A stretch of 64,000 nucleotides of DNA from a virus, in IMG/VR virus record IMGVR_UViG_3300025711_000007, positions 15,785 to 79,784 of that record; one strand, 5' to 3'. The position numbers were made by a program, and so were the translations under genes. Shown here piece after piece: positions 1 through 64,000 of the stretch (position 1 is its first letter; each line of letters begins with the position of its first letter). The notes beneath the pieces were generated by a model that made no database searches, was not told where the DNA came from, and was given only the letters and a program-made list of their open reading frames with translations.

Positions 1-2
1 CC

Positions 3-395
3 AGGCTCGGCCCGTGGTGGATCGCGTACGGCCACCGCATGTGCGACAGCATCGAGCGGGTCGGCATGCTCTCCAGGAACGGAGGGCTGGACGCCGCCGG
101 CCGCCGCGTCTACCCGCTGCGGGTGTGGAACGAGGCATCCGTGATGGCGTACCTGCGCGCGCGGAAGATCCCGCCGCCGCCCCGGCTGACGATCCTCAAG
201 AGGTCGATGACGGGCGTCTCGTTCCAGGAGGACGTGCTGATCGCGATCCGCGACAGCTACCCGGACGACTTCGAGAAGATCGTCGAGAAGTTCCCGTACC
301 TGCCGGCGAAGCTGGTCAGGTACGAGCTGAAGAGGAAGACATGGAAGCAGAGCACGTACGTCGACAAGTGGCGGACGTCTCTCAAGGACAGATGA
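3..395 (+). CDS. PAPS reductase-family protein, C-terminal part (5' truncated by window)
   Basis: Frame open from window start; GHRMCDSIER (G-x-R-x-x-D/E-S-x-x-R) and YPLRVWNEASVMAYL motifs; ATGA-coupled to ParB gene. Confidence 0.75.
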   Translation, partial: RLGPWWIAYGHRMCDSIERVGMLSRNGGLDAAGRRVYPLRVWNEASVMAYLRARKIPPPPRLTILKRSMTGVSFQEDVLIAIRDSYPDDFEKIVEKFPYLPAKLVRYELKRKTWKQSTYVDKWRTSLKDR

Positions 396-1360
396 TGAAG
401 AAGCAGGCGACAGGAGGCGGCAGCCTCCACCCAGCGCAGAAGTTCGTCGTCGCGCGCGTCCACCGCGAGAAGATCAAGAATGCGCCGTACAACCCGCGAC
501 AGATCGACGACCACGCGAGGAAGAAGCTCAGCAACAACATCAAGAAGAAGGGGTTGCTGGACGCGCTCGTCTGGAACAAGCGGACAGGTAACCTCGTGTC
601 GGGGCACCAGCGGTTGAGCATCCTGGACGACCTCAGCAAGACGGGAGTCAGCTACGCGATAGACGTCGCGGTGGTCGACCTGTCGGAGCGCGAGGAGAAG
701 GAGCAGAACCTGTTCTTCAACAACCCGAGCGCTCAAGGTGACTACGACGTCGATAAGCTCGGGAAGATGATAGTAAACGACGAAGTCGACTACAAGTTGT
801 CGGGGTTCGACGACATGGACCTGCAGATGCGGTTCGAGGGCACCGACTACGCGGTGACGATGTTCGACGACGACAAGGCGCCGCAGTCGGTGCAGGACGA
901 CCTGGAGCAGCTGGAGGAGATCCAGCGCATGAAGCGCGAGCGGAAGGCGCACCGCGACCGCGACCAGGACGCCAACGACCCGGAGTTCTACGCGGTGGTC
1001 GTGTTTCCGGACCGCGACGCGCAGGGGCAGTTCATGGAGCGCGTCGGCATGGACAGGAACGCCCGCTACGTGGACGGGGCTCGCCTCCACACGTCGCTGG
1101 AGGCGGCGAAGCCGCGGACCAAGACGTACGACGGCGAGCCGTTCGAGGAGATGACGTTCTGGGTCGCCAGGGACCAGAAGCAGGTGATCGAGGACGAGCT
1201 GACGCGCATCGCGGCGCTGATGCGAGGGAAGAACCTGCGGGGCCGCGCGCTGGAGGCGATGGCGGTGATATCGTCGCAGACGTCGACGGACAACATCATG
1301 GGTGAGGAGCCGGAAGCTCGACCCGAACCCAAGCCGAGGAAGAGGAGATCAGATGCCTGA
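392..1360 (+). CDS. ParB/Sulfiredoxin N-terminal domain protein
   Basis: PYNPRQI...LVWNKRTGNLVSGHQRL motif; ATG 392 overlaps upstream stop (the 14 start in the ORF track is a shadow extension). Confidence 0.85.
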   Translation: MMKKQATGGGSLHPAQKFVVARVHREKIKNAPYNPRQIDDHARKKLSNNIKKKGLLDALVWNKRTGNLVSGHQRLSILDDLSKTGVSYAIDVAVVDLSEREEKEQNLFFNNPSAQGDYDVDKLGKMIVNDEVDYKLSGFDDMDLQMRFEGTDYAVTMFDDDKAPQSVQDDLEQLEEIQRMKRERKAHRDRDQDANDPEFYAVVVFPDRDAQGQFMERVGMDRNARYVDGARLHTSLEAAKPRTKTYDGEPFEEMTFWVARDQKQVIEDELTRIAALMRGKNLRGRALEAMAVISSQTSTDNIMGEEPEARPEPKPRKRRSDA

Positions 1361-1679
1361 AGACGTCGAGGATCACGTGGCGATGATGTTCCACGGGCTC
1401 GTGTCCGACCTCCAGCATAACGACGTCGCGGCGTTCGAGCGGGAGCAGGCGCGCCAGGCCGCCGCGCGCGCCGAGCTGCGCAAGCGGACCCCGAATCAGG
1501 GCCTCAACGCGGGCGAGCTGCTGAAGCAGCTCGACGGTGACCCCGCGGCGGCGGACCGCCGGGTCCAGAGCGAACTGGACCGCATCGACCGCGAGTCCAA
1601 GGCAGCCGCGGAGAAGAACAAGAGCAAGGTCGCGCCGTTGCCAGAAGGGCACTTCCCACCCCCGCCCGAGAGCGAGTAG
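1353..1679 (+). CDS. Hypothetical protein
   Basis: AGGAG upstream of ATG 1353; helical, charged sequence. Confidence 0.7.
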   Translation: MPEDVEDHVAMMFHGLVSDLQHNDVAAFEREQARQAAARAELRKRTPNQGLNAGELLKQLDGDPAAADRRVQSELDRIDRESKAAAEKNKSKVAPLPEGHFPPPPESE

Positions 1680-1688
1680 GCTGTCGCG

Positions 1689-1856
1689 ATGAAGCCGCAG
1701 CGCTACACGTGCTCTCAGTGCGGGTGCTCTTGGCTCGCTGCCGCCGGCCAGGGCGCTCGGTGCCCCAACGGGTGCGACGTCGTCGCGAAATCGGAGGGCG
1801 AGTTCACGATGAAGACGTTCCAGGGCGGCGACGACCTGAAGAAGGGGCTCCGCTGA
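1689..1856 (+). CDS. Small Zn-ribbon-like protein (55 aa, absent from ORF track)
   Basis: MKPQRYTCSQCGCSWLAAAGQGARCPNGCDVVAKS...; fills the gap between neighbouring genes. Confidence 0.65.
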   Translation: MKPQRYTCSQCGCSWLAAAGQGARCPNGCDVVAKSEGEFTMKTFQGGDDLKKGLR

Positions 1857-1860
1857 AGCC

Positions 1861-2292
1861 GTGCGGGTGTTCGGGACCACGCGGATGATCTGCACGCTGG
1901 ACGCCGACCAGCTGCAGAAGGCGTTCGACCAGGAGGTGACGTTCGACGACACCGACCCGGCCACGGCGGCGCACACCCAGTCGGGTTTCGTCACGCTCGC
2001 CGCCTCCGCGTCGAGCCAGCCGTTCTCGTTCGGCAGCGTCACCGCGGCGTCGACGGTCCTGGTGATCGCGTACGACCCGGTCCAGGTGCAGCTCAACGGC
2101 AACGCCGCGCCGCTCGTCGACGTTACTCCGGTGCCGGCGAGCGCCGCGACCGCGGTCACCTCGGTCTACCAGCGGCAGGACCAGCCGGGGCACCTGAGCC
2201 TGCGCGGCAAGGTCACGAGCCTCCACCTGACCAACCCGAGCAGCACGGAGACGGCTCGCGTGTTCGTCGCCGTCGTGGGCGACGCGGCGTAG
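1861..2292 (+). CDS. Putative virion beta-sandwich protein
   Basis: Thr/Ala/Val-rich beta pattern; resembles 46411..46863. Confidence 0.6.
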   Translation: MRVFGTTRMICTLDADQLQKAFDQEVTFDDTDPATAAHTQSGFVTLAASASSQPFSFGSVTAASTVLVIAYDPVQVQLNGNAAPLVDVTPVPASAATAVTSVYQRQDQPGHLSLRGKVTSLHLTNPSSTETARVFVAVVGDAA

Positions 2293-2295
2293 CGC

Positions 2296-2325
2296 TGGAC
2301 GCCCGCGCGAGGTGACTGGTATGCT
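2296..2325 (+). promoter_or_regulatory. Sigma70-type promoter, probably leaderless
   Basis: TGGACG-N18-TATGCT with extended -10 TG; ATG 6 nt after -10; no SD. Confidence 0.55.
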
Positions 2326-2331
2326 GGCTGC

Positions 2332-3087
2332 ATGTCAGCGGGAACCGTAATCTCCGGGGGTTTCCCCGGGCGTGTCGCGCAGGAAGTCCAGCCCAACCAA
2401 AAGTGCGAGGGCTGTCTCCACTACGACGGCCAGGCGGGGAGGACCGGGGCATGCACGATCGGGTCTCGCCCATGGTTGTGTGGGGACGGCGGTGCCCAGG
2501 ACGTCGGCTACGCGCCGATCGCTGCCGGCGCGGGCAGCTACCTGCCGGACATGAGCAACCACGGCGCGCACGCGCCGGAGGTCGACGGGCAGCACTCGTC
2601 GGACCTGCACGGGGTCGGGTCGACGAGGCCGGTCGTGTTCCGGCAGGTGTCGCTCGGCGAGGAGCACGTCCACCTCGTCAAGAGCATGGTCGAGCAGCAC
2701 GGCAGGATCCAGAAGTCGCAGTGCAGGTTGTGCTCGCTGGCGGGCGCGCGCGGCGCGTCGTCGGCGAACCACGAGTTCCAGACGTGCACCTGTGCCGCTC
2801 TCGACGCCGGCGTGGTCGCCAAGGCGATCGTCCAGCGGATGAGCAACGCGCAGCGCGTCGGTGTTCGGTTGGACGACGTCGCGCAGTGGGTGCGTGACGT
2901 GGCGAAAGCTGGGTTCCGGTTGCCTGTCCCGGACAAGGCACGCAGCTTGGGGTCTCACGTCGTCGACGACCAGACCGATCGCGGGCCGAAGAAGGGACCG
3001 AAGAGGTCGATCTCCGACCAGGTCCGGATCGACGACAGCGGGGGCCACCTCCGCCCGTCGTCGAAGTCGCCCGCGAAAGCACGGTGA
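2332..3087 (+). CDS. Hypothetical Cys-rich head-module protein
   Basis: CEGC...C...C and CRLC motifs; LVKS/IQKS/VAKA motifs; immediately upstream of portal. Confidence 0.7.
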   Translation: MSAGTVISGGFPGRVAQEVQPNQKCEGCLHYDGQAGRTGACTIGSRPWLCGDGGAQDVGYAPIAAGAGSYLPDMSNHGAHAPEVDGQHSSDLHGVGSTRPVVFRQVSLGEEHVHLVKSMVEQHGRIQKSQCRLCSLAGARGASSANHEFQTCTCAALDAGVVAKAIVQRMSNAQRVGVRLDDVAQWVRDVAKAGFRLPVPDKARSLGSHVVDDQTDRGPKKGPKRSISDQVRIDDSGGHLRPSSKSPAKAR

Positions 3088-3090
3088 TCT

Positions 3091-4827
3091 ATGGTCGACG
3101 AGCAGGTGGTCGCCTCGCAGCAGGCTGCGCTGCCGGCTGACATCCAGAAGGCGGTCGCGGCGGCGTTCGAGGAACTCCGCGAGCGGGCGTGGTCGAACGA
3201 GTCTGCGGTGGCGAAGGCCAGCGCCGCGCCGAACGACAACCAGCCGAAGTCGTGGTTCGCCGACCCGTTCGCGCTGCTGGACTCGGTCGGCATGGGGTAC
3301 CGCAACGCGCCGACGTACCTGACGTACGACACCCTGCGCCAGGTGGCCGAGCGCGACACCTACGTCGCGCCGATCATATTGACGCGGATCGACCAGATCA
3401 ACACGTTCGCTAGGCTGCAGCCGAACAAGTATTCCGTCGGGTTCTTGATTCGCCCGCGATTCGGCGACAAGAAGCGCATGTTGTCGCGCAGCGAGAAGGA
3501 GCGGACCGAGCACCTGGCGATGATGGTGCTCAACACGGGGATCGAGTACAACCTCGGCCGCGACGGGCTCAGGCAGTTCATATCGAAGTTCGTGCGCGAC
3601 TCGCTGACCTATGACCAGGGGTGCTTCGAGAGCATCCGAACGCGGTCCGGAGGTGTCCACTCGTTCCACGCGGTGGACAGCGCGACGATCCGGACGACGA
3701 CCCCGAAGCAGATGAAGGGGACACCTCCCCGGATCAACGACCTCAAGAAGGACATCCGCTACGTCCAGGTCATCAACTCGTCGATCACGGCGGAGTTCAC
3801 CATCGACGAGATGGCGTTCTGCGTCCGCAACCCGAGGTCGAACGTCAAGACGTACGGGTACGGGCTGCCCGAGATCGAGACGCTGATAACGACGATCACC
3901 AGCCACCTGTGGGCCGAGGAGTGGAACCGCCGGATGTTCTCGCAGGGGAGCACCGTGAAGGGTTTGCTCAACGTCAAGGGCAACTTGCCTCCCGTCCAGT
4001 TCGAGGCGTTCAAGCGGATGTGGCACTCGCAGGTCGCGGGGGTCCAGAACGCGTGGAAGACACCGATGCTCAACTCGGAGGAGGTGCAGTGGGTCCCGCT
4101 GCAGCTCAGCAACACCGAGATGGGCTACCAGATGTGGATGGACTACCTCTGCAAGATCACCTGCGCGTTGTTCCGGATCGACCCGGCTGAGATTAACTTC
4201 GACCTTCGGGGCGGCGTGGGCGCGGCGCCGGTGTTCATGTCCACGAACGAGGCGCAGCAGAAGGCGAGCAAGGATCGCGGACTGCAGCCGCTGCTCGACT
4301 TCGTCGCGGACGCCATCAATCGTCACATCGTCTGGAAGATCGACCCGCGATTCGAGTTCGCGTTCATCGGCCTCGACGCGAAGACCGAGGAGCAGGCCAT
4401 GCAGCTCCGCCAGCAGCAGGCCCAGTCGCACCTCAAGTTGAACGAGGTGCGCGCGATGGACGACCTGCCGCCTGTCGAGTACGGCGACGTCGTGCTCAAC
4501 CCGGTCTACATCGGGTATCGGACCCAGATGATGATGGCACAGCAGCAAGCGCAGCAGCCGGGGCAGCCAGGTCAGCCCGGCCAAGACGGGCCGCCGCCCC
4601 GGTTCACGCAGCCGCCGGGGGACGAGGAGGAGCACGGCGCTGACCAGATCCGGCAGTTCGCCGAGGACAAGCCGGGCCGGGCGGCGTCTTCCGACGAGGG
4701 GTCCGGTCCGTCTCCGCGCGTGCTGTCGCGCCTGCACATCGACGACTGGGACTCCGTGGTCAGCCACTCGATCAGGAGCGACGACCTCGCGAAGGCCGAG
4801 GTGTACGACGTCATCGACATCGACTAG
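3091..4827 (+). CDS. Portal protein
   Basis: VRDSLTYDQ, FHAVDSATIR, VRNPRS..YGYGLPEIE, FRIDPAEINF, SKDRGLQPLL, LNEVRA motifs as in A511/Twort-type portals; Q/P/G-rich tail. Confidence 0.93.
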   Translation: MVDEQVVASQQAALPADIQKAVAAAFEELRERAWSNESAVAKASAAPNDNQPKSWFADPFALLDSVGMGYRNAPTYLTYDTLRQVAERDTYVAPIILTRIDQINTFARLQPNKYSVGFLIRPRFGDKKRMLSRSEKERTEHLAMMVLNTGIEYNLGRDGLRQFISKFVRDSLTYDQGCFESIRTRSGGVHSFHAVDSATIRTTTPKQMKGTPPRINDLKKDIRYVQVINSSITAEFTIDEMAFCVRNPRSNVKTYGYGLPEIETLITTITSHLWAEEWNRRMFSQGSTVKGLLNVKGNLPPVQFEAFKRMWHSQVAGVQNAWKTPMLNSEEVQWVPLQLSNTEMGYQMWMDYLCKITCALFRIDPAEINFDLRGGVGAAPVFMSTNEAQQKASKDRGLQPLLDFVADAINRHIVWKIDPRFEFAFIGLDAKTEEQAMQLRQQQAQSHLKLNEVRAMDDLPPVEYGDVVLNPVYIGYRTQMMMAQQQAQQPGQPGQPGQDGPPPRFTQPPGDEEEHGADQIRQFAEDKPGRAASSDEGSGPSPRVLSRLHIDDWDSVVSHSIRSDDLAKAEVYDVIDID

Positions 4828-4837
4828 GATCGCCGGG

Positions 4838-6760
4838 GTGAGCGTTTCGACCCCCTACCAGTTCGCGAAGCGCGGCAACTTGTTCATCATTCCGGTCGGG
4901 CCGTCGATCGACGAGGTCCCGTACCCGGCGCAGTCGTTCACCAAGCCGCCGCCGGCGAACTCGCTGTGGGTGAATGGTCGGATCCAGGAGACCGGGCTCC
5001 ACCACGACCACGCGCGCATGTCGACGCACCTCTACCGCGAGGTCAGGGACGACCTCACGCGCTACTCGCCCGTCGAGGTCACGAGATCGGCTTTCTGCCG
5101 CTCCCACCACGCGTACGTCGGGGTCATCGACTCCCGAGGGGTTCCCTACTACTTCGCGCTCGACTCGCGCGGCGTGTCGGTGCGCGCGGCTGACTCGGAA
5201 GAGGCGGCGTGGAAGGCGTTCGACCGGATGTCGGACGGGGAGCACGCGGAAGCCGTGCGCCAGCGCCGCGCGGAGTCCGCCGAAGAGGTGAGGCGAAGCG
5301 GCGGAACAAGCCTCGTGATAACCAAAGGACTTAAGTACGGCAAGAAGACTGAGTGGAAGCACAACGTGCCGCACTCCACATGGTGGAGGAAGCTACCTAA
5401 GACCGAAGCGAGAGATGACCAAGGTGGTGATGACGATCACGACTTGGCCGACGCGCATACAGCGAACCCCAAGAAGGCAAAAACTTCCCAAACGAGCAGG
5501 TGGCGAGCTAAGTATCCGGGAGGGAAAGTAGACAAGATGACGACGAACAAATCAGAGATTCCACTCGTCGTCATCTCGGCCGTAGCGGCGGATGCGGGTG
5601 ATCGCTCTGCTGGAGTCGATCCCGCGACGTACGCTGGCCTGAAGTACGCCGCTCTGATGCGACGGCTTGGAGCTGACCTCTGCGAAGACGAGGATCTGGA
5701 TCCGCCCGTACCTGCCGATGAGCGCTTCTTGGACGTAGCCGTCGTCAAGGCGCTCCCGAAGAAGCCGAAGGTCGACGAGGTCAAGAAGACGCCGGCTCGG
5801 TCAGCGTCGAAGAAGCAAGCAGGCGCCGGCGGCAAGACGCGGTACACGTACCTGAGCGAGAAGAAGTCAGGAGCAGGTAACCAGGTGCCGCTCGTCATCG
5901 CGCACGATGACCACAAGCACGCCGATCCGTTCGAGCTCGCCAACCAGCTCGGGGTGTCAGTGCGGACGCTGCAGGCCGCGGCGCGCCGGTTGGGGCGTTC
6001 CGGGTTCGCCACGTTCATGCGGTCGCGCCTCAAGCGGTTCGCCGCGAAGCATCGTTTGGATCCTGACTACTGGAACACGCTGTACGTGTCGTTGGAGTCG
6101 GGAGATGTCGACGTCAAGAAGAGTGAGAACGTCGACCTGAAGAAGTTCGGAGATGATGCAAAGAAGGTCGCGTCATCCGTACCAGAAAGCCACGTCGGGA
6201 GGTTTCACGGGAGCGACAAGGTGTTCATCCATCACGTGCATCACGAGATGAAGCGCCGTGGGATGTATTCTGGTGGGTTGGACGAGTTCAAGAACCATCT
6301 AGTAGAAGCGCAACATAAGAGACATGTTAACTTGTCTCGAGCTGACCTAGTCGGCGCGATGGATCCGAAGCACGTGTCGCAATCTGAGACTCATGCTAAC
6401 GGAGCTAGCTTCCACTTCGTTAATGCTGGGCACAACCCGCACGCAGCTAAAGAACTAGATCACGCGCACGCGCCGCAGAGTGCTGGACACGCTGCGACAG
6501 ATAAAATGAAGACGACGCGAGCGAAGCCGCATAAGAGCATCCATCATGAAGTGGCAGGTGTGTTGTCGCAAGAAGCACGCGATGCAACTAAGCACGCGAC
6601 TAAAATAAATACTAAAGAAGCACATCTCGCGGCAATGACTGCACACCACCAGGCCGGAGCACAGCACCAGAAGGCATCCGGTGACGTGAACAACAAGACA
6701 GCGCTTAAGCACTTCGACCAATCGGTGTCTCACCTCAAGGCGTCGAAAGCGGCGAACTGA
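4838..6760 (+). CDS. Large modular head-associated protein (HTH-like segment, His-rich C-terminal module)
   Basis: 640-aa ORF after portal; ELANQLGVSVRTLQ HTH-like; mosaic GC content. Confidence 0.75.
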   Translation: MSVSTPYQFAKRGNLFIIPVGPSIDEVPYPAQSFTKPPPANSLWVNGRIQETGLHHDHARMSTHLYREVRDDLTRYSPVEVTRSAFCRSHHAYVGVIDSRGVPYYFALDSRGVSVRAADSEEAAWKAFDRMSDGEHAEAVRQRRAESAEEVRRSGGTSLVITKGLKYGKKTEWKHNVPHSTWWRKLPKTEARDDQGGDDDHDLADAHTANPKKAKTSQTSRWRAKYPGGKVDKMTTNKSEIPLVVISAVAADAGDRSAGVDPATYAGLKYAALMRRLGADLCEDEDLDPPVPADERFLDVAVVKALPKKPKVDEVKKTPARSASKKQAGAGGKTRYTYLSEKKSGAGNQVPLVIAHDDHKHADPFELANQLGVSVRTLQAAARRLGRSGFATFMRSRLKRFAAKHRLDPDYWNTLYVSLESGDVDVKKSENVDLKKFGDDAKKVASSVPESHVGRFHGSDKVFIHHVHHEMKRRGMYSGGLDEFKNHLVEAQHKRHVNLSRADLVGAMDPKHVSQSETHANGASFHFVNAGHNPHAAKELDHAHAPQSAGHAATDKMKTTRAKPHKSIHHEVAGVLSQEARDATKHATKINTKEAHLAAMTAHHQAGAQHQKASGDVNNKTALKHFDQSVSHLKASKAAN

Positions 6761-6780
6761 CGCCAGCCTGGCTGATGTCC

Positions 6781-6810
6781 TGTACGAAGCAGCCGCGGTG
6801 CTGGTAGGCT
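6781..6810 (+). promoter_or_regulatory. Candidate extended -10 promoter
   Basis: TGG-TAGGCT (6802-6810), ATG at 6819; no SD. Confidence 0.4.
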
Positions 6811-6818
6811 ATGCGTCG

Positions 6819-8528
6819 ATGCCGCGACAAGTCACGAAGGGCTTCCAGCTGGTCACGCTCGACGAGTGCTACCGCGACGTCGTGAAGGCGGACGGCGGAG
6901 CGGGTTCTCCGCGCCAGGTCAGCACTCCCGCTTCGCCGCCGCCGAGCACGTCGGACGTGGCGAGCCGCCCGAAGAAGTTCCCGCGTCGGCTGAAGCCGAC
7001 CGTGCGGATGAAGCCGATCAGCGACGCGGAGGCCATGGCTCACATCGCGAGCGGCACCTACAACCCGAACAAGCAGAAGTCGCTGCGCTGGCTCGTCGCG
7101 CTCAAGGCCCTCGCGACCGGGTACTCGAAGACGTCCGGGGGCGGGGCGCTCAAGGCGGCGAACCGTCGGAGCCGGGATCGGCCGAGCCGCCGGAGCTGGC
7201 GCACGGCTCCGTACCTCGGCCCCGACGGTCGGTACGGGAAGATGAGCGGCAAGGACCGCCGGCGGTCCCTGCGCCGAGCGATGGAGGCGATGTCGTCCCC
7301 CATCGGGTCGGCGAAGCCGCCGAGCGTGTACCTGCCGGGAGTCCACAACCCGAAGTCTCCGGTGCGTTCCGCGTCGGGGATCAAGAAGCCGAAGAAGCTG
7401 GCGGTCGCGAAGCCAGGCAGCTCAGGTAACAGCATGGGGAAGGCCGGCGAGACCGCCGCGGTGGGTCGCGGGAGTCGAGGCGGCGCTGTTGGGGCGATCA
7501 CCGGCGCCGCCGTGGGTCGGACCCTCAACGACGCGCGCCATGGCAACTCTCCTGGACGCGACGTGACGCGGTTCGGGATAACAACCGTGGCGTCTAAGCC
7601 ATCGAACATCTCAGCGAGCGAGCGCGAACGGATAAGCGCCAAACGTGCGGCGCGGATGGCAAAACAGACAGCCGAGAAGTCCAGCAATCTGGAGAGCAGC
7701 ATGGCGAAAGCGGAGCACAGCTTCGGTAGAGGGGACCTCGTCGTCCACAACGCGAGCGCGGACCCGAAGGCTCACGGGACCATCGGCGCCGTCGGTCCTC
7801 GCTCCACGGGCACACACATCCATCTCCGGACCGCGGGGTCTCCGCCTCGGATGGTCCACCACAGCGAGGTCCGCGCCGCGACCGCGGACGACATCAAGCA
7901 TCACCAGAGCACGGTGCACAAGCTCCACGGCCTCGGCTTCACCGACCAGGCGACCGCGAAAGGAATTTCCATGTCGACGACGAATTTCAACGACCTGTTC
8001 AAGTCGGAACTCGGTACGCCGGAAGACGAGGTCCTGACCGACTGCCCGCACTGCGAGGCGCCGATCACCAAGGGTGACCTCGAGAAGGCGCACAAAGGCA
8101 AGGGCAAGACGACGCACCAGACCGGACCGAAGCACGGGAAGTCCAGCGCGCACGTCCGGGACCACAATCCGGAGGGCGGGACGATGCGGGGCGGCGACGG
8201 GCGTGGCGTCCACACGTCGAGCCGAGGCGTCCCCGGCGCGAAGAAGACCGACGAGGTCCGCATGGTCGGCCAGGGGCGGCGCGTGTTGAAGGCGGACGAC
8301 GTGTCCGGAGAAGATGACCTGGATGACCGGACGAGCAAGGCCGAGGTCCCGCCGACCAAGGATGTCAACAAGTCCGTCATCACGATCCGAGGCACCGAGT
8401 ACGTGCAGTACGTCGACGACGGGTCGGATGGTCGGATCGCCAAGGCTATCGCCGAGGGAGCCATCGGCGGGACCTCCCCGACTCAACCGCTCGACCTGAA
8501 CAACGACCTCTCGCGGCTCCTGATCTGA
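6819..8528 (+). CDS. Basic low-complexity head-associated protein
   Basis: K/R/S/G/H-rich, CPHC motif, about a dozen x-x-K-[SAG] motifs; start could be 6798. Confidence 0.75.
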   Translation: MPRQVTKGFQLVTLDECYRDVVKADGGAGSPRQVSTPASPPPSTSDVASRPKKFPRRLKPTVRMKPISDAEAMAHIASGTYNPNKQKSLRWLVALKALATGYSKTSGGGALKAANRRSRDRPSRRSWRTAPYLGPDGRYGKMSGKDRRRSLRRAMEAMSSPIGSAKPPSVYLPGVHNPKSPVRSASGIKKPKKLAVAKPGSSGNSMGKAGETAAVGRGSRGGAVGAITGAAVGRTLNDARHGNSPGRDVTRFGITTVASKPSNISASERERISAKRAARMAKQTAEKSSNLESSMAKAEHSFGRGDLVVHNASADPKAHGTIGAVGPRSTGTHIHLRTAGSPPRMVHHSEVRAATADDIKHHQSTVHKLHGLGFTDQATAKGISMSTTNFNDLFKSELGTPEDEVLTDCPHCEAPITKGDLEKAHKGKGKTTHQTGPKHGKSSAHVRDHNPEGGTMRGGDGRGVHTSSRGVPGAKKTDEVRMVGQGRRVLKADDVSGEDDLDDRTSKAEVPPTKDVNKSVITIRGTEYVQYVDDGSDGRIAKAIAEGAIGGTSPTQPLDLNNDLSRLLI

Positions 8529-8531
8529 CGC

Positions 8532-9980
8532 GTGCCGTCCGTCAGCCTCGACGCGATGTTCGGTGACGGAGGGGCGGACCTGGGCGGCGACGTCGTCGCC
8601 AAAGCCCAGGTCCGGTTCCGCGTCCGGCCGCCGGCGCACCCGGCGGCGCAGGACGTCGTCGACCGCGTCGTGTCGGCGTACGACGAGCGGCTCGACATGA
8701 TCCTCGACGAGATCGTCGCGGTGATCCGATGTGCGAACTCGGAGCGTCCACCCACACCCGTCCTCGTGGTCGAGGGTGACCGCTCCACCCCGCGGGATCT
8801 CGTGGCGAAGGCCACGCCGCGCGCGCCGTTTCGTCCGGGGTCGCGAGGAGGCAAGTGGTACCGCGACAGCAAGGGCAACGTGCGCTACGGGGAGCCTCCC
8901 GAGGGGCGTTTCATGGGGAACGCCGGGACGGATGCCCCGATGCCGCACCTCGACCACTTCCGGCCTCGTCAGTTCATGGGCACCTTCGGCAGCGACCGGG
9001 AGCTGACCGGGTTCTTGGTCGAGCACGGGAGCAAGCACGGGTTCTCCGACAGCGAGCTCCGGTTCCTCAGCGCGTGGTACGGCACCAGCGACGGGGACGG
9101 CGGCGCCCTCTACGACGCGTTCCTCGAGTGCGCCGGCTTGACGCGAGAGGAGGCGGCGAACGACGTCACTAACCTCCGCTTCGGCAGCAAGCAGCTCACG
9201 TACGAGGAGGCGGTGTTCGAGTTCTTCGCGGCGCAGGGTGCGCTGTTCATGGGCGAGGAGCCAACCTCCCCGGACCAGGTGAAGGAGTGGCACGCCGTGT
9301 TGAACGACGAGATCAAGCCGCTGCTCGACGACGTGTTCGTCAAGTACGAAGGGATGAAGGATGACGAGTCCCTGCAGGAGCACTTCGCGGGCGAGTCCGG
9401 CCGGCAGCGTCGCCGGTTCTTCGACCACGCGCGTCGCTGCGCAGGTGACGTCGACGGGGTCTCCGACTCCGTCGTTGGTGACTGGGATCCGACCCGGGTG
9501 ACGGACACGGTCTTGATGGGTATGCAGGCTCTCGGCCTGATCGCCCGCCGCGCCAGGGCGGAGCACCACGCGTACGTCCACGGGCGCCCTCACCTCCGCG
9601 ACGCGGTGGTCGTCGACGGCAGGTTGATCGCCAACGGGTCTGACAGCCCGCTTCTCGAGGGCGGCGGCAAGCTGGCCGAGCTGTCGTCCTCGCAGCTCAT
9701 GCTGCTCTACGTGGCAGCCGAGCTGCACCGCAGGTGGGACGCGCACGCGCGGTCGTTCTCGCCGGAGAAGCAGGCGGACGTCGGCGCCGGCGAGCTCGGC
9801 GAGGCGGTGTTATCCGCGCTCGCGGGGAAGACTCCGCGGTGGGCCGAGGTGTCGAGCGTGATCCGCGGGCGCCTCGCGGAGCTGGTCGACCTCGTGGTGT
9901 CGCGGCTCAACGCCGTCAACTCCCGCGAGGGTCTGCCCACCAAGCACGGGCCGGCGAAGCGGCGGCGAGGGTCGCGGTGA
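8532..9980 (+). CDS. Hypothetical head-associated protein
   Basis: Two N-terminal VAKA motifs followed by PGSRGGKWYRDSKGNVRYG and a helical domain. Confidence 0.75.
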   Translation: MPSVSLDAMFGDGGADLGGDVVAKAQVRFRVRPPAHPAAQDVVDRVVSAYDERLDMILDEIVAVIRCANSERPPTPVLVVEGDRSTPRDLVAKATPRAPFRPGSRGGKWYRDSKGNVRYGEPPEGRFMGNAGTDAPMPHLDHFRPRQFMGTFGSDRELTGFLVEHGSKHGFSDSELRFLSAWYGTSDGDGGALYDAFLECAGLTREEAANDVTNLRFGSKQLTYEEAVFEFFAAQGALFMGEEPTSPDQVKEWHAVLNDEIKPLLDDVFVKYEGMKDDESLQEHFAGESGRQRRRFFDHARRCAGDVDGVSDSVVGDWDPTRVTDTVLMGMQALGLIARRARAEHHAYVHGRPHLRDAVVVDGRLIANGSDSPLLEGGGKLAELSSSQLMLLYVAAELHRRWDAHARSFSPEKQADVGAGELGEAVLSALAGKTPRWAEVSSVIRGRLAELVDLVVSRLNAVNSREGLPTKHGPAKRRRGSR

Positions 9981-10387
9981 CCGCCGGCCCATTCATCCTC
10001 GAGATCGACCCCGGCGTCGAAGGCGACGTCCCGTCGCTCCACGCGCTGACGCCGGCGTCCGTGCTCGTGGTCCTGGGTCGAGAGGACCTCGAGCAGAAGC
10101 TCGCGGCCTTCGCCGACCCGGTCAGGAACAAGGTCGTGCGCAACGCGCCGAAGGACCGGCGATGGTACGTCGAGAAGATCCTCCCAGCGCTGCGGTTCTA
10201 CTGCGACAAGTACGACGTCGAGCAACCGAGCTGGCTGGTGGGCAACAACCACTGGGAAGGGATGCCGCGGGACGAGCAGGAGCGGCTGTTCGGGCCAGGG
10301 GACCTGCGGTTCCGAGAATTCCGACCCGTGAGCTGCCCGGACATCGCCGTCGTCCGCGACGGCGACGACGAGCAGGAGCCCGCGTAG
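9977..10387 (+). CDS. Hypothetical protein
   Basis: GTGA overlap with upstream stop; globular composition from 9977 onward. Confidence 0.7.
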   Translation: MTAGPFILEIDPGVEGDVPSLHALTPASVLVVLGREDLEQKLAAFADPVRNKVVRNAPKDRRWYVEKILPALRFYCDKYDVEQPSWLVGNNHWEGMPRDEQERLFGPGDLRFREFRPVSCPDIAVVRDGDDEQEPA

Positions 10388-11334
10388 TGGCTCCCCGCAT
10401 TCTGTCGCCGCTGCAGCGCCGGCGCATCCAGCAGGCGATCCGCGACGGCCACCTCGCGTTCCTGGCGGAGGTGTTCGGACCCACCGCGATCGACGCGGAC
10501 GACTACGACCGGCTGCGCGCCGCCGGCAAGATCCGAGGCGAGAGGCTGATGCCGCAGGACGCCGCGCTGGCCGCCCACGCGATCGGGGCGATCGCCGGGC
10601 ACGAGCAGGCGGATGGTCCGTCAGGTGACGGCAGCTTGCTGTCCGCGCCGGACGAGTTCTGGCAACACGTCCGCGACGACCCGCAGGTCATCACGGAGGC
10701 CGAGCGCGAGGCCGTGACGGTGATCCGCGACCGGGTCGCGCAGTACGTGCGCGGGCTCGGCGACGGCCTCGACGCCGCGGTCGGCCACATACTGATCGAC
10801 GTCGACGACGAGGCCCGGAAGGTGCGGTTGGTCCGAGGGGCCGCAGACGAGCGGGCGTCCAAGCAGGTGGTGATCGAGCGGGTCCGGGTGGCGATCAACA
10901 ACCTCCGGCGGGACTGGCTCCGCGTCGCCCACACCGAGCTGCACAACGCGGCCGAGTCGGCGAAGGCGGTCGTGCTGGCGGGTCGCGACCCGGCGGTGTT
11001 CAAGCGCCCGCACCCGGACGCCTGCGCGTTCTGCAAGCTGCTGTACTTGAAGCCCGACGGTTTGACGCCGCGCGTGTTCAGGTTGTCCGCGCTCATCGCG
11101 AACGGCACGAACGTAGGTCGGCGAGCTCGCCGGCCGACGAGGTCGGGCAGGTCCCGCACGGAGTGGAAGCCCGTCCTCGGGGCGGTGCACCCGTTCTGCC
11201 GGTGCTCCATGAGCGTCCTGCCTGGTGGCATGGGCTTCGACGCCCACGGCCAGATGGTGTACGTTGGCGTCAAGAAGTCGGTGTCGGTCGAAGCGATCGA
11301 CAAGGATCTCGTCAACCACACCTGCGAGGAGTGA
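10387..11334 (+). CDS. MuF / SPP1 gp7-like minor head protein
   Basis: RDWLRVAHTELHNA, DACAFC and HPFCRC motifs. Confidence 0.85.
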   Translation: MAPRILSPLQRRRIQQAIRDGHLAFLAEVFGPTAIDADDYDRLRAAGKIRGERLMPQDAALAAHAIGAIAGHEQADGPSGDGSLLSAPDEFWQHVRDDPQVITEAEREAVTVIRDRVAQYVRGLGDGLDAAVGHILIDVDDEARKVRLVRGAADERASKQVVIERVRVAINNLRRDWLRVAHTELHNAAESAKAVVLAGRDPAVFKRPHPDACAFCKLLYLKPDGLTPRVFRLSALIANGTNVGRRARRPTRSGRSRTEWKPVLGAVHPFCRCSMSVLPGGMGFDAHGQMVYVGVKKSVSVEAIDKDLVNHTCEE

Positions 11335-11339
11335 CACAG

Positions 11340-11918
11340 ATGGCGCGCATCACAGGAACCGTATCGCGCAGCGTACCGCTCGACCCCGTCATCGGCCGCC
11401 CGCTGACCCTGTCCGGCACGTTCGACCTCTTCGTGTCGGGGGCCGAGCTGGCGCGCATCACGCCGACGCTCGAGTCGCTCATCGCCTCGGGCATCATGAC
11501 GAGCCACAACAGGTACCAGGAGAGCGACAGCCTCGTGGCCAACGTCACGGCCCCGATCGTCGACGTCGCGGCGAGCGGCACCGCGACGCCGGCCCCGCTC
11601 CAGACCATCTCGATCGCGGTCCCGGACGCCGCCGGCGACAACACGTACACGTACACGTCGGCGAAGAAGATCGAGGTCGTCGACGTCGTCGTCCACAAGA
11701 ACGGGGCCGGCGCCGGCAACACGATCCAGCTACAGGACAACGCCGCCGCCGCGATCTCCGACGCGATCGTCGCCGCCGTCGACAAGGCCGTCACCCGAGC
11801 AGGGACGCTGGACCAGACCAAGAAGGTCATCAACGCGGGCTCAACGTTCAAGCTCCTCGCCCACCGCGCGGCCGGGACGATGGCGTCCGAGGTGTACCTG
11901 GTCGTCATCCTCCGGTGA
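11340..11918 (+). CDS. Putative virion structural/decoration protein
   Basis: GAGG upstream; A/T/V-rich beta pattern; head module. Confidence 0.65.
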   Translation: MARITGTVSRSVPLDPVIGRPLTLSGTFDLFVSGAELARITPTLESLIASGIMTSHNRYQESDSLVANVTAPIVDVAASGTATPAPLQTISIAVPDAAGDNTYTYTSAKKIEVVDVVVHKNGAGAGNTIQLQDNAAAAISDAIVAAVDKAVTRAGTLDQTKKVINAGSTFKLLAHRAAGTMASEVYLVVILR

Positions 11919-11934
11919 GACGGGCGTCCGCCGC

Positions 11935-12795
11935 ATGAGCGAGTTCTCAGACCTCGTAATGCGCGAGAAGCCGCGGAAGCTCGGCAAGGCTCCGGGCGGC
12001 AAGAGCGGGGCTTTGCTCGCGTCGTACGAGGGAGGAGTCAAGGCGATCGTCAAGGTCACCAAGGACAAGCTGCCGAGCGGCCACCGCAAGCAGCGCGGCA
12101 TCCCGGCCGAGGCTCACCCGACGCGGGAGGTCGCGTTCTACAGCGCCGCGCTGATGCTCGGGTACGGAGAGCTCGTGCCGGAGACGGTGCTGACGAGCAA
12201 GGCTGTGCCAGGCGCGACGGCGTCGGCGCAGCTGTTCGTCCCCGCGCACCAGCTCCACGAGGTCGTGCCGGAGCTGAAGGACCTCGACGCGCCCGACTGG
12301 GGGCAGCACCTCGTCGAGGCGTGCGCCAGGGTACCGAAGGTGTTCTGGAAGCGGCTCCTCATCCTCGACATCCTCGGCGGGGTCCGCGACCGTCACGCGA
12401 ACAACATCGGCCTGCGCCTGCGCGTAGTCGACGACCAGCCGGTGTACAGGAACGTCGCTTGGGACAACGCGGTGTCGTTCGGCAAGACGTTTGATCGTTA
12501 CCACAACGTGTTCCACAAGCACTTGTTCCGGAGAGCTGTGGACCTCGGAGAAGAATGGCAATCTGTAGACAAGTTGACCCGCGCTGACCTGCGAGGAGCA
12601 GTCGGCATGTACTTGCAACCAGACGAGCTCGAGCATGCCTACCTGCGCGTGCGGTTCTTCCGCGACTACCCCTACCGATTGCCGTGGCGCGTCTGCAGCA
12701 AGGGCAACGACGACCCGCACGGTTTCCCCGACTACGAGACGTATTTCCGGTCGTGTGTCGGGGGCCCCCGACACACGGCACACGTCGCGGCATGA
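11935..12795 (+). CDS. PI3/PI4-kinase-like (HipA-superfamily) kinase
   Basis: Gly-rich loop, AIVK, REVAFY..A..LG..LVPETV, SAQLFV, LDIL...DRHANN, WDNAVSF. Confidence 0.8.
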   Translation: MSEFSDLVMREKPRKLGKAPGGKSGALLASYEGGVKAIVKVTKDKLPSGHRKQRGIPAEAHPTREVAFYSAALMLGYGELVPETVLTSKAVPGATASAQLFVPAHQLHEVVPELKDLDAPDWGQHLVEACARVPKVFWKRLLILDILGGVRDRHANNIGLRLRVVDDQPVYRNVAWDNAVSFGKTFDRYHNVFHKHLFRRAVDLGEEWQSVDKLTRADLRGAVGMYLQPDELEHAYLRVRFFRDYPYRLPWRVCSKGNDDPHGFPDYETYFRSCVGGPRHTAHVAA

Positions 12796-12828
12796 ACTTC
12801 GTGTATATTCAACCCGTGGTGACCCGAG

Positions 12829-13575
12829 ATGCGTGAGCGCGACCATGTCGACCGCCTCCTGGAGAGCGACGACTTCTGCGTGTGGACTCCCATCGACACC
12901 ACGCTGATAGAGAAGTCAGCCAAGGCGGGCGTCGACGTCGAAGCGACGCGCCCGATCGGCGGGTGGTGCTCGACGGAGAACATCGACAGGCAAGAGGAAG
13001 TGGTCGTTGCCAAGGGGCTCGACTTCTCCGAGTTCGTGCAGTTCGGGTACTTCAACGACAACCACCGGCAAGACACCGCGTCGGTGCTCGGGTACCCGAG
13101 GCTCGCCAAGCTCCACAAGGCGGGGTGGTGGACCGAAGGTAACCTGCTGCCTGGTTACCCGCCGGCGGACCGCGTGTGGGAGCTGGCCAAGGCGCTCGCG
13201 AAGTCGCGGGCCCCCCGCAGCCTCGGGTTCTCCATCGAGGGCAAGGTGCTGGAGAGGGACGGAGGATCGCGCATCGTGAGGGCGAAGGTGCGCAACGTCG
13301 CCATCACCAACGCTCCGGTCAACACCGACTGTACGTGGTCCATCTTGTCAAAAGCGTTCTCCTCGGCGGGCCGGGTGGAGACCGCGGCTCGCAAGGCTAT
13401 GGCAGAAAACCGGACGATGGGGCAGAGTCAGGGGGGCCACAGCGTGAGCAGCATCATCCACCAGCGCAACGTGGTCCTCAGCTTCGACGAGGCGGTCGAC
13501 CGCGTGCGGAGGATCCACCCGCACCTCAGCAAAAGCGCGTGCGCGCGCGTTGTCCGCTTCGCGGCGCGTCGCTAG
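12829..13575 (+). CDS. Prohead protease (HK97-type)
   Basis: STENIDRQEE, GYFNDNH (His), GFSIEG (Ser), NVAITNAPVN. Confidence 0.92.
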   Translation: MRERDHVDRLLESDDFCVWTPIDTTLIEKSAKAGVDVEATRPIGGWCSTENIDRQEEVVVAKGLDFSEFVQFGYFNDNHRQDTASVLGYPRLAKLHKAGWWTEGNLLPGYPPADRVWELAKALAKSRAPRSLGFSIEGKVLERDGGSRIVRAKVRNVAITNAPVNTDCTWSILSKAFSSAGRVETAARKAMAENRTMGQSQGGHSVSSIIHQRNVVLSFDEAVDRVRRIHPHLSKSACARVVRFAARR

Positions 13576-13587
13576 GAGATCCGAACC

Positions 13588-13920
13588 ATGCCTGCCACCA
13601 AGAACACGTTCTCGCCGCGCCCCTGGCAGAGCCAGCAGGACGGCAACGTCCACACGGGCGTCGTGTCCGTCACGGGGTCCGCCGTGGTTGACCTCGGGAT
13701 CGGTCACGGCAACTTCGTCCCCTGCGTCAGCTTGCAGGGTTCGACGGCGGCGATCGCAAACGCGGCGGCCAACGTGACGTGGTCGTACGGGCCGCAGCCG
13801 GGTCAGTTCACGATCTCCACGTGGAAGGCGACCGCCGCCGGCACCACCACGTTGATCGCCGCCACCGCGGCGGTCAGCGTGTCGTTCATCGCGTTCGCCG
13901 ATAGTTCGGCGGGAATTTAG
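13588..13920 (+). CDS. Putative virion structural protein
   Basis: AGGAG SD; small beta-rich protein between protease and scaffold. Confidence 0.65.
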   Translation: MPATKNTFSPRPWQSQQDGNVHTGVVSVTGSAVVDLGIGHGNFVPCVSLQGSTAAIANAAANVTWSYGPQPGQFTISTWKATAAGTTTLIAATAAVSVSFIAFADSSAGI

Positions 13921-13934
13921 AGAAGGAGACGGAT

Positions 13935-14288
13935 ATGGGTAAGAACAACGTCATCCCGAACTTCGCCGACGTGCAATTGGCGAAGGTGAACAGGAACGAG
14001 TCCCTCACCGTGCCAGACACCATCCAGGCGGCGTCTCCCAGCGGGATCTCGTCGGGGTTGTCGCCGGCGACGCTGTTCGACAGCAAGCGCGCCACTGTCG
14101 GCGGCGCCATCTACGCTGCCTACAGCGACGCAGCGGGGCCCGCGAGCGACGACTTCCAGTACAACCTCAACCCCGGCGACGTGGTCGCGGTGAGCAACGC
14201 CGCCTCGGCGCTCGTGACGGTTAACGGGAACCTCGTCTACACGATCGCGAACACCAACGTCGCCGGCGTCCTCCTCTACTACGTGTAG
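13935..14288 (+). CDS. Putative virion structural protein
   Basis: AAGGAG SD; small beta-rich protein. Confidence 0.65.
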   Translation: MGKNNVIPNFADVQLAKVNRNESLTVPDTIQAASPSGISSGLSPATLFDSKRATVGGAIYAAYSDAAGPASDDFQYNLNPGDVVAVSNAASALVTVNGNLVYTIANTNVAGVLLYYV

Positions 14289-14336
14289 AGGACCCGTCCG
14301 ACCGCCGCCTCCTCCATCGCGCGTTAAGGAACTGAC

Positions 14337-15347
14337 ATGGCAAAGACCAAGATCGCTGAGGGCAAGCTCCTCAAGGCCATCGCCGAGCTCGAGGCGGTCA
14401 CGAAGGGTGACCCGCTGGAGGAGGCGGACCCCGAAGGCGGGTTGTCCACCGAGGGTGAGCCGCTCTCCGACGGGGCTCCTCGCGGGCGCGGCGACGCGAC
14501 CAAGAAGTCGCGCCGGGCGAGCGCGAGTTCCCCGTTCGGGTCCAGGTCGTCGAGCTCGGCGTCTTCGGACGCGAGCTCGGACGATGGCGACGACGCCGAC
14601 GCGATGTCGCCCCAGAAGCCCATCCCGAAGAAGGGAAAGAAGGTCAGCAAGGCCGCCCCGCCGCCGGCCGAGAGCAGCGAGTCGGACAGCGACGACGACT
14701 CCAGCGCCGGGTCCAGCGACTCCGACGATTCCGACGATGCGGACAAGTCGTTTCGCGACGCGGCCGAGGGCGACGAGGTGATGTCCAAGGGGCTCGTCGT
14801 CAACGAGTTCCTGGAGGCGATGGTCGACCAGATCAGCCTGGCGCTGTTCAACGTCCAGAAGTCGATGGCGAAGTCGCTCAAGGCGATGGAGCAGCGTCTC
14901 CAGTCCCACATCGACGACCGCGTCGCCAAGAGCGCGGCGGGTCAGGGCGACTTCAATGCCCGCCTCGCGAAGGCGGTCGCGGCGATCGGCAACACCGTGC
15001 AGGGCGAGCTGCTCGGCATGGCGGACATGGTCAAGTCGATGGCCAACCAGCCGGTGTCCGGCCCGCGTGGCAAGGCGGTGCTGAGCAAGGGAGAGGTCAA
15101 CGCGCCGCCGTGGAGCGGGCCGTCGGCAGTCAACGCCGACCAGCGGATGGCGAGCGGGTCGGGCGGGGACTACGTCGCGGAGCTGAGCGAGCTGTCCCCC
15201 GAGGCGATCGGGGACTGGCTGTTCAAGAAGTCGGCGAGCCAGGCCGTGGACCCGCGGGTCATCATGGCCTGGGAAGCGGATCGCTACAACGTCGAGGTGT
15301 TGCCTGTGCAGATCCGCAAGGCCATCGCCAACGACCTCATCAAGTAA
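14337..15347 (+). CDS. Capsid scaffold-like protein
   Basis: Directly before capsid gene; acidic/Ser-rich disorder plus coiled coil; dense x-x-K-[SAG] motifs. Confidence 0.75.
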   Translation: MAKTKIAEGKLLKAIAELEAVTKGDPLEEADPEGGLSTEGEPLSDGAPRGRGDATKKSRRASASSPFGSRSSSSASSDASSDDGDDADAMSPQKPIPKKGKKVSKAAPPPAESSESDSDDDSSAGSSDSDDSDDADKSFRDAAEGDEVMSKGLVVNEFLEAMVDQISLALFNVQKSMAKSLKAMEQRLQSHIDDRVAKSAAGQGDFNARLAKAVAAIGNTVQGELLGMADMVKSMANQPVSGPRGKAVLSKGEVNAPPWSGPSAVNADQRMASGSGGDYVAELSELSPEAIGDWLFKKSASQAVDPRVIMAWEADRYNVEVLPVQIRKAIANDLIK

Positions 15348-15367
15348 GTAGAAGGGAGGCGCCCGAA

Positions 15368-16768
15368 ATGATCTCGATGAAGGACTACGAGGGTTACCAC
15401 GGCTTCGGGCAGCTCGCCCAAGTCGAGGTTGACGAGCTGAGCAAGGCGCTCAGCTCTGGTTACCAGAATCCGCCCGTCTCCGGCTCCAACGCGCTGCGCG
15501 TCGAGTCGCTGGAGCAGACGCTGCGGATCCTGACGTTCACGCAGGCGCACGTCCAGTTCTGGCGGGACATCCCGAAGCTGCCCGCCTTCTCGACGGTCGA
15601 GGAGTACAACGTCCAGACGTCGTACGGCTCGGAGGGTGGCATGTTCACCCGCGCCGGCGAGCTGCCGCAGGTCCAGGACGCGTCGTACGAGCGCCGCACG
15701 GCGCTCGTGAAGTACGTGACCACGCAGCGCGAGGTCGACCACCCGACGACGCTCGTCCGGCCCGCCCACGGCAACGTGGTCGCGCAGGAGACCCAGAACG
15801 GCGGCGTCTGGATCCTGGAGCGCGTCGAGCGCGCCCTGTACACGGGCCGCAGCGACGTCATCACCGAGGCGTGGGACGGTCTCGACCAGCAGATCCGCAG
15901 CGACCCGAGCGCGGCGAACGTGGCGATCATCGACCTCCGCGGCGGCATCTTGACGGAGGACAACGTCGAGGACGCCACCAACCGCGTCATCGAGAACTAC
16001 GGCGTGCCGACCGACCTCTACGCCGCGCCGAAGGCGCTGTCGTCGATGGTCAAGCAGTTCTACCCGCGCGAGCGGTTCAACATGCCCGCGCCGGTCGACG
16101 GCGTCGTCGGCATGTCGGTCAACCGGATCCGCACGCAGGCGGGCCTGATCAACCTGAAGGGCAACATCTTCCTCCGCTCGGGGAAGAACAACTCGGTGAA
16201 GAACGCGCCCGCCGCGGCCAACTCGGTGCGGGCCCCGGTGGTGCCGAGCGCCTCGGCCGCGAACACCGCCGGCCCGATCGCCGCGTCGCTGTTCGGGGCC
16301 GGAGACGTCGGCACGTGGCGCTACCGCGTCACCGCGGTCAACCGCTTCGGCGAGTCCGCCGCCAGCACCGTGACGACCGCGGCGATCGCCGCCGCGCTCG
16401 ACGAGATCACGGTGACGATCACCAACAACGCCGACAGCAGCGACCCGACGACCGGGTACAACATCTACCGCTGCCCGACGGTGGGCGGCGGGGTGGGCAC
16501 CGAGCAGTACCTGACCCAGGTGCCGCGCGTCGCCGGCGCGGCGACGACGGCGTTCGTCGACGCGAACCGCTTCCTGCCGAACACGAGCCGCGCCTACCTC
16601 AAGCAGATGAACCTGCAGGCGATCTCGTTCCGCCAGCTGGCGCCGATGATGAAGATCCCGCTGGCGACCATCGCGCTCAGCATCCGGTGGGCGATGCTCC
16701 TGTACGGGATGCCGATCGTCTACGCGACGCGCAAGTTTACGATCTTCGACAACGTCGGCGACGAGTAG
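15368..16768 (+). CDS. Major capsid protein (A511 Cps-like) with Ig/FN3-like insertion
   Basis: GGGAGG SD; LSKALSSGY...ALRVESLE, STVEEY, PTDLY, YRVTAVNRFGES, QLAPMMKIPLA...LLYG. Confidence 0.93.
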   Translation: MISMKDYEGYHGFGQLAQVEVDELSKALSSGYQNPPVSGSNALRVESLEQTLRILTFTQAHVQFWRDIPKLPAFSTVEEYNVQTSYGSEGGMFTRAGELPQVQDASYERRTALVKYVTTQREVDHPTTLVRPAHGNVVAQETQNGGVWILERVERALYTGRSDVITEAWDGLDQQIRSDPSAANVAIIDLRGGILTEDNVEDATNRVIENYGVPTDLYAAPKALSSMVKQFYPRERFNMPAPVDGVVGMSVNRIRTQAGLINLKGNIFLRSGKNNSVKNAPAAANSVRAPVVPSASAANTAGPIAASLFGAGDVGTWRYRVTAVNRFGESAASTVTTAAIAAALDEITVTITNNADSSDPTTGYNIYRCPTVGGGVGTEQYLTQVPRVAGAATTAFVDANRFLPNTSRAYLKQMNLQAISFRQLAPMMKIPLATIALSIRWAMLLYGMPIVYATRKFTIFDNVGDE

Positions 16769-16774
16769 TATCAT
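16746..16774 (+). promoter_or_regulatory. Candidate promoter for 16783 gene
   Basis: TCGACA-N17-TATCAT, ATG 8 nt after -10. Confidence 0.4.
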
Positions 16775-16782
16775 CGTCTGCG

Positions 16783-17298
16783 ATGGTGATCGCAGACGAT
16801 GATAAAGATGATAAGCCGGTGACGTTGTTGGTCCGTCAGTTGACCGACCGGATCCGCCGGCGCGGGTCCGACCAGCTGGTCAACTTGCCGATCGTGGACG
16901 GGATCGACATCGGCGACGTGTACCCCGTCTGCGACGTCCTCCCGCAGGACCCGACCGACGAGCAGTTCGACGACCTCGCCGTCCGGGCGTCCTCCTTCAT
17001 GGAGGACGTCCACCGGCTGCACGTCGAGCAGCGGGCGGCGCGCGGCGACTCGATCGCGGCGGCGTGCGTGCCTCTCAGCATACCCATCTTCCACCGAGGA
17101 CGTCTCCGGGAGGCCAAGGCGGCGGACGCGGCGCCGCAGCAGATGGCGAGCATCAAGGAGCGGGAGACGCTCTGCATATTCCACTTGCGCGTCCCGCTGT
17201 GGCGCGGGTACACGTGGGCCGGGCAGGCCGCGGCGATCGACGTCGTCGCTCGCCGGCACGGTCTCCGCTGCGTTGACCAGGGCCGCATCCCCGAGTAG
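16783..17298 (+). CDS. Hypothetical protein
   Basis: Only plausible ORF between capsid and next gene. Confidence 0.6.
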   Translation: MVIADDDKDDKPVTLLVRQLTDRIRRRGSDQLVNLPIVDGIDIGDVYPVCDVLPQDPTDEQFDDLAVRASSFMEDVHRLHVEQRAARGDSIAAACVPLSIPIFHRGRLREAKAADAAPQQMASIKERETLCIFHLRVPLWRGYTWAGQAAAIDVVARRHGLRCVDQGRIPE

Positions 17299-17321
17299 CC
17301 GGGCGCGCCCGCATTCGGCAG

Positions 17322-17351
17322 TTGACCGGGCCCCCGGGACCGGCCGATCAT
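17322..17351 (+). promoter_or_regulatory. Candidate leaderless promoter
   Basis: TTGACC-N18-GATCAT, ATG 7 nt after -10, no SD. Confidence 0.45.
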
Positions 17352-17358
17352 CGCGGGC

Positions 17359-17799
17359 ATGCCGCTCGCCAACGCCGCGATGGTCGACATCCTCAAGCTG
17401 CTGCTCAACAACACGACGTGGGCCGGGATCGGCGACACCACCGGGATCGTCGGGTCCGGCGCGGCGGGGTCGCTGTTCCTGAGCCTGCACACGTCGACGC
17501 CCGGCGCGGCCGGGGACCAGACCACGAACGAGATCAGTTACACCGGGTACGCGCGCGTCGCGGTGGCGCGGACGTCCGGCGGCTGGGTCGCCACGTCCAA
17601 CCCGGCGACGCTGGCGGCGACCGTGAGCTGGCCGCAGATGACCGCCGGCACCGGCGGCACGGCGACGTTCGTCGGGCTCGGCAAGTCGTCGAGCGGGGCC
17701 GGCGAGCTGATAGCGTTCGGGGCGATCTCCCCGACCATCCCGGTGAGCAACGGCGTCACGCCGCAGCTCACCACGGCGACCACGTTCACCCTGTCCTGA
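17359..17799 (+). CDS. Virion structural protein (fibre/collar-associated)
   Basis: LSLHTSTPG...NEISYTGYARVAV motif common in phage structural proteins. Confidence 0.75.
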   Translation: MPLANAAMVDILKLLLNNTTWAGIGDTTGIVGSGAAGSLFLSLHTSTPGAAGDQTTNEISYTGYARVAVARTSGGWVATSNPATLAATVSWPQMTAGTGGTATFVGLGKSSSGAGELIAFGAISPTIPVSNGVTPQLTTATTFTLS

Positions 17800-17811
17800 A
17801 GGAGGATTTTC

Positions 17812-18144
17812 GTGGCGATATTCATCGACCAGATGGTGGTCCACGTCGTCGGGTCCGGCGACGACACCCGCCCGCCGGGGATCACCGGGGACTCGTGGTG
17901 TCACGCGGTGTCCACCACGGACCTCCTCGAGCTGGAGCTGTTCTTGACCACCAACGCGGCCACGATCCTGTGCCCGCCGACCAACATCAGGACCCCGCTG
18001 CTCGGCAGCCGGCAGACCTACGTCGGCCTCAACCAGGTGCAGCTCGCCGCGGCGATCGCCGCCGGTGCGTCGCCGCGGCGCCAGATCACGACCGCGACCT
18101 CCGGGTTCGACTCCCCGGGGACCACCCCGTACTACGAGCCGTGA
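17812..18144 (+). CDS. Divergent DUF4031-like protein
   Basis: AAGGAGG SD; AIFID...WCHAVS..LLEL...AAIAAGA parallels DUF4031 pattern. Confidence 0.55.
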   Translation: MAIFIDQMVVHVVGSGDDTRPPGITGDSWCHAVSTTDLLELELFLTTNAATILCPPTNIRTPLLGSRQTYVGLNQVQLAAAIAAGASPRRQITTATSGFDSPGTTPYYEP

Positions 18145-18147
18145 GCG

Positions 18148-18774
18148 GTGGCGTCCGCGTCGTCGACGTTCACCGGCACGGAGAACCCGCTCAGCGAGGG
18201 CGGGGCCTGGGCCACGCCGTCCGCCTTCTGGGGCTCCCTGCGCAAGGCCAACGGGGCCGGCGTCGCGGCGGTGAACACCGAGAGCGGGATGCGGTACGTC
18301 GCGGCGACGTTCACCGCTAACCAGTTCTCGCAGATCGTGCTCGCGTCGGTGCCGGCCGGCGCGCAGCTCTACTTCCAGTACGTCAACGTCCGGATGAACG
18401 CGACGGCCGGTCTGTACCAGGTCGCGACGTCGTCCGAGACCGGGCCGAACATCCTGCAGCTGTACGTCGTGTCGGACGCCGGCGCGTTCACGCAGATCGG
18501 GGCGGACATCACGACGCCGTCGAACCTGGCCGCCGGCAACGTGGTCCGGCTCGAGGTGGTCGGCACGACGCTGACGGTCAAGGTCGACCAGGGGAGCGGG
18601 TTGACCACGCTGCGCACCGCGACGGACTCGACGTTCTCGACCGGGCAGCCTGGGCTCGGAGGGTGGGCGCAGTCCGGATCCGACGTCCTGTTCACCACGA
18701 GCTGGTCGGCCGGCGACGTCGGCGGGCCTCCGCCGTTCACGGGCCGGACGCCGAGCTACATGTTCTCCATCTGA
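18148..18774 (+). CDS. Putative virion lectin-like beta-sandwich protein
   Basis: GNVVRLEVVGTTLTVKV...ATDSTFSTGQPGL ConA-like pattern. Confidence 0.6.
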   Translation: MASASSTFTGTENPLSEGGAWATPSAFWGSLRKANGAGVAAVNTESGMRYVAATFTANQFSQIVLASVPAGAQLYFQYVNVRMNATAGLYQVATSSETGPNILQLYVVSDAGAFTQIGADITTPSNLAAGNVVRLEVVGTTLTVKVDQGSGLTTLRTATDSTFSTGQPGLGGWAQSGSDVLFTTSWSAGDVGGPPPFTGRTPSYMFSI

Positions 18775-18787
18775 AGGAGGGTGCGCG

Positions 18788-19258
18788 ATGCCTCGCTGCT
18801 ACACCGTTAACCTGACGCCGACCTCGATCTCAGCCGCGACGGTCGACCTGATCGCGGTGCGCGCCGGGACCGACGTCCCGATCAAGGTCCGCGCGCTCCG
18901 CGTCTGGCAGACCAGCGACTTCGGGGACGCGCAGGACGAGGTCGTCACCCTCCAGCTCGTCCGCGGCAACACGACCGCCGGGTCCGGCGCGACCCCCCCG
19001 ACGCCGGTGCCGAAGGACAAGAAGGACGCGGCGGCGAGCTTCACCGCGCGCACCGCTGACTCGACCGCGGCGAGCGCCGGCACGACGGACGTCCCGTACA
19101 CCACCGGGTGGAACGTGCGCGCGCCGTTCGAGATGATATTCCCCGACGAGATGATGGCGCGCGGCGACCAGGCCGGCGGGTTCATCGTGCTCCGGCTCGG
19201 GGCGGCGCCGACCGACGCGCTGGTGATCGGCGCGTCGATGGACGTCATCGAGGGCTGA
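18788..19258 (+). CDS. Putative virion structural protein
   Basis: AAGGAGG SD; beta-rich. Confidence 0.65.
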   Translation: MPRCYTVNLTPTSISAATVDLIAVRAGTDVPIKVRALRVWQTSDFGDAQDEVVTLQLVRGNTTAGSGATPPTPVPKDKKDAAASFTARTADSTAASAGTTDVPYTTGWNVRAPFEMIFPDEMMARGDQAGGFIVLRLGAAPTDALVIGASMDVIEG

Positions 19259-19265
19259 CCCTGTC

Positions 19266-22200
19266 GTGTCCTTTTTCTCCCCGCCGCCTCTGCCGCCGCG
19301 ACGCCGGCCTGGTCCGCCGCTCGGTGTCCAGAGCTCGGTGGACGGGGTCGGCGCGATCACCGGGTCTGGCGACCTGGCCGGCGCGTCGGCGCCGCCCGGC
19401 GCTGGCGCGCTGACCGGCTCCGGGACCCTGGCCGGCGCCGGCGCGGCGCTGGCCGCCGGGGCGGGCGCCCTGACCGGGTCCGGCACGCTGGCGGGAGCTG
19501 CCGCCACGTTCCCGCTGTCGGTGTCCGCCAACGGGCGCTACCTTGTGCAGGCCAACGGGACGCCGTTCCTGATCTGCGCCGACGCGACGTGGTCGATCTT
19601 CGTCGACATCCCGCTCGCCGGGCTCAGTTCGTTCCTCGGGACGATCGCCGCCCAGGGGTTCAACGCGGTCTCCGGCAACGCGATCGAGCACCACTTCTCC
19701 GTCGTCAAGCCACCCAAGGAGCGCGGCGGCCTCCTGCCGTTCACGCAGCGGATGGACGGGACGTCGTACACGGGGTCCCCGAACGGGACGACCGGGGCGT
19801 CCGGCACCCAGGGCCAGTTCGCTAGCGACAACTATAGCAACATAAGCAACCAGGCTCCGGACTGCACGTTCGTCAACAACAGCTACTGGGTGGTGCTGGA
19901 GACGATCCTCGACGCATGCCTCGCGAACGGGTTGCTCGTGTTCGTGTGGCCCGGGTACCTCGGGTTCAACGCCGGCGACGAGGGCTGGGCCGGCGAGATG
20001 GTGGCGTGGGACGCGGTCACCGGGGCTGGCGGCTTCACCGGGCAGCCGTTCGCCGACCCGACCAAGACGAAGATGTGGAACTACGGCGCGTGGCTCGCCG
20101 CGCGCTGGAAGAACTACGGCAACATCATCTGGGTGATGGGCGGGGACTACGGGTCCGGGACGCACCCGCTCACGGGCCCGCAGTCGGCGGCGGCGAGCAA
20201 CCTGATGGCGGGGATGAAGTCGGTGGCGGGGCAGCAGTCGCTGCTGTTCACGGGTCACTGGGACCGTTCGTCGCTGTCGACGGACACGGCGTTGGCCGCC
20301 GGGTCGTTCGACGTCAACGGGTGCTACTCCGACGACGCGACCGCCGAGCTCGCGCGGCGTGGGTACGCCGCGTCGCCGACCAAGCCCGTCGTCGGGCTCG
20401 AGGCGTACTACGAGGACAGCGCGGTCGGCGGCAGCGCGCCGTGGAGGAAGTACCTCTACTGGCAGTTCGTCGGCGGGATCGCGGGCGGCTTCTTCGGTAA
20501 CGAGCAGCTGTGGAGGTTCGACGACGGAACCCCGGGCACCGACTACACCACGCTGCTCTCGACCCAGTCGACGAACGACGCCGTGCGGCAGTTCTCGCTG
20601 TGGCGGACGCTGCCGTGGCACCGGCTGAAGCCGTCCGGGCTCGGAGGCATGGGCACGCTGATCACCGCGGGTGGAGGCACGGCGAGTCCGCAGTCGACCG
20701 ACTACGTCGCGGCGGCGGCGACGTCGGAGGGTGACCTGCTGGTCGCCTACGTCCCGCCAGCGCACACGGGGACGATCACGGTGAGCATGACCGTGATGGC
20801 AGCGTCCGCGCGGGCTCGCTGGTTCGACCCGACCAACGGGACCTTCACGCAGATCGGCGTGGTCGCCAACACGGGGACCCACGTCTTCACCCTCCCAGGG
20901 ACCAACAGCGCCGGCGACGCCGACTTCCTGCTCGTGCTCGACACGCCGGCCGGCGCGCTGACCGGCTCCGGGACCCTGGCCGGCGCCGGCGCGGCGCTGG
21001 CCGCCGGGGCGGGCGCCCTGACCGGGTCCGGCACGCTCGCCGGGGTTGGCGCCGCCTCGGCTGCTGGGTCTGGGACCCTAGCCGGGTCCGGCACGATCGC
21101 CGGGGTCGGGGCTGCCTCGGCCGCCGGCGTCGGCAGTGTCACCGGGTCCGGAGACCTCGCGGGGACCGGAGCCACCGTGATCCCGGGGTCCTCCGCGCTC
21201 GCCGGCTCCGGCACGATTGCTGGAGTCGGCGCCGAGCTCGCGGCCGGCGCTGGCGCGCTGACCGGATCGGGCACGATCGCCGGGGCCGGCGCGTTCGTGC
21301 TGCCGGGAGCCGGGGCCGGCAACCTGACCGGCTCCGGGACCCTGGCCGGCGCCGGCGCGGCGCTGGCCGCCGGGGCGGGCGCCCTGACCGGGTCCGGCAC
21401 GCTCGCCGGGGTCGGGGCGGCGCTCGTCGCCGGCGCGGGCGCGCTGACCGGATCGGGGACGCTCGCCGGGGTCGCGGCCACGACCGCGCCCGGAGCGGGC
21501 GTGATCACCGGGTCCGGAGACCTGGCCGGCGCCGCCGTCGTGCCCGCGGCGGGGTCCATCGTCGGCTCCGGCACGATCGCGGGCGTTAGCACCAGCACCC
21601 CTGCTCCCGAGGTACAAACGAACATGCCGCCAGCTCCGGTGACCCCGTCGAACCAGCCGGCTGCGTCGGCGGTCATCAGGCAGACGTCGTCGCGGTTCAG
21701 CTCGGTGTTGTCCCTCGACGACCTGACGCCGAGGTACCTGCAGGACAACTACCTCACCGGGTTCACCATCACCGGGTCCGACGGCCAGCCGCTCCCGCCG
21801 AAGTTCTATGAGGACAAGATAGCCGACGCCATAGCGAAGCTGGAGAGCGTGACGCACATCGACGTCTTGGAACGAGACGTCACCGGAGAGAAGCACGACT
21901 ACCACACGAACGACTACCTCAACTACGCGTACCTGCAGCTGTTCCGCACCCCCTGCCAGTCCATCAGCCAGGTCCGCGCGGTGTACCCGACGGGGCAGGT
22001 GATCCAGGTGTTCCCGTCCGAGTGGGTGCGCGTCTACGTCGAGCACAGCCAGATCCACCTCGTCCCGACCTCCGGCTCCCTCGCCCAGGTGATGCTCGGC
22101 GGCGGCAACGGGTACCTGCCGTTCATCTTCGCCGGCCTGTCGTACCTGCCGAACCTGTGGGAGGTCGACTACGTCTCCGGGTTCCGTGTGGACGGGGTCC

Positions 22201-22484
22201 CGCGGGAGGTCGTGAGCGCCGTCTGCAAGCTCGCCGCGATCGAGGTGCTGACCATCGCGAGCGACCTCGTCGGGCCGCTCGGCATCGCGTCTACCAGCCT
22301 CGGCATCGACGGCATGTCGCAGTCGATCGCCCGGCAGCTGCCGGCCTTCAAGGCGCGGATCGACCAGTACCGGGTCGACCTCGGCATCCCGGGCCCGGCG
22401 CTCGGGGTCGACCCGAAGTACACCACCGGAGAGATCGGGCAGCTCCGCCGCACCTACCTCGGCATGGTAGCGGTGAGCGTCTAG
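19266..22484 (+). CDS. Head-tail adaptor fused to DUF4038/apiosidase-like glycoside hydrolase and Gly/Ala/Thr repeats
   Basis: VSANGRYLVQANGTPFLICADATWS, NIIWVMGGD, KPVVGLEAYYE, ARWFDPTNG...DFLLVL (GH plus C-terminal beta domain); final ~260 aa EKHDYH..DY..YAYLQL, FPSEWVRV, SLGIDGMSQS typical of A511-type neck adaptor. Confidence 0.8.
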   Translation: MSFFSPPPLPPRRRPGPPLGVQSSVDGVGAITGSGDLAGASAPPGAGALTGSGTLAGAGAALAAGAGALTGSGTLAGAAATFPLSVSANGRYLVQANGTPFLICADATWSIFVDIPLAGLSSFLGTIAAQGFNAVSGNAIEHHFSVVKPPKERGGLLPFTQRMDGTSYTGSPNGTTGASGTQGQFASDNYSNISNQAPDCTFVNNSYWVVLETILDACLANGLLVFVWPGYLGFNAGDEGWAGEMVAWDAVTGAGGFTGQPFADPTKTKMWNYGAWLAARWKNYGNIIWVMGGDYGSGTHPLTGPQSAAASNLMAGMKSVAGQQSLLFTGHWDRSSLSTDTALAAGSFDVNGCYSDDATAELARRGYAASPTKPVVGLEAYYEDSAVGGSAPWRKYLYWQFVGGIAGGFFGNEQLWRFDDGTPGTDYTTLLSTQSTNDAVRQFSLWRTLPWHRLKPSGLGGMGTLITAGGGTASPQSTDYVAAAATSEGDLLVAYVPPAHTGTITVSMTVMAASARARWFDPTNGTFTQIGVVANTGTHVFTLPGTNSAGDADFLLVLDTPAGALTGSGTLAGAGAALAAGAGALTGSGTLAGVGAASAAGSGTLAGSGTIAGVGAASAAGVGSVTGSGDLAGTGATVIPGSSALAGSGTIAGVGAELAAGAGALTGSGTIAGAGAFVLPGAGAGNLTGSGTLAGAGAALAAGAGALTGSGTLAGVGAALVAGAGALTGSGTLAGVAATTAPGAGVITGSGDLAGAAVVPAAGSIVGSGTIAGVSTSTPAPEVQTNMPPAPVTPSNQPAASAVIRQTSSRFSSVLSLDDLTPRYLQDNYLTGFTITGSDGQPLPPKFYEDKIADAIAKLESVTHIDVLERDVTGEKHDYHTNDYLNYAYLQLFRTPCQSISQVRAVYPTGQVIQVFPSEWVRVYVEHSQIHLVPTSGSLAQVMLGGGNGYLPFIFAGLSYLPNLWEVDYVSGFRVDGVPREVVSAVCKLAAIEVLTIASDLVGPLGIASTSLGIDGMSQSIARQLPAFKARIDQYRVDLGIPGPALGVDPKYTTGEIGQLRRTYLGMVAVSV
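19404..19489 (+). repeat. 86-bp direct repeat, copy 1
   Basis: Identical to 20952..21037. Confidence 0.95.
20952..21590 (+). repeat. Repeat array encoding GAGALTGSGTLAG-type units (includes repeat copies 2 and 3)
   Basis: 20958..21046 identical to 21324..21412; further degenerate units. Confidence 0.92.
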
Positions 22485-22486
22485 CG

Positions 22487-23299
22487 ATGGGCGGCGTGAC
22501 CAAGGGCGGGGGCGTCGCTCGAGGGGGAGGGATTCGGATCTCCGTCCCGTCGCCGACAGGCGAGTGGAACCCGCAGTGGCAGGACAACGTCGTCGACTTC
22601 GACCGCGACCAGTTCACCCGGTTCATCGCGGACAAGGGGTACGACGTGGTCTGGGAGAAGGCCGTGCTGTGCCCGAACGTGCCAGGCACCGGGTTGTCGC
22701 CGCGCGACCACGTGATCGGGTGCCCGGTCTGCGGCGGTGGCGGGTTCATCTACGTCGACCCGCAGCCGACGAAGATGCTGATGCAGGGGATCCGGCTCAA
22801 CCAGAGCTTCTTCGCGTACGGCCGCTGGGACGTCGGGAACATGCTCGTGACGGCAGAGCCGGAGTTCACCATGGACTACTTCGACAGGCTGACCCTGCAG
22901 AACGGCGTCGGGCGGTTCACGCAGCGCCTGGTCCGCCAGCCCGGGGTCGCGGCGGACAAGCTCAAGTACGCGCCGCTGTGCTTCCACCACGTCGCGTGGG
23001 TCGACCGATCCGGGACGCTCGTCTCGTTCGCGGACGGTGTCGACTTCCGGACCTCGGCGGACGACTCGTCGGTCGAGTGGCTCGGTCCGGTTCAGCCCGA
23101 CGCCGGCAGCTTCTACACCGTGTGCTACGACTACCGACCGCGGTACGTCGTCCTCGACCTCGTCCACCACCATCGCGACTCCACCATCGAGGGTCAGCAC
23201 TACCAGTTCCCGGTGCAGGCGGTGGCGAAGCTCGACTACCTCACGCGGAACGAAGGTGCAGATGCGCGTCAAATTGTCGATAAGAATCCCTTCGAGTAG
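22487..23299 (+). CDS. Neck/head-closure protein
   Basis: WEKAVLCP...CPVCGGGGFIY motif; follows adaptor as in Herelleviridae. Confidence 0.8.
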   Translation: MGGVTKGGGVARGGGIRISVPSPTGEWNPQWQDNVVDFDRDQFTRFIADKGYDVVWEKAVLCPNVPGTGLSPRDHVIGCPVCGGGGFIYVDPQPTKMLMQGIRLNQSFFAYGRWDVGNMLVTAEPEFTMDYFDRLTLQNGVGRFTQRLVRQPGVAADKLKYAPLCFHHVAWVDRSGTLVSFADGVDFRTSADDSSVEWLGPVQPDAGSFYTVCYDYRPRYVVLDLVHHHRDSTIEGQHYQFPVQAVAKLDYLTRNEGADARQIVDKNPFE

Positions 23300-24035
23300 C
23301 AGAGGGTTCCTCGCGGACAAGGTGTCGCGCGCGTACGCGCGCGCCGTAGTCGACGTGGCCGGACCGCGGATCGCGTCCCTCGTCCGCGACCGGGCGTCCG
23401 CGGCGGCGGACAAGCTGGCTATGGGCTTCGCGCCGCAGTACAAGGCGGCGCTCGCCGGCGCCGACGCCGTGGTCGTCACGGAGAAGGCGGTGACGATCAC
23501 GGTCACTGACCCGATCGTGGTCGCGGCCGAGCGCGGCGCCCCGGCGTTCGACATGAAGGCGAAGCTGCTCTCGCGCGGGAAGCCGAGCAAAAGCGGCGGC
23601 GTCTACGTGGACGTCCCGATTCGCCACAAGCCCGGATCGGTCCCGCAGGCGATCCGCACGGCGGGCCGCCGGGCGGCCAGGAGCTCCGGTGGCGTCGGCC
23701 AGGTCAGGCTACCGGCGAGGACCGAAGGTAGGGTATTCACGCGCGCGCTCCACCGCGGTCCGGTCGCCCAGGCGATCGGGGTCGCGCCGAAGAAGCAGGA
23801 GGTCAAGCACAAGCGCGGTGTCCACGACGACCTCGTGCGCAGCGCGACCCGGAAGCGGGGAGGTGGGTTGGTGGTGCGGTATACGACCATACGCAGGATA
23901 TCGTCGCGCAGCGCGGCGTCGTCGTGGTGGCACCCGGGGTTCAAGGCGCGCCACGTCCTCGACGAGGTGCTGCCGCGATCGCGCCGGGAGATCGCGGCGA
24001 TCATCCGCGACGCGATCGCGGCGAGGAGCGCGTGA
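23262..24035 (+). CDS. Neck/tail completion protein
   Basis: FDMKAKLL..GGVYVDVPIRH, YTTIRRISSRS..SSWWHPG; basic; synteny. Confidence 0.72.
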   Translation: MRVKLSIRIPSSSRGFLADKVSRAYARAVVDVAGPRIASLVRDRASAAADKLAMGFAPQYKAALAGADAVVVTEKAVTITVTDPIVVAAERGAPAFDMKAKLLSRGKPSKSGGVYVDVPIRHKPGSVPQAIRTAGRRAARSSGGVGQVRLPARTEGRVFTRALHRGPVAQAIGVAPKKQEVKHKRGVHDDLVRSATRKRGGGLVVRYTTIRRISSRSAASSWWHPGFKARHVLDEVLPRSRREIAAIIRDAIAARSA

Positions 24036-24775
24036 TGTCGGACACGGTGTCGAGCCCGAGCAGCAACTTCACGGTCCCGCAGACGCAGCCGGCCGGGCTG
24101 CGCATCCCGGAGTTCGCCATCCGCCAGCTCATCGGGTGGGCGATCGGGCGGGTGAGGGAGAAGATCGGGACGCCCGACGACGTCGTCGACCAGCTGTTCG
24201 CGTTCGTGCCTCACGACACGCGCGAGCAGTTCAAGCAGTGGCTGCTGCAGAACCAGAACATATATCTGGACGTAAGTTGGCCGAGGGACCCGGTAAGTCT
24301 GGCGATGATCGTTGTGGAGCCGCAGTCAGAAGCGGAAGACACCACCAGCACGTTTCTTGGCGACTCTGTCGGCACAACGATCCGCGGGCAGTTCAGCGGA
24401 CAGACAGTTACAGAATCGCTCGCGTACGGAATTCCAGAGATACATAACACCAACATATACATCGCGTCGGACGACGATAGATTGACGCTGTTCTTGTACA
24501 CGCTCGTGAAGTTCATCGTGCTTCACAACAAAGCGTCGCTCGATCGGTTCTACGACGTCCACAACCTTAGCTTGTCGGGCGGCGTGCTGGAGCACGACAC
24601 CGACAGGATGCCGCAGTTCGTGTACTACAGGGTGCTGCAGGCCCGCTACATGACCATCTTCGACTTCAACGGCGACGCGAGCAGCGCGATCGCGTCCGTC
24701 AGCTTGGGGCTCAGCGTCGCTGAGTTCATCGACGGCGAGGAGGTCGATACCGTCGTCGAGCCGTCGGTGACCTGA
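24035..24775 (+). CDS. Tail terminator-like protein
   Basis: TGATG coupling; position before sheath. Confidence 0.68.
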   Translation: MSDTVSSPSSNFTVPQTQPAGLRIPEFAIRQLIGWAIGRVREKIGTPDDVVDQLFAFVPHDTREQFKQWLLQNQNIYLDVSWPRDPVSLAMIVVEPQSEAEDTTSTFLGDSVGTTIRGQFSGQTVTESLAYGIPEIHNTNIYIASDDDRLTLFLYTLVKFIVLHNKASLDRFYDVHNLSLSGGVLEHDTDRMPQFVYYRVLQARYMTIFDFNGDASSAIASVSLGLSVAEFIDGEEVDTVVEPSVT

Positions 24776-24848
24776 TGTAGGCGCCGCGGCCGTGGTAAAT
24801 GTGCCGAGGGCCCCGCGGTTTTTTGATGTAGGATAGGAGCTGAACTCC

Positions 24849-25136
24849 ATGCCGCAAGACAGCCAGGACGACAAGGAGAAACCCGCCGCGGTCGGTCGCA
24901 CGTACCGCGACGAGGTGGCTTCGCCGATCACGACGCCCGAGGCCGTCGCCGCGCGCCAGGTGCGCCAGGCGAGGTACCTGGGCCCTGACGCGGTGACCAT
25001 CCAGGTCTACTTCGTGGTCAAGCAGATCAACAACGTGATCCTCCAGGCGAGCATGCTCGCCTATACAGACGTGCGCACCGCCAGCGTCAGTGAGTTCGAT
25101 GAGATTTTCGCCAACCACCACGAGGTGAAGTCTTAA
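24849..25136 (+). CDS. Small hypothetical protein preceding sheath
   Basis: AGGAG SD; TAATG coupling to sheath. Confidence 0.7.
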   Translation: MPQDSQDDKEKPAAVGRTYRDEVASPITTPEAVAARQVRQARYLGPDAVTIQVYFVVKQINNVILQASMLAYTDVRTASVSEFDEIFANHHEVKS

Positions 25137-26956
25137 TGACCACGCAAGTCATGTTCAATGGTCAGGTCATCGTTCGTCCTGGCGCGTACACGCAGATCGA
25201 CGCGTCGCAGTTCCAGAGCACGGTGCTGCAGGGGCTCGGCATCGTCGGCCTGATCGGGGAGGCGGACCAGGGCCAACCTCGGGTCCCGCTGTCGTTCCTG
25301 GCACCGGCCGACGTCAGGAAGGCGTACGTGTCCGGGGACCTCGTCGAGGCCGCCGCGATGGTAGCTGACCCGAGCGGCGACCCTCGCGTCCCGACCGGGG
25401 CGCAGCAGATCGTCTGCTACAAGGTCAACGGCGGGACGCGGTCGACCGTGACCAGCGCGCCGTTCACGTTCACGTCTCTGCAATGGGGCATCCTGCAGAA
25501 CAACATCACCGTGGCGGTGGCGGTGAGCTCCCCGGGGTTCGTCGTCACGGTCACGAACCTCGACGCGTTCGGCGCCCTCATCTCCGAGGTCAGCACGGTC
25601 GTCGGCGGTACGGGCAAGTTCACGGTCCAGTATACCGGCGCCGGCTCGGCCGCGACGATGACGATCAACGCCACGACGCTGACCACGACCGTCACGGGAG
25701 CCGCCGCCGACAACCTCAGCCTCAGCTTCGCTGATTACCCGACGCTGTCGCTGTTGCTGCAAGCCATCTCGGCGACCGGCAAGTACGCGGTGACCGCGTT
25801 GGTCACCAACAGCAACAGCTTCGCGAGCGGCCAGCTCGACGGGGTGACGGCGGTCGACATCAAGACGGCGCTGACCACCGTGTTCGCGAAGAACGCGGAC
25901 ATCGTCAACTGGGTCAACGCGAACAGCCAGCAGATCAGCGCCACGTCCACGGCGGGGGCGGTGGCGTTCACCGGGCCGCTCGCCGCGACCCAGCTGACCG
26001 GAGGGACGCGCGGCACGTCGACGAACACCAACTGGGCCGACGGGTTCACCGCGCTGTCGAACGTCCGGATCAACCAGACGATCCCGCTCGCGTCCGCCGA
26101 CGCCGTCACCGCCCAGGGCACCTTCACGATCGCGTCGATCGCGAGCGCCGCCGTGGCGTACGCGAAGCTCGCGAGCTCCACGGCGGGCCAGAACGAGGTC
26201 CAGGCGTGGATCGGCGTGAGCCAGAACAAGACGACCCTCATCGCGACGGCCAACGCGCAGAACAGCGAGCACCTCGAACTGTTTGGGCAGCGGGTGCAGC
26301 GCACCGCCAGCGTCGGTGGTCAGACGTACATCGGCGGGTCACTCCTCAACTACACCGCCGGCCAGAGCATCTTTTTCCCGGAGTGGGCGACGGCGTGCGT
26401 CGCCGCCGGCATGCGCGCCGGCGCGCCGCTGGGCGAGCCGCTCACCTGGAAGTTCGCCAACGTCACCGGCGTCAGCAGCGACGCCACGTGGTCCGAGCAG
26501 AACAACACCGACGTCGTGGCGATGGAGCTGAACGGCGTCTGCGTGGTCAACCAGGTGCGTGGTCGCGGGTTCCGGTTCGACAAGATGATCACCACGTACA
26601 CGCGGTCGAACAACGACGCGTACACCGAGGAGATCATCGTCCAGGGGTGGAAGCTCGTGGCGTTCAACCTGCGCCAGGCGCTGCAGGACGCGTTCGTCGG
26701 CCGCGGCGGGTCGCTGCAGCGGGTGTCAACCGTCCCGGCGGTCGTCGCCACCGTGATGCAGCCGTTCAAGGACGCCGGCCTGATCACCGACAGCACCGCG
26801 AACGGTCAGCGCGTCAACGCGTGGCGCAAGGTCAACTGGTCCCTCAGCGGTGACCAGCTGAGGGTCGACGTCACGGTCACCATCACCCCGGGCATCAACT
26901 ACGTGCTCACCACGATCGTCCTCGTCCCCGCCCAGATCAGCGGCGCGGCGGCGTAG
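25136..26956 (+). CDS. Tail sheath protein
   Basis: RPGAYTQID, GLIGEADQGQP, SGDLVEAA, GEPLTWK, ITTY, LRQALQDAFVG, PGINYV. Confidence 0.95.
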   Translation: MTTQVMFNGQVIVRPGAYTQIDASQFQSTVLQGLGIVGLIGEADQGQPRVPLSFLAPADVRKAYVSGDLVEAAAMVADPSGDPRVPTGAQQIVCYKVNGGTRSTVTSAPFTFTSLQWGILQNNITVAVAVSSPGFVVTVTNLDAFGALISEVSTVVGGTGKFTVQYTGAGSAATMTINATTLTTTVTGAAADNLSLSFADYPTLSLLLQAISATGKYAVTALVTNSNSFASGQLDGVTAVDIKTALTTVFAKNADIVNWVNANSQQISATSTAGAVAFTGPLAATQLTGGTRGTSTNTNWADGFTALSNVRINQTIPLASADAVTAQGTFTIASIASAAVAYAKLASSTAGQNEVQAWIGVSQNKTTLIATANAQNSEHLELFGQRVQRTASVGGQTYIGGSLLNYTAGQSIFFPEWATACVAAGMRAGAPLGEPLTWKFANVTGVSSDATWSEQNNTDVVAMELNGVCVVNQVRGRGFRFDKMITTYTRSNNDAYTEEIIVQGWKLVAFNLRQALQDAFVGRGGSLQRVSTVPAVVATVMQPFKDAGLITDSTANGQRVNAWRKVNWSLSGDQLRVDVTVTITPGINYVLTTIVLVPAQISGAAA

Positions 26957-26971
26957 GAGAGGAGCTGACAG

Positions 26972-27454
26972 ATGGCACGCACCGCGCTCCCGCTAGGCCA
27001 AGGCACCCGCGTCATATCCGGCGCTCGGTGCGTGTTCCTGTTCAACGGCGAGATCGTCGGATTCGCGTCCGGCGTGTCGGGGTCCGAGGAGATCCAGTAC
27101 GAGCCGGTCGACACGCTCGACCACCTGGAGGTGCGCGAGCACGTCCCGGTCGGGTACCGGGTCACGCTCGGCGCGCAGCTGTTCCGCACCGTGTCTCAGG
27201 GCGCGAGCGACGATGTCAACGCCCCCGGGTCGCTGAAGCAGCAGCAGATCTTCCCGAAGTTCGACCAGATCTTCCGCATCCAGGGCGTCGACGCGGTCAT
27301 CCAGGACCACCAGGTTACGGGGAAGATCCTCCACCAGTTCCAGACGGTGAAGACGTCGAGCTACAACTTCAACATCACCCCGCGCGGCATCGTCGGCCAG
27401 AACGTCAACTTCGTCGCGATCCGGGCGCTCGACGAGTCCGAGGTCCAGCCGTGA
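26972..27454 (+). CDS. Tail tube protein
   Basis: Follows sheath; GEIVGFASGVS, EHVPVGY, GQNVNFVAI. Confidence 0.9.
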   Translation: MARTALPLGQGTRVISGARCVFLFNGEIVGFASGVSGSEEIQYEPVDTLDHLEVREHVPVGYRVTLGAQLFRTVSQGASDDVNAPGSLKQQQIFPKFDQIFRIQGVDAVIQDHQVTGKILHQFQTVKTSSYNFNITPRGIVGQNVNFVAIRALDESEVQP

Positions 27455-27828
27455 GCGATGACGGCAATAAGGACGTAGTCAAGATCGTCGACACCAAAGA
27501 CGACAAAGCCGTCTCGTTCACGAAGTCGTTCACCGTGACGTGGACGAACGCCGAGACCGGGATCGTCAACGTCGGGACGTTCACGGCGACGCGTCCCGGC
27601 CTCGGCGCCATGGGTCAGATCGCCGTCTACAAGGCGAAGCTGAATGGCGGCGAGAAGGTCGACCCTATGACCGACATCATGCATCAGATGATGGCGGACC
27701 TGCACTACATCCTGACGGATGTCCCGGCTTGGTGGAAACCGAGCGAGTTCTTCACCGCTAGCCCACTGCGTGACGTGTGGGACCACGTGGTGGCGTGGTC
27801 GAGCACCTTTCGAGCACGCGTGGGGTGA
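27451..27828 (+). CDS. Tail assembly chaperone (G-like)
   Basis: Between tube and tape measure; GTFT...VPAWW; ends ...STFRARVG. Confidence 0.8.
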   Translation: MSDDGNKDVVKIVDTKDDKAVSFTKSFTVTWTNAETGIVNVGTFTATRPGLGAMGQIAVYKAKLNGGEKVDPMTDIMHQMMADLHYILTDVPAWWKPSEFFTASPLRDVWDHVVAWSSTFRARVG

Positions 27829-28216
27829 CGACCGCCGACTGCTGCGCGCCGTAGCAGCTGCCCGGGTCCGCAACGAGTCGCTGCAGCGGTGGTGGTGTAA
27901 GAAGTACAACCGGCCACGGAAGGACCCGCTGCTAGCCGAGTACACGCTGGAGGAGCTGATGATCGAGTACCTGGAGGACGTCATCGAGAGCGACCCAGCG
28001 GAGGAGTTCCCGCAGAGCGTCCAAGAGTCCGGGCTCTACGTGCACAAGACCGGGGACGCGCTGGTCGACAGGTGGCAGGCGGACGCCGCGCTCGGCAAGG
28101 AGATCGACTTCGACGAGGCGTTCAAGGACCCGGAGGCGAGGGAGCAGTGGGAGGCGGTCAAGGCCGCGTCCCGCGCGCGCCACCAGGCCAAGCACGGCGG
28201 CGAGGGCGGGCGCTGA
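27809..28216 (+). CDS. Tail assembly chaperone C-terminal frame (T-like), probably reached by +1 frameshift
   Basis: +1 frame lacking a good start; RWWCKKYNRPRKDPLL; TTT CGA at 27808-27813. Confidence 0.65.
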   Translation, partial: FEHAWGDDRRLLRAVAAARVRNESLQRWWCKKYNRPRKDPLLAEYTLEELMIEYLEDVIESDPAEEFPQSVQESGLYVHKTGDALVDRWQADAALGKEIDFDEAFKDPEAREQWEAVKAASRARHQAKHGGEGGR

Positions 28217-30594
28217 TGGCCGACGACATCAAGCTCCAGCTCGGGATCGACGTCGAGGCGCTGCAGCGCGCCGCGTCGCAGGCCACCAACGTCCTCGCGC
28301 AGACGTTCGAGAAGGGCATCAGCGCCAACCTGCTCGGCAACGGGCTGCTGCCGACGCAGCCGCCGCCGGCGCAGCAGGGCTCGCAGAACACCATCGCCGG
28401 GGTGGTCAGCGCGATCCAACAGGTTAACCGCACGCTCATCACCGGGTTCAACGCGCTCGCCGGAGGCGTCTACCTCGGTGGCGGCGGTGGGGGCGTCGGG
28501 ACTGGAGGCGGCGGCCCCGGCGGCGGGCCGGGCGGTGTCGGACCCGCCGCCGGCCTGGCGCAGCCGGGACCCGGGGCTCGCGTCGGCGGGGGCGGGTTCG
28601 GAGGGGCCGCGCAGATCATCTCCCGAGCCGGCGACCTCGCCGCCGCGCTCATGCCGTCGACCATGAAGATGTTCATGGGCGGGTTCTACGGCACCGACGT
28701 CATGGGGTTCGTGCACAACCTCGTCAGCCAGATCCCGATCGCAGGCAGCCTGCTCGGCGCGGTCACCGGGCCGTTCCACCAGGTGATGCAGAAGAACGAC
28801 GAGTTCAAGAACATGCAGTACGAGCTGTTCCGCGACGCCGGCGAGGACGCGATGAACTCGTTCACCAACATGTGGGAGGACGACGACTACAGGGAGCAGT
28901 TCGTCAAGCGCTACGGGTTCAGCAGGTCGGAGACGCAGCAGCTCCTCCACTCCGGCTTCCGCCGCGGGCTGAACCAGGGCTCGGGGATGGAGGCGGTCAT
29001 GAACATGCAGGGCACGCTCGGCCTCGGCCAGGAGACCGCCGAGACGGCGGGTGGTCTCCGCAGGGCTGGCCTGAAGCCGGGCCAGGAGAGCGAGGTCCTG
29101 GCGAACGCGATCGGCGTCGCCGTCGCGACCGGGCTGGAGCGCGGTCGCTGGGGCGAGATGCTGACCATGTGGCAGCGGGCGGCCCAGTCGAGCGTCGACA
29201 CCGACATCGCCTGGAAGGAGGTGGCGTCGCAGCAGCAGTTCGTCGGCAGCCTCGGGGCCCGCTACCAGGGAGACACGCCCGCGTCCCAGTCGATGCACGC
29301 CGCGCTCCGGGCGATGGCGAGCAACACGAGCTCGCCGCTGGCGCTCCGCGGCGCGCTGCAGCTGACCGGCGGGGACTACTTCGGCGCGACCGCGCGCATG
29401 GCGCGGGCCGGTGAGCAGCCGGACACCGAGCTCGAGGAGCGGATCATCGACCAGATGATGGGCGTCTCGGGCGTGCGCGAGTGGATGTCGATGCCGGACG
29501 GCCCGGACGCTGACCGCGCGCTCGACCGCATCGCCGGCGTCGCCGCGACGCTCGGGACGGGGTTGTCGCAGCTCAAGATCGCGACCCTGCTCAAGGCGAG
29601 GAAGCGGACCCAGGGTCCGCTGTTCAAGCCGCCGTCGTCCGAGGCCGTCGCGATCGGGATCCAGCAGGTCACCGGCACGGCGCCGCTGCCCGACACCGCG
29701 CTCGGCCCGCGGCGGAGCGAGTCCGAGGCGCAGCGCCCGTCCGGGATCTCCGGCATCCAGGAGAACAAGCCGCTCGTGCCGGGCGGTCCGCAGGAGCAGC
29801 TCAAGCGGAACCAGGCTGACCGCATGCGCCGGATCCAGGCCAGGGACCCGTCCGCCGGCATGACCGCGGACGAGCTGCGCTCCGGGCAGTTCATGTTCGA
29901 CTCCGGGTCGCCGGCGCCCGCCGGGAGCGCCGCGCCGTCGCCGGGCACCTCCGGCGCGTCGGGGTCCGGGTACCAGCAGTTCGCGACGCAGGGGTTCGGA
30001 TCCCCGATCCCGGGCCGGGCGCCGCACCCAGGCGTCGACCTCGCGTTCCCGCCAGGCACCGCCGTCACGTGCCCGGTCGACGGCGTGATCGAGCACATCA
30101 ACCGGAACGGCGTCGGGCTCGAGGTCGGCGCGGCGGTCCACATCCGCGCCGCGGATGGTGTGCTGTGGAAGCTCTACCACATCGACCCCAAGACCTTCCC
30201 GGCGAGCCTGAGCGTCGGGCGCCGCATCTCGCGGGGCACGCCGCTCGGCCGGACGTTCAGCAACCAGTTCTGGCAGGGCCCGGGAGGCCAGCGCGTGCGC
30301 ACCCACCTCCACGTCGGCCAGACCAGCGCCGGCGGGGTCGGGCTCGACCCGATGCGCCCCGGCGGGATCGCGCCGGGGTCGCTGACCGGCGGCGTCACGG
30401 GGTCCGTGGTAGGCGCCGGCGCGGCGCCGTCATCGTCGTCGTCGTCGAGCTCGGCAGGCAACGCGGTCCACGTGACGACCGACGTCAACGTGTACGTGCA
30501 CCAGGACCCGTCGGGGCGCCCCGTGATCCGCGCGCGCGCCGCGACGCCGTCCGTCGTGAGCTCGCCCGGCCAGATCGTCGGAGGCACGCGGTGA
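28216..30594 (+). CDS. Tape measure protein with M23 peptidase domain
   Basis: Gly/Ala-rich helical body; HPGVD (HxxxD) and HLH motifs near C-terminus. Confidence 0.87.
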   Translation: MADDIKLQLGIDVEALQRAASQATNVLAQTFEKGISANLLGNGLLPTQPPPAQQGSQNTIAGVVSAIQQVNRTLITGFNALAGGVYLGGGGGGVGTGGGGPGGGPGGVGPAAGLAQPGPGARVGGGGFGGAAQIISRAGDLAAALMPSTMKMFMGGFYGTDVMGFVHNLVSQIPIAGSLLGAVTGPFHQVMQKNDEFKNMQYELFRDAGEDAMNSFTNMWEDDDYREQFVKRYGFSRSETQQLLHSGFRRGLNQGSGMEAVMNMQGTLGLGQETAETAGGLRRAGLKPGQESEVLANAIGVAVATGLERGRWGEMLTMWQRAAQSSVDTDIAWKEVASQQQFVGSLGARYQGDTPASQSMHAALRAMASNTSSPLALRGALQLTGGDYFGATARMARAGEQPDTELEERIIDQMMGVSGVREWMSMPDGPDADRALDRIAGVAATLGTGLSQLKIATLLKARKRTQGPLFKPPSSEAVAIGIQQVTGTAPLPDTALGPRRSESEAQRPSGISGIQENKPLVPGGPQEQLKRNQADRMRRIQARDPSAGMTADELRSGQFMFDSGSPAPAGSAAPSPGTSGASGSGYQQFATQGFGSPIPGRAPHPGVDLAFPPGTAVTCPVDGVIEHINRNGVGLEVGAAVHIRAADGVLWKLYHIDPKTFPASLSVGRRISRGTPLGRTFSNQFWQGPGGQRVRTHLHVGQTSAGGVGLDPMRPGGIAPGSLTGGVTGSVVGAGAAPSSSSSSSSAGNAVHVTTDVNVYVHQDPSGRPVIRARAATPSVVSSPGQIVGGTR

Positions 30595-32297
30595 GGGTCG
30601 TCCCGTCAGCGGGTGACGTTCGCGACGTCAACAACACGTGTGACGTGCTCCACGTCGCGCGCTCGGCGCAGTTCGACGCCAGCGACGTCCTCAAGCAGAT
30701 CGTCGCCGCGCAAGGTCTCCTCGCGACCGACGCCGCGCTGCCGGCGGACGTGAACAAGGCGTACGGAGGGCAGACCGGCACGGCGTGGCTCGGCGAGGAG
30801 TCGAGCGACGTCATGGCGTGCTCGTGGGCGAAGGACGTCGACGGCGTCGTCGGGGCGCTGTCGGTCCAGCTCAAGCCGCGCGCCCGGTACCTGGAGACGA
30901 TCCTGCCTGGCGACGTCCTGATCGTGTTCATGAACGACGCTGGGGACTACGAGCCGCGGAACCGCTTCGTCGGCACGCTCGTCGCCGTCGTGGTGGTCGA
31001 CCGCGTCGCGGAGTCCACCACCGTCCAGCAGCAGGCGACCGTCGACGTCGTCAGCGTCTCCGCCCGGGACCTCGCCGTCGTCCTCTCCGAGTCGTCCACG
31101 GTGTTCGACCAGACCTTCGCGCAGGTCGAGAACGCCGCGTACACGGGCGACTTCATCGCCCGGCTGTTCGGGGAGAAGAAGCAGCTCGCGCTGAGCCCGC
31201 TGGAGAACGTGCTCATCCTGCTGCTGCTGCTCTACGACGCCGACCAGACGGGGAGCGAGCTCGCGCGCTTGCAGTGGAAGCTGACCGCGTCAGATGGTTC
31301 GTCGAGCCCGGCGCAGCTGATCAGCTTACTCGACGTCACGTCCTACGTGCAGAATCCGCTGCCGTTCTACGCGGTCGCCGAGCCTCCGGGCATCATCCAG
31401 GCTGGGAACGTGTGGTCGCTGCTGGAGAGCTACGCCAACCCGGTGGTGAACGAGTTCTTCATCGACGTGCGCGACGTGTCAGCGCAAGAGAGGAAGTTCA
31501 GAGACCTGGTCGCGAAGGCATCCAGGGATAACTTCTATGCAGACAATCCTGACGATTTGGTGAGCCAGGACACCACCGTGAAGACCGTCCTCAACAGCAA
31601 CCTGTTCCGGTCGAGCTCGACGCGGACCGCCGGCGGCGCCACCGCGTCGAGCTTGGCGGACGGGACCTCGGTCGTCGCGCTCGTGTTCCGGCAGCGCCCG
31701 TACGACGCCGACGCCTTCAACGCGTTGCCGGTCACCGAGGTCGACTCCACCGAGGTGGAGTCGAGCGAGCTCGCGCGCTCATCGCACGACGTCTTCAACT
31801 GGTTCCGCGTCCGGTTCCCGGGGCTGGACGTGAAGCTCCAGGAGGTGGTCGCCGGGATCCGCACGGTGCCGCAGTCGGTCGCCAAGTTCGGGTTCCGCCG
31901 CATGGAGGCCGAGACGCGCTACATGTTCGCCTCGAGCGCCGCCTCGGTGACGTTCAGCAAGGGCAGCACGAAGACCGACTTCGGCGACGTGTTCCGGCAG
32001 TACGTCAACTTGCTGTCGACCTGGTACGCTCAGAACGAGTCCTGGTACGCCGGGACGCTGACGATGCGATTCTGCCCGAGCATCCGCGTCGGTACGCGCC
32101 TCCGGTTGTTCCGCCGCGGGTTGACCTACGACTTCTACGTCCAGGGCGTGCACCACTCGTTCAGCAAGGAGCCCGGGAACAGCCACAGCTCGCTCACGCT
32201 CACGCGCGGGCGCGTCGTCAGCAGCGCGACCGTGCCGCTCGTCCCGGTCGGCGACTTCCAGCACGACGGCTTCGCGATCACCGGAGGGTCCCAGTGA
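30591..32297 (+). CDS. Baseplate hub protein
   Basis: Follows tape measure; NEFFID, KFGFRRME, IRVGTRL...FYVQGVHHSF...LTLTRG. Confidence 0.8.
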   Translation: MRVVPSAGDVRDVNNTCDVLHVARSAQFDASDVLKQIVAAQGLLATDAALPADVNKAYGGQTGTAWLGEESSDVMACSWAKDVDGVVGALSVQLKPRARYLETILPGDVLIVFMNDAGDYEPRNRFVGTLVAVVVVDRVAESTTVQQQATVDVVSVSARDLAVVLSESSTVFDQTFAQVENAAYTGDFIARLFGEKKQLALSPLENVLILLLLLYDADQTGSELARLQWKLTASDGSSSPAQLISLLDVTSYVQNPLPFYAVAEPPGIIQAGNVWSLLESYANPVVNEFFIDVRDVSAQERKFRDLVAKASRDNFYADNPDDLVSQDTTVKTVLNSNLFRSSSTRTAGGATASSLADGTSVVALVFRQRPYDADAFNALPVTEVDSTEVESSELARSSHDVFNWFRVRFPGLDVKLQEVVAGIRTVPQSVAKFGFRRMEAETRYMFASSAASVTFSKGSTKTDFGDVFRQYVNLLSTWYAQNESWYAGTLTMRFCPSIRVGTRLRLFRRGLTYDFYVQGVHHSFSKEPGNSHSSLTLTRGRVVSSATVPLVPVGDFQHDGFAITGGSQ

Positions 32298-33121
32298 CGA
32301 CGGAGTGGACCCACGACGGCCACCCCATCCAGGCGGGAGCTACGCGTGGCGAGTACGCGCTGGCGGGCGTGCGGGCGCACTTCTCGATCATGGACATGCG
32401 CGAGATGGTCGTCACCGCGAGGTACTACGTCGACGACCCGCGCAACCGATCGAAGCGGTTCGTCGAGTACACGTGCCGCGACCTCCACACGGGGGAGCCC
32501 TACCCGGGGTGCCGGCAGCTGTCGCAGATGAGCGGGGTCGAGGACGGGGACGACAGCGTGCTCCGGCCGACGACGTCGTTCCTCTCGGGGACCACCGGAG
32601 CCACGGGCGCCCTCGCCAACGAGCACACGCCGGCGAACGACGTCGACGGGGACCAGGTCCTCGTCGGGTTCATCTCCGGGTCCCGGTCGCGCCCGGTGAT
32701 CGTCGGCGTGTTCCGGCACTCCGGGTCGCAGTACGGAGCCACCGCCGCGCAGGGTGAGCGCAGGCTGACCCAGCACAAGGGCACGAGCATCGAGATCGCG
32801 TCCAGCGGCGAGTACCGCATCAAGCACAAGAGCGGGTCGATGGTCGCTATGCTGGACAGCGGCGACGTCCAGGTGCGCCCGGCGCCGGGCAAGAAGCTGT
32901 ACCACGGCGACGTCGGCGCCGCCGAGAACCACGTGCTCGGCCAGCAGCTCAAGGCGCTCATGTCGGACCTCATCGACGCGCTGCTCGCCGCGACGTACCC
33001 GACCGGCGTCGGGCCGTCGGGTCCGATGCTGCCGCCGTCGTCCGCGACGCTGACCAACCTCAAGGCGAACCTCGACTCCATCCTGAGCAACATGGCCTTC
33101 ACGCAGAAGGACCAGGGCTGA
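32294..33121 (+). CDS. Baseplate central spike (gp5/gpV-like)
   Basis: GDQVLVGFISG..RPVIVG OB-fold, beta repeats, VLGQQL...PTGVGPSGP tip. Confidence 0.8.
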   Translation: MTTEWTHDGHPIQAGATRGEYALAGVRAHFSIMDMREMVVTARYYVDDPRNRSKRFVEYTCRDLHTGEPYPGCRQLSQMSGVEDGDDSVLRPTTSFLSGTTGATGALANEHTPANDVDGDQVLVGFISGSRSRPVIVGVFRHSGSQYGATAAQGERRLTQHKGTSIEIASSGEYRIKHKSGSMVAMLDSGDVQVRPAPGKKLYHGDVGAAENHVLGQQLKALMSDLIDALLAATYPTGVGPSGPMLPPSSATLTNLKANLDSILSNMAFTQKDQG

Positions 33122-33597
33122 TGGCGATGTCCCAAGGAGCCCTCGCGGCCCAGCTGGTCAACCTCGCGCCGGCGGCGACCGAGGCCGCCGCGATCGCGAC
33201 GCTGGCGGACGCGTACGCCGTCTTCGCCGGCGACGCCGTCGCCGGAGCGGTGCCGATCACCCCGGCCGGGGTCGGGCTCGGGAAGGCCGCGATGCAGCTC
33301 GCCCTCGTCGGGATCAGCACCCCCGGAGCTGGGTCGGCGGTGTTGACCGGCGCGGTCCAGGCGTTCTGGGCCGCGGTGGCTGGGGGTCTGGCGACGTCGT
33401 TCGCCGGCGCGACGGCGATCGTCCCTCCGCCGCACGCGGGGCTGCAGGTGCTGCTCGACGCGACGTTCGCCGCGAACACCGCGTCGCAGGCGAGCCAGGC
33501 CGCGGCCACGGACGCGGTCGCGACCGTGCTCTACAACCAAGCTATAATCGGCGGCACCGCCACGTTCCCGGGACCCGTGGTGTCGCCGATATCGTAG
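33121..33597 (+). CDS. Baseplate-associated Ala-rich protein
   Basis: Coupled to spike gene. Confidence 0.65.
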   Translation: MAMSQGALAAQLVNLAPAATEAAAIATLADAYAVFAGDAVAGAVPITPAGVGLGKAAMQLALVGISTPGAGSAVLTGAVQAFWAAVAGGLATSFAGATAIVPPPHAGLQVLLDATFAANTASQASQAAATDAVATVLYNQAIIGGTATFPGPVVSPIS

Positions 33598-33603
33598 CGA
33601 ACA

Positions 33604-35766
33604 ATGCCGCCGTTCATACCTTCACAGCAGCCAGACGACGCCCGGGGCCGGCGCTACGCGAAGGCGTACAAGTACGTCTTCGCGATGCTGAAGGCAGGCG
33701 AGGACCTCACGACGCTCGACCAGAACAGCGGCGCGTTCAGCGCGACCTCCATCATCGACGAGGGCCGGTTCGTGTCTCTCTCCCTGCCGCAGCAGCTGCA
33801 GCTGCGCGGCCCGTTCGCGACCTCGGTCACGGTGATGCAGGACGGAGGTAAGACGATCGAGTCCAGAGGGCAGGTGCTCAGGCCGGGGTCGATCTCCGGG
33901 ACTTCAGGGTTCTTGCCTCCGAACTCGGCGGTGTCGCTGCAGCCGTCGTTCGGCCGCCTCACGCCGAACGTCGCAGACCTCGACGGCCAGCTCGGAGCGA
34001 TATCTGGATACATGCAGTTTCAGAAGCTTCGCTATTTGTTCGACCTGTACGGCGACGAGCGGAGGCGCGGTAACTTGGACGTGACGTTCTACTTCTTCGA
34101 CTACAAAAACGATGATTTCTGGCGCATCGAGCCGCAGTCGTTCGACATGACGCGTTCCAGCCACCGCCCTATGTCGTACGAGTACAGCATCCAGTTTCAG
34201 TGCATCGAGCGCGCCGACACGACGGGCAAGAACGAGGAGGTCAATCCGGTGTCCGGAGCGTCGCCGGTCATCGCGGGCAACGCGCGGCTGAACACGAACA
34301 ACGTCGGCGGCGCCTTGGCCAAGATCGCGGGCGGGCTGAGCGCGGCGTCGAAGACGTCGATCCTGGTCACGGTCGCTCGGTTCGGCGACATGGTGACGAG
34401 CGGTCTCGACTTCTTGAAGCTCACGGACGCGGTCGTGCAGCGCTCGTTCCAAGCGACGCTGAACAAGCTCGACGCGGTGATCGGGTTCTTCGCGAACGTA
34501 CACGACACGTTCTTCGCGCTGCTCGAGACGGTGCCGACGCTGATGGCCCAGCTGAGCAGCTCGCTCGACGGGTTGTTCAACACCGTCCACAAGTTCGCGC
34601 CCGACAACATCGCTCAGGAGATCAACGCGTGGGCTCTGGAGGTGACGCGACTGTCGGACCGCATGATGGTCCAGGTCAGCACGCTCGTGGCCTCGCAGCC
34701 GCAGCGCGACGTGCGGGACACCGACCAGCGGTTCTCGCAAGGCCGGATGAAGCAGGGGTCGACGACCGACCTCATGCGCGAGCCCGCCGGCAGCGCCGGC
34801 TCGCTGGACGCGAACCCGTTCATCGGGTCGTCCGGGTTGGCGCTGGTGACCGACGTCGAGAAGCTCGCTGACGCCTCGCAGCACGTAACGGTCACCATCA
34901 ACGATGGCGAAGACGTGTACGCACTGGCTCGTCGCGTGTTCGGCAGGGTCGAGCGCTTCTCCGACATCGTGCTGCTGAACAAGCTGGAGTTCCCGTTCAT
35001 CGTCGCCGACGCCGGGTCGAAGCCGTCGAACACGCTCGCGTGGGGCGAGCGCGTCCTCGTGCCGGCCCCCGCGAAGTCGATCGCGACCGCGTTCGCTGGG
35101 GTCGGTGCGTCCGACGCCCCGTCGACGTCCGGCGTGGTCGACACGTCCGCCTCGTTCGACAAGTTGATCGACAGCACCGCCGAGTGGATCACGGACCAGT
35201 GGGTCGGCTACTCGGTGACGGCGACCACCGGGTCGTCTCAGCAGACGCTGGTCTGCGCCGCGAACACGGTGAACCAGCTCACGCTCAACAGCAGCTGGGT
35301 CATCACGATCACGCCGGGAGTCACGACGTACACCGTCGCATACGTCCAGTTCGACCCGCGGCGCCCGGTGACCGCGGAGACGCGGGCGTACGGCGTCGAC
35401 CTGCTCGCCGTGTTCGGTGCGGACGGTCGCTGCGACCTCGCGCTCGGTGCCACGTCGGACTTCGCTACCGCGAGGGGCCTCGACAACCTGTTCCAGGCGA
35501 TAACGCTGCGCTCGCGGTGCCCGCTCGGCGAGCATCCGTTCCACAGGTCGTACGGGATGATTGCCCCGATCGGCCGCCCGTTCACCGACGACGTCGGCGT
35601 CCTCTACTCGTTCTTCATCCGCCGGTCGCTGCTGTCTGACCGCCGCGTCGACAAGGTCCGCAACGTGCAGCTCAGCGTCGCCAACGACGTGGTCACGGTG
35701 AGCCTCGAGTTGCAGCCAGTCGACGCCCGCGTGGCGCAGCCGATCACCATCCAGGTCGGAGCATAG
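33604..35766 (+). CDS. Baseplate protein: tube-initiator-like N-terminus, LysM-like domain, gp25/W-like C-terminus
   Basis: GEDVYALARRVFG...IVLLNKL; GLDNLFQAI...HPFHRSYG...LLSDRRVDKV. Confidence 0.78.
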   Translation: MPPFIPSQQPDDARGRRYAKAYKYVFAMLKAGEDLTTLDQNSGAFSATSIIDEGRFVSLSLPQQLQLRGPFATSVTVMQDGGKTIESRGQVLRPGSISGTSGFLPPNSAVSLQPSFGRLTPNVADLDGQLGAISGYMQFQKLRYLFDLYGDERRRGNLDVTFYFFDYKNDDFWRIEPQSFDMTRSSHRPMSYEYSIQFQCIERADTTGKNEEVNPVSGASPVIAGNARLNTNNVGGALAKIAGGLSAASKTSILVTVARFGDMVTSGLDFLKLTDAVVQRSFQATLNKLDAVIGFFANVHDTFFALLETVPTLMAQLSSSLDGLFNTVHKFAPDNIAQEINAWALEVTRLSDRMMVQVSTLVASQPQRDVRDTDQRFSQGRMKQGSTTDLMREPAGSAGSLDANPFIGSSGLALVTDVEKLADASQHVTVTINDGEDVYALARRVFGRVERFSDIVLLNKLEFPFIVADAGSKPSNTLAWGERVLVPAPAKSIATAFAGVGASDAPSTSGVVDTSASFDKLIDSTAEWITDQWVGYSVTATTGSSQQTLVCAANTVNQLTLNSSWVITITPGVTTYTVAYVQFDPRRPVTAETRAYGVDLLAVFGADGRCDLALGATSDFATARGLDNLFQAITLRSRCPLGEHPFHRSYGMIAPIGRPFTDDVGVLYSFFIRRSLLSDRRVDKVRNVQLSVANDVVTVSLELQPVDARVAQPITIQVGA

Positions 35767-35768
35767 CA

Positions 35769-37892
35769 GTGCCAACATCCATAAGATTCCTGACCTACCC
35801 GGAGATACTGGCGGACATGTTCGCGCACGCGCAGGCGTCGCCGGTGGCCGGCGGTCTCGGGCCGAACATCGACCTCACGCCGGGGTCTCTGGTCCGCACG
35901 ATCCTCGAGTGCTCGGCGCTCTCCGACGCCGACCAGTACGTGCAGATGAGCCGGTTGCCGAACCTGTTCTCCCTCGACAAGTGCCGCGGCGACGACCTCG
36001 ACGAGCGCGCGGTCGAGATCGGGTCCGATCTCATCATCGATCTGCGGCGCCGACAGGCCAACACGAGCGTCGCCTCGATCGTGGTCGGCAACGGGACCTT
36101 CCTCAGGACGACCACGCTCGCGTCCGACGTCAACTACAACAGTGCCACGTTCGACGTGGTCGACGGGTCTGCCTTCCCGACCTCCGGGGCGATCACCATC
36201 AACGCGGGGGCCCCCAACGAGGAGGACCTGATCTACACGCGCTCCGTGAACACGTTCACGGTGGTGCTATCTGGGACGTCGCCCGTGCTGCAGCGGAGCC
36301 ACGCGAGTGGCGAGGTGGTGACGAGTGTGTCGATCCGGTCGACGCTCGCCTCGACCGTCAGCGTCGGCGCCCTCACCGCCACCCTGCTCGCTGGCACCGG
36401 GTCTGCGTGGAGCACGTCGGGGACGGTGATATTCGACCGATCCACGACGTCGCAGGAGAAGGTGTCGTTCACGCGGTCGGGCGACGTGCTGACGCTGGGG
36501 TCGCCGGCGACGTTCATCCACGCTGCAGGGTCCGTTGTGATCCAGGGGACGGACGGGACCGACCACGTCATACCCGTCGGAGCCCAACCGCGCGTGCCTC
36601 CGACGCCGTCATCTGCGCAGGTCAACTTCGTGGTGCAGTCGCCGGGCGGCACGCTGTTCGACGGCGACTTCGTGTCCGGCCTCATCCCGGTGAGGTCGGT
36701 GCTCGTCGGCGCGTCGACGCGCGTCGGCGCGAACCAGATCACGCAGTGGACGACCCCGCCGTTCGCCGGCGCCACCGTGACCAACCCTGCGTCCGCCACG
36801 CGCGGCGCGGACCGCGAGTCCGACGACAACTACAGGCAGAGGATCAAGGACACGATCCAGAGCTTCTCCGGCGGAGGCACGCCGCTGTCGATCACCACGA
36901 AGGTGAAGGACCTGGTCGATCCGGAGACCGGCGCCTCCGTCGCGTTCGTCCAGCTCGTCGACCCGGTATCGGCGTCCGGCCGGGGCCTCCTCTACATCAC
37001 CGACGGCACTCCGGGGTTCTCGCTGGGGCAGCAGCCGTTCCTCGGCCGCGACGTCATCATCTCGGACGCTGTCACGGGGGACGCTCGAGGTAAGCTCGGC
37101 ACGTACGGGCCGCCGTACAACTACTCCACGGTCGACCCCGTCGCGCCCCGCCTGTTCTCGAGCGCGACTACGGTCCGAGGGACCTCCACCTCCGTCGGCG
37201 TGAACTTCCTGGAGGACACGACGCAGAGCATGGTGACGAACGCGTTCGCGGGCATGTGGCTGAAGACCGGCGACAACGTGTTCCGCAGCGTGCTGTCCAA
37301 CACGTCCGTCCGGTTCATCTTCACGAACGGCGACGTGCCGAGCCCCGGCGTCTACTCGGTCTACGACCTCTCCGGCAGCCCGCTCACGCCGGGCACCGAC
37401 TTCGAGTTCAACCCGTCGACAGGTGACCTGGAGCTCGCCGCGTCGCTCAGCACGCACGACGGGCTCGTGGCGGCGAACGACGGCGCGTCGTCGTCGCTCG
37501 GGGCGTACCTGTACTCGAGTGGCCTCGCGGCCTACGTGCAGCGGGCGGTCAACGGCGACCCCGCTGACTTCAGCACCTTCCCCGGCCTCCGCGCGGCCGG
37601 GTCCCAGATACTCGTCGCGGTGCCGACCACGATCACGCAGGCGTTCGTCATCTCGGTCGTGCCGACCGTCGGCTTCACGGTCACGCAGCTCGTGACTCCC
37701 GTCCAGGTGGCGGTGCAGACCATCGTCAACTCGAGCGGCATGGGGGCCCGGGTGACGCTATCGGACCTGATCGTCGCCATCAAGGCCGTCCCCGGCGTCG
37801 GCGACGTCACGATCATCATGCCGCTGGCGAACATCTCGGTGCCCAGCGGAACGCTCATGCGAATCACGCCAGCTGACGTGACGCTGGTCTAA
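35769..37892 (+). CDS. Baseplate J-like wedge protein
   Basis: DLTPGSLVRTILE, GDDLDERA, VTNPASATRGADRESDDNYRQRI, VPGVGDV. Confidence 0.9.
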   Translation: MPTSIRFLTYPEILADMFAHAQASPVAGGLGPNIDLTPGSLVRTILECSALSDADQYVQMSRLPNLFSLDKCRGDDLDERAVEIGSDLIIDLRRRQANTSVASIVVGNGTFLRTTTLASDVNYNSATFDVVDGSAFPTSGAITINAGAPNEEDLIYTRSVNTFTVVLSGTSPVLQRSHASGEVVTSVSIRSTLASTVSVGALTATLLAGTGSAWSTSGTVIFDRSTTSQEKVSFTRSGDVLTLGSPATFIHAAGSVVIQGTDGTDHVIPVGAQPRVPPTPSSAQVNFVVQSPGGTLFDGDFVSGLIPVRSVLVGASTRVGANQITQWTTPPFAGATVTNPASATRGADRESDDNYRQRIKDTIQSFSGGGTPLSITTKVKDLVDPETGASVAFVQLVDPVSASGRGLLYITDGTPGFSLGQQPFLGRDVIISDAVTGDARGKLGTYGPPYNYSTVDPVAPRLFSSATTVRGTSTSVGVNFLEDTTQSMVTNAFAGMWLKTGDNVFRSVLSNTSVRFIFTNGDVPSPGVYSVYDLSGSPLTPGTDFEFNPSTGDLELAASLSTHDGLVAANDGASSSLGAYLYSSGLAAYVQRAVNGDPADFSTFPGLRAAGSQILVAVPTTITQAFVISVVPTVGFTVTQLVTPVQVAVQTIVNSSGMGARVTLSDLIVAIKAVPGVGDVTIIMPLANISVPSGTLMRITPADVTLV

Positions 37893-37909
37893 GAAGAGGA
37901 ACGCTCACC

Positions 37910-38890
37910 ATGGCTCTCCCGACGCCGTCCACCACGTACAGCTTCCAGATCAACCAGCGGATCACGTTCGTGTCGTTGAACGACACGTCGGCCCGTCTCA
38001 TGTTCGGCGTCAAGGCCAAGCTCAAGACCAACGGCTACACCGTCAAGGGCAGCTGCGACGGGACCACGGGCGCCATGGACGGCGTAGATCGCTGGTCGAC
38101 CAGCGCCAACGCGGCGACTCGCGGCGCCGCCGCCGGCAACGCGCAGAGCTGGGTCGTGCTGACGGACGCTAACGGCGTCAACGTCCTCGTCGCGTACCAG
38201 GGCGCGTCCGACGACGTCTTCCGGGTCAGCTTCAGCCCCGGCGGCTTGTTCGTCGCGGCGGGCTCGCCGAACCAGCAGCCGACCGCCACCGACGAGCAGG
38301 TCATCTGCTCGGCGACCAGCATGGTCAACAACACGGCGTCGGCCGACCGCGTCTGGAACTGCATCGTCCGGTCCGACAACCGAGGGTTCCGGGTCAACGT
38401 CGCTCGGCAGGGGTCGTGGGTCGGCCTGGTGTGGGGGGTCGAGCAGGTGACGTCGACCGTCGTGACGGCGACGTTCAACCCGCCGGTCTGGGGCTTCGCG
38501 TTCACCCCGGCCAACCTGGCCGGGACGAGTTTCAACGCGGCGTTCTCGGTGAACGCCCGCGGCGGGCTCGCGAGGACCGTGGTCGCCAGCACGCCGTTCT
38601 CCTGCCAGTGCGTCGCCGGCTACGAGGTCTGGGCCGCGTCGGTGGCGCTGTTCGGGAACACGCAGCCCGAGCTCCAGGGGTCGGTCGGGTACCTCATCCA
38701 GCCGGTGTCGATCGCGACCACCACGAGCGGTGCGCAGGGGAAGGTCGGCAACCTCGTCGACTGGTGGGTCGGTCGCTTGAGCGGCGCCGCGGACGGCGAC
38801 GTGTACGGCTCCAACCAGTTCGTCGTGGTCGGCTCCGCCGGCGGCGCCGTTTGGGCGTGGGACGGGCTGACCACCCCGGTGCTCACCTGA
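37910..38890 (+). CDS. Putative tail fibre/baseplate-associated protein
   Basis: GAGG SD; beta-rich, tail module. Confidence 0.65.
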   Translation: MALPTPSTTYSFQINQRITFVSLNDTSARLMFGVKAKLKTNGYTVKGSCDGTTGAMDGVDRWSTSANAATRGAAAGNAQSWVVLTDANGVNVLVAYQGASDDVFRVSFSPGGLFVAAGSPNQQPTATDEQVICSATSMVNNTASADRVWNCIVRSDNRGFRVNVARQGSWVGLVWGVEQVTSTVVTATFNPPVWGFAFTPANLAGTSFNAAFSVNARGGLARTVVASTPFSCQCVAGYEVWAASVALFGNTQPELQGSVGYLIQPVSIATTTSGAQGKVGNLVDWWVGRLSGAADGDVYGSNQFVVVGSAGGAVWAWDGLTTPVLT

Positions 38891-39345
38891 TGGCGACCCA
38901 GCCTGGCACCCTGCTGCCGCTCATCAACCTCTCGGCGGGAGGTGTGGCGAGGACGAGCGTCCGCGGGACGGCGTTCCTGGTCGTCGGGGGCGTCTCGGCG
39001 ACCGTGCTCCCGGTCGTATCCGTCAGCACGCCGCTGCCGCCGGCGACCACGACGACGCCGATCATCGTGACGGTCGTCGGCGGCAACATCAACGTCCCGA
39101 TCCGTCGCGCGTGGATCGACGTGGCGTTCCCGGGGATCCTCGCTAGCGAGGTCGTGCACAACGGGTCGCGCTTCGGCGCGTTCTACTCGAACGGCATGAA
39201 CTCCCGGGTCGCGTACGCCGACACCCTCGGGCGCGTCGGTTACAGGTACACGCTCCTCCGCGACGGGGGCTGGCCGGCGGGGTCCCTGCCGCTGACCGCG
39301 TCGTTCACGATCAACGCGGTGGACACTCTCGGCAACGGCACCTGA
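38890..39345 (+). CDS. Putative virion Ig-like protein
   Basis: TGATG coupling; ends TINAVDTLGN. Confidence 0.6.
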   Translation: MATQPGTLLPLINLSAGGVARTSVRGTAFLVVGGVSATVLPVVSVSTPLPPATTTTPIIVTVVGGNINVPIRRAWIDVAFPGILASEVVHNGSRFGAFYSNGMNSRVAYADTLGRVGYRYTLLRDGGWPAGSLPLTASFTINAVDTLGNGT

Positions 39346-39367
39346 AAGCAACAAGCGAGGTATCGCC

Positions 39368-41482
39368 ATGAAACGCTTCAGCAAGTATAGGATATCAACG
39401 CTCGCGATCGCCTTGGTGCTCGTAGCTGCCGGGGTCGGGCGCGCGGTCGCGAACTTCGTCGACGACAACACTGCCCTGCCGGGACCGAAGACGGACAGGA
39501 TACCCGTAACCAACCCGACGCAGCAGTGGAGCGCCGCCGACGCCAACGCCGTGTTCAACGCGTTGAACGACCTGAGGACGGTCGCGAAGCGCGGCACCGT
39601 GAACATCAAGGCGTACGGCGCGGTCGGCAACGGTTCCACCAATGACCGTGCCGCCATCCAAGCAGCGATCAACGCCAACCCCGGCAAGACGATATACTTC
39701 CCGAAGGGGAACTACCTCGTAGACGCCACGATCACCATCAGCGCGAGGTTCACGCACCTCGTCGGTGACTTTGGCGGGAGAGCTTCGGACGGCGGGTCCG
39801 AGATCCAGTGCGTCGGGACGGGCAACTGCATACAGATCGGCACGGACAACGGGCACGCGTGGGACGTCGGGGACTACGACGGGCCGCAGGACCACCTGAT
39901 CGAGAACCTGTGGATCCGCCACGGGGCACCCGACACGCAGCTCGCCAGCATCGGTCTGCCGTGCGGGGTCGGGCTCCACTACAAGGCGGGGGCCTACGGG
40001 GTGTGGGACTGGCGCGGCGGCGGGATCGTCATGCGCAACGTCGGCCTCGAGCACTTCGAGGCCAACTTCGTCGGCATACAGTCCGACCTGAACGCGTTCT
40101 GGTACGTCCAGAGCAACTACTCGAAGTACGGCCTCTACTTCGGTCCGCGCTCTGACCAGAACCGCGTCTACTTCGCGACGTCGATCTTCTGCGACCGCGC
40201 GATAACGATCGACCGCGCGGGGCAGACCGAGATCATGAACGGGTCGTTCGTCTTCTGCGGCACGGACACGTCCAGCCACATCGAGGTGAGGCGCGGATCC
40301 CACGGGGTGCTGCTGAGCGGCAACTGGCACGAGAACTCGGCGGCGACGGCGTGCTTCGGGTTCCAGGGCGGGATGCAGTCGTTCGTGTCCGTCGGTGAGG
40401 TTGACGGCTACGGCGCCGGCGGCTCCATCCAGTCGCCCGGGGCCGGGACGTCGACCGCGGTGGCCGGGACGACGCTCGACTACCCGCACCTGTATAACTT
40501 GCCACCCGGCAGCGGGCACACGCTGTACCTCGCGTCCGTCGGCAAGGTGAACCAGTTCACGTTGCGCCGCCCGTCCGAGTACATCAACAGCGGGCTGTCG
40601 AGCTTCGACGCGCTCGTCGCGATCCAGTCGGGGCAGGTTCCGACGACGACCGACACCCAGGTCGCCGTCTACGACATGCCCGACACGATGACGCGGACGC
40701 AGATCTTCCAGAACCTGGGCGGAGGGGCAGTCACCGCCGCTATCCAGAGCGGCAAGGTGCACGACAGCGTCACGCTCGGCCTGGACACGACGGCGACGCA
40801 CACGTTCCGAGGCACCATCGTCCAGGACGCCCCGGAACGTGGCACGGCGTTCACGACGAACAACACGAAGACGGGCCAGACGGTCGGCTCCGTCGTGTGG
40901 AAGCTCAACACGACGGGTTCGTCGTTCGACACGACGGCCGGAGCTTTGTTCCCGGTCGCGCTCTCCATCACCGACGCCGCGACGCGCTCGGCCGGCGCCA
41001 ACTCGGTGGGCAAGACCGGCTTCTCCGTCGACGTGCTCAACGGCCAGAGCAACACCGCGATAACGACGGTCCGGGGAGACAATCGCTTCAACACCACGAG
41101 CGGCATCACCGAGTTCGCCAACGCCGTCTACTACTCCAACGAGATCGCGCCCACCTCGCTCAGCGCCGACCAGACCGACTACAGCCCGACCGGGCTCGCC
41201 AGCGCGTCGCTGATCCTCGTGACGTCGTCGGTCGCTGTGAACATCAACAGCCTCGCGCTCAACGCCAACTCCGCGGGCGGCCGAGACCTCGTGATCCGCA
41301 ACGACAACGCGAGCGGCGGCAGCAACGTGACGCTCAAGGACGAGGCCGCGGCGCTCGGCACGGCGTCGATGCGCTTCGCCGGGCGTGCGCACGCCGACAC
41401 CGTCCTCACGCCAGGCACCTCGGCCAGGCTGAGGTACTCGATCCTGAAGACGCGGATCCTCGTCATAGGAGACACGCTGTGA
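39368..41482 (+). CDS. Tailspike-like right-handed beta-helix (pectate lyase 3-type N-motif) with signal-peptide-like N-terminus
   Basis: VNIKAYGAVGNGSTNDRAAIQAAIN..TIYFPKGNY; N-terminus MKRFSKYR + hydrophobic core + AVA. Confidence 0.8.
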   Translation: MKRFSKYRISTLAIALVLVAAGVGRAVANFVDDNTALPGPKTDRIPVTNPTQQWSAADANAVFNALNDLRTVAKRGTVNIKAYGAVGNGSTNDRAAIQAAINANPGKTIYFPKGNYLVDATITISARFTHLVGDFGGRASDGGSEIQCVGTGNCIQIGTDNGHAWDVGDYDGPQDHLIENLWIRHGAPDTQLASIGLPCGVGLHYKAGAYGVWDWRGGGIVMRNVGLEHFEANFVGIQSDLNAFWYVQSNYSKYGLYFGPRSDQNRVYFATSIFCDRAITIDRAGQTEIMNGSFVFCGTDTSSHIEVRRGSHGVLLSGNWHENSAATACFGFQGGMQSFVSVGEVDGYGAGGSIQSPGAGTSTAVAGTTLDYPHLYNLPPGSGHTLYLASVGKVNQFTLRRPSEYINSGLSSFDALVAIQSGQVPTTTDTQVAVYDMPDTMTRTQIFQNLGGGAVTAAIQSGKVHDSVTLGLDTTATHTFRGTIVQDAPERGTAFTTNNTKTGQTVGSVVWKLNTTGSSFDTTAGALFPVALSITDAATRSAGANSVGKTGFSVDVLNGQSNTAITTVRGDNRFNTTSGITEFANAVYYSNEIAPTSLSADQTDYSPTGLASASLILVTSSVAVNINSLALNANSAGGRDLVIRNDNASGGSNVTLKDEAAALGTASMRFAGRAHADTVLTPGTSARLRYSILKTRILVIGDTL

Positions 41483-41497
41483 CCCGGGAGGACTCTC

Positions 41498-41707
41498 GTG
41501 GGTAACCTCGCCGGCGACCTCGCGTTCGACCTCGGAGGTTCGACGGGGGACAGCTACAAGGCGAAGCTGATGCGCCGCATGCTGCCGCCTCCGTACAACA
41601 GGGACTACAGCTCGGTCATCGGCGCCCTGATAACGGTGATCGGGCAGAGCGACAACCTGATCGGCGGTCTCTTCGGGACCGCCGACTTCCTGCCGGACGA
41701 GGTGTGA
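41498..41707 (+). CDS. Small baseplate-associated protein
   Basis: GGAGG SD; 69 aa. Confidence 0.6.
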   Translation: MGNLAGDLAFDLGGSTGDSYKAKLMRRMLPPPYNRDYSSVIGALITVIGQSDNLIGGLFGTADFLPDEV

Positions 41708-41729
41708 CGTGGGGTCAACCGAAGCGGCC

Positions 41730-42731
41730 ATGAGCGTGATCCAGCAGGTCCGGCGGACCATGCTGGTCAGCACCGCCGGAGGCGTCTACCTGGACGCGGT
41801 CGGCAACAACCGCGGCGTACCTCGTCCGGAGAACACGAGCGACGACGAGCTGTACCGCCGCCTGGTCAAGGTGCTCGCGTGGCTCCCCAAGTCGATCCTG
41901 CTCTCCTACTACGCGCTGCTCGCGGCGGTGTTCGGGTCGCAGGCGCAGGTCGCGTCTCAGATCGGCAGGCCGTGGAGGGTGTACGAGGTCGCCGCCAACG
42001 AGGTCATCATCGAGTTGCCGGCGGCGCTCATAGCCGGGACGATCGAGACCGCGTCCTACGTGCACGGCGCCAGCGGGTACGCGCGCGTGCCGTCTGGTTC
42101 GTCGAACGTGTTCACGACCGACTTCGACCTGAGCGCGTCCTCCGCGGTCTCGGTGGTTGGCCTGGCCGTCTACGTCGAGACGGCGCCGGGTACCTGGACG
42201 AGCTACGTCGTGGTGAACTACTCGTTCGCCGCGGGCGCGGCGACGGTCCAGGTGAACGCCTCGACGCTGCCGACGGGTGGCGGGCGGTTCTACCTGGAGG
42301 TCCCGGGAGACGAGGTCGCCAGCTACCGCGGAGACTACGTCGCGACGAGCGGGGTCGGGTCGCTGTACTCGACCGCGGCCGGCCCGGCGACGAACACGCT
42401 CTCGGTGGTCGGCGACGTCACCGGCTCGACGCGGCCGGGGATGTCGGTCCAGATAAGCGTCAACGGGGTGTTCCAGGCGCGCGTCGTCGGCGGTTTGTCG
42501 TACAGCAGCGCCACCAACGTCAGCACGGTGACGGTCACGACGACCGACGTGCCCGGCGGTCAAGTCAACCAGGCGTTCGTCGTGCCGCAGGAGATAGCCG
42601 ACACCGCGACGACTCCGCCGCACAGCGACCGCATATACTTGACCGGGACAGGTCTCTACCAGATCGTCCAGTTCTACCTGGACCTGCTGGTGCGCGCCGC
42701 CGGGGTAACCGTCCGCCTCATGATCGTCTAG
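41730..42731 (+). CDS. Baseplate wedge (gpI-like) protein
   Basis: TAGGVYLDAVG...VPR...DDELYR, LVRAAGV; start may be 41709. Confidence 0.75.
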   Translation: MSVIQQVRRTMLVSTAGGVYLDAVGNNRGVPRPENTSDDELYRRLVKVLAWLPKSILLSYYALLAAVFGSQAQVASQIGRPWRVYEVAANEVIIELPAALIAGTIETASYVHGASGYARVPSGSSNVFTTDFDLSASSAVSVVGLAVYVETAPGTWTSYVVVNYSFAAGAATVQVNASTLPTGGGRFYLEVPGDEVASYRGDYVATSGVGSLYSTAAGPATNTLSVVGDVTGSTRPGMSVQISVNGVFQARVVGGLSYSSATNVSTVTVTTTDVPGGQVNQAFVVPQEIADTATTPPHSDRIYLTGTGLYQIVQFYLDLLVRAAGVTVRLMIV

Positions 42732-42740
42732 GAGGTAAGC

Positions 42741-44828
42741 ATGTCGACTGGAGACGTCATCAACCCGAAGCGCGTGCGCATGCAGGCCAACGAGCGGTTG
42801 GACCAGGTCGACGTCGACGCGCTGTCCATCGCCCCGAGGGAGCACCTCGACGCGTACGCCCGCGCCGTCGAGGCGGCGCCCCGCAACGTCGGGGCGACGA
42901 CCCCGACCGGGCTCATCTATCAAGGGTTCGGGATGACGCTCAACCCGACCGCGCCGACCGACGGCAAGATCCGCGTCCAGTCCGCGCTCGGGGTCGCGTT
43001 CGACTCCAACGGGCGGCTCCTCGTGAAGGAGGCCGGTACCCAGGTCGACCTGACGCTGTCGGTCGGGAACTCTCAGATCTACGCGTACTACATCGAGAAC
43101 AGCGACGACACCACCGTCCGCCGCAGCATCCCGGTGTCGTCTCCTTACCTGGAAGGTCCGTCGTCCATCGCGACCAAGCTGAAGGGCGGCGTCGCCTTCT
43201 TCGTGCGCGCCGGAGACCAGACGTCGATCGTGGCCAGCGACGTGATCAACGGGGCGACGACGGCCCTCTGCTTCCTCGGCGTCGCCAACAACTCGGGCGG
43301 CACGGTGACGATGACCGGGTACAACGGGACCACCGCCCCGAACGGCGTGTTCGCGACCAACAGGGTCACTTCGGTCGCGCTCCCGTCCACGCTGCCGACC
43401 GTGAACACGATGAACGGCCCGGTTGGCACGATGCAGGACCTCGCCAACGTCGCGCTCTACATGATCGGGCAGGCGATGTGGAGAGGCTCGAGGAACCTCA
43501 CGCCGAGCGCGTCGAACAACTTCGGGGCGTTCTCCCTGCCGACGGCGGGGCTCGACGGGATGTTCAACGCACAGACGGAAGCTACCGTGACTCCGGTGAC
43601 GAGGTGGCGCGACTGGCAGGGATTCACCCGCTCCGTCGTCGACCACAGCGGCTACCGGATGGGGCAGGTCACGGAATACGATCAGAACTGGGCGTCCGGA
43701 GGGGCGAAGGTGGTCTCGTGCTCGATGATGTCGGCGGGCACGGCCATATCGAGCACTGGCACGAACGGCCCGCAGGTCGCGTCCGGCGCCAACGGGGGCG
43801 GGGTCCTGCTGAGCGGCACGGGGGTATCCGCGTGGGGCATCTCGCTGCACGGCCTCAACCCGGGGATGACGGTGACGCAGTTCCAAGCCGCGTACATCAG
43901 CGTCAGCGCCAGCAATCAGTTCTCGTTCCGGGTCTACACGGAAGACGCAGGGGACGCGTTCACCGCGTCGGGGATTAGGATCGCCGAGGTGGTCAACCCA
44001 GGAACCCCGGCTCCGGGTGTGAAGACGCTCGCGGTGATCACCGGAGGCTCCGGAGCCTCCGGGTCGATGCTGCCGTGGACTGTCCCGCCGCAGGGGTCGC
44101 TGTCCGCGCACTGCGCCGTGTCGGCAGCTCCGGCTACGATCCTCTGGACGAACGTCGTCGCGACGGTGATCGCCGACCCGGAGGGTTGGCGCTGGACGTC
44201 GATCAACGCGAACACGAACGCCGGGTTCGGACGGCGCACGTACTCGAACCCGAGCGCGAGCATCAACCAGCGGTCGGTGACGCTGTCCGGGCAGGGCGGC
44301 AACTCGTCGTCGGGTAGCGCAACGCTCACCGCCGAAGCGTACGAGTGCTTCCTCAACGCGGACGTCGCGTACGTCCAAGAGTGGATGCTCGCCACGGGAA
44401 CGATATCCGACGCGACGAACAACCGCCTGTTCGCGATCGGCATACAGAACAACAACGGTGGGTCAGAGAACAGGTTCGTCTACTTCTACAACCAGAACAC
44501 GACAGCGAATTGGCAACTCCGCGTCGTCGGTTCTTCTACAACGGACACGGACACGGGTGTCGCGATCGCGGCGAACACGACGTACCGTATGCGACTCGAG
44601 ATCCTCGGCGCGAACGTGTCCACCGCGGGGTCCACCAACTTCAGGGTCCGAGCGTTCATCAACGGCAACAAGGTGGTCGACATCGTCGTGTCGACGCTGC
44701 CCGTGGCTGACATGATCCGTCCCTACATGCTCGTCGGGACCACCAGCGCTTCCGGGGGCCCCTACAGCTACAGCGTCGGGCGTCTGCGCCGCGCCTGGAA
44801 CCACCTGCTCAACGGTGACAACCTGTAG
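42741..44828 (+). CDS. Tail fibre / receptor-binding protein
   Basis: AGGAGGT SD; follows wedge gene; T/S/G/N-rich with lectin-like C-terminus. Confidence 0.72.
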   Translation: MSTGDVINPKRVRMQANERLDQVDVDALSIAPREHLDAYARAVEAAPRNVGATTPTGLIYQGFGMTLNPTAPTDGKIRVQSALGVAFDSNGRLLVKEAGTQVDLTLSVGNSQIYAYYIENSDDTTVRRSIPVSSPYLEGPSSIATKLKGGVAFFVRAGDQTSIVASDVINGATTALCFLGVANNSGGTVTMTGYNGTTAPNGVFATNRVTSVALPSTLPTVNTMNGPVGTMQDLANVALYMIGQAMWRGSRNLTPSASNNFGAFSLPTAGLDGMFNAQTEATVTPVTRWRDWQGFTRSVVDHSGYRMGQVTEYDQNWASGGAKVVSCSMMSAGTAISSTGTNGPQVASGANGGGVLLSGTGVSAWGISLHGLNPGMTVTQFQAAYISVSASNQFSFRVYTEDAGDAFTASGIRIAEVVNPGTPAPGVKTLAVITGGSGASGSMLPWTVPPQGSLSAHCAVSAAPATILWTNVVATVIADPEGWRWTSINANTNAGFGRRTYSNPSASINQRSVTLSGQGGNSSSGSATLTAEAYECFLNADVAYVQEWMLATGTISDATNNRLFAIGIQNNNGGSENRFVYFYNQNTTANWQLRVVGSSTTDTDTGVAIAANTTYRMRLEILGANVSTAGSTNFRVRAFINGNKVVDIVVSTLPVADMIRPYMLVGTTSASGGPYSYSVGRLRRAWNHLLNGDNL

Positions 44829-44860
44829 GTCGTGGTAGATCTTAAGCAGGAGGTGCACAC

Positions 44861-45208
44861 ATGTACGTTGTACGCGGCACGCCAGTGAACATCAATGGTC
44901 GAACCGGGGGATCACCGGGTCCCGCGACGACGACCGCGGTGCGCGTTCCGATGCCGGTCCCGGCCGGTCGCGCGAAGCTATCCAACCCAGCGGGGCCCCA
45001 GCTGATCGCGCCGTCGACGACGTTCGCCCGCTATATCCGAATCCGTAACCTCGACGCGACGAACAACCTCCTCGTGAACTTCCTCGACGGGTCGCAGATC
45101 ACCGTCTTGAAGTCATCCGAGGAGGAGTTCAGCGGGACGATCTCGTGGATCGTGGTCCAGGCGTCGGCTGCCACGGTGCAGTGGGAAGCGCACGCGATCG
45201 TCGCGTAA
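44861..45208 (+). CDS. Small virion beta-sandwich protein
   Basis: AGGAGGT SD; YIRIRNLD...LLVNF. Confidence 0.62.
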   Translation: MYVVRGTPVNINGRTGGSPGPATTTAVRVPMPVPAGRAKLSNPAGPQLIAPSTTFARYIRIRNLDATNNLLVNFLDGSQITVLKSSEEEFSGTISWIVVQASAATVQWEAHAIVA

Positions 45209-45357
45209 TTTCCCGCACTGATTTCGTGTGCAGCGTAATGTAGCACGGCTCGGCGCCGACTCCGCTGGTGAAACTGGAGGTTAAGCGGTACTGATCATGA
45301 AGGTGGTCCACGCAGTATGTGACCACCAGGGTGCTCACATTCAGCCGAGGGAGTCAG

Positions 45358-45837
45358 ATGCCCAAGCGACCAACGAGGCCGTCGATGGTGGTTCCGACTC
45401 TCAACGACGGGACCGATCCCGGCAGCCGCGCCTGCGTCCCCGGCCGCACAGCCCTCGCCAGGATAGAGCAGCTGTCGCAGCGGCTGGAGGAACATGCAGA
45501 AGAAGACGACGAGAAGCTGATCGCTGTCCGTGACGAGATCCACGAAGTGCGCGGTGACGTCAGGGAGATCAACGTCAAGCTCGGAGATATGCGCGTCGAC
45601 ATGGCTAAGACTCTTGCAACCGTTAACAACATGAGTTCGGCGATGACCGAGCAGCAAGAGATCAAGCGCGTCAGGATGATCTCTGCCATCGAGACAAACA
45701 AGGCTGAGAAGATCGCGGAGATCGACGACGAGCGAGACCGTAAGAAGGCGAAGCGGGCCCTCTGGCTGAAGATCGGCTTGGTGCTGCTCGGTCTGGTCAG
45801 CACCGGCGCCGGCATGCTCATCGAGCACTATCGCTGA
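45358..45837 (+). CDS. Coiled-coil protein with C-terminal transmembrane helix (holin-like candidate)
   Basis: Heptad region then LWLKIGLVLLGLVSTGAGMLI; end of late module. Confidence 0.55.
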   Translation: MPKRPTRPSMVVPTLNDGTDPGSRACVPGRTALARIEQLSQRLEEHAEEDDEKLIAVRDEIHEVRGDVREINVKLGDMRVDMAKTLATVNNMSSAMTEQQEIKRVRMISAIETNKAEKIAEIDDERDRKKAKRALWLKIGLVLLGLVSTGAGMLIEHYR

Positions 45838-45854
45838 CGTGGTACCATCCGCCC

Positions 45855-45989
45855 ATGAGCGGTGAAGTGCTGTGCTCCTCGGTGCTCGACGCCGCGATCG
45901 CGGTCGCGGACGTGTCGAGTTTCGGTGACCTGACCGCGACGGTCGTCGCGGCGGACCCCGCGATGGTCGCCGACGTGGAGGGCGCGTGA
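45855..45989 (+). CDS. Small hypothetical protein (44 aa, absent from ORF track)
   Basis: TGG-TACCAT 6 nt before ATG; GTGA coupling to next gene. Confidence 0.5.
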   Translation: MSGEVLCSSVLDAAIAVADVSSFGDLTATVVAADPAMVADVEGA

Positions 45990-46402
45990 GCTGCTCCCAC
46001 CCGCAGGCGCCTGCGGTGGCGCTCCACGTCACGCGTGGCGCGAGCAAGGTGTTCCTGTTCACCGTGCGGCTCGCCGCGGGCAACCTGATCGACCTGACCT
46101 CGGCCAAGGTGTGGTTCACGGTCAAGAACCGCGTCGAGGACGTGGTCGTCCTGATCGCGAAGAAGAACACCGCGGCCGGTGGCGTCGACAACCAGATCCT
46201 CGTCACCACTCCGCAGACCGGCGCCGCGCTGGGGCAGTTCCGGGTGTTCATCGATCCCGCGGACACCGCGCTGCTCGATCCGCGCGAGACGTACTGGTGC
46301 GACGCGTGGGTGCAGCTGCCCGGCGGCCCTCCGATCAACCGTCAGCAGGTGATGACCAACCGGCAACTCATCATCGAACCGACCGTGACAACGTCGTTCT
46401 AG
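45986..46402 (+). CDS. BppU N-terminal-like virion protein
   Basis: IDLTSAKVWFTVK...IDPADT...YWCD...IEPTVT. Confidence 0.68.
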   Translation: MSCSHPQAPAVALHVTRGASKVFLFTVRLAAGNLIDLTSAKVWFTVKNRVEDVVVLIAKKNTAAGGVDNQILVTTPQTGAALGQFRVFIDPADTALLDPRETYWCDAWVQLPGGPPINRQQVMTNRQLIIEPTVTTSF

Positions 46403-46410
46403 GAGGCACC

Positions 46411-46863
46411 GTGACGATATCGGGGACCGCTCAGCTCATCGGCCGCTTCAGGTACATGTCGCTCGTCCCGAGCACCGACACGTCGTCGAACCCGACGTGG
46501 CTATCCGACGTGCTGGAGACCATGGCGTGCTCCGGCCGCAAGGAGGAGGAGTACACGCTCGTCGCCGACGGCGACACCGCGGTCAGCTTCGGGTCGATCG
46601 CCACCGCCGGCGCCTCGCTCGTCGTCGTCAAGGTCATGCCGTTCGTCGGCGTCCCGCCGTCGCCGGGGTTCCCGAACGGTGTGCCGGCGGCGCCGAACCC
46701 CGTCGTCGTCAAGCTGACGAGCGGAGCGGGGTCCGCGACGATCCCGGTCGATCCGTTCGCCGTCTTGTTCGCTGTCGGCGTGCCCTACACGGCGATGACC
46801 GTCGCGAGGGCGGCAGGCGTGCAGACGACGGTCAGGATCCAGCTTTTCTCCGCCGGATCGTGA
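46411..46863 (+). CDS. Putative virion beta-sandwich protein
   Basis: AGGAGG SD with GTG; resembles 1861..2292. Confidence 0.65.
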   Translation: MTISGTAQLIGRFRYMSLVPSTDTSSNPTWLSDVLETMACSGRKEEEYTLVADGDTAVSFGSIATAGASLVVVKVMPFVGVPPSPGFPNGVPAAPNPVVVKLTSGAGSATIPVDPFAVLFAVGVPYTAMTVARAAGVQTTVRIQLFSAGS

Positions 46864-46878
46864 ACGTCGACGTTCACG

Positions 46879-46907
46879 TTGACGATGTCAACTCGAAATT
46901 GTAGTCT
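46879..46907 (+). promoter_or_regulatory. Sigma70-type leaderless promoter at start of replication module, with palindromic operator
   Basis: TTGACG-N17-TAGTCT, ATG 6 nt after -10; GTTGACgatGTCAAC overlaps -35. Confidence 0.75.
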
Positions 46908-46913
46908 TCTCTC

Positions 46914-47138
46914 ATGGATTCCAACAGGGTCGCGAGGCGAGCCCGAAATCGTGCCAAACGTTCCAGGCAGCGTGCCGCAGCGGCTGAGACTCGCCTCATG
47001 GCCGCTCGTGTCCGTATCGGTCCGGATCCCTCAACTCGTGTCGTCGACGAGTCGTCGTTGACGCGGCGCCCTTTCGAGAAGATGGTGGCTGACTACCGGG
47101 AGACACCTGTGTCGTGGCGTGACGTGTGGGGCGAGTAG
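46914..47138 (+). CDS. Small basic hypothetical protein
   Basis: Directly follows promoter. Confidence 0.6.
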   Translation: MDSNRVARRARNRAKRSRQRAAAAETRLMAARVRIGPDPSTRVVDESSLTRRPFEKMVADYRETPVSWRDVWGE

Positions 47139-48697
47139 TCGGTGAGCGGCGCGCCACGGTCACGCGACTGAGCAACGTGCGTTGCCGCGTATCGTTCAGC
47201 TACCCGGACCTAGTCGACGCTGACGCTGGCAAAGCGCGCAAGAAGATCCTCGGGTTGCTGGACGACGCGCTCGCCATCGAGCAGAAGGGCGCGCACTTCA
47301 ACCCGACCGTGCAGAGCGGGCTGTGGGACGGGCGCAGGCACGTCTTCCACAAGAACGACGACGACGGGACCTTCCCGGCCGGGGTCGCCAGGCGCGTGAA
47401 GGCGCTGCTGCGCGAAGCTGGGTACCGGGTGATGAGGACGCGGGACGACCGCGCGAGGACGCACGGGCCGATCCCGACGGAGATATCCGACGACATGCTC
47501 GCCGGAGTCACCCTGCGCCCGGACCAGCTCAGGGTCATCGCGGCGGCCCTCGAGAACGGTTGCGGGCTCCTCCACGTGGCGACCGGAGGCGGGAAGACGG
47601 AGATCGCGGCGGCGATCATCAAGACCCTCAACCAGGCGGCCTCGCGGCGGTGCCTGTTCCTGGTCCACACGAAGCAGCTGCTCGGCCAGGCTCGCGAGCG
47701 CATCGCGCTCCGCCTCGGCACGATCGAGGAGCACATCGGCGTGATCGGCGACGGGAGATTCGACCCGAAGCACATCACGATCGCCACCGTGCAGAGCTTG
47801 ACCCGGGTGCGGAACGACACGCAGAAGAAGGTGATCGCGAAGTACCTCAAGACGATCGACCTGCTCATCCTCGACGAGACGCACCACGCGTCGGCGAAGA
47901 CGTTCTACCGGCTGGTGTCGCGCATCGACGCGCCGTGGCGGTTCGGCATGTCGGGGACGCCGTTCGGCCTCGCGGACGGCAAGGGGCTTCTGGTGGAGGC
48001 GGCGTTCGGCCCGGTGGTCGAGCGCGTGACGAACGCCGAGCTCATCGAGCTCGGCGTGAACGCGAAGCCCACCATCCGCATGCTCGAGGTCTCCGGTCCG
48101 AAGCTCGATGCGAACCTCGACTGGCAGGGTGTGTACAAGGAGGGCATCGTGCTCAACGACGAGCGGAACCGGATGATCGCGCGCGAGGCCGCGGCGTTCG
48201 CGCGCAAGAAGTGGCCGACGCTCGTGCTCGTGCGCGAGCTGTGGCACGGCGACAAGATCGCCGAGCTGCTCCGGGAAGCGGAGATCCCGCACGCGTTCGT
48301 TCACGGGCAGATGCCGATCTCCGAGGTCGAGCGTCAGAAGGATCGGCTCGCCGACGGCAAGATCCTCGTGCTGATCGGCTCACCGATCCTTGGCGAGGGC
48401 GTCGACATCCCGGCCATCAGAGGGCTCGTCATCGGGGACGGAGGGCAGTCGGTCGCGAACGTGCTGCAGAAGCTCGGGCGCGGTCTCCGTCGCAAGGTCG
48501 GAGACAACCGGCTCGACGCTGTAGATTTCTGCGACTTGACCCACAAGTGGTTAGCGCAGCACAGTCAAGAGCGGTTGGCGCTATATGAGTCGGAAGGATT
48601 CCAGGTCACCTTACCGAGCATCGGCGCGCACGGTTCTGTGGACAAACCTGTGTGTTCTGTGGATAAGCAGACGCAGGAGACGTTCGTCGAGATCTGA
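47126..48697 (+). CDS. SF2 DNA helicase (UvsW-like)
   Basis: ATGGGKT, DETHH, SGTP, EGVDIP, QKLGRGLR; exact start uncertain. Confidence 0.92.
   Translation: MGRVVGERRATVTRLSNVRCRVSFSYPDLVDADAGKARKKILGLLDDALAIEQKGAHFNPTVQSGLWDGRRHVFHKNDDDGTFPAGVARRVKALLREAGYRVMRTRDDRARTHGPIPTEISDDMLAGVTLRPDQLRVIAAALENGCGLLHVATGGGKTEIAAAIIKTLNQAASRRCLFLVHTKQLLGQARERIALRLGTIEEHIGVIGDGRFDPKHITIATVQSLTRVRNDTQKKVIAKYLKTIDLLILDETHHASAKTFYRLVSRIDAPWRFGMSGTPFGLADGKGLLVEAAFGPVVERVTNAELIELGVNAKPTIRMLEVSGPKLDANLDWQGVYKEGIVLNDERNRMIAREAAAFARKKWPTLVLVRELWHGDKIAELLREAEIPHAFVHGQMPISEVERQKDRLADGKILVLIGSPILGEGVDIPAIRGLVIGDGGQSVANVLQKLGRGLRRKVGDNRLDAVDFCDLTHKWLAQHSQERLALYESEGFQVTLPSIGAHGSVDKPVCSVDKQTQETFVEI
48637..48666. promoter_or_regulatory. 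Pair of DnaA boxes
   Basis: TGTGGACAA (48637-48645) and TGTGGATAA (48658-48666), 21 bp apart. Confidence 0.55.
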
Positions 48698-48760
48698 AGC
48701 AGCGAATACTGGCAATCAAGCATCTTGACACTCGAGGCCGGTGTACGGTACTGACTCAGG

Positions 48761-49363
48761 GTGCCACCCGATCGCGCGCCCGCGACACAACCAGTTGCAG
48801 CGTGTGCTCCCGGGAGAGAGCGTCGGCGCGCGGTGGCCGAGGAGATCTGCGTGCTCTACTACGAGGCGGTCAGGGCCGAGGTGTCCGCCCTGACCAAGGG
48901 CGGGCGGCAACACAAGCCGTCTCGGGGCCTGCAGGACGTCGACGCGTCGACACGTCGAGCTTTCCGTAAGGCCGCGCGCATCGCGCTGGAGGAGGACGCC
49001 GACGCTCGCGAGTACGTCGTCGCTCAGTTCGCGATGTGGCGGTCGGCCTCGGCGTACCACAAGAAGTTCCTCCTCCCGAGTCCGCAGCAGATGGGTACGG
49101 AGGGCGCGCGGGTGCGCTACCTGCAATACAAAGCGTCGGGTGTGATCAGGCGGTCGCGCAAGGTCACGCTCGACGCCGAGCAGGACGACCACAAGCGGTG
49201 GTACGTCGAGGAGCGCCAGCTCAAGGGCATCGCCCGCGTCCAGCGCCTCGACCCCGCGGACGTGCTGGCGCAGCAGCCGGAGAGGTTCTCCCGCGCGTTC
49301 TTGGAGCGCAAGGGCGTGTGGGACGCGCTGCGAGACCTCTGGGAAGAGAGGACGACCAAGTGA
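48761..49363 (+). CDS. Hypothetical replication-module protein
   Basis: TTGACA upstream; coupled to next gene. Confidence 0.7.
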   Translation: MPPDRAPATQPVAACAPGRERRRAVAEEICVLYYEAVRAEVSALTKGGRQHKPSRGLQDVDASTRRAFRKAARIALEEDADAREYVVAQFAMWRSASAYHKKFLLPSPQQMGTEGARVRYLQYKASGVIRRSRKVTLDAEQDDHKRWYVEERQLKGIARVQRLDPADVLAQQPERFSRAFLERKGVWDALRDLWEERTTK

Positions 49364-49956
49364 CGGCCGGCGCTGCGGCCAGGGTGTCTCCGTGGGCGGA
49401 GATCGAGCGCCGCCACGCCATGGCGTGGAGTCGCTGGCTGACAGCGGAGAGGTTGCTCGGCCCGCCTCCGAGGCCGCGCGGCTTGATCGTCGGGGAAGCT
49501 CCGGGACCTAACACGGACGCGCGGTTCCCGCTGTTCCCGCACCCGAGCAACTCCGCTGGTGCTCGGTTGTTGAAGTATTCCGGTGTCGAGCCGACGACCT
49601 GGCTGGGCAAGCTCGTGCGGGTGAACTTGTGTGACGGAGCGTGGTCGGCTCGCCGCGCGGCGGCGGGGCGCGCGCGCGTCCTCGCGTACCTGCTCGACGA
49701 CGCTAACTTCTACGACGGAGAGCCGTTGCGCGTGCTGCTGCTCGGCGCCCGCGTCGCGCGGACGTGGTCCTGCTACGGATCGTTCGGGTACGTCGAGGAG
49801 CACCTGTACCAGGGCGGCGGCGTCAATGACAGGGTCATCCGCATGGCGTGGATCCCGCACCCGTCGGGTCGGTGCCGGCTCTACAACGATCGCCGGAACC
49901 AGCTGCGCGCTCGCCGCGCCGTGCTCTGGGCGCTCGGCGAGAGGAGCGCGCCTTGA
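49360..49956 (+). CDS. Uracil-DNA glycosylase-superfamily protein
   Basis: IVGEAPG, SAGARL, LLLGARVA, IPHPSG. Confidence 0.75.
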   Translation: MTAGAAARVSPWAEIERRHAMAWSRWLTAERLLGPPPRPRGLIVGEAPGPNTDARFPLFPHPSNSAGARLLKYSGVEPTTWLGKLVRVNLCDGAWSARRAAAGRARVLAYLLDDANFYDGEPLRVLLLGARVARTWSCYGSFGYVEEHLYQGGGVNDRVIRMAWIPHPSGRCRLYNDRRNQLRARRAVLWALGERSAP

Positions 49957-50240
49957 GCGTCTACGTCGACAAGTCAGCCAACTTGTATAGGTCGGCGCGG
50001 GGTCGCCGGATGGTCATGTGCCACATGATCGCGGACACGCCGGACGAGCTCCACGCGATGGCGATCGCGGTCGGCCTGAAGCGCCGGTGGTTCCAGGCGT
50101 CGCCGCCGGCTAGCTTCCCGCACTACGATGTGTGCAGGAGCAAACGCGCGCTGGTCGTCTCTGCTGGCGCGATTGATTGTGACCGCAACGAGTTCGTCGC
50201 CGCGGTGCACCGCATCCGGGCATCTAAGGCTTTCCATTGA
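49953..50240 (+). CDS. DUF4031 family protein
   Basis: VYVD...MCHMIADTPDELHAMA..VGLKRRWFQ...HYDV...GA. Confidence 0.85.
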   Translation: MSVYVDKSANLYRSARGRRMVMCHMIADTPDELHAMAIAVGLKRRWFQASPPASFPHYDVCRSKRALVVSAGAIDCDRNEFVAAVHRIRASKAFH

Positions 50241-51592
50241 GGAAGAAAAGCGACCGGAGCGAGTTCGACGCTGGCGGTGCGGACGACGTCGTCCCGTCGT
50301 GGAAGATCGACTACGGGAAAGATTTCGAGAAGCGGATGCTCCGGGTGCTGTTCGCGGACCAGGAGTTCGCGACCACCGCCGGCGTCCACCTCAACCACCA
50401 GCTGTTCTCTACTCCGGCGCTGCGGTGGGTCGCGCAGAAGGTCGTCGGGCACGCGCGGGACAGCGGCGTCGGCATCAGCAAGGACGCGCTGCGCATCGAG
50501 ATGGTCCGCGACGCCAAGGTCGGCAGGATCACCAGCAAGAACCTGGACGCGATCGAGGCGCTGGTCGACACCGTCGACCACACGGTCAAGGATCGGAGCT
50601 ACGTCAAGGGTGAGCTGTTCAAGTTCATAAAGAACCAGGTCACCGACCGCGTGGTGCGCGCGTGCCTCGACCACCTGGACGCGCAGGACTTCGACGCGAT
50701 CGACGGCGAGGTGCAGAAGATCCTGGACGTCCAGTCCGCGCTCGGAGGCGGGCTCGGGCACTTCTTCGTCCGCGACCGGCTGGTGCGCCGCGAGCGGCGA
50801 CGGAAGTACGAGCCGAACGGGGTCAGCTCCGGGCTGTTCATGGACGAGCAGCTCAAGCCCAAGGGGGCCCCGCCGAAGTCGCTCGTCACCGTCGTAGCTC
50901 CGAGCGGCGTCGGTAAGAGCAACACGCTGATGTACATGTGTCGCTCCGCCGTTATCAACAGCAACGCGCCGTCTCTCTACGTCACAACTGAGTTGTCCGA
51001 GGAGGTCGTCAGCGACCGACTCGACGCGTCGTTCACGAGCGTCAGCATCAACATGCTCGAGAAGGAGCGCAAGAAGGTCAGCGCGAAGGTACGCAACCTC
51101 GGTTTGAAGCGCGGCGAGCTCCTCGTCGTCAAGGAGTTTCCGCCCGGGGTCCTCACCCCGGGAGGTCTGCGCGCCTACATCCGGCAGCTCGAGAGGGTCG
51201 GGTTCTACCCCAAGTCGATCTACATCGACTCGCCGGACGACATGGTGCCGGACCCGGCCGACCGCGGGCGCGACCGGGACGGGTACGAGGATTACGGCGC
51301 GGTGTACCGTGGCAACCGCCGGCTCAGCTACGAGGTCATGGCTCCCGTCCACGGAGCGTCTCAGACCCAGCGTGGCGCCCTTAACAAGGAGCACGTCGAC
51401 TGGGACCAGATTGCTGACAGCGCCAAGAAGGTGATGGTGTCGGATGTGGTGCTCATCCTCCAACAGACGCGGGAGGAGTACGAGCAGAAGGTGGGGCGGT
51501 TCTACCTGGCGAAGAACAGGTTCGGCTCGGCGAAGCGGGAGTGGAAGGTGCGCCTGGATTGGGCGAAGATCGACATCCGCACCATCGGATGA
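50237..51592 (+). CDS. Replicative DnaB-like helicase
   Basis: APSGVGKS, YVTTELSE, IYIDSPD, ASQTQR, IADSAKK, KNRFG. Confidence 0.92.
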   Translation: MRKKSDRSEFDAGGADDVVPSWKIDYGKDFEKRMLRVLFADQEFATTAGVHLNHQLFSTPALRWVAQKVVGHARDSGVGISKDALRIEMVRDAKVGRITSKNLDAIEALVDTVDHTVKDRSYVKGELFKFIKNQVTDRVVRACLDHLDAQDFDAIDGEVQKILDVQSALGGGLGHFFVRDRLVRRERRRKYEPNGVSSGLFMDEQLKPKGAPPKSLVTVVAPSGVGKSNTLMYMCRSAVINSNAPSLYVTTELSEEVVSDRLDASFTSVSINMLEKERKKVSAKVRNLGLKRGELLVVKEFPPGVLTPGGLRAYIRQLERVGFYPKSIYIDSPDDMVPDPADRGRDRDGYEDYGAVYRGNRRLSYEVMAPVHGASQTQRGALNKEHVDWDQIADSAKKVMVSDVVLILQQTREEYEQKVGRFYLAKNRFGSAKREWKVRLDWAKIDIRTIG

Positions 51593-51602
51593 GGAGGAAA
51601 CA

Positions 51603-52181
51603 ATGACGAGCAACCGGGTGTCAGTCGACCAAGAGGAATATTCTGCTCTCATGTCGCTCAAGGAGCGCTACGAGGACCGCGCGATCAGGATGGCTCAGGT
51701 CGCCAATCGAAATCATGACCTCCTAATGACGTGCGACGCCCAAGCTCGTCGCCTGGTCGAGGTCGACCTCATGGTGCAGAACTACGAGCGCATCAACGGG
51801 ATGCAGCGCGCGCTCATCGACGCCATGCGCGCTGACCGGCCGCAGGTCGCTTCGATGGAGGAGCTCTCTGAGTTTTGGAGACAGTGGAACGTGACTACCA
51901 AGAATATGGTGGTGTCGAACCCGCAACAGCGTGAAGAGGTGTCGAAGCTGGAACCAGACCTATTCCGGTCGTGGTCTTCGTGGATCAGAGAAGTCCACAA
52001 GAATAAAGCGACGACAGCGGCGAACACCCGCGCAGACGTAGAAGCTAGGCAACCGAGCTCACAGAGCGAGCTGCAGAGTAACATCCTCGCCAGCCTGCGG
52101 GAGCAGAACGCGATGATGTCTTCTCGGGTGCGCGAGTTGGAGGTCGAGCTCGACGCGTACAAGAGCAGAAAAAAGGGATAG
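51603..52181 (+). CDS. Coiled-coil hypothetical protein
   Basis: GAGGAGG SD; lower GC than neighbours. Confidence 0.7.
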   Translation: MTSNRVSVDQEEYSALMSLKERYEDRAIRMAQVANRNHDLLMTCDAQARRLVEVDLMVQNYERINGMQRALIDAMRADRPQVASMEELSEFWRQWNVTTKNMVVSNPQQREEVSKLEPDLFRSWSSWIREVHKNKATTAANTRADVEARQPSSQSELQSNILASLREQNAMMSSRVRELEVELDAYKSRKKG

Positions 52182-52186
52182 CGACG

Positions 52187-53296
52187 GTGCCGGTCAATTT
52201 CCTGGCGGTGGACCGGGCGTTCGACGCCGAGCGCTACGTGCTGGACATGCAGCCAGACGCCCAGCGCAGCGGCGGCAACCTGGTGGTGACGTGCCCGCGC
52301 TGCGAGAAGCCCAAGCTGTGGGTGCTCGTGGTGGACCGCGACGACGTGCGGGCCCCGGCGTGGCGGTGCTTTTCCAGCGAGTGCGGGGACGCTGGGCGGA
52401 CGGCGCTGTCGCTGATCCGTCGGCTCGAGGACTGCGACACGTTCCACGCGTTCGAGCAGATCGCCAGGTACACCAAGGGCGGCCAGCCGCTCGTCAACCT
52501 GCGCAGGCTCGTGGAGGAGCGCCTGGCCGGCGACGTCGAGGTGTGGAGCGACGACGCCGCCACGGTCCCGCTGCCGGACGAGTTCATCCCGGTGCGCGCC
52601 GACCACCGCGGGTCAGACCTGCCGCCGTATTTCGGGGAGCGCGGTATCGGGGTCAAGAAGGCCGTCCGCTACGGGATCGGGTGGTGCGAGGCGGGGTACT
52701 TCCGGAACCGCCTCGTTGTCCCCGTCACCAGGGGAGACGAGGTTGCGTTCTTCGTTGCGCGCTACATGGCGTCCAAGCTGCCGATGTGCAAGGCGCCCAA
52801 GCTGCCGTGCACGAGGTGCGGCGGGAGCGACGAGCACAAGCGGTTGAAGAAGACCCTGTATCCGAAGGGCGCGAAGCCTGGGCGGCACCTCTTCAACTAC
52901 GACCGGGCGCGGTACTGCCGGACGATCCGGATCGTCGAGGGTGCGCTAGACGCTGTCCACGTCGGCCGCTCGGCGGTGGCGACGTTTGGCACGAGCCTCA
53001 GCCAGTACCAGCTCGAGATGCTGATGCGGACCGCCGCGGAGGAGATCGTGATCATCTGGGACCGGGATCCCGGAGCCAAGGCCGGTGCGTCCGGTTACGA
53101 GAAGGCGCAGGAGCTCGCGACCCGGCTCGCGGACCTGTGGCGCGTGCGCGTCGTCGAGCTCCCGGACGCGCGCGACCCCGACGAGCTCACCCGCGAGGAG
53201 CTCAGCGACCTCGAGCGGTCAACTCCCGTGCTCGATGCGACCGGGGCCCGCAGGTCGTACGTGATCAGCAGGTTGGAGAGGCGCGCTGGGAGCTGA
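52187..53296 (+). CDS. DNA primase (Zn finger + TOPRIM)
   Basis: CPRC...WRCF..C, RLVVPV, IVEGALDA, WDRD, DPDE. Confidence 0.92.
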   Translation: MPVNFLAVDRAFDAERYVLDMQPDAQRSGGNLVVTCPRCEKPKLWVLVVDRDDVRAPAWRCFSSECGDAGRTALSLIRRLEDCDTFHAFEQIARYTKGGQPLVNLRRLVEERLAGDVEVWSDDAATVPLPDEFIPVRADHRGSDLPPYFGERGIGVKKAVRYGIGWCEAGYFRNRLVVPVTRGDEVAFFVARYMASKLPMCKAPKLPCTRCGGSDEHKRLKKTLYPKGAKPGRHLFNYDRARYCRTIRIVEGALDAVHVGRSAVATFGTSLSQYQLEMLMRTAAEEIVIIWDRDPGAKAGASGYEKAQELATRLADLWRVRVVELPDARDPDELTREELSDLERSTPVLDATGARRSYVISRLERRAGS

Positions 53297-53320
53297 CGGT
53301 CGCGGTAGGTGAGCGTTTCT

Positions 53321-53349
53321 GTTGACAGTGTCATCGCATAAGCTACCAT
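53321..53349 (+). promoter_or_regulatory. Sigma70-type promoter with palindromic operator
   Basis: TTGACA-N16-TACCAT; GTTGACagtGTCATC. Confidence 0.65.
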
Positions 53350-53358
53350 CGCAGCGCG

Positions 53359-54081
53359 ATGGTCGACAAGAAGACGAAGAAGATCGGGACCAACACAAAG
53401 GGACCTGACAAGAAGAAAGAAGACGAGATCATGGACCGCGCAACGTTGAAGGAGATCGCGACGAACGTGCAGGTCAAGGTGTTGAAGTCGGACAGCGACG
53501 CCGATCTCCAACGAAAGGTCAACGACGCGATCCAAAAACTGCCGTCGGGTGCCGTCTTGAAGCAGCTGGAGTCCATCGATCCAGTGAAGCTGACCACGGT
53601 GTTGAAACGTGACTGCATCGGGATATTCGTCGACTTCTCGGACGTCTCTTGCGTCAGGTGTGCTGACGCCAAGCAGTGCGTTCGCCAGTTCGTCGGTAAC
53701 CTCCGCGACGGGATGAACGCAGTGAAAGACGCCGCCGCTGCTGACGAAGCTGAAGCGGCACCGAAGCTGAGCTCTCAGAGCAAGCTCACCCCGGTCACCC
53801 GGTACGACCCCAAGCGGGCGATGTGGGTCCGCGACGTCAAGAACCCGAACCCGAAGACCGACGACTACTACGACATGATCCAGCGCGTGCTCGTCACCCA
53901 GCCGGAGACCCTGGGGCAACTGCGCACCATCGTGGAGCAGGAGTTCGACCTCGACGGGGACGGCGACTTCATGAAGTTCGTCACCGCCCTCCGCGACCCG
54001 AAGGAGGGCGTCATAAAGCTTGATTGTGACTTGTCCGAGCAGGACAAGAGCGCGCTTAGGGAAGCTGGATACGACGTTTGA
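53359..54081 (+). CDS. Hypothetical protein with four-Cys cluster
   Basis: CIG...CVRC...C. Confidence 0.72.
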   Translation: MVDKKTKKIGTNTKGPDKKKEDEIMDRATLKEIATNVQVKVLKSDSDADLQRKVNDAIQKLPSGAVLKQLESIDPVKLTTVLKRDCIGIFVDFSDVSCVRCADAKQCVRQFVGNLRDGMNAVKDAAAADEAEAAPKLSSQSKLTPVTRYDPKRAMWVRDVKNPNPKTDDYYDMIQRVLVTQPETLGQLRTIVEQEFDLDGDGDFMKFVTALRDPKEGVIKLDCDLSEQDKSALREAGYDV

Positions 54082-54117
54082 TCCGTAACTGAAACATCAA
54101 CGAGAAAGTGAAAACAC

Positions 54118-54516
54118 ATGGCGAAGAGTTTGTTCGTGTTGACCGTACCGACCACCATCACCGTCGCAATCGAAGCATCAGATGAGAAGGACGCTGTCGA
54201 GAAAGCCAAGACAGCTATCAAGTCGGTGCTCGGGACGTCGTTCGGTGTGATCAGCATCGTCGGAGATCCGAAGGTCATGCCGGTGACATCCGCTAAGTCA
54301 TCCAAGAAGGATGACGACGAGGAAGAGGAGGACGACGAGGAAGAGGAGGACGACGATGAAGAGGAGGACGACGAGGAAGAGGAGGACGACGAAGAAGAGG
54401 AGGACGACGAGGAAGATGAACCAAAGAAGTCTGATAAGAAGTCGGACAAGAAGCCCGATAAGAAGTCGGACAAGAAGCCCGAAGGCAAGAAGATCAAGAT
54501 CAAGCTCAAGGGATAA
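54118..54516 (+). CDS. Small protein with long acidic tract and Lys-rich tail
   Basis: Folded N-terminus, (DDEEEE)n tract, KK[SP]D repeats. Confidence 0.72.
   Translation: MAKSLFVLTVPTTITVAIEASDEKDAVEKAKTAIKSVLGTSFGVISIVGDPKVMPVTSAKSSKKDDDEEEEDDEEEEDDDEEEDDEEEEDDEEEEDDEEDEPKKSDKKSDKKPDKKSDKKPEGKKIKIKLKG
54313..54483 (+). repeat. Coding tandem repeats (6 x 18 bp, then 5 x 12 bp)
   Basis: GACGACGAGGAAGAGGAG-like units at 54313-54420; AAGAAGTCGGAC-like units at 54424-54483. Confidence 0.9.
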
Positions 54517-54518
54517 CT

Positions 54519-57500
54519 GTGAGTGACCGGCCGCCGACCCAATTCGCCGAGACGCCGAAGCAAGCTCGGCGTCTCATGGACGAGCTCTACAGGGAAGCTT
54601 ACCTGCGTGGGAGGGTAACCGCGGTCGACACCGAGTTCGTCCCCGTCACGCACGAGCCGGTCCTGCTGTCCTACTCCTGGGGCAGCGGGATCCGGCGCGT
54701 CGTGCGCGCCGAGCTGGTCAAGGAGTTCTTCGGGGACTGGCTGACCGACCGCCAGTCCAAGATCGCCTACCAGAACTACAAGGAGGACGTCGAGACCATG
54801 GAGGCGATCGGGCTGCCGCGGAGCGGCCTCGTCGACTCGTTCTACGCCGACGTCATGATCATGGGCGTCCTCCGCGACGAGACTCTCCTGAAGCACGGCC
54901 TCAAGGCTCAGATGTTCCACTGGCTGAAGTGGTTCCGCCGCGAGTACGGGCAGCTGTTCTGTTACGTGCCGCTCGGCAAGAAGAAGGCGATCGTCATGGA
55001 CCCTCGGCAGGTCATGGACGACCTCCCGCCGGACGCCGTGACCAACGCGGTGGTGAAGTGGGGCGGGTCGAAGGGTGACCACAAGACAGGCGAGATGACC
55101 CGGGACGCGTGGCGCCAGCTGATGGTCGACTACGCCGGCGACGACGCGGAGGGCACGCAGGTCCTGGCGGTGAAGCACCGCCGGTACCTGAAGCAGACCG
55201 GGTACTGGGACGCGTACGTCGCGGTCGACAGGCCGTTCACGCTCACGCTGATGCAGTGCGAGGACGCGGGCGCCTTCATCGACCAGCCGATCCTGCGCAA
55301 GATCCTCCGCAAGCAGGAGATCCGCATCATACGCGCGCAGCACTGCTTCCGCGCCGCCGCCGGGAACCCGAGCTTGAACCTGCGGTCCGGGCCGCAGATG
55401 AAGAAGCTGCTGTTCGACGAGTGGGGTTGGCCAGAGCACCCGTCGGTGGAGACCGACAGCGGCGGGCTGTCGATGGACAAGGAGGTGCTCCAGTGGTGGT
55501 TGAAAGAGCACAAGCTCCAGATGGCAGAGGTGAAGTTGGCGTTCAACAACGCCAGCACGATGAAGGGCACGTTCTTGCTCGGGATCCTGAACGGGTTGAG
55601 CGACGATGGTCGGCTGCGCTCAGACCTTAACCAGATAGGAGCCAAGACGTCTGGCAGGATCAGTTCAAGAAAATTTGACGTTTTGAAAGAGAAGACCAAG
55701 ACGCTCAAGTCTGGAGTAGTCAAGACTTGGATCGAGAAGAAGAAGGCCGGAGCGAACCTGCAGAATATCCCAGCTCGTAAGGAGAAGGATCCCGACGGCA
55801 TCCGCGGGGCGTTTCGAGCCCCGTACGTCGGGGAGGTCACCGCGTGGGGCGACGCGGCGACGGAGCCCCACAAGCTGCTCGTGGCCGACTACAGCGGCTT
55901 CCACCTGGTGCTCGTCATCCATTTCTGCGCGAAGTTGACCAACGAGTCGGCGATGCTCGAGATCATGAGGAAGTACAAGACGCCGAGCGCCGTGCACGTG
56001 TACACGACGATCGAGATGTTCAAGCACGCGAAGCCGCACAGGTGCGACGCGTCGACCTGCAAGGACAAGACCGGGAACTGGAAGAAGCACCACGGAGAGG
56101 GCAAGCTGTACTCGCTCAAGGAATTCACCATGGACGACTGGGCCATGGTGAAGCCGCTGTTCCCCGACCAGTACACCTACGCCAAGAACTGTGTTACGGG
56201 CGAGACGATGATCCTGACCGAGCGCGGGTACAGGAGGATCGACGAGCTATGCGCCGGAGCGCCCATCGGGCGGTCGAAGCCAGCGACCCCGATCCGCATC
56301 GTGACGCGCGACGGTCTGCGCGAGGTCGCCGACCTGTACCGAGGCGGGTCGCAGCCAGTGAAGAAGGTGACGACCGAGCTCGGGTTCGCGGTGCGGGCGA
56401 ACGACTCGCACGACATGCCGGTGGTGCGCGGCGGCAAGATCGAGATGGTGAAGGTCGCTGATATGGTGGTAGGTGACCTCTGCGTGATCAAGTTCGGGAG
56501 CGACGTCCACGGACAGTCGAGACAGGTCCCGCAGATGGTGCAGGGCGGCGCGACCAGCTACAAACCGATCGACCTGCCTCGGGAGCTGACGCCGGAGGTC
56601 GCCCGTTTGCTTGGCTACTACGTATCCGAGGGCTACTCGGTGAAGTCGAACACGACGTACTACACGTCGTTCGGATTCGGGCCTGGGGACGACGACATGG
56701 TGATCGACGTGGAGCGGTGCCTGCGATCGGTTGTCGGGTCGCGCCTGAGGGCAGCCGAGGAGGGACCAGCTCGCAGGCTCTACGTCACCAGCAAGGACCT
56801 GTACGAGTGGTGGAGGTTCCTCGGGTGCGGGGAGTCGTCCGAGGACAAGCAGATCCCTCCGTGCGTGCTGTCAGCTCCGTGGGACGTCAAGCGCGAGTTC
56901 CTGCGCGCGTACTTCGCCGGCGACGGCAGCGCCCACAACGGAGTCGTCAAGGCGACGAGCAAGTCGGAGCTCCTCATCCGCCAGCTTCAGGGGGAGCTGA
57001 TCAACGTCGGGATCGCATGCAGCGTGGTGTCAGGCGAGATCGTCGACTACGGCGTGTTCTGGTCCTTGCAAATCGCGGCAGCTCGATATGTCCAGCGGTT
57101 CGCTCAGTACGTCGGGTTCGCGTCGGAGCGCAAGCAGCAATCGGTGAGCTCGGTGTCGCGCTCCATCGACCACTCTACACTCAGGCTAGAAGGCTTCGAG
57201 GGTGAGCACCAGACGTTCTACGACCGCGCCGTCGGAGACCTCCGTCAGCGCGTCGGGCAGTGCATCCGAGGGACCTGTCGGTTCGGCGAGAACATCGTCA
57301 GGAGATTGGACCAGGTGGAGGCGCTCTCCGGAACCGAGGTCGAGAAGATGGTCGACGACGGATTATGGACGGTGCGCGTGACGTCGATCGAGCCGGACGG
57401 AGAGGCCGAGGTGTTCGACCTCTACGAGCCGGTGCACAAGATGATGGTCGCCAGCGGTCTATTGGTTGGTGACACCAACTTCGCCCTCATCTTCCTCGGG

Positions 57501-58049
57501 TCGCCGTGGACGCTCGCCTACAACACGGGGCGTGACGCGAACAACGAGGCGGAGCTCGAGGAGTGCAAGCGCCACTACGACGACTGGTACGCGCTGTACC
57601 CGGAGGTCGCGCTGTACCAGCGCCACATGGTCGACCACGCGTACGAGCACGGGTGGGTCCCCACGATCGGTGGGCGCCGCGGCCACGTGCGCCGGATGCT
57701 CGAGGGGTGCGACATCAACGGTAAGTACATCCACGACGACGACAAGCGCAAGAAGATGATCAAGCACGGGGAGAGGGTGGCGACCAACATCCCCGCACAA
57801 GGGAGCGAAGCGGACATCGTCAAGATGGCGCTCAACCTGATCCGGACCAGCAAGCCGATGCGGGAGATGCGGGTAGCTCCGCTGTTCCCGGTGCACGACG
57901 AGGTCGTGTGCGAGGGTCCGGCGCGCACCGCGGAGGCGGGGCTCGCGGAGCAGATCCGACTCATGAAGGAGCCGTACCGCGACCAGATGGAGGTCGAGCT
58001 TGCAGTAGAGGGAGGAATCGGAGATAACTGGATATCGGCCAAGCCGTAG
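54519..58049 (+). CDS. Family A DNA polymerase with 3'-5' exonuclease and intein
   Basis: VDTEF and YAGDDA (exo); SGRISS, NLQNIP, ADYS, AK..NF, NIPAQGSEAD, VHDE. Confidence 0.95.
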   Translation: MSDRPPTQFAETPKQARRLMDELYREAYLRGRVTAVDTEFVPVTHEPVLLSYSWGSGIRRVVRAELVKEFFGDWLTDRQSKIAYQNYKEDVETMEAIGLPRSGLVDSFYADVMIMGVLRDETLLKHGLKAQMFHWLKWFRREYGQLFCYVPLGKKKAIVMDPRQVMDDLPPDAVTNAVVKWGGSKGDHKTGEMTRDAWRQLMVDYAGDDAEGTQVLAVKHRRYLKQTGYWDAYVAVDRPFTLTLMQCEDAGAFIDQPILRKILRKQEIRIIRAQHCFRAAAGNPSLNLRSGPQMKKLLFDEWGWPEHPSVETDSGGLSMDKEVLQWWLKEHKLQMAEVKLAFNNASTMKGTFLLGILNGLSDDGRLRSDLNQIGAKTSGRISSRKFDVLKEKTKTLKSGVVKTWIEKKKAGANLQNIPARKEKDPDGIRGAFRAPYVGEVTAWGDAATEPHKLLVADYSGFHLVLVIHFCAKLTNESAMLEIMRKYKTPSAVHVYTTIEMFKHAKPHRCDASTCKDKTGNWKKHHGEGKLYSLKEFTMDDWAMVKPLFPDQYTYAKNCVTGETMILTERGYRRIDELCAGAPIGRSKPATPIRIVTRDGLREVADLYRGGSQPVKKVTTELGFAVRANDSHDMPVVRGGKIEMVKVADMVVGDLCVIKFGSDVHGQSRQVPQMVQGGATSYKPIDLPRELTPEVARLLGYYVSEGYSVKSNTTYYTSFGFGPGDDDMVIDVERCLRSVVGSRLRAAEEGPARRLYVTSKDLYEWWRFLGCGESSEDKQIPPCVLSAPWDVKREFLRAYFAGDGSAHNGVVKATSKSELLIRQLQGELINVGIACSVVSGEIVDYGVFWSLQIAAARYVQRFAQYVGFASERKQQSVSSVSRSIDHSTLRLEGFEGEHQTFYDRAVGDLRQRVGQCIRGTCRFGENIVRRLDQVEALSGTEVEKMVDDGLWTVRVTSIEPDGEAEVFDLYEPVHKMMVASGLLVGDTNFALIFLGSPWTLAYNTGRDANNEAELEECKRHYDDWYALYPEVALYQRHMVDHAYEHGWVPTIGGRRGHVRRMLEGCDINGKYIHDDDKRKKMIKHGERVATNIPAQGSEADIVKMALNLIRTSKPMREMRVAPLFPVHDEVVCEGPARTAEAGLAEQIRLMKEPYRDQMEVELAVEGGIGDNWISAKP
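56190..57473 (+). mobile_element. Intein with LAGLIDADG endonuclease (428 aa) in polymerase motif B
   Basis: Starts CVTGET; LLGYYVSEG and FLRAYFAGDG; ends VFDL...SGLLVGD before Thr; removal restores AKNTNF. Confidence 0.92.
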
Positions 58050-58247
58050 ATGAATAGAGGCAAGTTGACAATGAGACCAGAAGAGTGGATATGCGCGGCT
58101 CTTTCAGTAGGAGCGGCGGAGGACAACTTCACGGTCATCGGAGTCGAGGGGCTCGGTAAGAACCGCGGGTCGCGCGTCAGGGTCCTGCATAAGGTGACCG
58201 GCGCCGTGTGGGTGTTCACGTGCAGAGTAGAGAGAGAAGGCGCGTGA
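58050..58247 (+). CDS. Small hypothetical protein
   Basis: Short AT-richer ORF after polymerase; start uncertain. Confidence 0.45.
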   Translation: MNRGKLTMRPEEWICAALSVGAAEDNFTVIGVEGLGKNRGSRVRVLHKVTGAVWVFTCRVEREGA

Positions 58248-58279
58248 AGTTCTGGGGATGCATGTAGAGATGGTGAATT

Positions 58280-58561
58280 ATGACAGCGCATCGTAGCAAG
58301 CCAACCATCACACCGGAACGCATCGCGTGGTTCCGCTCCTATAAGGATCGGAACCCGGAGTGGGGCGTGTTCCACGTATCGCTGGCGGACCACAACTACG
58401 ACCGTGGAGCATCCGAGTTCAAGATGCATGTGGGGTCGGACTGCACGATCTGGGACCTGCCTCGCAGTGAGTGGTCGGCGGACGAGCGCGACGCGGCCGA
58501 CTGGTTCGACAAGTTGACGCCGTCGCAGCGCAGGCGGCTCGCGCGGAAGGCATCGTCGTGA
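58280..58561 (+). CDS. Hypothetical protein
   Basis: GTGA coupling to next gene. Confidence 0.65.
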   Translation: MTAHRSKPTITPERIAWFRSYKDRNPEWGVFHVSLADHNYDRGASEFKMHVGSDCTIWDLPRSEWSADERDAADWFDKLTPSQRRRLARKASS

Positions 58562-59013
58562 AGTTTTGGGAGCGCCGCGAGGTCGGGCCGATCGACGCGG
58601 TCCACCCGATGACGAAGAAGCTCATCAAGGTGTACCCGCAGAGGGACGCGCGCATCAGCCACGACCTCGACGCGGAGCTGCGCCGCATGCCGGGGCTCCT
58701 GTCGTGGTGGATGGCTCTCCGGGACGAGGCCGAGAGGCACGTCAAGGAGATGCGCCACGCGGAGCACAACGTCGACGAGGACCTCTACGAGGAGTACCGC
58801 GGTAAAGCGGTCAAGGCCGCCACCGAGACCTCGATTAAGATGGCCGTCAAGCGGGACCCAAGGATGCGCCGCGCGTTCCGCGCGCGCATGGACGCGGAGG
58901 ACATGCACAGGCGGCTGAAGTCCTCGGTCGAGGCGATCATGGAGAAGCGCTGGAGCCTGCAGGGGCTCGTGAAGAACGCCGCGCAGGAGCGCGGAGTGAA
59001 GGACCACGCATGA
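58558..59013 (+). CDS. UvsY-like recombination mediator
   Basis: All-helical ~150 aa; TETSIKMAVKRDP..., AIMEKRWSLQ; upstream of SSB and RecA. Confidence 0.65.
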   Translation: MKFWERREVGPIDAVHPMTKKLIKVYPQRDARISHDLDAELRRMPGLLSWWMALRDEAERHVKEMRHAEHNVDEDLYEEYRGKAVKAATETSIKMAVKRDPRMRRAFRARMDAEDMHRRLKSSVEAIMEKRWSLQGLVKNAAQERGVKDHA

Positions 59014-59294
59014 GGGAAGACTCGAGAGCGTACGAGAGCGGACCGAATGGCAACCGTCTGCACTTCCACGACGGAGGCACGTGCCACGGCAGCTCCTCGT
59101 TGAGCGAGTGCGCCGAGCAGGCGATCTCCAACGCGTGGGTCGGCAAGATCCTCGAAGTCGAGGACCGCTACAGAGACGGCACAGTTGTCAAGTGCTACAG
59201 CTTGATTGCCGGAGCCTTCGATCATCACGGCAAGCGCGGAAGGTACGTTGCCGATGTGAAGATGGTGGTGGTGCCAATCGAGATGGAAACTTGA
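59010..59294 (+). CDS. Hypothetical protein
   Basis: ATGA coupling. Confidence 0.55.
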   Translation: MREDSRAYESGPNGNRLHFHDGGTCHGSSSLSECAEQAISNAWVGKILEVEDRYRDGTVVKCYSLIAGAFDHHGKRGRYVADVKMVVVPIEMET

Positions 59295-59327
59295 ACACAA
59301 AAACTTGAACTCGGGAGCCTGAACCAA

Positions 59328-60281
59328 ATGAAGAGTGACAAGAACAAGAAGACGAAGAAGTCCAACGACGATCTCGACGAGATGCGGGAAGCGTTCCGAC
59401 GCCACAACGAGCGCGCCAACGGGGGCGGCGGTGGAGGGAAAAACGACTACATCAAGCTGGCGGACGGCAAGAACTGGCTGTTCATCTTGCCGAGGCCAGG
59501 AGAGCGGAAGTTCTACACCGAGGGTTGGACGCACTTCAACGTCGGGCCGAACAACCGGGCGATCCGGTGCATCGACGAGGCGCACATCAACCTCGAGAGA
59601 GGGCTCCCCGAGAGCGGGACGCGCTGTCCGCTTTGTAAGAAGTTCCTACGCGAGCAAGCTCGCGTGAACAGCGAGTACGAGAAGGGCGACGCGGACGGTC
59701 AAGCCGAGTGGAAGCGCGCCAAGGACAAGTGGTGCGCGCGTCACCAATACTACTCCAACACGCTTCGCGAAGACGACGAGGGTGACTTCGAGGTCAAGAT
59801 CCTCGCGTACGGACCTCAGATCTGGGGTCAGCTGATGAACTACTACGTCGGAGACGACACCGACGTCGGAGACTTCACCAACCCGGAGTCCGGGACGTGG
59901 TTGAACATCAAGAAGGACAACAAGGGCGGCGGAAACTCTAAACGACGACGCAACGTGGAGTACAAGGTGTTCCCGGTCGACGGTCCCGGCATCAATGATG
60001 CATGGGGCGCGATCAAGGACGCGCTCCACGACCTCGACGGAGCGGCGGGCAAGGTCATCTCCTCCGACGAGATGATCGCGATCATGAAGGGCGTCGACGC
60101 CGACAAGGATTCTGACGACGACGTCAGCGACAGCCGGAGCAAGCGTATCAAGCGGCGTGACGATGACGATGACGATGACGATGACGGTGACGATGACGGT
60201 GACGATGACGGTGACGATCGTCCCGTGAAATCTAAGCTCGGGAGCAAGATCAAGAAGCACCGTCGCGACGACAGGTCGTGA
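59328..60281 (+). CDS. Single-stranded DNA-binding protein (gp32-like)
   Basis: ILP, H..C...CPLC Zn site, GDFTNPESG..LNIKK, VEY, Asp-rich tail. Confidence 0.85.
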   Translation: MKSDKNKKTKKSNDDLDEMREAFRRHNERANGGGGGGKNDYIKLADGKNWLFILPRPGERKFYTEGWTHFNVGPNNRAIRCIDEAHINLERGLPESGTRCPLCKKFLREQARVNSEYEKGDADGQAEWKRAKDKWCARHQYYSNTLREDDEGDFEVKILAYGPQIWGQLMNYYVGDDTDVGDFTNPESGTWLNIKKDNKGGGNSKRRRNVEYKVFPVDGPGINDAWGAIKDALHDLDGAAGKVISSDEMIAIMKGVDADKDSDDDVSDSRSKRIKRRDDDDDDDDDGDDDGDDDGDDRPVKSKLGSKIKKHRRDDRS

Positions 60282-61273
60282 CGATGTCGAAGATGAGCAA
60301 GGATGCGAGAGCTGACATGGTGCGCGAGATGCGCGCGCGGCACAGCTCTCGCGCGAGCGTGCGACCCGCCGCACCGACCCCAGTGCAGGACAAGGCGTTC
60401 GGCAAGTTGTCGCTGGCGCTGTCGAAGAAGTACAAAGGAGAGGTCTTCACCACGATCGCTAACGGGACGCGCGCGTCGAGCATCGACGCCGTCCCGTCCG
60501 GGTGGCGGGAGCTCGACGACCTGGTCACCGGGGAGACGGATCGGGACGCCAAGACGGTGGCCGGGTCCGGTCTGGGGTGGCCGCGCGGCCGGATCATCGA
60601 GATATTCGGGGACGAAGGTGTTGGAAAAACCTCCCTCGCGCTCCACATCATCGTCGCCGTCCAGGGACAGGGTGAGCGCTGCGCGTTCGTGGACGCCGAG
60701 CACGCGCTCGACGTGTCGTACGCGGCCAAGCTGGGCGTCGACCTGGCCAAGCTCGTGCTCAACCAGCCCGACCGCGGCGGCGAGCAGGCCCTCGACATCG
60801 TCACATCGCTGTGTGAGAGCAAGCTGTTCGGGTGCGTGGTGGTCGACTCGGTGGCCGCGCTCACGCCGCTCGCCGAGCTCGAGCTGGACCTGGAGGACAG
60901 CGCGCAGCCCGGAGGTCACGCGCGCCTGATGTCGCGGGCGCTGCGCAAGCTGGCGTCGATCGTGAGGAAGACGGGGACGATCCTCGTCTTCCTCAATCAG
61001 ACCAGGATGAAGATCGGGATCAAGTACGGCAACCCGAAGACCACCACCGGAGGGAACGCGCTCAAGTTCTACGCGAGCGTGCGCTTCGAGATGGTCGTGG
61101 TGAAGACCAAGAAGAGGGGCGACCGCGTCCAGTTCCGCCGGACCAGGATCCGGGCGGTCAAGAACAAGGTCGCGCCGCCGTTCCGCGACGTGTTCGCCGA
61201 TGTCTACCCGAACAGAGGGATTGTGGACGTCCACGGCGACCCGGACCTCGGTGAGGGTTCAGATGATGACTGA
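60278..61273 (+). CDS. recA: RecA-family recombinase
   Basis: PRGRIIEIFGDEGVGKT, FVDAEHALD, VVDSVAALTP, ARLMSRALRKL, TTGGNALKFYAS, VKNKVAPPF. Confidence 0.96.
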   Translation: MTMSKMSKDARADMVREMRARHSSRASVRPAAPTPVQDKAFGKLSLALSKKYKGEVFTTIANGTRASSIDAVPSGWRELDDLVTGETDRDAKTVAGSGLGWPRGRIIEIFGDEGVGKTSLALHIIVAVQGQGERCAFVDAEHALDVSYAAKLGVDLAKLVLNQPDRGGEQALDIVTSLCESKLFGCVVVDSVAALTPLAELELDLEDSAQPGGHARLMSRALRKLASIVRKTGTILVFLNQTRMKIGIKYGNPKTTTGGNALKFYASVRFEMVVVKTKKRGDRVQFRRTRIRAVKNKVAPPFRDVFADVYPNRGIVDVHGDPDLGEGSDDD

Positions 61274-61460
61274 GTACGAGCCGCGTCCGGAGTTCCTGTC
61301 CAGGTTGGAGGCGTCGACCGCGCGGCGTAACGACTTCGTCCTATACTGCAGGTCGTGCGAGTGGGTCGGGGAGACGAACGCGGCGCACGCGAGGTCGAGC
61401 GTGTGTCCGGAATGCAGAGACTACTCCGTCAGGATTTGGCAACACACAGTTAGGAGATGA
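61263..61460 (+). CDS. Small Zn-ribbon protein
   Basis: CRSC...CPEC. Confidence 0.6.
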   Translation: MMTEYEPRPEFLSRLEASTARRNDFVLYCRSCEWVGETNAAHARSSVCPECRDYSVRIWQHTVRR

Positions 61461-61464
61461 ACCA

Positions 61465-61722
61465 ATGAGGATGCTTACCGTAACGGACAGCGACATCATC
61501 GAGGCGGTCGGGTTCAACCCGACCGACAAGGACAAGTGGCTAGGGACGCTCGGCGTCGTGTTCAAGTCATCTGCGAGCGATGTCTACCTGTACGAAGGCG
61601 TCAGATACGAGGTCTACGTCAACCTGACTTCGGCGGACAGCATCGGCAAGTCGTTCCACGAGCTGTTCAGGAAAACGAAGTATCCGTTCACCAAGAGCGC
61701 GAGACCGACGCTCAACAAGTGA
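61465..61722 (+). CDS. KTSC domain protein
   Basis: SDIIEAVGF...LGVVFK...YLYEGV...LTSADSIGKSF...YPF. Confidence 0.85.
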   Translation: MRMLTVTDSDIIEAVGFNPTDKDKWLGTLGVVFKSSASDVYLYEGVRYEVYVNLTSADSIGKSFHELFRKTKYPFTKSARPTLNK

Positions 61723-61730
61723 ACATTTAG

Positions 61731-61761
61731 GTTGACGACGTCACCAAACTCCAACTAGAGT
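61731..61761 (+). promoter_or_regulatory. Sigma70-type leaderless promoter with palindromic operator
   Basis: TTGACG-N18-TAGAGT, ATG 7 nt after -10; GTTGACgacGTCACC. Confidence 0.6.
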
Positions 61762-61768
61762 TAGCAAC

Positions 61769-63271
61769 ATGAGATTGATTGGTTACTTGGTCATGTGTGT
61801 AGCGGTCGGCTGCGCGTCGCCGCCCACGTCCCGCGCATCGCAACGGTCGACCGCGGCGTGCACCTCCGCCAGGAGCTTCGGCGCGATCCCGGACGACGGC
61901 GAGGACGACCGGGTCGCCCTGCAGGCGGCGCTGGACGCGTGCGCCGGGGCCGTGGTCGACCTCGAGCCTGGGGTCTACCGCGTGGTCACGCCGGCGCGCC
62001 CCGCTGGCCGCCCGCTGGCGATGCTGAGCCTGCCCGACGGCACGTCCCTGGAGGGCAGGAGCGCGGCGTCCACGACGATCGAGTTCTCCGGCGACAACGG
62101 GAAGCTCGACTGGCGAGGGTTCCAGCTCGCCAGCGGGACCGCGCTGCGGCGTCTGAAGCTGGTCAGCTCGTTCGTCGCTGGGTCCACCGTGGAGCAGACC
62201 CACGTCGCCAGGGTGGACGGTCCAGCCCGCGGCGTCCACCTGCAGGACGTCGAGTGCACCCACCCGCAGAACGGGAGCAAGAGCGGGGATTGCTTCCAGG
62301 TGGTCGGGTACCCCCCGGACCAGCTGGTCTGGGACGTCGAGGTCGACCACGTCGACGTCAAGAACGCGGGGAGGTCTGGAGTGGCGATCCACTCCGGGCT
62401 GCGCGGCACCCTACGACCCGACGGCCACTGGACGTCGCGCATCCACGACAACCACTTCCGCGACGTCAGCGACCAGCCGGTCGACGGCGAGGGGTCGGGC
62501 GGCATCGACGGGCTGGAGATCGACCACAACGTGTTCGACTACCCGGCGAACATCGAGGGCTCGGCGTCAATCCAGATCCAGTCGAGCTCGCGCGTCTTCA
62601 TCCACGACAACGTGATGAACGGCCGCGGGGTCGACCTCTACGGGTGCGGCGGCTGCGTCCTCGAGCACAACAGGATCGACCAGACGGCGCCGGGGTTTCC
62701 CGCCGTCCAGCTTAGGAAGCAGGGGAGCGGCGTCAAGTTCGTCGACGAGTCGTACAGCCGGTCCCAGAGCTCCGGGACCGGCGCGGTCGTGGTCGTGGCT
62801 CAGAAGTTGAGCGCGCCGGACAACGTCGCGTTCGACCACGTCACGTTCGTCCAGCGCACGCCGGCTCCGGTGATCTCGACGATCGGGATCGCCGGGGTCG
62901 ACGTCCTCAACAGCACGTTGGTTTACGACGGGACCGGGTACATGCCGGGGATGCGGGTCGACGCGCTGTCGTTCTCCGGGTCGGGTGCGAGCGTGAACCC
63001 GTCGTGCACCGACAACCAGGTACCGAGCGACAACCCCGGCGTGAGGACGACCAGGATCCGCGTCCGGGACAACGCGGTCTTCGGTCCGTACAGGTCCGTG
63101 GTCGTCGTGAGCGGGTCGTACTGCGGGACCGGGTCGCTGGAGGTGACCCGCAACGTCGCGACGGGACCGCTGCAGGGTCTGCGCTGCGAGGGAGCCGCGG
63201 TCGGGTCCGGGATCACGGGACCCGTGGTCGCCAAGGACAACAGCATCCCCGCCAGCTCCTGCGCGATGTGA
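61769..63271 (+). CDS. Predicted lipoprotein with right-handed beta-helix (pectin lyase-like)
   Basis: MRLIGYLVMCVAVGC lipobox-like signal; FGAIPDDGEDDRVALQAALD; repeated IHDN/IDHN strands. Confidence 0.8.
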   Translation: MRLIGYLVMCVAVGCASPPTSRASQRSTAACTSARSFGAIPDDGEDDRVALQAALDACAGAVVDLEPGVYRVVTPARPAGRPLAMLSLPDGTSLEGRSAASTTIEFSGDNGKLDWRGFQLASGTALRRLKLVSSFVAGSTVEQTHVARVDGPARGVHLQDVECTHPQNGSKSGDCFQVVGYPPDQLVWDVEVDHVDVKNAGRSGVAIHSGLRGTLRPDGHWTSRIHDNHFRDVSDQPVDGEGSGGIDGLEIDHNVFDYPANIEGSASIQIQSSSRVFIHDNVMNGRGVDLYGCGGCVLEHNRIDQTAPGFPAVQLRKQGSGVKFVDESYSRSQSSGTGAVVVVAQKLSAPDNVAFDHVTFVQRTPAPVISTIGIAGVDVLNSTLVYDGTGYMPGMRVDALSFSGSGASVNPSCTDNQVPSDNPGVRTTRIRVRDNAVFGPYRSVVVVSGSYCGTGSLEVTRNVATGPLQGLRCEGAAVGSGITGPVVAKDNSIPASSCAM

Positions 63272-63273
63272 CC

Positions 63274-63501
63274 ATGCGGTGGCCGACTATGAAAGACATC
63301 GTGCTGAGCGCGAAGCACCTCCCGAAGGTCACGATTGGCGCGTCAGTGTCGTTCGACACCGGGCGGCCGATCGTCGAGTTCCGGTGCGGGGACTACGACG
63401 AGTCGTCCCTCACCCCGGCGGAAGCTCGCAGGATGGCGAGGGCTTTGGTGAAGGCCGCGGAGTGCTGCGACAAGAAGTCGGCGAGCACGAAGGGTCGCTG
63501 A
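63274..63501 (+). CDS. Small hypothetical protein
   Basis: LTPAEARRMARALVKAA helix; TGATG coupling; start may be 63289. Confidence 0.6.
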   Translation: MRWPTMKDIVLSAKHLPKVTIGASVSFDTGRPIVEFRCGDYDESSLTPAEARRMARALVKAAECCDKKSASTKGR

Positions 63502-64000
63502 TGAAGATCGCGATCTTCAGCGACCTGCACGTCCACGCGTGGTCGGAACACTCTCGGGACGACGCCGGCACCCCGAGCCGGCTCCACCATTGCGTGTCCG
63601 TGCTGCGTAGTGTGCGCGAGCGCTGTGTCGAGCAGGAGATCCCGGTGGTCTTGTTCGGCGGCGACCTCTTCCACAAGCGCGGCGTGCTCTACACGCTCCC
63701 GTACAACCTGGTCGTTGAGGAGCTAGCCGAGTGGCGCCGCGCCGGCTTGCGGCTCCTCGCGAACGTTGGCAACCACGACGCGGCGGACCGCCACGGCAAG
63801 GTCCACGCGCTCCAGGCGATCGAGAGCGCCGGCCTGCTCCAGTCGGTTCCCGGCCGCCTCGACGGGTGGGCAAACTGGCTCATGGCAGATGAAGATGGCG
63901 GCGGGCCAGATGTCGTGGTCACGGCGGTCGCCTACTGTCCAGGGGCCGACGAGCTCAGGCGGAGGGCCGACGCTGCGATCACGGCCCGACCAGACGGGAC
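63501..64000 (+). CDS. SbcD/Mre11-like metallophosphoesterase nuclease (3' truncated by window)
   Basis: MKIAIFSDLH, GGDLFH, GNHD motifs. Confidence 0.88.
   Translation, partial: MKIAIFSDLHVHAWSEHSRDDAGTPSRLHHCVSVLRSVRERCVEQEIPVVLFGGDLFHKRGVLYTLPYNLVVEELAEWRRAGLRLLANVGNHDAADRHGKVHALQAIESAGLLQSVPGRLDGWANWLMADEDGGGPDVVVTAVAYCPGADELRRRADAAITARPDG

What the first reader, a model, noticed from the sequence alone, without database searches (positions are those of the whole stretch)
55887..57500. Family A polymerase with a remodelled nucleotide-binding pocket
Seen: motif A is DYSGFHLV (canonical DYSQIELR), and spliced motif B is YTYAKNTNFALIFLG (canonical RRSAKAINFGLIYG). In E. coli Pol I numbering, Q708G, E710H, R712V, R754Y and Y766F co-occur, while D705, K758, F762, R668, N845/Q849, H881-D882-E883 and the exonuclease motifs are retained. 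Established: E710 is the ribose steric gate and interacts with Y766; R754 contacts the triphosphate. Inference: the paired changes look selected rather than decayed, and may indicate altered sugar or base selectivity (modified nucleotides or rNTP tolerance).
Basis: partly seen in the sequence, partly recalled or inferred. Interest (0 to 1): 0.85.

Follow-up and report, generated by a model that had tools for sequence, protein, structure and literature searches.

The report
Phage DNA polymerase with histidine sugar-gate
The only DNA polymerase found in this uncultured soil-type phage is an intact Pol I-family enzyme in which the "universal" glutamate-tyrosine pair that checks the sugar of each incoming nucleotide is replaced by histidine-phenylalanine, with a new glutamate on the neighbouring helix; the set is conserved in its close relatives, but its effect on substrate choice is untested and nothing in the genomes points to unusual DNA.

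Summary
ORF 54519-58049 (+) is a family A DNA polymerase carrying a 428-aa LAGLIDADG intein (56190-57473) inside motif B. Intein-free homologues read YTYAKNTNFALIFLG, which confirms the splice junction. Motif A is DYSGFHLV.

The changes fall into two layers:
- **Older, family-wide:** Q708G, R712V and R754Y are shared by most of a wider uncultured phage PolA family.

Among 116 aligned polymerases, a non-Glu gate (64 His, 1 Gln) occurs only with Phe766 and Glu852. Glu852 never occurs with Glu710. The tree needs 2-3 separate events to explain this.

My reading is a rewired sugar gate that still builds ordinary DNA, with the carboxylate moved from motif A to motif 6. Two H-type genome fragments that together span the genome map lack PurZ, DpdA/TGT, ThyA-like and MazG genes. 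ThyX occurs in both His-type and Glu-type relatives. So "selected, not decayed" is supported, while altered sugar or base selectivity is unsupported but not excluded.

This scan has already reported the same clade on other genomes (e1-6073756, e1-6073769).

The parts
54519..58049 (+). Family A DNA polymerase precursor (1176 aa; 3'-5' exonuclease plus polymerase domains, with one intein). The GTG start is supported by N-terminal residues conserved in homologues.
   Evidence: PF00476 1.9e-39; homologues 646-1469 aa long, down to 27% identity; Klenow E 6.5e-72 with the family profile.
54624..54638 (+). ExoI motif VDTEF (catalytic Asp and Glu).
   Evidence: D37 and E39 are invariant in A1.
55653..55673 (+). 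TGR-type motif GRISSRK (R380 = Klenow R668). It is followed by a family-specific insert of about 27 aa before NLQNIP (55755-55772).
   Evidence: model strands 386-395 and 401-410.
55887..55910 (+). Motif A DYSGFHLV. D457 is the catalytic Asp (D705). H462 (55902-55904) replaces the steric-gate Glu710.
56172..56189 (+). N-terminal half of motif B (O helix): YTYAKN. Y = R754 position, K = K758.
56190..57473 (+). 428-aa LAGLIDADG intein splitting the O helix between N558 and T559 (P0004 numbering). It starts with Cys, ends Gly-Asp, and the next extein residue is Thr.
   Evidence: PF14528 1.9e-11; intein-free homologues; the same intein, always ending LLVGD, in 10 homologues.
57474..57500 (+). C-terminal half of motif B: TNFALIFLG. 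F988 = F762. F992 (57492-57494) replaces Tyr766.
57786..57824 (+). Motif 6 NIPAQGSEADIVK. N = N845, Q = Q849. E1097 (57807-57809) replaces Klenow Ala852 and is the third member of the co-varying set.
   Evidence: The model places it in the long palm helix 647-683.
57891..57905 (+). Motif C VHDEV (H881-D882-E883).

Best explanation
This is the working replicative DNA polymerase of an uncultured, high-GC myovirus of about 117 kb. After the intein splices out and restores the O helix, the enzyme most likely copies ordinary DNA from ordinary dNTPs.

Its sugar-checking site is wired differently from canonical family A enzymes. In those, the Glu710 carboxylate sits under C2' of the incoming nucleotide. 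It is held there by hydrogen bonds to Tyr766 (O helix), Gln849 (motif 6) and the TGR arginine.

In this clade:
- The gate side chain is His462.
- The tyrosine hydroxyl is gone (Phe).
- A new glutamate appears one helical turn after Gln849 on the palm helix (Klenow 852).

I infer that the carboxylate has been moved from motif A to motif 6. From there it could orient the histidine and/or pair with the TGR arginine, while the imidazole ring keeps blocking a 2'-OH.

The likely order of events is Tyr to Phe first, since that change is seen alone in relatives. Glu to Gln or His would then follow together with Ala852 to Glu.

**Shown:** the substitutions, their conservation, their strict co-occurrence, and the lack of known base-modification genes.
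**Inferred:** the His-Glu/Arg contact, the retained rNTP exclusion and the order of events.
For: 1. **Family membership, fold and residue equivalences.** Pfam; profile alignment to Klenow; AlphaFold model pLDDT 92.4; best structural matches are Bst and Klenow Pol I, target TM 0.81-0.86.
2. **Strict co-occurrence.** Among 116 aligned polymerases the states at 710/766/852 are H/F/E in 64, Q/F/E in 1, and Glu710 with a non-acidic 852 in all 51 others. E/F/A occurs in 3. In a wider survey of 181 PolAs with intact catalytic columns, the only real non-Glu gates are this clade, P0085 (Gln) and P0220 (Asp).
3. **Repeated events.** A tree built without the three trait columns needs 3 changes. Well-supported branches force at least 2. 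P0064 (E/Y/A) nests between P0066 (H/F/E) and the main clade, and P0085 (Q/F/E) is distant.
4. **Purifying selection.** Neighbouring codons vary synonymously across 12 independent contigs.
5. **Structural plausibility.** In Pol theta the gate Glu hydrogen-bonds the motif-B Tyr, the motif-6 Gln and the TGR Arg (PMC6158600). Residue 852 is i+3 from that Gln in a modelled helix. Glu852 never coexists with Glu710.
6. **Precedent for a His gate.** His760 is the presumptive steric gate of Pol III alpha (PMC8485763). Y766F behaves like wild type (PMC4882331; PMC8599892).
7. **Genome content.** G000 and G001 (H type) are syntenic with the complete 117.9-kb E-type genome G005. No PurZ, TGT, ThyA or MazG was found in H-type records. 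ThyX is present in both types.
Against: - There is no biochemical data for any member.
- I could not measure the His462-Glu670-Arg380 distances, because model coordinates are not returned. The contact is inferred from helix geometry and from a Pol theta description.
- Only 2-3 independent events exist. The sign test cannot reach significance, and the AU test does not reject a single origin for the main clade plus P0066 (p 0.33).
- P0085 is a single 3-kb metagenomic contig with no close relatives.
- Many phage ORFs have no Pfam match, so an unknown nucleotide-modifying pathway cannot be excluded. G000 and G001 are 68% and 76% complete fragments of two different phages.
- The family also lacks Arg754, described as non-mutable in Taq (PMC8599892). 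So the triphosphate site differs too, in a way I cannot explain.
Confidence: 0.6

Rival explanations
1. The pocket is adapted to a different substrate. The His/Phe/Glu set relaxes or changes sugar selection (rNTP tolerance, 2'-modified or arabino sugars), or suits a modified base that the phage puts into its DNA before replication.
For: The changed residues are the ones that read the sugar (PMC4882331, PMC6158600). Phe at Tyr766 is the one substitution shared by both convergent DpoZ clades of 2-aminoadenine phages (PMC10201439; PMC8599892). Arg754, a gamma-phosphate contact, is also lost. Many ORFs in these genomes are unannotated. G000 has a PAPS-reductase-like ORF and G001 an MT-A70 methyltransferase.
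Against: No PurZ, TGT/DpdA, ThyA-like hydroxymethylase or MazG was found in five H-type records. ThyX, which makes normal dTMP, is present in both H-type and E-type phages. No gene found by family search or tblastn is both H-type-specific and nucleotide-related, and the genomes are syntenic with the E-type G005. The PAPS-reductase-like ORF is absent from G001, and MT-A70 acts after replication. Phe766 also occurs with a normal Glu gate in five sequences. His is bulky, so a relaxed gate is not expected (gate-opening mutants are Gly or Ala, PMC6158600). The DpoZ authors judged Phe766 unlikely to explain base choice.
Confidence: 0.15
2. Same substrates, different kinetics. The rewired triad changes fidelity or the open/closed checkpoint (mutator or antimutator behaviour, speed, pH or metal dependence) rather than sugar or base choice, and was selected for that reason.
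For: E710 and Y766 are the classic fidelity-checkpoint residues. E710A and Y766A shift the open/closed equilibrium (PMC3715850 abstract; PMC4882331). The set is fixed over a clade spanning 65-100% identity, which fits a selected phenotype.
Against: Y766F behaves like wild type in simulation and in vivo. One nested lineage (P0064) has the canonical E/Y/A set in the same genomic setting, which suggests the two states are close to interchangeable. Nothing here measures kinetics.
Confidence: 0.2
3. The gene is a decayed or inactive polymerase, or the substitutions are assembly or sequencing errors.
For: Three residues described as universally conserved or non-mutable (E710, Y766, R754) are all changed, and the gene is interrupted by an intein with an atypical Gly-Asp end.
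Against: The frame is open over 1176 codons. All catalytic and exonuclease residues are kept. The same states are found in 64 homologues from independent assemblies, with synonymous variation nearby. The model is confident. It is the only polymerase found, and it sits among helicase, primase and RecA genes. The Gly-Asp intein end is conserved in 10 homologues.
Confidence: 0.03

Closest known systems
Bacterial DNA polymerase I large fragments (Klenow, Bst LF, KlenTaq)
   Same: Same two-domain architecture (3'-5' exonuclease plus polymerase) and fold: Foldseek target TM 0.81-0.86, and profile E 6.5e-72 to Klenow. Same catalytic Asp705/Asp882/Glu883, Lys758, Phe762, Arg668, Asn845/Gln849 and His881, and same ExoI-III residues.
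   Different: Only 19-20% identity and no 5' nuclease domain. Gate Glu710 is His, Tyr766 is Phe, Ala852 is Glu, Arg754 is Tyr, Gln708 is Gly and Arg712 is Val. There are extra inserts after the TGR motif and before the O helix, and an intein in motif B.
The wider uncultured phage PolA family with DYSGFEL / Y..(A/S)K..NFNLLYGG motifs (for example P0067 in the complete 117.9-kb virus record G005)
   Same: Sister enzymes at 38-54% identity, in syntenic myovirus genomes of about 115-120 kb. They share Gly708, Phe709, Tyr754 and the same inserts.
   Different: They keep the canonical Glu710/Tyr766/Ala852 set. A few have Phe766 with Glu710.
DpoZ polymerases of 2-aminoadenine (ZTGC-DNA) phages (phiVC8-like and Wayne-like; PMC8599892, PMC10201439)
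   Same: Phage family A replicases with Phe at the Tyr766 (B4) position.
   Different: DpoZ keeps the Glu gate and the O-helix Arg and comes with PurZ. No PurZ homologue was found in five H-type records. There is no close sequence relationship.
E. coli Pol III alpha (family C) steric gate His760 (PMC8485763)
   Same: A histidine side chain placed against the sugar of the incoming dNTP in a high-fidelity replicase, so His works as a sugar gate.
   Different: Unrelated fold and family. The histidine there sits on the fingers helix, not in motif A.

Membership tests
Family A DNA polymerase (Pfam PF00476, Pol I-like) | Significant match to the family profile and a Klenow-like fold | tested here: met
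   PF00476 1.9e-39, above the cut-off. Family profile against Klenow 6.5e-72. Model against Bst and Klenow, target TM 0.81-0.86.
Family A DNA polymerase (Pfam PF00476, Pol I-like) | Catalytic carboxylates of motif A (D705) and motif C (D882, E883), motif B Lys758 and an aromatic residue at 762, and the TGR arginine | tested here: met
   D457, D700, E701, K557, F561 and R380 are invariant in A1 and aligned to Klenow.
Family A DNA polymerase (Pfam PF00476, Pol I-like) | Steric-gate Glu (A2, E710) hydrogen-bonded to the O-helix Tyr (B4, Y766), described as universally conserved (PMC4882331) | tested here: not met
   His and Phe in the window and in 64 homologues. This is a conserved feature of the family rather than a criterion for belonging to it.
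Family A DNA polymerase (Pfam PF00476, Pol I-like) | O-helix Arg (B1, R754) contacting the gamma-phosphate, described as non-mutable in Taq (PMC8599892) | tested here: not met
   Tyr in 95 of 116 aligned family members, Asn in 3, and Arg only in deep branches and outgroups. No compensating basic residue was found.
Proofreading-proficient PolA (DnaQ-like 3'-5' exonuclease) | ExoI DxE, ExoII NxxxD-type and ExoIII YxxxD residues | tested here: met
   D37, E39, D90, Y205 and D209 are invariant. The Pfam exonuclease match is weak for the window (0.0041, below the cut-off) but is precomputed for several relatives.
DpoZ (2-aminoadenine-specific PolA) | Genome encodes PurZ (adenylosuccinate-synthetase homologue) and its partners (MazZ, DatZ) | tested here: not met
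   PF00709 gave 0 of 5 H-type records and PF03819 (MazG) gave 0 of 5. The records are fragments, but G000 and G001 together span the genome map.
UDG-fused PolA of phages with T-modified genomes (SP15-like / N4-like; PMC13697223, PMC10201439) | N-terminal family 4 uracil-DNA glycosylase domain fused to the polymerase | tested here: not met
   Pfam finds only the DNA_pol_A, exonuclease and LAGLIDADG domains. The protein starts directly with the exonuclease domain.
Intein (Hint domain with LAGLIDADG homing endonuclease) | Cys/Ser at the first residue, an endonuclease domain, His-Asn at the end, Cys/Ser/Thr as the next extein residue, and clean excision restoring a conserved host motif | tested here: inconclusive
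   Cys1, LAGLIDADG_3 at 1.9e-11, Thr at +1, and exact restoration of motif B as in intein-free homologues. The end is Gly-Asp instead of His-Asn, conserved in 10 homologues. Splicing itself was not tested.

The most novel reading that the evidence does not exclude
The His/Phe/Glu pocket, together with the loss of Arg754, gives these phage replicases a real change in substrate range. They might tolerate or prefer nucleotides with a non-standard sugar or triphosphate environment (rNTPs, 2'-modified or other non-canonical dNTPs). The phages would then make DNA that is chemically unusual, through a pathway encoded by genes that are currently unannotated.
Probability: 0.12. Interest if true: 0.9.

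Novelty: new variant of a known kind. Interest (0 to 1): 0.58.

Why it matters
Glu710 and Tyr766 are textbook residues. They are described as universally conserved in family A polymerases and are central to how these enzymes keep RNA building blocks out and check base-pair geometry.

A whole natural clade runs on His/Phe with a relocated glutamate, and a canonical E/Y/A enzyme is nested inside it. This gives a ready-made triple-mutant cycle for testing how the sugar gate really works. It also offers a new natural scaffold for polymerase engineering, for example for XNA or modified nucleotides.

The result also shows that conserved-position logos drawn from cultured organisms understate what uncultured phages tolerate. 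That includes loss of the "non-mutable" O-helix arginine across a large family.

If the pocket does change substrate range, it would point to unrecognised DNA chemistry in abundant soil phages.

Tried and rejected
- **Sequencing or assembly error:** rejected (64 homologues; synonymous variation around fixed codons).
- **Five substitutions as one event:** rejected. Q708G, R712V and R754Y are family-wide, while E710H and Y766F are clade-specific.
- **DpoZ-like 2-aminoadenine system:** rejected (no PurZ or MazG).
- **Deazaguanine (TGT/DpdA) or hydroxymethyl-pyrimidine (ThyA-like) routes:** no matches.
- **H-type-specific nucleotide gene:** tblastn comparison of G000 and G001 with the complete E-type genome G005 found none. 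The only ORF shared by both H-type records and missing from G005 is a low-complexity acidic protein upstream of the polymerase.
- **Basic residue compensating for Arg754 to Tyr:** a scan for specificity-determining positions found none.
- **Fourth co-varying position** (P0004 residue 465, Met to Leu): not strict, because Leu, Ile and Val also occur with Glu gates.
- **Cultured relatives:** tblastn against 50,697 phage records gave nothing above 33% identity.
- **Source names for NCBI-derived homologues:** none on record.
- **Relatives of the Gln-gate sequence P0085:** none closer than 48% identity.
- **A first regex survey of motifs** gave false combinations and was replaced by profile alignment.
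Context came from IMG/VR records instead.
- **Model coordinates** are not returned by the tools, so no distances could be measured.
Full report
**What is there.** The window is the last 64 kb of a 79.8-kb IMG/VR virus record (G000, CheckV 68% complete). It is a myovirus with 66% GC. It carries portal, capsid-like and tail-sheath genes, followed by a replication module:
- a UvsW-like helicase, DUF4031, a DnaB-like helicase and a Toprim primase;
- two unknown ORFs;
- the polymerase;
- a RecA homologue.

ORF 54519-58049 (+) encodes 1176 aa matching Pfam DNA_pol_A (1.9e-39) and LAGLIDADG_3. Motif A (DYSGFHLV) lies at 55887-55910. YTYAKN lies at 56172-56189, a 428-aa intein at 56190-57473, and TNFALIFLG at 57474-57500.

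**Splice junction and residue equivalences.** A search of 5.8 billion proteins returned about 100 family members. Many come from contigs of 110-120 kb. Intein-free members such as P0004 (749 aa, 83% identical) read PDQYTYAKNTNFALIFLGSP. So the predicted spliced motif B is right.

A profile of 40 family members aligns to Klenow at E 6.5e-72. It pairs D-Y-S-G-F-E/H-L with D705-Y-S-Q-I-E710-L, and Y-x-x-A-K-x-x-N-F-x-L-x-Y/F with R754-R-S-A-K758-A-I-N-F762-G-L-I-Y766. This confirms Q708G, E710H, R712V, R754Y and Y766F.

The exonuclease residues are invariant or nearly so. So are R668, K758, F762, N845/Q849 and H881-D882-E883. An AlphaFold model of P0004 has pLDDT 92.4. Its best structural matches are Bst and Klenow Pol I (target TM 0.81-0.86, 19-20% identity).

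**Two layers of change.** Aligning the family with bacterial Pol I references shows two layers.
- *Old changes.* Gly708, Phe709, a non-Arg at 712 and Tyr754 are shared by most of a wider phage family that otherwise keeps DYSGFEL and NFNLLYGG. Tyr754 occurs in 95 of 116 sequences. Asn occurs in 3, and Arg only in deep branches and outgroups.
- *Clade-specific changes.* His710 and Phe766 are confined to the window's clade (members at least 65% identical to the window).

**A third linked residue.** I scanned for positions fixed in the His clade but rare in the Glu relatives. Motif 6 stood out: QGSEAD against QGSAAD. In P0004 numbering this is E670, equivalent to Klenow A852. In the window it is codon 57807-57809, outside the finding's range.

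States at 710/766/852 across 116 aligned polymerases:

| State | Count |
|---|---|
| H/F/E | 64 |
| Q/F/E (P0085) | 1 |
| E/F/A | 3 |
| Glu710, Tyr766, non-acidic 852 | 48 |

No sequence has a non-Glu gate with Tyr766 or without Glu852. None has Glu852 with Glu710. A profile-based survey of 181 diverse PolAs found only one further real exception at the gate, a conservative Asp in P0220.

**How many events.** I built a maximum-likelihood tree without the three trait columns.
- P0066 (H/F/E) falls outside a group in which P0064 (E/Y/A) is sister to the main H/F/E clade.
- P0085 (Q/F/E) sits in a distant subfamily.
- The best tree needs 3 changes. Strongly supported branches force at least 2.
- An AU test does not reject a single origin for P0066 plus the main clade (p 0.33).

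With so few independent pairs no sign test can reach significance, so this is a qualitative pattern. P0085 is a singleton with no close relatives. Phe766 with a Glu gate in several lineages suggests that Tyr to Phe is the permissive first step. The Gln state is a plausible intermediate, because GAG to CAG to CAC is one base at a time.

**Selection.** Eleven other viral contigs keep the His and Phe codons, and the five in which motif 6 could be read keep the Glu codon. The neighbouring Ser, Gly, Asp and Leu codons vary synonymously. This excludes assembly error and indicates purifying selection.

**Mechanistic reading.** Published descriptions fit a physical link between the three positions.
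- The closed complex contains a hydrogen-bonded Y766-E710 pair, and a long palm helix interacts with both residues (PMC4882331).
- In Pol theta the gate Glu carboxylate hydrogen-bonds the motif-B Tyr, the motif-6 Gln and the TGR Arg (PMC6158600).

Residue 852 is three positions after that Gln, inside a modelled helix (residues 647-683). That puts it on roughly the same helix face.

I therefore infer that the carboxylate has moved from motif A to motif 6. There it can orient His462 and/or keep the TGR arginine paired. The tyrosine hydroxyl is then no longer needed.

Histidine is bulky and is the presumptive steric gate of Pol III alpha (PMC8485763). Gate-opening mutants are Gly or Ala (PMC6158600). 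Y766F behaves like wild type. So continued exclusion of rNTPs is the most economical expectation. I could not measure distances, because model coordinates are not returned.

**Is unusual DNA chemistry indicated?** I could not find support for it.
- G000 and a relative, G001 (89 kb, polymerase 75% identical), are syntenic with a complete 117.9-kb genome of a Glu-gate relative (G005). Together they span its map.
- Family searches of five H-type records found no PurZ, TGT/DpdA, ThyA-like enzyme or MazG.
- ThyX is present in G000 and in G005.
- G001 has an MT-A70 methyltransferase, which acts after replication.
- G000 has a PAPS-reductase-like ORF that is absent from G001.
- No nucleotide-related gene is specific to the His-type genomes.

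Many ORFs remain without any family match, so an unknown pathway is not excluded.

Phe at position 766 is reported as unique to the two DpoZ clades (PMC10201439, PMC8599892). Here it also occurs in ordinary Glu-gate enzymes. The DpoZ hallmark PurZ is missing.

**Comparison with what is known.** No cultured phage in 50,697 GenBank records has a polymerase more than 33% identical. The 2023 reclassification of PolAs treats the gate (A2) and the O-helix residues as highly conserved across its 19 clusters. In the passages I searched it reports no His-gate cluster. I did not find a published natural His gate in family A.

Within this scan, the same clade was already reported on other genomes (e1-6073756, e1-6073769). 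His gates were also noted in other PolA lineages (e1-5351562, e1-6007816, e1-6074538, e1-5848591). I did not test those notes.

**Verdict.**
- "Selected, not decayed" is supported.
- "Altered sugar or base selectivity" remains an untested possibility with no genomic support.

I file this as a new variant of a known kind, with moderate to high interest for polymerase enzymology.

Noticed in passing
window 56190-57473, and homologues P0007-P0091: This polymerase family is an intein hot spot with four insertion sites, each inside a catalytic motif. In P0004 numbering they are: after T377 (TGR motif, HNH-type intein of about 305 aa); at about 455 (just before the motif A Asp, 269 aa); after N558 (motif B, the window's LAGLIDADG type); and after G668 (motif 6, directly before the new Glu670). 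P0033, P0037 and P0058 carry two inteins each.
   Followed up: partly
window 57459-57476: The motif-B intein ends LLVGD, followed by Thr, instead of the usual His-Asn. This Gly-Asp end is identical in 10 homologues, so it is conserved rather than a defect. The other three intein types in the family end in HN.
   Followed up: partly
window 56172-56174 (Tyr at the Klenow R754 position): The O-helix arginine that contacts the gamma-phosphate, called non-mutable in Taq, is Tyr in 95 of 116 family members and Asn in 3. No compensating basic residue turned up in a scan for specificity-determining positions. This is unexplained.
   Followed up: partly
window 55674-55754: A family-specific insert of about 27 aa lies between the TGR motif (GRISSRK) and NLQNIP. 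It is modelled as a beta-hairpin (P0004 strands 386-395 and 401-410). A second insert of about 40 aa, rich in Lys, His and Cys, precedes the O helix.
   Followed up: no
window 54118-54516: A 132-aa protein with a long Asp/Glu run followed by KKSDKK repeats ends 3 nt before the polymerase start. A counterpart exists in the H-type relative G001 but not in the Glu-gate genome G005.
   Followed up: partly
window 59328-60281 and 60278-61273: A 317-aa protein with a CPLC-type motif and an acidic Asp-rich tail has no Pfam match and may be a single-strand DNA-binding protein. It overlaps by 4 nt the start of a phage RecA homologue (PF00154, 1.5e-81).
   Followed up: no
G000:C1:15502-15963 (runs into window 1-179): A PAPS-reductase-like ORF (PF01507, 6.5e-8) is present in this record but not in four related records. 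It is not linked to the polymerase type.
   Followed up: partly
L013:7169-8080 (G000) and G005:C1:70264-70860: A flavin-dependent thymidylate synthase, ThyX (PF02511, 5e-42), is encoded by both His-gate and Glu-gate phages of this group.
   Followed up: yes
L018:16137-17165 (-), L018:1657-2352 (+), both in G001: The 89-kb relative encodes a full-length RuvB homologue (RuvB_N 1.1e-46, plus the lid and C-terminal domains) and an MT-A70 family methyltransferase.
   Followed up: no
window 61769-63271: A 500-aa right-handed beta-helix / pectate-lyase-like protein with an N-terminal hydrophobic segment sits at the end of the replication module. It may be a depolymerase.
   Followed up: no
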